A stretch of DNA of 64,000 nt, taken from positions 9,234,587-9,298,586 of the forward strand of contig CM120648.1 of the NCBI GenBank assembly GCA_051362555.1. The letters run 5' to 3'. Below the pieces are notes generated by a model. The model worked only from the letters and a program-made list of their open reading frames with translations. It ran no database searches and was not told the origin of the DNA. This document shows, in pieces, positions 1-64,000 of the stretch; positions within the stretch are counted from its first letter, which is position 1, and each line of letters begins with the position of its first letter. This DNA is from Lingula anatina (Eukaryota > Animalia > Brachiopoda). Position numbers and translations under genes: made by a program.

Positions 1-1042
1 GGTGACTCAAGATAAGATGAGAGAAGCCAATCTCTCGAGGGCTCGATACATGTAATTTTAAAACACTTTAAAAAGTGTGGTAGTCAGGCTGTAGATAGAT
101 GGAGTAAAATGGCCCGTAGAAAAAACCGTCACGTGTCACTTGGAGCCATTTAAAGTATTTCATTAGTTACTACGGGTCATCGTAGTAAAGCACTTTAATT
201 TAGCTCTGTTCAATTGTTGTATCTTTTTAATGATATTGTATTATGCATTTTTGTTAGCGATCTGTTGTATAATTAGCAGATCTTTTTGACCACATTTTTA
301 TGTGTGTGAACGTATAAAGTAGAAAAACGACTTACTTTTCTTTAGAAATTTATAATTGTCAAGCATTTTTAGTTATAAATTACTATTATATATCCCAGAA
401 AGGTTGGTATCTTGCTGTTGAGAAACGTATTTGGGAAAATGAATAGTGCCATTTGTCCCTTGATTTCTGTTTGAAGAAAAATATTTCAAGATGCATGACC
501 TGCTTAAAGGGCGACGGCCTATAATCAGAAGTATTATTATGTAAGATTCTAGGAGTTATTAGAAAATTAAAAGTTTTCACGAGGCGTGGCTTGTCATAGA
601 CGTAGGCTATTTTGTTCTGCGTTAAATAATACAGTACCCGGCTACCTATCAAGCGTGCAATCCTTTTTTGTTTTGTTTTTTTCATGTTCAAAATTAGCAA
701 ATTGTAGAAAACCTTATAGGCGGTGCAATATTTCAAGTCACGCACATTAAGGAAGGTAACGTGATTGTGTAACCAATGTTTGCATCAAATTCACCTATTC
801 GTTGCTGTTTAGGTGGAGAGAAACGCCTGAAGAAAATGGCTCCGATGAAGACTTAGATTCATGTTACTGCTCTCGTGTCTTTTTACGCCTTATAAAGGCA
901 GGTGAAGTGTCAAAGATCATGTTACTGATTTTTTTCATGATTGAATACACCGGCTGTGCCATACGCCTAGTGCACCTAGTGAAAGTTCTTTGAATAAAGT
1001 TTTTAAATTGATGTATATATTCCCTGGCAAGCTGCTCTCTAA

Positions 1043-1217
1043 GGCCTCATTCAGAATAGGGGACTAACTAGTCCGAGGGTCAAATATGGCCGACCCACTT
1101 GAATACTTCCCCACGGGATATCTATTCAGTGTCTATTGGCGGATTAGCCGGCAAGCTTTGTAGTGGGTGGCCGTATTTGACCCTCGGACTAATAACCCCC
1201 CTATTCTGAATGGGACC
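1043..1217. mobile_element. Tourist/PIF-Harbinger-like MITE
   Basis: ~55-bp inverted ends (GGCCTCATTCAGAATAGGGGACTAACTAGTCCGAGGGTCAAATATGGCC...) flanked by TAA on both sides. A second copy lies at 50701-50859. Confidence 0.75.
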
Positions 1218-3880
1218 TAAGGCGGCTGACTGTTTATGTCACAAAGTGCATTCTGGGTGCCTCGGCGTATAACGGTGATCATCTTTTTACTGACATGCTT
1301 TTGTTCATCTTGCTCTAATATAATTTCCGGATATCTAACGGCAGTACGAAATGTGCACCAGTACACCGACGTGGCCAGGATTTTGCCTAGGGGGTGGGGG
1401 GTGGGGGTTGATTGGGGAGGGGTGTAGAACAAGGATCAAAATGTAAAACGGACGAGGATAATTTTGCTATAATGTGTAGGCACAGGGATGGAAAAATCGA
1501 TCGCTTTTTTCTCTCGTTTTGCTCGCTATACTTTTTTTTGAGTGGGGATACAAGTTCGTGACGTAACCTTAGGTGCTCTCTGTTAAAGTTTGTGTCATGT
1601 ATCAAGGCGTTGACTTCTTTCAAAGGTCGTCGTCACGTTAGGTGTTTTTTGTAAGTATATCCGATTTCATTTCGATATGAAGAAATGAGTTTTTTTATGT
1701 GAAAAAAAGATGTACCTGTTGTCGGTTCTTGTGAGTTAATTTTGTAGCACGAGAAGCGTTTTTTTCGGAAAAAAAGTTATAAGTCCAGAAGCAGGTTGTA
1801 TTATATTCGATCTCTCTAAAAATATAACTGTCGTTGGCACAGCAGAAGGACACCGTTGTTTTTAACCTTGGGTAGCAAAAATAATTTATCAGTTATATAG
1901 ATTCAATTTTTCTATATTTTTTTTCACATTTTTTGTCAGATTGTCATCTCAGCGGTCGGCTTATTCAGTCGAATGTGACAAGTATTAGGTGAAAAAACTG
2001 AAAAAGTAATGGAAAAATTGAAAATATAATTTACTGATGTGAACATAATATATTATAAGAGTTAATCAATGGTTGGTTGTTGATCCACTGCTCCAAAGAA
2101 TTCCAACTGGTTGATTTGGAGGACTTAAACTACTTCTGAATTGGGTTAGCTTTTCGTAAAGCAATGTACCTATATAGACCTTTTGCAATGTCGTCATAAC
2201 ATAAGGGAGGAAAAAAAACAGCAGACCCTTGCAAAGGCAACCCTTCTTAGTTTTATAGGCCTAGAGCAAAATGTTTAACTTTTAATTTTGCCACATTCGA
2301 AATGTCAGCTTTCCGAATGGAATGGCAAAAAAAAAAAAAAAAGAATGCGTAGTGTTATTGGGAATGAGGTATTCTCGTAAGTTTCTCTGTCCATTTACAT
2401 GAAAATCCTCGACCGAGTTGCCAACTACATAACATGTCCACAGTCGGTGTGTGGCGTCACCGCAATAAGGTCTATAGAATATACAGCAGGTATGTGACGT
2501 CAACGGAATAAGATCTGTAGAAAGTCATTTTTTACGATTCAATATATTAATAGGTGATGTTGTAAACGTCCCTCTCGCTTCAATGTCGTACAAAGGCATT
2601 TTTGCCTGCTTAAAAAGCATTACTGGTGCACATATTTTACTATTACTATTTTCTGTTTAAGGTTATTCTGTAGGCATTATCACAGTAGTGATATTTCTTT
2701 ATGATATTAGTTTGTTACATCATTTTTTCCAGTTATATTTTATGTTAGTCAGAGCTAGTTCAGTTATATTTTATGTCCAGTTCTATTTTCAGACTAAGCA
2801 GTTGGTAATTTCCTTTTTACTTATCAATGGTAATGCAGTTTTCCACATAATATAAATGCTTTAGTTTGCACAGGCAGTCATGAAAACCTTTAGAGATTTG
2901 TCGGCAATGCAATAACTCCTTGCAAAAGAGCATGGATCAATAACAATGCTTATTTTAGGTAGAAAACTAAGTTACGTAATAAAGAAATGTTTAGATACCA
3001 CGTGTAGTATTCCTTCTTTAGATTTTGACAAAGGATTTCAACTACAGACGGAGAGAATCGTGTTACCAACTATGTTTAAGCAATTTTGACTGTCATATTC
3101 TTGGAATATCTTATCCAGTCGATTCTTGGAAAAGATATTGCGGATTCTTTTTTAAAGAAATACTTGAAGAAATGCTTGGCTTCTTGTATGACATGGATTG
3201 TTTGTGCGCTTTGCTCTATTTGATACCATTCTGTTCAGTTACTCGAGTTTCGTTCAATTATAGGTTCACTACCTCGAGTCATCGTCGGCATGCTCAACCA
3301 CTCATTCCACGTCCGCTGAACCAAGCTTGTTTAACAGACCCGTAGACACGTTTTTCCGAAATAAAAAAGGAGAAATTCCAGGAAGTTCATTGTCACAGAC
3401 ATCGTGCTTTGTTACAGTGTCATTAAAACATTATGTTGATTGAAAAAGAACCCAGACCCTATTCTGGTGCAAAAAGATGACTATAATTTGTTATGCGGAC
3501 CAAGAGTACGACCATAAATTTTTAATTAAATTACCGTTTATGAAAGTACAGATAGATTGCACAGCACTCTCTTTCTTTTGTTTGGTCACATTACTGCTAA
3601 ATTACGTGCGCGACAAACATCAGTGTTATTCACTCTTAAAATTCCGTTTTCGCGCGCCAGGCACTCTCGGTTTGCTGTGACGTCAACTTAATTACCCTTT
3701 CATAAATTAAAAGGCTGAAATAGTTACTTGAATAAAAAATAATTATATTAATTAAATAAGACCCACGACTTTTTTTTGAAGTATGTAATGTTCTATGGAA
3801 CAAGAATTGTTGGCAATCACACAGACATGCATTCAAGTATAGACAAACCTGAAGAAGTAACAGTAAAACTGTACACACGA

Positions 3881-3886
3881 TTTATT
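3881..3886 (-). terminator. Candidate NCAPD2 polyadenylation signal
   Basis: AATAAA on the minus strand ~730 nt after the stop codon, following U-rich 3'UTR-like sequence. Confidence 0.4.
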
Positions 3887-4188
3887 CTAAAATTCACATG
3901 TAAAATAATTATAATACATAAAATGATACCAAGTCAGGTATATTCTCCAGAATATGTATATATAATTTCTGACACAAGACAAATTGTGTTGACACTAATA
4001 AAGTCTTTTAAAAAATCACCATTCAACATCTTTTCACACCATTCTTCTAATTAACACCGTTCACACATTCTCTATCAGATTTAAATTATTTATCAATAAT
4101 CCATCCACAGAACATATGTAAAAATGTGAAGTATTCCAATAGGTACAAAATAAGTCATTATAACAGGAAATATCCAGACGTGCGGAAG

Positions 4189-4230
<42 letters not shown>

Positions 4231-4613
4231 GGGGAGGGTCGCTTAAACTTAAGGACAATTCATTCACTATTTTCAGTGATGCCAAAGAGGCTGACCTTCA
4301 CTGTGTCTGCACAGGTCAATACATTCTTGAAGACATAAAAGTCAACTAACGACATAAATTACCCAACAGTTTATGAGATATAAAAAGTGTGAAAGAAACA
4401 TCCTTTTTGTGAATGAGATAGCGTGCCTGATTCTTTCAAACCATATCCATTTTTGATAGTCATTCCAAGTACTAAACAAAAGGTTACTTCTTTAAAAAAA
4501 ATAAATAAAAAACATTAACAACTCTATACCACTAAATGCTCTTGCTAAAATTGTCTCTGCTGTGTCTATTCATTAGTAGACATAACATGTAAGAATAAAA
4601 CATTCAGCCACTG

Positions 4614-26864
<22,251 letters not shown>

Positions 26865-27543
26865 CTTGGATGAAGGCAGCTTCTGAAAAAATAAAAACCA
26901 TATTCAGACAACTGATTATTATTTAATTATATATGTAGGCAGCAATGAGTATTCCAAACATAAAAAAAAATCTATTCTCCTTGCCATTTTGGCAATGGGG
27001 GTCTAAATGTCGGCTAGTGTTATATAAAATTAAAATGTTTTTAGTAGTCTAGTGCCTTTTTTTAGTATGTGAGCAACTGCCACGGGCAAGATACCTATGA
27101 CTCTGACTGAAAAATTTCAGAAACTGTACCTTTAGTAATCAATTTGTTTGATTAAAGGGAAAGCAACCCTTGAATTCAGTGAACTTGCTGTAAAATGAGT
27201 TAAGACCCCCCCCCCCCCTCCCCCGCTCTTATTTGGTGAGACGCACCTGGCATTCTCCGAGGACTTTATGGAAAATTAAAAAGTGAATAACTGTTAAGTA
27301 GTGCTTAACCTAGGAATATTGGAGTCAAGTCTAGCCTAGAGAGAGAGTGAAACAGTCGTAACCAATCTATTGCCACTACCAAACCTCCCTAGGAAGGAAC
27401 AAACACTAAAATTAGCAAACTGCAATAAGTCACTTCGCAATGATTTCCGATTAAAGACGATGATCGTGTCCAATGACATATATTTAGGAATATTTTTCAA
27501 TTCTGAATATGGCATATAACATGGACAGTACAGCAGTATTTAC

Positions 27544-27600
27544 CTTTCACAGGAGTAAATCCCTGTTTAAACCTTCCGAAATGGCCGCCTATTTTCGAAT
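27544..27600 (-). other. NCAPD2: Probable non-coding first exon of NCAPD2
   Basis: Minus-strand donor GAAAG|GTAAAT at 27543 lies just downstream of the promoter motifs. The ATG-bearing exon starts at an acceptor (TTTTTCAG, 26883), so an upstream UTR exon is required. The TSS position is approximate. Confidence 0.55.
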
Positions 27601-27764
27601 GGCCTATTTGATTTATTTTGACCAATCAAAATCGCGTTCTGACAGCGGCCCTTATTTTCTGCACGGTGTGCGTGATTCAGTAAGATCTTTTATTTTCATT
27701 TCGTTGTTATTAAAATATTTGATTTTGTGTAGCATATATGATTAGTAATATAGTATACTAGCCG

Positions 27765-37891
<10,127 letters not shown>

Positions 37892-40248
37892 CTGTGTTAG
37901 GTTTTATTAAATGTATGTACGCACTCCAGTCCAGCTAACGTAACTGCTAACTCTTTGTGGCTGCTCCAGTGCAGCTAACAAAACTTGACCATCAAAGAAA
38001 TTTAGCCACAGACAAGTAGACAGCTAACTGTTTGTGGCTGCTCCAGTGCAGCTTTCTTACTTTACCCTCCATGAATTTCAGCTGCAAGCAAGTCCACAGC
38101 TTAATCAAGTGTCATCAGAAGTGCCGATAGATTCGGAAACATTTGCTGAGGAAAAAAATCAAGTGTAATTGTGATTATATCTGTATGGAGGCACTACATC
38201 TTTTCCCAGCACTTCCTTCAGTGATAATTCTCTGCAAGTACTGCTGTGTTGCTTAAATGTGCTACATATTTTAACAATATTTATATATATGTATATTGTA
38301 CAAAGATATGTAATCAAATATATGATATACGATATAGGTCATCAGAAGGGGATTCACTCGGTCAGCTAAGCTGCCATGGTTTTCCACGTTTCCAGTTTTG
38401 CCATAGGTTGCAGAACGTGGATTCTGTGAAATTCAAAGAATTAAGATTACTGGAATACCAATTAGTTTACTTATTAGTAATGAAATATGAAAAAAAATAT
38501 TGTTCTTGGAAATCGAAATTGTGTAATTTTCCAGACAGTGTTCTTCATCTTCTGATATGTATGTTGATTTCTAGAAACTCTTGTAATATTAACTATTCTT
38601 GTTTGTTACATCATTTTTTTCAGGATATAAAAAAGATGATGGGCATTTGGTGTTTGTTTTAGTAGGACAGTAATGTTGAGTAAACTTGATAATGTTCATG
38701 TTGTCACTATAGAACTTTTTTTTTCTCTTCATTAATCTACTCTCAGTTACTAGCTCCTGTTAATCTTCAATTTCACAATTTTGATTTGGAATCTATTTTT
38801 TATTAGAATTGCAGTTATGTAGATGTGAACTTACTTTTTGCAAAGGAAAAAAAAAGAAGACCACAATTACACAAAGAAAATAAATAATTTATTTTTCTAC
38901 CATTTTGCACTAAGAATTCTGAATTCTGAGAGAGAAAGTTAGTTCAGTTAGCAAATGTTTTGCTTAAGTTGTTTTATATGATGTCATATATTTAGTTCAA
39001 ATGTCAAGGGCATAAAAGGTCAAATATAACTGTCAAGTAATTAAATTTGTATTACCTTTCCTGAATGTGAGAAACTTGTATCTTTGTCTTGCAAAAAGAA
39101 TATGTGAACCATTGGGGGAATTCAAAATGTTTGCTTTGAACATGAAATGATAATTTTGGCATGTGTGACACATTAGATGAAAAAGGGAATGCTTCAGTGA
39201 ATTTAATAATTTATATTTCGTGCAAAAAGGTATACTTGTTGAATTTCAGATTCTATGTATCTTTTGTAAAAGTGGAGTGGATATTTGAGTGAGACCGACT
39301 CTGTTACAGTGAATGTGTTAAATACTGTAGCATAGTTAATATGTGAACACATGATAATGTTTTAGCATTATTAGTTGTATATTAATGTATTAAGTTGGGA
39401 TTGTATTGCTACCATCTTTGATAAAGCTAGGGCACTGAAGTTCTTCCTTTTTGGTGCTATCTTTGATAAAGTTATGGCACTTTTTGGCAAAGTTCTTCCT
39501 TTTTGATGCTATCTTTGATGAAGATAGGACATTTTCGGACAATTTTTTTTCTTCCGTCAAGCCTGTTATATAGGTAAAAGCAGAAGTTGAAAATAAATTG
39601 TAACTCTTTAAAAATTAATTTTACATTCTTTTCAGACAGAACTGGCATCATTTGCAATTGGAGAATCCTTTTTGTGCTGAAAATGGTTTTATATCAATGA
39701 TTTCAAAGATTCATTACCAATGAAATGGCTGTACCACATGTAAAAATGTGTGAATAGGTAGTTTTTCTTTTATTAATGGCTGGACACTTTTCTTAGCTTA
39801 TTGACAAAGTTTAAGCATAAGGCCAAAGTAATTAAAGAGTCACCTGTTGTTTGATATAATAAGTATGATTTATATGGTGAAACTGTCGAGATGTATGTCG
39901 TGTAGTAACTTTTGAAAAGGGGCAATTCTTGCTAGGGTCATGGGAGATGGTTTTGTTCTCTGTTACAATCAATATTTTAAGAATGATTCCTATTTTAAAA
40001 AACCCTGCTCAGCTTATGATACAGAGCAAGATGGAGCTACTTTAATTTTTTTGTGACTGAGAAAAAAGGCGATATTCTTCATGAGAGGCTAGAATTTCTC
40101 CTTGAGTGTAAGATGAATTATATTATTTTAAATGCCTGTGTGAATGTAGGTAATGGAAAAGATGGAATATCATATCATGTGTTGGCAATAAATTTGTTAA
40201 CTTTTTTTATACTGTGTTTTCCTTCTGGATATAGATGGTTTTTACGTT

Positions 40249-40254
40249 AATAAA
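40249..40254 (+). terminator. Candidate POM121-like polyadenylation signal
   Basis: AATAAA (another at 40187) at the end of ~2.3 kb of U-rich UTR-like sequence, just before a repeat element. Confidence 0.35.
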
Positions 40255-40261
40255 AGCCTCA

Positions 40262-40870
40262 GTATTCGTATTATTAGTACCACCAGCATGTATGCTGGCA
40301 GTGCTCATGGTTTAAGTCCCGGCCCGTCTCATACAGCTCCGCACTCTGGTGCCGGATACAAGTCACCGTTACCACTTCTCCTAGTTCACAAGGACCTGTG
40401 TCCCCATGTCTCGGTTTTAGGTGACATATAATCTCAACTTGCACCCCATGTTTTTTTTTTCCTCAGTTGGTGCGTTGGCCTTGGCGTGATGCTCGTTGAA
40501 ACACATCCTTGTCAAAATTTGCAAAATGGAATGCTAAATGTCTCCCAAACTGAAGGAATTATGTGGAAAATTACTGTAGAAGTCTGACTGAGAGTCCTGT
40601 GGTGATTCCAAATGGATTTGACCTTTGACCGTTATTGCAAGGTCAAACAGGCCAAAATTTTCTAAAAATGAGAATTTTCTGCAAAAAAAAAAAAAAAAAA
40701 TTGTCCCAATTTTCAGAACCTACACAGACCGATGATATTATACTAATGTGAGGGGTTACAATTAGGGACTCCTTTCATCTTCAGGAGTTTGGGATCAATC
40801 GGTGCATTTTCACAGGAGAAGCAGCCATAAGCCATCAGAATTAATGTTAACTGTAACGTTAAAACATTTA
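40262..40870. mobile_element. Interspersed repeat fragment with HINE-like terminal hairpin at the 5' break of the RASA1-like gene
   Basis: Hairpin CCAGCAT-GT-ATGCTGG after TATTATT; TTTGACCTTTGACC...AAGGTCA motifs of the kind seen in such elements. Confidence 0.4.
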
Positions 40871-40958
40871 CCCCAGTTACAAATAAGCTAACAGCAAGCT
40901 AAGCCCATGAGCTAGTTAACCTGAATTATTTACTTCAGCTTCGAAAAAAGGTGATGTA

Positions 40959-41546
40959 TTCTTGGTACATAATGAGGAATTAAGGGACAGCTGGATATGG
41001 GTGACATTCTTGGTACATAATGAATTGGTGGACGGCTGGATATGGGTGACATTCTTGGTACATAATGAATTGGTGGACGGCTGGATATGGGTGACATTCT
41101 TGGTACATAATGAATTGGTGGACGGCTGGATATGGGTGACATTCTTGGTACATAATGAATTGGTGGACGGCTGGATATGGGTGACATTCTTGGTACATAA
41201 TGAATTGGTGGACGGCTGGATATGGGTGACATTCTTGGTACATAATGAATTGGTGGACGGCTGGATATGGGTGACATTCTTGGTACATAATGAATTGGTG
41301 GACGGCTGGATATAGGTGACATTCTTGGTACATAATGAATTGGTGGACGGCTGGATATGGGTGACATTCTTGGTACATAATGAATTGGTGGACGGCTGGA
41401 TATAGGTGACATTCTTGGTACATAATGAATTGGTGGACGGCTGGATATGGGTGACATTCTTGGTACATAATGAATTGGTGGACGGCTGGATATGGGTGAC
41501 ATTCTTGGTACATAATGAATTGGTGGACGGCTGGATATAGGTGGCA
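40959..41546 (+). repeat. 45-bp minisatellite x13 derived from the SH3-coding exon
   Basis: One 48-bp variant unit followed by 12 copies of ttcttggtacataatgaattggtggacggctggatat(g/a)ggtgaca (=FLVHNELVDGWIWVT). TAG variants at 41313, 41403 and 41538. Confidence 0.97.
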
Positions 41547-42012
41547 TCTCTTACAACTAAAGAGAGTGGCATTGTGTACTAGGAGCTGGTCATAGATCTG
41601 GTAAGAATCTTTTGCATTTTTAATATAGATTTAGTAAGTATCTTCATGTTTACAAATTTAAGATTTTCTGTGTTTAATTATACATAATAGGCCTTCTTTG
41701 CGCCTGCACGCTAAACTGAAGCTAAGCAGTAATGGCCTTTATAACAGATGCAATTGAACTTAGTAGTGTCCATTTGACCTTACATTTAACCTTCATTTGG
41801 AGAATTTATCCAGATTGCACATCAAATGAAGAAATCAGAAATTCAAGCAAAAAGAAAATGTTGCTGTTATTGAATAGAAAGACCAGACTATGGTTGGAAC
41901 ATTTAACTATAATTTTTTCAGCTTGTAAACATGGGAACAGGAGGAACATTAATGGGTTTATAGCAAGGATGTCATTTATACAGTTATGAAAACTGGTCTG
42001 TACATCAGGCAT

Positions 42013-42224
42013 CTTAGACTGGGTTCCCATACTTAGATTGATCCATCTGGATTGACCTAACTCCCTGGGGGTTCACACTAAATTGCTATCAGCTCAAAAG
42101 ATAATTGCCCCCTAGCAGCTTTACTAGGTGTGACATACATTTAAGCCAGCCAAGTTGACAGCATTTTAGTGAGACCCCCCAGGGAGATAGATCGATCCAA
42201 ATATCTGTGGGAATGGTTCCTTAA
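42013..42224. mobile_element. Short interspersed repeat (MITE-like), with an inverted homolog at ~57505-57637
   Basis: GATAGATCGATCCAAATATCTGTGGGAATGGTTCCTTAA and ACTGGGTTCCCATACTTAGATTGATCCATCTG match the reverse complement at 57505-57637. Ends are TTA/TTAA-like. Confidence 0.6.
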
Positions 42225-43268
42225 ACTCTTATTGCTTTTCTGGTTTTTCTCTGAATCGCTCATTTTACTGTTGTATGCTAAAACTTCAACTTGTCAAATG
42301 TTTCTTGTTGAAGGAAGCACAATGTTTTTCTTTTGATATTAAGAAAGGCAGTCATGATCTTGTGGAAAATAATCTTTGGTTTCATCCAGGTATTGCAAAA
42401 CAAGAGGTTTCCCAGAAAAAGAAAAGACATCAAAATTCCAGTAATTTTCATAATTAAAATAATATATTTATGTTTAGTAATATATTTTGATCAAATGAGT
42501 CTGATAAATTGTTTTGATGTCAACTGTTTTACATCTGGTTCTGGTAGTTTTCTGGTCAGACCAAGTGAAATGGCACCTGGAGACTTCACACTCTATTTTT
42601 ATGTTGAAATCAAATTCAGAAGTTAAAAATATCTAGAAAAAGAAGGGAGCCAATTTGCCTTAGGAGGAGGATATTTTGAAAGGTATGCTTCTAATATGTT
42701 TTCTGGTGTGTCGATGAAAGTCCAAATACCACTGTGACAAGAGTTTCAAAAAGTACTTTGTCTCCTCAGTCTGAAAAAAAACCAAAAAAAACAGTGCTTA
42801 TACATTCCAACAAGAAATATAAATGCCGATTTTTTGTTTTTGAAGGTTATTTGTTGTTTTAAATCAGCGCAAAGATAGATGCATTATTGAAGATGCACGA
42901 AAAACCACATTTTCGTTATCTGGATGATAATAAAGGGTTACCATATCCTTCAATTTCTCCCTCCACCTGTCAGTTCAAGCTGGCTTATAAGCAATTTATT
43001 TTCAAAATCTTGAAATGTGGTTTGCCAATCTGCATCCTTCTCAGGTTTTCATTATTTTATGTCAAATTACTTCTCTGGAACCCTTCAGGCATATTAGGAC
43101 CTGAAATTTTATAAATTGAATTATGTGTCACATTCAATTTTTGTGACATCAGCATATGTATATATATATATAATATTTTGTGATATTTTTGAATTATTTT
43201 GTACTGGAAAGACAAAAGGGTAGGATGGCTTCATTAAATGGTGATTCTGATGCTTCTTGTTGTTTTAG

Positions 43269-46200
43269 TATAAGGGCCATAACAGGTAGGTACAAAAAAG
43301 AGGAAATCGTTGAAGTGGACACGTTAGGAGATCCTGTTCTACAGGTAAGATATCATGAAAGATTTGTAATATTTGTCAAGATTTAATTAATCATTAGACA
43401 AAGAATATATATGCACACATATATATCATCCATATGACCAAAAAACTTCAGACATATTTTGTGATTGTTTGAAAATGTCATCAATGGTGTTAATGCTCTG
43501 GAAAAGAAGAGATAAATTAATGATGCACAAAGGAAACGTGGTCTTTATAGAGGTCACTTATATTTTTTTATGTCAACTTAGTCTTAAAGAAACCTGTATA
43601 GAGATAGTTTCATGTGGTCATCACCTGCATCTTTCGTTGCTGTCAGCATTGCCTTCGTTGCCATGTGCTTTTTACCCATAAACACCATTGAAGGAAAAAT
43701 GTGTTACATATTATTCTCAAACTTGCAAGAATGATTCACTAAACTTTTAAGTGTAAAAAACTTTAAAAACAAGAATTATTCACTGAACTAATACAAAAAA
43801 AAGTCTGATTGGTTCACTGATTGACTTTTTCTGATTGGTTTCTTTTCGCTTGAATGTAATGCATATGTAATGCATTCAAAGCCTGCTAGGATTAGTTAAT
43901 TTTTCTTGAAGTTGTTAAGTTTTTTTGGAATTTTTCATTTTTCACTTTTACCACTTTCCAGGTGTGACTTTGAGTTAACATGGGTCTGAAACCCTTTTCT
44001 TGATCTCCACAGTAAAAATTGTATATAATGTACTATTGCATCAAAACTGACAAAAAACTGGTACTGTCATTGTTACCTTTATTGGGTTTTCATCATTTTC
44101 ACTCTGTTACAGGACCAATGCTTAATAAGTTTTATCATTTATATGTCTGCTCTTTTGCCATCTTTGCTGCTTTGTTTTTGTTTGGGCATAGTTTGTTGCA
44201 GTGATGTAATGGTTACAGAAAACTTTGTTGTTAAAAATACAGTTGTAATAAGTGTGCCCATTAAGCTTTAAGAAATATTTTCATTCTTTTGATTGAAGAT
44301 TTGTTAAAAAATTACAGAATGCAACAGAAGATGATGAATGTATCTATGAACTGGATACAGATGAAACAGATGCAAGAACAAGACAGTTCTATCCTGCAGT
44401 TTGGCAGATGCCAAGTACCAGTAGTGGGTCAAATTTTCTCATCAACAGAAATGATCACATTGTCCTGAAAGGATTTTTGAACAAAAAAAGTAAGTCTCTT
44501 AATGTCTTCAGAATCGCTTGAAATTGATATTATATTAGTAAGAAATTTATTTATTAATAACAATCGTAAGGCTGCAGGTACCTTAAAATATTTACAAAAT
44601 TACTACTACTAAATACGAGTGACTGAAAATATAGATATGTGTTCACCACAACCTGTTTTTGGTGGCGCAGCGCCACCTTATCTCGATGCTGCGCCACCTG
44701 ATGCGAGCCTGCGCCACCTAATGTGATTGGACCGCTACCTTATATTTCAAGCATTGAGAAGATCTTAATAATATTTTCTGGTAGAAATATAAGATATTAA
44801 ACTTCATTTTGTATAAGTCGACTGTCGTTTTTGCATCAGTTCAACGCGCTGTCAATTAAACACTGCGGCCGGCAGTAGCCGGGCAGTCTGGAGCCGTAGC
44901 AATAGTCCGAAGGTTCATTGGTCCGAATATTCACTCTAGAACCTTCGGACCAATGAACCCTTGATTAAAAAATCGATGAAAATGTTACCACTTTTCGGAC
45001 CAATGAACCTTCGGACCAATGAACCTTCGGACTATCGAGACGCCCCCGTCTCGGAACAGTTTACCCGTAATGCGTTTTTCGTGAGAACGTATTATGCGAG
45101 CGTCAGGTTTCATTCCGGCAACTCTACCTCTCCGACACAGATACCACAAGATACTCAGTTTTTCTCATTAGAATCTCATACAGTGGATTTACAGACCTGG
45201 GAATAGTCAATTAGAAATAAAGTATATAATCATAACAAGCACAAGCGAATACGGCACTTACTAGAACACTTAAGGCTACTGTACCGTTCACCTCCCGGTA
45301 AAACGAATTTATTACTGCTAAAACAATAATCAAAGGGAATTATTCCCATTTTTCCAAAAGTCTGAAGAATGAAAAGCCTACTACTAGTATATGAAACTTT
45401 CAAAGAAATCTGCTGACTTCTACCAACTATAACTACAAAAGTACCTTTAAATGTAGACGTTATATTAGCATGGCGTCGTTTTTAATGGTGCGGAGATTCA
45501 CCTTCAACAGACAAAATCATGGAAGCGCCCAAAACAACAGGTGAGATAAAGGCTTTGGAACCAGTAGCCTAATTTCGAAGGGACATTTACGCTCTTCGTT
45601 TGTGTAAGCGTGGCTTCGGCATGAACCAGGGGAAGGTAAGTTTACTACAAAATTTGTGGTTATAAAATTTCAGATATTTCGTCGTATCTTAATTGTGTCA
45701 TTACTCGCAGAAATCTAAACACAGGTAGAAGATAACATTAAAACAAAACACTTTAGCAATTAATGTTGTTTTTAATTCAGTAGTATATCTCTCGTAATGC
45801 TGATAGAAATGTGTGATGAAAAACGTGGTGTAATCACGTAGACAGTTTTATCTAGATTTAACTAGTTTCAGTCATGTGCTCTTGTTTGTGACAAGTAGTC
45901 ATGCTTTGCGAAGCTTTGCAATAGGCTGAATCTGCCACGTGTTCTTATTAGTCCCGCCTTTATACCTTTTAGGGCGCTGGCAATCACGTACACACAGTAT
46001 GATGTAGGCCTACTCTGTACATCGTCAAATGGGAGCACTGAGTCGTTATCCCCGGGTGTGATCTGTGATTGATATTTTAGAAGAATAAAAGAAGCTACAT
46101 CGAGACTTTTGAACAGATTGTGCATAAAAATATCAATAAAATATTTTAATAAGGTATAAGTGCACTCACAAACGTCTATACAGTGTATCAGTGTCAACAC

Positions 46201-49200
46201 AGAGGGGCTGGGAGGGGGGCATACGACGACTTACATGTATATGCGTCCGACGGAAGATCGTTACGTCGTTAAGGGACGGATGTACCCAAATATAGCTAAA
46301 AATTGGTTTTTTATGTCTAATTATTGGTTAAATGTGTATCTAACGTTTAACAGAATAAATTTTTTACAATTTGAACAAAAAGGAGGATTCTGATGCTGCA
46401 CACATCGGCACCGGTGGCCTGGTCTATGCGCCGCCTTCGTTGTCAAGGGCCGTTGGCATGGGTAAACTCGGTGGGCGGACCTTAGCAGCATCAGCACGTC
46501 TAGAGAAACAATAGAACAGGGATGCGCCATGCCCCCTTTGTCATAAACAGCGATCGGCAAAGCAGTGCCTATTGTTCCGCTTAAGCTGTTTTGATAGTCA
46601 CTCTTGATTGTGATCAGCGCTAAGATGAATCTTTTCCGACACATTGGATTTTCTCGAAATACGCGTTCTCCCTTGAATATTGCTTGTTGTTACACGCGCT
46701 CTTTCGATTTTCTTGTTAACTTTTTGAGATACGCAAAAAAAGAAGAAAATTCCGTTGCTTGCTTCCCGTGACAATAATCGTCATACTTTCTATCCATTTC
46801 TCCCCCCCCCCCCCCCTCCGTCTTGCATACTGTTATTGAACTGAGGTAAACAATGCCTGAAACCTTAACAAGTTTTATCTTAATCATCCATCTAACTGGA
46901 ACTTCCTTTACCTCTTAATTGGAGGGTTCAGTGGCCCACAACTCTCCTGAAGCCTCGCTGGCGATATTTAGCTCAGGTAAAAATCTACCCGAGTGTTATT
47001 TTCAGAGCATCTCCCGCAACCCTCAGGGCACTAGATAAAATCTGGACACCAGGTTTTCTAAGGAGCTAGAGAAACAAAGCAAGGATTTTTCCTGCAAAGC
47101 GTCAAAGAATTTTGACACGGACTTGACCCAGCTTACCCCTCCAAACTAACAGGGTGACATGGGCATTTTTTACAAACAAATAATAAAACTTAGATGTATC
47201 AGAGCTCTGTCGTGTCGTACGGTTGGTTGTTTTGGGGAGCCATGCATCCACATGTAAGGTGAATGAACATGTATGTTAGTTCAACTCAGAGGCGGATCCA
47301 GGATTATTCGAAGGGGGTTCCACGTATGCGAAGCTAGCCTCCTTTTAAATAAATATACCGTTCTGGGTAATAAGTATATTGAAACTTTTTTAATTGCGAG
47401 AATATTTCTGACTAAATGATGTTTTTATTATTAATGGAAATTAAGCTGCGATGTGTGGTACATATGCTGTGATTACGCTGTCCTTCATCTCTTGCGTTAG
47501 TCTACATTTTGCTGGGAATTTTAAAAATCTGTGCGTACAATTTTTAAAGGTCTGGTTAAGCCCCTGAATCTATGCAACTTGGGCAATTCGGCCTAGCATC
47601 GAGGCGCAACTAGTCCCTAGCCCTCTCTTAATTATTTCTGCTTACCATTGATCATCGGAAAATCAACAATGATATTATTTAACCTTTCCACCTGAGACAC
47701 AGTTAACGCAAGTGTCAAGATGACATCAAGCTCTAGTTTTGCTAGCATACTATACTAATTTTCTGCTTATCTGCAATCATTTATTTGTGCATCACCTAAA
47801 GTTAAATACCTTGATTTCGGCTTATTTGCAACTTAGACATTTCCTCTAACAAAGCCTGTCTATTTCTTGTTGTTGATGGTGCGATCGGCGTCCTGTAACA
47901 CGACCGTGTTTTCAAACCATTTTTCGCTTGGCGAATGTGGACAAGACCGCCTGCGATGCTGCTATTGTGTGCACATCCTAGAGCGCATCCCTTAACCTTT
48001 CCCCGACGGCAATTGACGTGGCCACTGATTGCTTGAGTCAGTAGGGCTTACTGTCAATCATTCTGGCAGTGCTAGCGGTAACCCCTTGAAGTTACTAACA
48101 GGAGGTGAGATTGATACAAAAATAAGATTTTCTGACATCCAAATACATGCAAACAAGCTAATTTCAACCGGTAGTAGAGTACCCATCTTCGCGATCGTCA
48201 GAACGATAACAGGTAAAGCTGTCAACAATTTAATTTGCTAATTTGGACAATTAACCTCCCTGAAAGGATTTTTGCTCGTTTCCTTTGCTTTCAATATTGA
48301 CGAGATAGCGTTATCTTAGCAAGCTATAAATGTCTACCTGTACACCTCAGGGAGACCAAATTCACCATGCTAATCATGAAAAGTATGCACTAAAAGTGCT
48401 TTTTAAGAAATTTTGATTGATCCCCTTTTTTCTAATTTATAGACTTTGAAAGTGAAAATTCCCTTATATTTTGATGTAATTTCACGTTTTTATAGATAAA
48501 ATCAACAATAAGTGTCTAAAGAAAAATCCCTGACTCCATCCTGTAGTACTTTGTTCAAGTGTTATAATGCCATTAAAAGCAAGTTTATAGCTGTCCATAT
48601 GCCTTAGAAAGTCAGGTGTATAAAAATGGTGTTTTTGTCCCCAAAATCCAAATATTACGTCACACGATGAAGTTGGAGCTGTGTTCCAAGCATAATTAGA
48701 TATTTTGAAGATACATTAAATGAATGTGACAAGAATAAAAAAGCCAAGACCTTTATTTTAAGAGAAAATCTCAAACCTACATTCCCACCTTAAATTGTAT
48801 CGCTAATTGCATATAGTTAATGTTTAGAGAAATGCAAGTTTTCGGGTGTGCTTTGTGTGTTGCTTATCTTGCAAAGTTAGTTTTTAGTTATTATCATTAT
48901 TGTATTTTCTTTCTTTTTCGCCGCAGCTGGCATCAGATCATTACCAAGCAATCATAGACCAGAACGGCTTTATGGCACGGGGACCACAGTTGTCTCAACC
49001 CTGCCAGATGAATAAAAATTTGCAGTATGTATTAAATTTTATCACTGACCATACAGACCCCTTTGTTATGTTGACTCAGCTTTCTAAAAGGAACCTGGTT
49101 TGCCAATATCAGCCGCACACCGACTGAAAGTAAGAAAAAATCGGATTCATTTTTGACGTAAATGTGCTTTATATATGTCATATTTTCATTACTACTAGTA

Positions 49201-52072
49201 ATTAAGTGGATGATACGGGTTAGATAAATACTAGTTATATCATTTGCAATGACTACACAACTGGTTTAATAGATTACAATGATTTGATATTTCAGACTGT
49301 GAGAGAATGTTCTGAAATTTTCTGTGGTCCAAAAGATGGAGACCAGGCTGAGAAACACCAAGTCGGGAGACTCTCCTGCCAGTTTCAACTGAAGGTTTAT
49401 CTCTGAAAGAACTTATTTGCACTGAAGCAGCAATGCTATGGTCTCAATGAGGAAATAGAAAGATCTCTTTGGATGCTTAACATTGTCTGTCATTTTATTT
49501 TATCTTATTTATAGATCTGCTACTTTCTTAGAGATTAATTTTCCAATATTGTTTCAGTATAGTGTTGAGTGTTTTGCTTAAAAAAATTGAGTATTATGAT
49601 GTGCTAATTTGGAATTTTAGTGTTTCTTTAAGAATTCATCAATTGTTGCTTGTATATGCAGAGTGTAAACTGAATCAAACACTGTGTGATTATTCAGAAC
49701 TATGTGTTTTTGTATACAGACCTGGATGATCCTATGGTAATTTAAAACCGAAAAAGTTGCTCTATACTATGTATGATAAGCAGAACAATTCTCCATGATC
49801 ACGTCACTGTAACCCTTCAAACTTTTTCAATATCCTGTTCAATGCCTTGTATTTCAGGCAAATTGAAAAATAAAAGTGGTCCAGTTGTAATCCTTCTTAG
49901 TCTGTCTTTACTCTTGGAGACTTGAGTCTTATATTTCTGATTAAATGACAAAACATAAAAGGGATTTTCCCACACTTGCTACAATATTCCAAGAAGAAAC
50001 ATTTTTTCTCTCTGCAAGTTCTTCAATGACATTTATTTCATGCAATTCAATCTGATGGATTTAATATGTATTGCCGTCTTAAATTAGTAATTTTTGGTAA
50101 TACCACGGTCTTTTAAAAAATGACACTGCATAGGGACCTCAAATTCTCTTTTAAAAATGGGCAGTGAAAATGGATTTCCAAATAATTTAACTAATAAGTA
50201 AATAATTTAATTTTGGCATCTAAAATTGCTTAAAATACATGAAATTGCACCATTTTTTCAAAATTTTCCCTGGGAAGCATGCCCCTGGACCCCCCCTAGC
50301 ATTGCTAGGACCCACACCAAAATTATTCTCCCCCACCTTATAATTTTGACTTGTGGAGAAACCTGTTAATAGTTATATTTTTACAAAAAGTCCTGTTCAG
50401 AATCATGGAAAGGGAAAAGGTTATGTTACATGCAATGATTGTAAAATTGAATTCTTTTTACCTAGAATAATCTCAGTTATTGTTTTAACAAAAGATCAAG
50501 GGATCTTTCTCATGATATGCTAGTGTTGACGGATATCTTCTTTGCACATTCATTATGGGTCTTTTTTTTTTTTTTTTTTTTTTTTTTGACATACAAACGT
50601 GGTTTTGCAGAGCAGGATTCTTCCCTTGCCAAAATGTCTCGTAAAAAATTTGAATGGACACTCCACGCCCAAACATTTTACACATTCCATAAGCATCCAA
50701 GGCCCCATTCAGAATAGGGGACCAACTAGTCTGAGGGTCAAATATGGCGACCCACTACAAAACTGGCTGTCTAATCCACTTACAGAAACTGAATAAATAT
50801 CCCATGGGTTGGGCATATTTGACCCTCGGACTAGTTAGTCCCCTATTTTGAATGGGGCCAAAGATAACCCTTTTCCCATCCAACCACTGATGGTGCTATT
50901 CATTTGTGTGTGTAAACATTTTCCAGTATCTTACAAGAACTTACAAGTTCATATTTAAACACAAAGGATGAGTGAAAAATATTAAAATTACAATTTTTGA
51001 CTAAAGCAAGGCATTATACCATCATAAGGAAAGATATCTATTGTACCTTGTAAGCAGTTTTTTTTTTCAGTGAGTCAAGTTAAATGATGAGATGCCTTTA
51101 CATTTGCAGGTGAAAGGGGAAACAAATGGGAAAATATGCACTTTGTACTGAATGGGACCAAGCAGCAGCTGTACTTTTTCGAAAATGATAAGGTACAAAG
51201 ATCTAAAAATTCCTATTGTCTTAAGTGTTTTCTTTCTTGGGAATCCAACGTTGCATTTCACTTTTTCATGTTCCAATTTTATTGTTGTTTTGAAGGGTAA
51301 ATGAATTCAAATTACTGAGTAGGCTAGGTTTTGAGGTAATTTGCCATTGGATCGTGTAATTATATACCCAGATTTACTGTTACAGCGCTCCAAACCAAAA
51401 GGTCTGATAGACCTACATTCCAGCTCCCTCTACCCAGTTCATGACAGTTTATTTGGAAGGTAAGAATCCGTTCTAAAAGAGATGTAATCTAACCATAATT
51501 TTCCATACGTTAATTTATTCATTTATTTTTATTATTATTATTTTGTTATTTTTTATTGATATTGTCATTTATCTAACTAGTATTAATACCTGCAAGTTGA
51601 TAGAGTTGACATTTTTTGTTGTGTTCTAGTATTAACACAATCTGTCAGTGCACACTTTCCAGTTTAATTCAGTTGACTTTTATGTACGTGTGTTTTGTTT
51701 CTATCTTTTTTTTTTTTTTTCCGCAGGCCCAGCTGTTTTCAGCTGGTGGTTAGAGCCTTAAACGAGTTTTTAGTCCATTATTTGTGTGCTGAAAATGCTG
51801 ATGCTGCACGGGTAATATTATTTTCTGTTATTTCCTTGCCTTGACTCAAGTGATATTTGGTGAGTCTATCAAATATTTCAAATTTAATCTCAGATTACCA
51901 ACACTTATGGTTAGACCACGGTTAGGATTTTTATATATCACATAAAAATTAGAAGCAACACTGGGAGCCCAAATTAGCTTTGGAAATTGCTAGCCAATGT
52001 TCCATTGTGTAGCAACAATTTACACAAAACAATTAGAAACTACATAGGTTTATTGTCATAAAATGATAAGTG

Positions 52073-52135
<63 letters not shown>

Positions 52136-52632
52136 TGTTTAATCCTAACCCAAACAGATTTTTATTTGATTGTTCAATGTTGTCTATCAGAATATGTTAT
52201 TGGAATGAAGAAAACCTGTCCATATACTGAATAAAATATGGAGTTTAGCATCATAAGGCTCATTTACACAATGATGAATGTTTACAATATTTCTGATGAA
52301 ATTTTTTAAAAATTAATTAATGTAGGCCCATTCAATTAATTAGTTTTTTTTTCACCATAGGAATGGGTGCAGGCTCTGAAACCGTACTGTATCAACTCCA
52401 CTCCTGCGAAAAGTTCCTTAAGACATCTGTTAAGTTTGAACATTCACGTATTCGATGCCCATCATCTTCCCGTAAAAAGCGTGCCTTATCCCTACTGCAC
52501 AATTTCAATAAATGAGGTGAAAGTTTGCCGCACAGAGGCAAAAGAGGCACCAAATCCAGTTTGGGAAGATGACTTTGTTTTGGAGTAAGTATCAAGTATG
52601 AAAAGTATGGATTTCATGTGCAGTTTACTTTG

Positions 52633-52686
<54 letters not shown>

Positions 52687-55600
52687 AGTAAGTATCAAGT
52701 ATGAAAAGTATGGATTTCATGTGCAGTTTAGTTTGTAATATATATATATATATTCGAGTAAAAAAAGGATCCTATCGAAAATCAGATTATTTTTTTGATA
52801 ACTGTTCAATTTTTTTTTATTTGGTGGTCTTTTTATGTATTTTGGAGACATTCTTCCTTTAATTACCAAGCCATTTTTTTGTTTGTTTGTTTCATTTCAA
52901 ATTTCACTGAGTGACTTTGTTTATTAAAAAGGAAGGTTCCTTTAAAATTAACAATATTGAATTATTTATTTATTTATTTATAATAAAAATGTTTATTTGT
53001 TTTTTCTCTATTGTGGCTGTATATTCTCCAGCAGTTTCACAAGCTTATTTGTACCACCTGCGAGAGTGCTGGGGTTAAATGTGGCTTTACCTGGTACTAG
53101 TTTCTAAAGATTTCAATTTAAGCATGTCCTTTCAGGGACATTCCTCAAGATGTCTGTAGCTTTACTGTCATTGTTCACAATAAGGGAATAAGGTCCAAAG
53201 ATACAGAAGTTTGTAAGTAGAATTAATTATGTTCTTAGGAAATCATAAAGAATACCATTAATGAGGCTTTTCTATAATTAATTGCTTAATTTTCTGAATT
53301 TTCTCTTGGATTTATACTGGCATTTAGATGAGTATAAAAACACGATAGCTTCATTCTCTAATGAAGAGAGCTGTAATAACTAAGTTATAGCTGTGTAGCT
53401 CAAACTGTCATTATCCCTTTGAGTGTATGACACAGCTGATGAAATTCTATGCTACTTTGTAAATGTATTGTAGTGTTCAAGACTGTCTTATTGAATGAGG
53501 TGAACCAGGGTGAGTGCAGGGAGGAGTGGTACTGCCTGTCCCCCACATCAGTCCAGGCATTTCAGGCAGTGAAAGGCAGGAAGGAGAAAATGGGATCAAT
53601 TCGAGTCAAATGGAAATTCTTGCATGAGATGATCATGCCAATCAATGAATACTCTAGCCTGAAGGAGGTGAGACCTGTATGATCTGTCAGGGACTGGTTT
53701 CTCCAGAAAAAAAAAAATGTCACCAGAAATTTTGTCTTGAGTTTTAGATTCAAATGTCTTTTTTTTTTTTTTACCAGATTTAAATCTGTGATAGCCTTAT
53801 TGACTGGAATATTATGCCTGTTTTATAACAGGAAAGATGAATGACTTGTGTTTCAAACCAATACTTAATTTAAGCGGACTGCTATGGTGTTATCTTGAAA
53901 TAAAAAAGACTACATTTTTGAGTAAGTTTAGACCATTTTTATGGACCAAAGTAACAGTTTTTATCTATTTATTTATTTATTTAGTATTGTGAAATCAGTC
54001 CCTGCAGGCTTGTGTAATGCCGGCTCAATCTTAACCACTGACTATCAAAAAAAAATATTACCTTAATGAGGAATGAGAGTAAGCCTAGGGTAAATTATTC
54101 ACATAAGTTCCTTCTCTCTTAAATAATAGAAATTTGTTTTCTCTGAGAAAGGTTGAGTATTAATAATAACACTCCTGGAATGTTAGAATACATGCAGTGT
54201 GAACAAAAAATCATTCCCTTTGTTTCAGCTGCTGATAGCCAAAGACTTGGAGGCTGTGAAGGCATTATCTCAAGTTTGCGGAAATGATAGGATTCTGCTG
54301 GCCAAATCCTTAATAAATATCTTTCGCACAGAGAAACAGGAGGCTCATCTTATTCGCACAATGAATGACAGGGAAATTGATGAAGAATGTAAGTTACGGC
54401 TTTTAAAACTTAAAAAAATAAACAGAGAGAATTTACTGAAAGATTCCATGGAAAGTTCCATGAAAATTGCTGGTGACAGACTGTAAACTTACATAAAAGC
54501 TAAAAAAAATTCTGTAAACGGTAAATGAAATTTCCTTGCAACCACAGTTGATCTTTAACTATATCATAGCTCCCAATTCAATTTCCTTATATCTGAGCTT
54601 TAAATTCATTTGCCTGATATCTGACCTTAAAATTCAGTAATTTGACACGACAGAAAAGTTATGAAACTCATAACAAAGGATATAGTGCCTTGATTTATAT
54701 CAAGGTTTGGACATGCTCTGACTTCAACCTTAATTTGATTTTTATTTTATAAGAAACTTAATCGCGATTCTTATGTTCTACAGGTACTGTATCAAATTTG
54801 TTCCGTGCAACTTCCTTTGCTACCACGCTGATGGATCAGTATATGAAGATGGTTGCTACAGACTTCGTGCGTCATGCTACTAACTCATTTGTTATGAAAG
54901 TTATAGAGTCAAGGCAATCTTGTGAGGTATAAAAAGACTAGCAATTATGATCTGATAGCTTTTTGTTGAATTTTAATACCAGTTGTTTTTGATACTTTGT
55001 TGCATATCAGAGAAATGAAGGATTAAAAAAAATTCTTTTTTTTTTTTTATCGACAGACACTTGGTTTTTGGATGTATAGCAGTCAGCACTTTCCACATTA
55101 ATACATTCAAAGGAAAACTCCTTTTTTACTATAATATTTTTCAGTTTTTGTGGATTTCCTTAGCCAATACAATAATAGGAAAACCCATGTTTTTTCTATT
55201 ATTCTCAAACTTACAAGAGTGATTCTTAGTGTTTAAATGCTACAGCTAGAGTTCAAAAACTAGCTTAATTGAATTATTTTTATTGCTTCAATATGCTGTA
55301 TACTAAACAGGGGCGGATTGAGGCAGTCTTCTGGGTCTTCCGGAAGACGGTCAAATTTCTAAGTTTACATTGATAAGTACCTAATTTTTTTTGTCGGAAG
55401 ACGGTCAAAAAAGGGGGGTTGAACAACAATTATAATGTGGAAGACAGTCAGAAAATATTTCTGGATCCGCCCCTGCTAAAGGAATTCCTTCCATGCTTTC
55501 CATTTTCAGCTCAATCCAACCCTTCTTGACAACCCAGCAGATGCTACTGCCAATAGGGAACATCTCTTATCTGTGCTTGAAGATGTTGTTCGAAATATTT

Positions 55601-58600
55601 TCATGTCAACAGACAAGTGTCCTTTGTAAGTAAGGGGGTGTTTCGGTAGTCTGACGATTCATTGGTTCGAAGGTTCATTGCTCTGAAAAATCTTGGCATT
55701 TTCATCAGATTTTAATCAAGGGTTCTTTGGTCAGCATTCGGACCAATGAACCTTTGGACTATTGCTACAGCCCCGTAAGTAACAGAGAAGTATAGTCCTT
55801 AATTTTTGCTGATGCACCTGTTGTACCCTAAGTGCAGAGCTGAAGGTAGCTTGGATTTACACCTGTTTATGATAAACAGTTACAGCAGGTAATCAAATTG
55901 CTGTTGCTCTGAAAATGCCTTTGTATCTATTTTTTTTCTGTCGAAAGATAGTCAAAAAATGGAGGATGGATCAACAAAGATAACGTGGTAGACTGTCAGA
56001 AAATATCTCTGGATCAACCCCTGAGCTATGCCTCTCAATTAAAATGTTGATTATTCTGATGTGACATTAGAAATTTAAAGAAAGCTAAGTACCGAAAAAT
56101 AAAGCCAATTGTAAATACTTAAAATATTCTTCTAGGGTGCTTCGATATATCTGCGGATGCTTGCAGAAAAAAGTCATATCCAAATGGCCAGAAGATGAAA
56201 CAGTTAAGACAAGAGTAGTTAGGTAGGCAACTTGTCCAACTATTTTTTCACAATGATAAAATAAATTTAGAATACATTTTGTTACTTTGTAAAAAGGAAA
56301 TTATTATTGTATCGTTAAAGAAACTATTCTTAAGTATGCATGGATGTACCTGGTTTTGAAATGAAACTGGACACTAATTAGCAGTGAATCAATATCAGAA
56401 CTAGTTCATTATTTTCAGCTTTGTAAATTAAAACTCTGTGATATTTATAAATCATAAAATCTGCATATTTTGTGATGCAAGTCATTGCTCCTCTTCCCAG
56501 TGCAAGGTATATTATTTAAATGAATTTGAATTTGTTTCTAGCGCATTCATTTTCCTGAGGTTGTTGTGTCCAGCATTACTTAATCCCAAGTGTTTTAACA
56601 TTATATCAGGTAGGATTTTGTTTCATTGGCCAAGCTTGAACCCTTGAACCCTTGACATATCACTCAGTGTTTTCGGAGTTGAAAATAACCCATTTCTAAT
56701 GAGAATTACAGATTATTTGTATGTGTATTTTGTTGAGAAAAGACTTGGCCAATGAGTTATTAAATCTATTATATCAGGTAGGATTTCTTCTTTAAAAAAT
56801 TATTTACTTCCTTGTTCTTTTCTGGCCACTAATATATTATCACTTAATGTTTCGGGGGTTACAGGATAGAATAAAAACCTTTTCTATTAAAAATGACAGA
56901 TTTTTGTGAAGAGAAAATGGTTTTAAGAAAAAGCTTGACTTGGGCCATATAATTTATTTTGCATAATGAAGAAACTCCTTCAGAAATGGCAGCAAGAAGT
57001 TTAAAACTGGTGGCAAAGTCCCTGCAGAATCTAGCAAATTTAGTGGAATTTGGTGCAAAGGTAACACAACTAATAGAAATCTTTTAGATGCATTAATGAT
57101 GTTGGATATTTTTCTGAAGATTGTACAACAAGAAGTATTTTATTCCATCAAGCAATATAGTAAGGAAAAAAAATAACAATTGCATTTGCTGAAGTTTAAG
57201 TACACTCTGTACATGCTTTCATAAAATGGCACTTTTTTTAAATATTATAATGCTTTTCTTAAAATAATGTGTTGCCTGTAAAATTTTCTATTTTCCAGGA
57301 GCCTTTCATGGAAGTACTTAATTCTTTTATCCTTGAAAACAAGCAAAGAATGGTCTTGTTTCTGGATGAATTGTCTGTAAGTGTTAGTTAGGTAATAATA
57401 TTTTTAAGTATAAAAGTGATAACAGAAGAAAATGCTATAATAATTACAGTTTTGCAATGAACATGTTTTTAGCCAAATGTTTTGCCACAGGCGTGTTAAG
57501 CATATTAGGGACCATTCCCACAGACATTTGAATCGATCTATCTCCATGGGGAGTCTCATTAAATTGCTATCAACTTAACCGGCTTAAATGTCTGTCACCA
57601 TGCAGATGGATCGATCTAGGCATGGGAACCCAGTTTTAAAAAAGGTGTAAAGCCTGACTATACAACACAGTGCAAAATACACCCTTAGCTAACATTCAGA
57701 GAAATATCCCCCTTTCTGGCAGAGTGGAACAAGTGGTTTTACAAAGCATTTTATAACTTTAAAAAAAATAAAAAAATTTCACTCACTAAGTAAAGTTGAA
57801 ACAGCCCAGGGGGTGACTTTTAAATGTAACATGAGGAAATAGCATGCTTATAATGTGGCTTTTGACGTTACCAGTTAAATTACCACATGTAATTTCTTGT
57901 TATGACACTGTACTGGAAACTTTTGAAGTGCAACCTTCGATTTTATTATTCAAATCTCAATAATAGGAAAAACAACTTACTCCTAAGTCTCTATAATTAT
58001 CTTTGGATTTTGCGTTAGGTTTCAGGATATTCCAAATACATCATTCATACAGCAAAGACTTTTCATATAATTCTGTATTCTCAATGTTTGTGTGATAAAA
58101 TTTCAAAAATTAATTTTTGATATATTTTAACAATAAATATCAAGATTTTCTAGATTCATCAATTACACAAGAAAGAGGCATATCATGTACATGCAAATCT
58201 TTATATATTTCTATTGCATTTGGATGTTTTTGCTTTAAATATCAGAATGTCCCTGAGTACCCTGAAGTAGAAGACTACCAAGTAGCAAACATTGGAAGGG
58301 ACTTGGCTAATGTGCATCAGATATGCTCTTCCCGTGCTGAGGAGCTTCGGGCATTAGACCAGGCACAGGCAGCACAGGGGGATCAGAGGGACCAGAAGAA
58401 ACAGGTAGGCCGCCTCAAATGATGTTCAAAGACCCCTAGACTCTTTAATAGCAAATTTTCTTGGAAATTTCTTTTTTTTTTCAATTACCAAATGTATCTC
58501 TATGTATCTCTATGTATCTCTAATGTTCTCTATTCAGAAACCCTTGACCTAATCTATAAATATACTCTGTTCAAAACTATTGACTTATTTTATATTTAAT

Positions 58601-58979
58601 TTCGAAGCTTTTATTTTATTTTTTTAGGCAATCTGGTAATGTAGAAGGAGACTTGTAAATTTAGGTTTCATGGGTTGAAATTAGAAATGTTGTCTTCGAC
58701 CTGTTTATAGAACTAAACATCAAACATTTAGGAGATGAATGTATTTGCTAACCATTCACGGGTTACCTTTGTGTCTCATGTACCTGAATCTTTGTGTCTT
58801 TTGTCCCAGTGTACCTTTTTACTTTTTTAATTGGCGAAAATGAGTTTTTTTTTATCATGCCATTTGTGATCTTAACAGATTTGTGCACTTTACTTCTGTT
58901 TCAGCACTCGTTAAAAAGACTTGCGGCTGTGACGGATATGCTGACCAAGCATAAGCAGCACTATTTAGGTAATCTTTAA
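43269..58979 (+). CDS. RASA1: Ras GTPase-activating protein 1 (p120 RasGAP)-like: end of SH2, linker and intact PH-C2-RasGAP; true start uncertain
   Basis: Exons: 43269-43344, 44318-44489, 51110-51192, 51386-51459, 51727-51811, 52361-52584, 53136-53212, 53474-53667, 54229-54388, 54784-54926, 55510-55625, 56136-56222, 56542-56609, 56972-57060, 57299-57376, 58246-58404, 58905-58979. All are GT-AG, in phase and stop-free. Motifs: PH IVLKGFLNKK..KPKGLIDL..VHDSLFGRPSCFQL; C2 PYCTISINEVKVCRT..NPVWEDDF; arginine finger LFRAT; FIFLRLLCPALLNP; LVAKSLQNLANLVEFGAKEPFME. Confidence 0.9.
44636..50365. mobile_element. Possible decayed composite DNA transposon filling the 6.6-kb RASA1-like intron
   Basis: Weak inverted ends (GTTCACCACAA / TTGTGGAGAAACCTG), repeated GCGCCACCT subterminal motifs, higher CpG than flanking introns, and exon-like fragments with stops. 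No recognisable transposase. Confidence 0.3.
44890..45047. mobile_element. MITE with CTTCGGACCAATGAAC subrepeats
   Basis: G-rich and C-rich ends, inverted 16-bp subrepeats and a GTCT direct repeat on both flanks. Homolog at 55634-55774. Confidence 0.7.
50701..50859. mobile_element. Tourist/PIF-Harbinger-like MITE, same family as 1043-1217
   Basis: Ends GGCCCCATTCAGAATAGGGGAC... and ...GTCCCCTATTTTGAATGGGGCC. Flanks CAA/AAA (imperfect TSD). Confidence 0.7.
52074..52132. repeat. (TA)n microsatellite
   Basis: Visible directly; a second (TA)n lies at 52635-52684. Confidence 0.95.
55308..55475. mobile_element. ~168-bp MITE (CAGGGGCGGAT termini)
   Basis: TIRs CAGGGGCGGAT / ATCCGCCCCTG; 5-bp TSD CTAAA. 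A truncated copy also lies at ~55925-56023. Confidence 0.8.
55634..55774. mobile_element. MITE (same family as 44890-45047) inserted at a RASA1-like splice donor
   Basis: Flanked by GTAAGTAA at 55626-55633 and 55775-55782. Confidence 0.75.
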
Positions 58980-60302
58980 TGACACTTTCCACATGAATGG
59001 GGTTGTATCATTTAGAGGAAAGCTGTACCTGTCCTTCTGACAAGGTTAAAAGGAAGAGTGAGAATCTGACTTGGTACAGCGCATGGGGAGCATCCCTCTC
59101 CCTAGTGGAAGATTTAGAGGGGGGTCAGAGGGGTCCTGACCCCCCCCCCCCTTCCATTTCTGAAAATCAAATCACACTAATTGTCCCCTCTTGAAATTAT
59201 AATTTCGACTAGCTGAATCATAGTTGTAAACCGTACCTAATGGCACCATTCGCCCTCTAAAATACCTTTTTTTTTCATGGCCCTTTAGCAGGCTCTGAAC
59301 CCCACGCAAAGGGTGGGGTGGGGGTAGCTTCGCATCAATTAATGAAAATGAGCAGCTTATGATACTATTAACAATTTAGAGCAAAAGATCCATCAGATGC
59401 TGCAATAAGATGAAGTAAATTGTTCATAACATAGCCTGTTTAAACAAAACTTTATGTTAAATCCATTAAATGAATGGTAGTTATTCTTGACCTTTAATAA
59501 TGAATGCCTATTATTCTTGAAGCATTATCATCAGTAAATTATAGGATTTGAAGTTGACATTATTTTTCATTTATTTATTTATTGCATGATCAATATGCCA
59601 GTTGTTGCTGTTATGCCAAATATACTTTAGCAATTCATGTTTTCTTTTTTTCCCTGTTTTACAGAAAATCAAGCTGTCTAAATTGGGTTAGAGAACTGTG
59701 AAGTTGCCATAACCAGCCATAACAACTTTGGGTTCAAGATCAAATCATAACTTGTGATGCACTAATTATTACATTGTTTTAAATATGGTTAGACCTTGTT
59801 TTATATGTGCATCTCATTATAATTGAAACAAATGAGGCAACTGTAATTGCAGATGGGATTGTGTGTTCTCAACATGCATCGTGGATATTCAATTATTACA
59901 GACTGTACACACACACTTGACAACAGAAGTGTCACCCCCTGATCAGTGGAATCAAAGTTATAATGCCTAGTCTACTTATAATGTGATTAATGAGTATAAA
60001 ACTGCTGTACCATGAAATTGTATTGTTGGTCTTTTTGTGAAATTTGATGTTAATAAAATGATACCAGGAGCATATCATTCCACAGTCATTTATCTCCCCC
60101 AAAGTATTAGTTCAGTAGGGGTGACACTTCTATTGTCCAGTGTGAGTAATTTTACTTGGTATTTTTATATAATGTTTACAGGAAGGTGCAAGGTAGTCAA
60201 TCATTTTAAGCATAGCTTAACGTGCAAGGGATGCCGTATTCTACTTAATATGTACTTTTGATGATTTTTAGTATTTACTACTTTCACCCATACTAATGGA
60301 CA

Positions 60303-60470
60303 CAGGCCTGTAGCCAGCAATTTCAAAAGGGGGGTTCTTTTTCTGAAAAAGTGGACCTTTTTCCATAAAAACTTAATGTGTCTAGATCAAATTTTACCCA
60401 GAGTGGACCTTTTCCCAGCAAAAGGGGCGGTTCTTTCGAACCCCCCGAACCCCCCCTGGCTACGGGCCTG
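60303..60470. mobile_element. MITE with CAGGCC(T/C)GTAGCCAG termini
   Basis: 15-bp TIR with 14/15 matches; flanks GGACA/GTACA (degenerate 5-bp TSD). Confidence 0.7.
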
Positions 60471-62340
60471 GTACAAATCAAAATTATTCTAGTTAACTGG
60501 TCAGTGTTGAGTGTGAGGGCTAGTTTAGGTGACTCTCTTACAGGTAATAGCCAGATAGCCAGGCTTTTAACTTGTCAATCTCTTTAACTTTTGTGATAAA
60601 GAAAGAAGATGAGAAAAGGGCTTTAGTTGTTATCTATTGTACTTATTGTACTTATACTGCACAGTTTTACTAAACTTGATCAAGCACAGCAACATAAGAT
60701 GCCCTTAATGTGTTTACTTCATCTATTCTTGTTTGTAAGAAAATGGGAGCATTTTTCTGTATTTGTATCATGTTGTTTTCAATAATGCCAGATACTTAAT
60801 ATTTTGCTTAGGGATGGAACTTTTTGCCCAGATATTTACAATATGGGTGTTCTATGGTATGCAGTGAGTTGTCCTTTAAATAGATGAGCAAAATAAAGAG
60901 AGGACAGTTTATGGGATTTGTTTATAGTAGATATCATTTTAATTTTCCAATAAGTTTTGGTAATTCATCAATAGTATCTTAATTTTTTAGAACCCACCAA
61001 ACAACAGGAAAGAGATAGTCTTCCTTTGACTATGCCTTTTTTTCACCTTTAACTGTTTCGATTGCCACATTTGATTGTAATCATAACTGTGAATAACCTA
61101 TTTTCTGTGTGGTTTACAGGATTTCTCAATGTTGTTAAAGATGTCATCAAGTCCACCAATATGTGTTTATGGTTTACAGTTTCATTTGCATTCCAACTCA
61201 TAACTGAATTCTGCACAGCCAGTCTCAAGTGGTTATTTATTCAGATTTTATATAGTGTCACCACATTATGCAAATATGTATTTTGTGATCAAGATCAGTT
61301 CTGCTTGTTTGTTTTATCGCCCACTTATCAATGAAATTTTCTTTAAAAGCTAACCCATAGCTAACTTAATGCCCCCATGAATGAACACGGATGATTGCTC
61401 AGTCAGAGTACGAGTCAATTCATAACATTCACAACTTTCAGAGAAAGAATATTTATTCCTTATGAAGAAGAACTACAGTTCTGAAGTACACTTGTCTTCA
61501 TTGGGAATTTAAAAACATACAGTAGTAGCTTTGGTAAGATTTTAAAAGAAAACAATGGATATTTGCAGATAAACGGGGGTAGGGATTGCACTGCTGCCAC
61601 GATTACACAAAAAAATTTGTCAAACTTGTGCAGTTATGTAAATAAAGTTCTTTGCAAAGTTTTCAACCTGACATAATTCTGACATCTACTTGGTACCTTT
61701 GAGATGATATAATGTATCAAACTGCTCTGAAACTTGCAGATAATTTGTTTTTTCATGTACCTTCATCCAAAATACCATGAAATTGAGTCCATTTTCCCCA
61801 CTCATTTGTATGGAAAAAACTACAGAGGGGCATGTTTAATAAACAACTGAATTTGAAAATCGGTTATAGCCAAGTCTGTTTAAACTTTAGTCAACTAAGT
61901 TGTGCCACAAAGAATGAGAAAGCCATTTAAGCAAATAAAAACTTTACAATGATTTTTACTCTAAATGATAAAAATGGCTCATAGACAGAGTTCAGCTACA
62001 CTTAATTTTAGTATGCCATTTGGTATATATGCTCTTACAATAATATCACAAAAATTTGCTTTGCGTAGACAGCTATCCTGTTTTAATAGTGTTAAGTCTA
62101 AAACTTCACCTTTTTGTGTGAAACGGGGGTGGCCCCCTGGTAAGTGTGACAATGTCCAATCCATCTGTTCCAGTAAGGGACATTGACTCTACAATAAACA
62201 TACAATTAATGTCTAAATATATACAGGCAAGTGGAACAAAACTGATCTTAGAAAAAATAAAATCACACCATTAATTTAACAATACAAAAATAGCGCTAAC
62301 ATCTTAAACATAATCACTTTGTACAAAACTGGCTCTCAGA

Positions 62341-62533
62341 GAGCGCATTCAGAACTGTTACAGTGGACTAACAGATATGCAGACAAAATGTGGCGACACC
62401 AACTAAAAAGCTTATCGCTTAATTCAGGATTAGACACCGAATAGATTTCCTGCAGGGATTACGCAACAAGCATTGAAGTGGGTCTGCGATATTTGATCTT
62501 TGGATCTGTTAGTCCACTGTTCTGAATGAGTCT
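62341..62533. mobile_element. MITE with CATTCAGAAC..AGTGGACTAACAGAT inverted ends
   Basis: Inverted repeats at 62346-62375 and 62504-62528. A solo end of the same family is at 10950-10980. Confidence 0.6.
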
Positions 62534-62577
62534 AGAGAAACTGTGGCTTTTGCCATGGCCTACCTGATACCAAGCAG

Positions 62578-62807
62578 CAATGGCAGATCCAGAGGGGGTG
62601 GGGGTAGGGGGGTGGGGGGCAGTAAACAAAGTACCCCTCAGTTTCTGATACCCTTTTCTCCTTCCCTCCAAAATGTACAAAACCAAACAAAACCTATTTA
62701 TTATACTCAAGTCAATGGTTTCATATTGTGAAGCAAGGCAAATTTTTATAAAATGTTTGTATCCCACCCCCACCCCCAGTATCAAACCCTTGGATCAGCC
62801 ACCACTG
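62578..62807. mobile_element. Degenerate CAGTGGCGGATCCA-type MITE
   Basis: CAATGGCAGATCCAGAGGGGG ... TGGATCAGCCACCACTG. Related ends at 47287 and 59101. Confidence 0.45.
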
Positions 62808-64000
62808 CGGAAGAAGTCTGTACAGCATCAAATAATTGCAATATTTGCCCTAAAGCTCCCATGGAAAAACATACAGCAAACATGTTTGATTTTTGTGAGG
62901 TCACTTGTACTTGTAAAATTTTCACCCATCTGATGTTGAGCCCGGTCCCCTGGTTTCAAATTAATCTGAGAAAGAAACATTTCGGACTTGAACCCAAACA
63001 GAAAGTTTCAAACTCTATGTTAGGAAGTACAAAACAAAAACTGCTTTGCAAAAATGGAAATATTACTGCGTGTTCCAAATTACTAAGGAATTACCATATA
63101 CATTCTACAAGGTAAGTTGTGAAGAGGATGACATACAAAAGGAAAACAAAGAGCTAAAATAAATAATCTTATGATGGCTTATTACAAACTAAACAATGAA
63201 ACATAAAGAATTATTGCACAACCATTCTAATGATTCTAAAGATGTTAAACAGAATGTGCTGAAAGGGAGATTGAGGTTGGGGGGAGGGGGTGTGCAAAGG
63301 GGTCGCCAGAATCCAAATGTGAACATTTATTGCCAAAATTAGGCCACCTTAACCTTACTAAATACTTCGAAAGCATATTTCTTCAGATTGTAACATTGGT
63401 AGTAGGATAAAACATCAATCTGGACAGTGAGGGAGTTACACAGTACCTATCAGTTCCATTAGAAAATTTTCTACATCTTAACTGAACCAGGGCTTTTAAT
63501 ATTAATTAAAAATAAAAATAAAAATTTACTTTGCCTTTTATAGTTCCACCATGTTTCCCTGTTGTTTTGAAATTTCACATTATCCAATTTTTAATGAACT
63601 GCAATCATGGCACATTAAGAAAATTAAAATAACATTTTAGAAACAAAAAAGGGGGTAAGTGATGCCCTTTTTGAGCAAATTTGGTCAAAAGTTGGCCTTT
63701 ACTCAAAAAATTTTAATTTAGTGACTTTAGTATAAAAATGGAAGCCATTTACTGCACTTCGTGAAACTGCCTAATTGCTTCATTTCAGTGAATTTAACCG
63801 ATTCATAGTAGACTGCACTTTTCATCTCAATGGCAACTATCGAATTAGAATGATAGGTTTAACGGAATCCAGTTCCAGGCCCCAGTTTCACTAAAAAACT
63901 GAAGTCAGTTCCTTGGCTTAGTTGACTAGGATTTCCATGAGAGTGCTGTTACACTACTCCTGATAGGGTAAGATGTGCCCATGTAACCATGGTAATTAAG

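What the first reader, a model, noticed from the sequence alone, without database searches (positions are those of the whole stretch)
40939..58979. Half-dead RASA1: adaptor module decaying while PH-C2-GAP stays intact
Seen: the SH3 and C-SH2 exons carry several independent lesions and no N-SH2 exon was found after the POM121-like 3'UTR. In contrast, 17 downstream exons have no stop or frameshift, all have canonical splice sites, and the arginine finger (LFRAT) and FLR motif are retained. Inference: this is either a partial duplicate that became an SH2/SH3-less RasGAP, uncoupled from phosphotyrosine recruitment and targeted only via PH/C2, or a gene caught early in decay. The sharp asymmetry favours ongoing selection on the 3' half.
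Basis: partly seen in the sequence, partly recalled or inferred. Interest (0 to 1): 0.8.

Follow-up and report, generated by a model that had tools for sequence, protein, structure and literature searches.

The report
Fading front-truncated RASA1 duplicate in Lingula
This is a partial second copy of the Ras off-switch gene RASA1 in a lamp shell (Lingula): its front exons are missing or broken, its back half is still an open reading frame but is changing about eight times faster than the intact parent gene and gave no reads in five RNA samples, so it is likely a once-useful duplicate now fading rather than a new active enzyme.

Summary
Seventeen exons (43269-58979) splice GT-AG into a 652-codon open frame with the catalytic arginines kept. 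The SH3 and C-SH2 exons carry 7 disruptive lesions, and no N-SH2 remnant is in the window.

The protein hits are from Lingula anatina. A full-length RASA1 exists at a second locus; two DNA runs hold both copies at equal depth, with introns about 11% apart. So this is a 5'-truncated duplicate.

The 3' half is not neutral: it has 0 lesions against roughly 6-13 expected, and conserved residues are hit 11/211 against 11/58 upstream of Met 44408. Nor is it intact in the usual sense: its branch is 0.104 against 0.013 for the parent (lineage dN/dS about 0.6-0.9), an invariant PH lysine became Glu, and other alleles change invariant residues. In five RNA runs, 49 of 49 reads at three diagnostic sites carried the parent's letter.

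Best reading: a PH-C2-GAP remnant kept open by weak selection for much of its life, now silent or narrowly expressed. Ongoing function is not shown.

The parts
40939..41600 (+). Decayed SH3 exon of the RASA1 duplicate: +1 frameshift at 40949, in-frame stops at 41313, 41403, 41538 and 41580
40958..41552 (+). 45-bp unit of SH3 coding sequence amplified to 13.1 copies, 97% matches
42344..42418 (+). First C-SH2 exon; its 3' end and donor are lost
   Evidence: X4 contig 42199-42572 with 1 other letter
42535..42682 (+). Second C-SH2 exon; acceptor reads AT, -1 at 42609, +4 at about 42638
   Evidence: X4 contig 42543-42883 with 1 other letter, no gaps
43269..43344 (+). Last C-SH2 exon: open, but 5 of 25 codons changed
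44318..44489 (+). Linker / PH-start exon; 7 out-of-frame ATGs at 44319-44370; first in-frame Met at 44408 (start of RefSeq model P0001)
44490..51109 (+). 6.6-kb intron full of high-copy repeats, with a diverged copy of another spliced transcript
   Evidence: X4 depth up to 1.7e5; X18 joint 46141>49300
51110..51811 (+). Three PH exons (51110-51192, 51386-51459, 51727-51811); invariant Lys>Glu at 51130 (human K491)
52361..53667 (+). Three C2 exons (52361-52584, 53136-53212, 53474-53667); S705, R707 and W689 equivalents kept; 9-nt in-frame insertion near 53554
53033..53107 (+). Cryptic terminal exon used by RefSeq model P0001
54229..58979 (+). Nine RasGAP and C-terminal exons (54229-54388, 54784-54926, 55510-55625, 56136-56222, 56542-56609, 56972-57060, 57299-57376, 58246-58404, 58905-58979); arginine finger at 54804, FLR arginine at 56558, K949 equivalent at 57058
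59665..59681 (+). Alternative last exon (donor after 58968), as in RefSeq model P0123; AATAAA at 60052
27951..37892 (+).

Best explanation
This is a DNA-level partial duplicate of Lingula RASA1 that lacks the parent's first exons; its PH-C2-GAP frame was likely kept open by weak purifying selection for much of its history and is now likely silent or nearly so. Shown: an intact parent at a second locus, shared exon structure with introns about 11% apart, a dead SH3/C-SH2 part, an open 3' frame with catalytic residues, about 8-fold faster protein change, and no reads of this copy in five RNA runs. Inferred steps: (1) the copy landed, or was later cut, 3 kb behind a POM121-like gene without the RASA1 promoter and N-SH2 exons; (2) some borrowed or internal start let a protein of about 597 aa be made from Met 44408, which would resemble the PH-C2-GAP 'fragment C' that caspase-3 cuts from human RASA1; (3) everything upstream of that Met decayed freely, while downstream only null and severe changes were removed because the parent covers the function; (4) selection has since weakened further, so alleles that alter invariant residues now segregate.
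For: Parent P0002 has SH2 x2, SH3, PH, C2 and GAP and lies on another scaffold. X2 and X7 hold both copies at equal depth (47 vs 52; 64 vs 67), with half-depth alleles inside this copy. There are 0 lesions in 1791 nt plus 15 introns, where 6.3-13 are expected at d=0.05 (P0 1.7e-3 to 2e-6). Conserved residues are hit 11/58 upstream vs 11/211 downstream of the Met (p=0.002), and 30 unchanged codons follow position 44420. Branch lengths are 0.104 vs 0.013, and relative-rate tests give p<0.01 for 7 of 8 outgroups. Conserved-site changes number 11 on this copy and 0 on the parent. Pairwise dN/dS is 0.5-0.7 in four exons. 49 of 49 RNA reads at sites 51130, 53500 and 54866 carry the parent's letter. 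Other alleles: His>Arg (His in 115/119), Phe>Tyr (Phe in all aligned homologues), and Arg/Ile heterozygous in X7 at a site that is Lys or Arg in 119/119. RefSeq splits the locus into two models.
Against: No lesion has yet appeared in the 3' frame of this haplotype, so any loss of selection must be recent: death over the last 40% of the branch has P about 0.002-0.08, over the last 20% about 0.02-0.3. RNA depth was low (parent 2-18 reads per site; 6-25% of each run read), the tissues are unknown, and the RNA animals were not shown to carry the duplicate. No promoter or start was observed. The allele counts are small (about 6 changes), and the RefSeq differences could include assembly errors.
Confidence: 0.52

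Rival explanations
1. A living, narrowly expressed (for example gonad or embryo) SH2/SH3-less RasGAP translated from Met 44408. It would be free of phosphotyrosine recruitment and still under relaxed or partly positive selection.
For: Open frame far beyond neutral expectation. All tested catalytic and C2-patch residues are kept. Constraint begins right at the Met. The last exon and polyA signal are retained. RefSeq has models here, one starting at this Met. Five codon changes in six codons just before the Met (scan p=0.04) leave an acceptor-like site that would skip 7 out-of-frame ATGs. Isolated human C2-GAP is active in vitro (PMC11831179).
Against: 0 of 49 diagnostic reads in five runs, an upper bound of about 6-8% of the parent's level. 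The PH lysine is reversed in charge, and 11 conserved-site changes have accumulated. Alleles alter invariant residues. The candidate acceptor scores only 11th of 128 decoy AGs.
Confidence: 0.3
2. Dead on arrival: an unprocessed pseudogene, neutral since the duplication. The 3' frame would be open by luck or by patchy gene conversion from the parent, and the 5' lesions would cluster near the breakpoint.
For: No expression seen. Lineage dN/dS is estimated as high as 0.9. The 5' vs 3' overall missense rates differ only weakly (7.2% vs 4.8%, p=0.10).
Against: P(no lesion) is 1.7e-3 from stops and splice sites alone at d=0.05. Invariant sites are depleted (7 seen vs 14.7 expected, p=0.01). Differences from the parent are spread over 16 of the 17 exons, and the introns are about 11% apart, which leaves little room for recent conversion.
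Confidence: 0.11
3. A read-through fusion: transcripts of the upstream POM121-like gene splice into the RASA1 exons and give a nuclear-envelope-anchored PH-C2-GAP, which would explain the open frame without an own promoter.
For: Same strand and 3 kb apart. A phase-0 donor (after 35284) and a phase-1 donor (after about 37451) of the upstream gene match acceptors at 44318 and 51110 (read). Fusions are a known fate of 5'-truncated duplicates (PMC6169893).
Against: No read with this copy's letters in five runs, although a nucleoporin would be expected to be broadly expressed (inference). Sequence before Met 44408 in the same exon is unconstrained. The upstream gene was not in either read lay, so the junction was not tested directly.
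Confidence: 0.05
4. An assembly artefact, or a diverged allele of the single RASA1 locus.
For: The species is reported as highly heterozygous (1.6%, PMC4595640).
Against: Independent short-read contigs reproduce the C-SH2 lesions. Both versions occur in X2, X4 and X7, with further half-depth alleles inside this copy. A second public assembly carries both on different scaffolds.
Confidence: 0.02

Closest known systems
Lingula anatina RASA1 (XP_023933304.1, P0002) and human p120RasGAP/RASA1 (PDB 9BZ4, 1WER)
   Same: Direct parent: 574 of 647 aligned codons identical, same exon junctions, catalytic and C2-patch residues kept; GAP part E=1e-112 to 9BZ4.
   Different: No N-SH2, dead SH3 and C-SH2, about 8-fold faster protein change, PH Lys>Glu, no expression seen.
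RefSeq models XP_013409478.1 (P0001, PH-partial C2) and XP_013408333.1 (P0123, GAP)
   Same: The same locus in another assembly: 96-98% identical on the query exons, both on one 1,121,267-bp scaffold.
   Different: There the locus is split into two automatic models; here one 597-codon frame runs through. The 5' decay and the rates are not part of that annotation as far as seen.
5'-truncated segmental duplicates such as human CHRFAM7A, HYDIN2, ROCK1P1, FRMPD2 (PMC6169893, passages read)
   Same: Partial DNA duplicate that lost the ancestral promoter and first exons and would need a new start.
   Different: Invertebrate and older (about 10-12% neutral divergence); the new start and expression are not shown.
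Caspase-3 fragment C of human RasGAP (cut after D455; PMC7830632, passages read)
   Same: The predicted product starts 13 codons after a DETD motif that lies beside the human D455/Y460 region and covers PH-C2-GAP.
   Different: Fragment C is a proteolytic product, pro-apoptotic in mammalian cells; nothing of the kind was tested in Lingula.
SynGAP / DAB2IP / RASAL2-3 family (PH-C2-GAP order recalled; family named in PMC11831179)
   Same: Same predicted domain order without SH2 or SH3.
   Different: Descends from RASA1, not from SynGAP (E 1e-112 vs 2e-29); ends soon after the GAP domain.

Membership tests
RASA1 / p120RasGAP (full member) | N-terminal SH2-SH3-SH2 module | tested here: not met
   No N-SH2 remnant in the window; SH3 and C-SH2 carry 7 lesions
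RASA1 / p120RasGAP (full member) | PH-C2-RasGAP domains in order | tested here: met
   652-codon frame; Pfam PH, C2 and RasGAP on the allelic models P0001 and P0123
RASA1 / p120RasGAP (full member) | Catalytic R789, R903, K949 and C2 patch W689, S705, R707 | tested here: met
   All kept
RASA1 / p120RasGAP (full member) | Descent from the RASA1 clade | tested here: met
   Sister to Lingula RASA1, support 100 among 27 of the 121 aligned sequences used for the tree; no non-RASA1 GAP was in the tree
RASA1 / p120RasGAP (full member) | GAP activity on Ras | not testable with these tools
   Needs an enzyme assay
5'-truncated partial gene duplicate | Intact parent at a second locus | tested here: met
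   P0002; equal-depth contigs of both copies in X2 and X7
5'-truncated partial gene duplicate | DNA-level copy (introns kept), first exons missing | tested here: met
   Introns align to the parent's contigs at about 88-90%; no N-terminal exons
5'-truncated partial gene duplicate | New promoter or fusion gives a transcript | tested here: inconclusive
Unprocessed pseudogene | Disabling lesions across the coding region | tested here: not met
   7 lesions in the 5' part, none in 597 codons after Met 44408
Unprocessed pseudogene | Neutral evolution (dN/dS near 1, no sparing of conserved sites) | tested here: inconclusive
   Lineage dN/dS about 0.6-0.9 by rough estimate, but conserved sites spared (p 0.01-0.02)
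Unprocessed pseudogene | No productive expression | tested here: inconclusive
   None seen in five runs, upper bound about 6-8% of the parent's level; tissues unknown
SynGAP/DAB2IP family | Descent from the SynGAP clade | tested here: not met
   Far closer to RASA1 than to SynGAP

The most novel reading that the evidence does not exclude
A naturally evolved, gene-encoded equivalent of RasGAP 'fragment C': a RASA1 duplicate that shed its SH2-SH3-SH2 module, gained a new splice entry just before Met 44408, and now works in one tissue or stage as a receptor-independent PH-C2-GAP, reaching the SynGAP/DAB2IP layout from a RASA1 start.
Probability: 0.25. Interest if true: 0.5.

Novelty: new member of a known kind. 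Interest (0 to 1): 0.22.

Why it matters
If silent, it is one well-resolved example of how a young partial duplicate fades in a genome already known for many young duplicates (PMC4595640). It shows a sharp boundary at an internal Met between free decay and weak constraint, and it warns that an open frame plus catalytic motifs does not prove a working gene. If it is expressed somewhere, it would be a natural test of what a RasGAP does without phosphotyrosine docking, which otherwise is studied with engineered or caspase-cut fragments.

Tried and rejected
No whole genome is held, so the parent locus, its neighbours and the breakpoint could not be read, and dN/dS had to be estimated from read-lay tallies. 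No RNA holder was listed by the index; this blank is not used as evidence. The spliced joint 44489>51110 in three RNA runs first looked like expression of this copy; it was rejected because all 18 reads at 51130 carry the parent's letter. The 5'-exon counts used wrong coordinates and were dropped; one search replaces them, and one of its 13 missense calls (42642) is an artefact of the 4-nt insertion. New acceptor before Met 44408: weak (score 3.9, rank 11 of 128 decoys; true acceptors 0.6-14.6), kept only as a lead. Recent gene conversion was set aside because the differences are spread over the exons and the introns are about 11% apart. Rfam found nothing in 37000-64000. Earlier-findings look-ups were empty. 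Paper searches 'Lingula + RASA1' (0 papers), 'Lingula + RasGAP' (1 unrelated paper, listing only) and a RASA1 duplicate search (0) found no description of this copy in the held library. The spreadsheet supplements of PMC13121700 and its largest PDF were too large to read and may hold expression values for both copies; the three readable PDFs had no hit. No structure or complex was predicted, because the sequence match to 9BZ4 already fixes the fold.
Full report
Observation. Seventeen exons from 43269 to 58979, all with AG acceptors and GT donors, splice into one open frame of 652 codons. Mapped to human numbering through the 9BZ4 alignment and three mammalian homologues, the arginine finger R789, the FLR arginine R903, K949 and the C2 patch W689, S705 and R707 are kept. 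The C2 patch residues come from PMC11831179 (passages read). Upstream, the SH3 exon and two C-SH2 exons carry seven disruptive lesions: a +1 base, a 13-copy amplification of a 45-bp coding unit with stops in three units, a second stop, a lost donor, a lost acceptor, a -1 and a +4. No N-SH2 remnant is found anywhere in the window by tblastn or by a profile HMM that does find the decayed exons. Contigs of DNA run X4 repeat the C-SH2 region with 0-1 other letters and no gaps, so those four lesions are real; the SH3-exon lesions were not covered by a listed piece.

What it is. The C2 exon finds two proteins, both named Lingula anatina by the source: a full-length 925-aa RASA1 (P0002, 91% identical) on a 682-kb scaffold, and a 207-aa model (P0001, 96%) on a 1.12-Mb scaffold. 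A GAP exon finds a second model on the same 1.12-Mb scaffold (P0123, 352 aa, 98%). So a public assembly holds both the parent and this locus, the latter split into two models. P0123 also shows an 18th small exon at 59665-59681. In DNA runs X2 and X7, contigs of this copy and of the parent lie side by side at equal depth (47 vs 52; 64 vs 67), and this copy has its own half-depth alleles: two loci, not two alleles. The parent's contigs differ by 46 letters in 486 bases, 52 in 527 and 15 in 143; after taking out about 13 exon differences (my estimate) this is about 11% in introns. It is a DNA-level duplicate that lacks the parent's first exons and sits 3 kb behind an FG-rich gene (POM121-like by recall; no Pfam hit). 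A pair at about 0.1 synonymous divergence lies at the edge of the young class (Ks below 0.1) reported as unusually abundant in this genome (PMC4595640, passages read).

Is the 3' half under selection? It has been, but weakly.

For selection: after Met 44408 there is no stop, frameshift or splice loss, where 6.3 (stops and splice sites only) to 13 are expected at a branch divergence of 0.05 (the indel rates are my assumption). The only two indels are in frame, 6 and 9 nt. Residues conserved in at least 75% of 119 homologues are changed in 11 of 58 cases upstream of the Met and 11 of 211 downstream (p=0.002). At the 90% level, 7 are seen where 14.7 are expected if the copy's roughly 54 changes fell at random (p=0.01). 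The boundary lies at the Met, not at the first 'intact' exon: 12 of 55 codons before it are changed, then 30 codons in a row after 44420 are not.

Against normal constraint: the branch to this copy is 0.104 substitutions per site and that to the parent 0.013 (575 columns, 27 of 121 aligned sequences; relative-rate p<0.01 with 7 of 8 outgroups, p=0.052 with the eighth). All 11 conserved-site differences are on this copy, including a PH lysine present in 118 of 118 homologues that is Glu here. In four exons the parent's RNA reads differ at 37 and 36 places, of which 24-25 are needed for the 23 amino-acid differences, giving pairwise dN/dS 0.5-0.7. Splitting this by branch gives roughly 0.6-0.9 for this copy (hand estimate, few synonymous sites). 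Overall missense rates upstream and downstream differ only weakly (7.2% vs 4.8%, p=0.10).

Is it expressed? Not in what could be read. Three RNA runs show the joint 44489>51110 (12, 4 and 2 reads), but all 18 reads at 51130 carry the parent's letter, and bin 42262-42612 has no depth. In two more runs, all 18 reads at 53500 and all 13 at 54866 carry the parent's letter; 0 of 24 and 2 of 36 laid reads were 99% alike, and the only non-exon depth in the latter run lies at the intronic end of the stretch. That is 0 of 49 reads (36 start places) in five runs from three studies, an upper bound near 6-8% of a weakly expressed parent. Limits: 6-25% of each run was read, the tissues are unknown, and it is not shown that those animals carry the duplicate. 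The spreadsheet supplements of PMC13121700 could not be opened.

Present state. Other alleles of this copy change invariant residues. His>Arg (His in 115/119) and Pro>Leu occur in P0001, and Phe>Tyr (Phe in all aligned homologues) in P0123. X7 appears heterozygous for Arg/Ile at 53188, a site that is Lys or Arg in 119 of 119 homologues. These are few events, and the RefSeq ones may include errors, but they fit weak or absent selection today. Death cannot be old: no selection over the last 40% of the branch has P of about 0.002-0.08, over the last 20% about 0.02-0.3.

How it most likely works. Inferred: without the parent's promoter the copy used a borrowed or internal start and made a PH-C2-GAP protein from Met 44408. 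Seven out-of-frame ATGs lie upstream in the same exon, so the transcript would have had to start or splice in past them. A cluster of five changes in six codons (scan p=0.04) leaves an acceptor-like site at 44400, but it scores only 11th of 128 decoys. The product would resemble fragment C, which caspase-3 cuts from human RasGAP after D455 (PMC7830632, passages read), and would likely be catalytically able, since human C2-GAP is active alone (PMC11831179). With the parent intact, selection removed nulls but let most other changes through, and it now seems to be lapsing. I put this at 0.52, a living tissue-restricted gene at 0.30, dead on arrival at 0.11, a read-through fusion with the upstream gene at 0.05 and an artefact at 0.02.

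Comparison and verdict. By descent it is RASA1, but it fails the SH2-SH3-SH2 test. It is a 5'-truncated partial duplicate of the kind catalogued in humans (PMC6169893, passages read), and not yet a textbook pseudogene. The locus is already annotated as RASA1-like in RefSeq; three paper searches found no description of it in the held library. It is a real and cleanly resolved case but an ordinary kind of event: interest 0.22, rising to about 0.5 if expression of the truncated GAP is shown.

Noticed in passing
window 45470-49740 (inside the 44490-51109 intron): Diverged copy of another spliced transcript: run X18 shows a joint 46141>49300 in 46 reads, and its reads there carry other letters than the window. 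A possible first exon with ATG at 45520 and a phase-1 donor after 45541 would be in frame with the PH exon at 51110, a candidate borrowed promoter.
   Followed up: partly
window 40958-41552: A 45-bp piece of SH3 coding sequence amplified in frame to 13 near-identical copies, three sharing the same stop: a young minisatellite born inside a dead exon.
   Followed up: partly
window 52581-52753: 70-bp direct duplication of the C2 exon donor region around an AT microsatellite; it lies in the interval where the RefSeq annotation splits into two models.
   Followed up: no
window 44380-44408: Five amino-acid changes in six codons in the motif matching human Y460, directly before the first in-frame Met, leaving an acceptor-like sequence.
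   Followed up: partly
window about 4600-26850 (-) and 27951-37892 (+): A HEAT-repeat gene that looks like condensin subunit NCAPD2 (label recalled; only weak HEAT hits) lies head to head with the POM121-like gene, which carries a 33-bp x 8 coding repeat at 36999-37267.
   Followed up: no
window 7422-9434 and 13067-13459: Arrays of a 159-162-bp repeat unit within the minus-strand gene's span.
   Followed up: no
proteins P0008, P0019, P0023, P0054, P0074: RASA1 homologues from other animals with no SH2 or SH3 annotated; probably incomplete models (P0008 is labelled partial), not checked.
   Followed up: no
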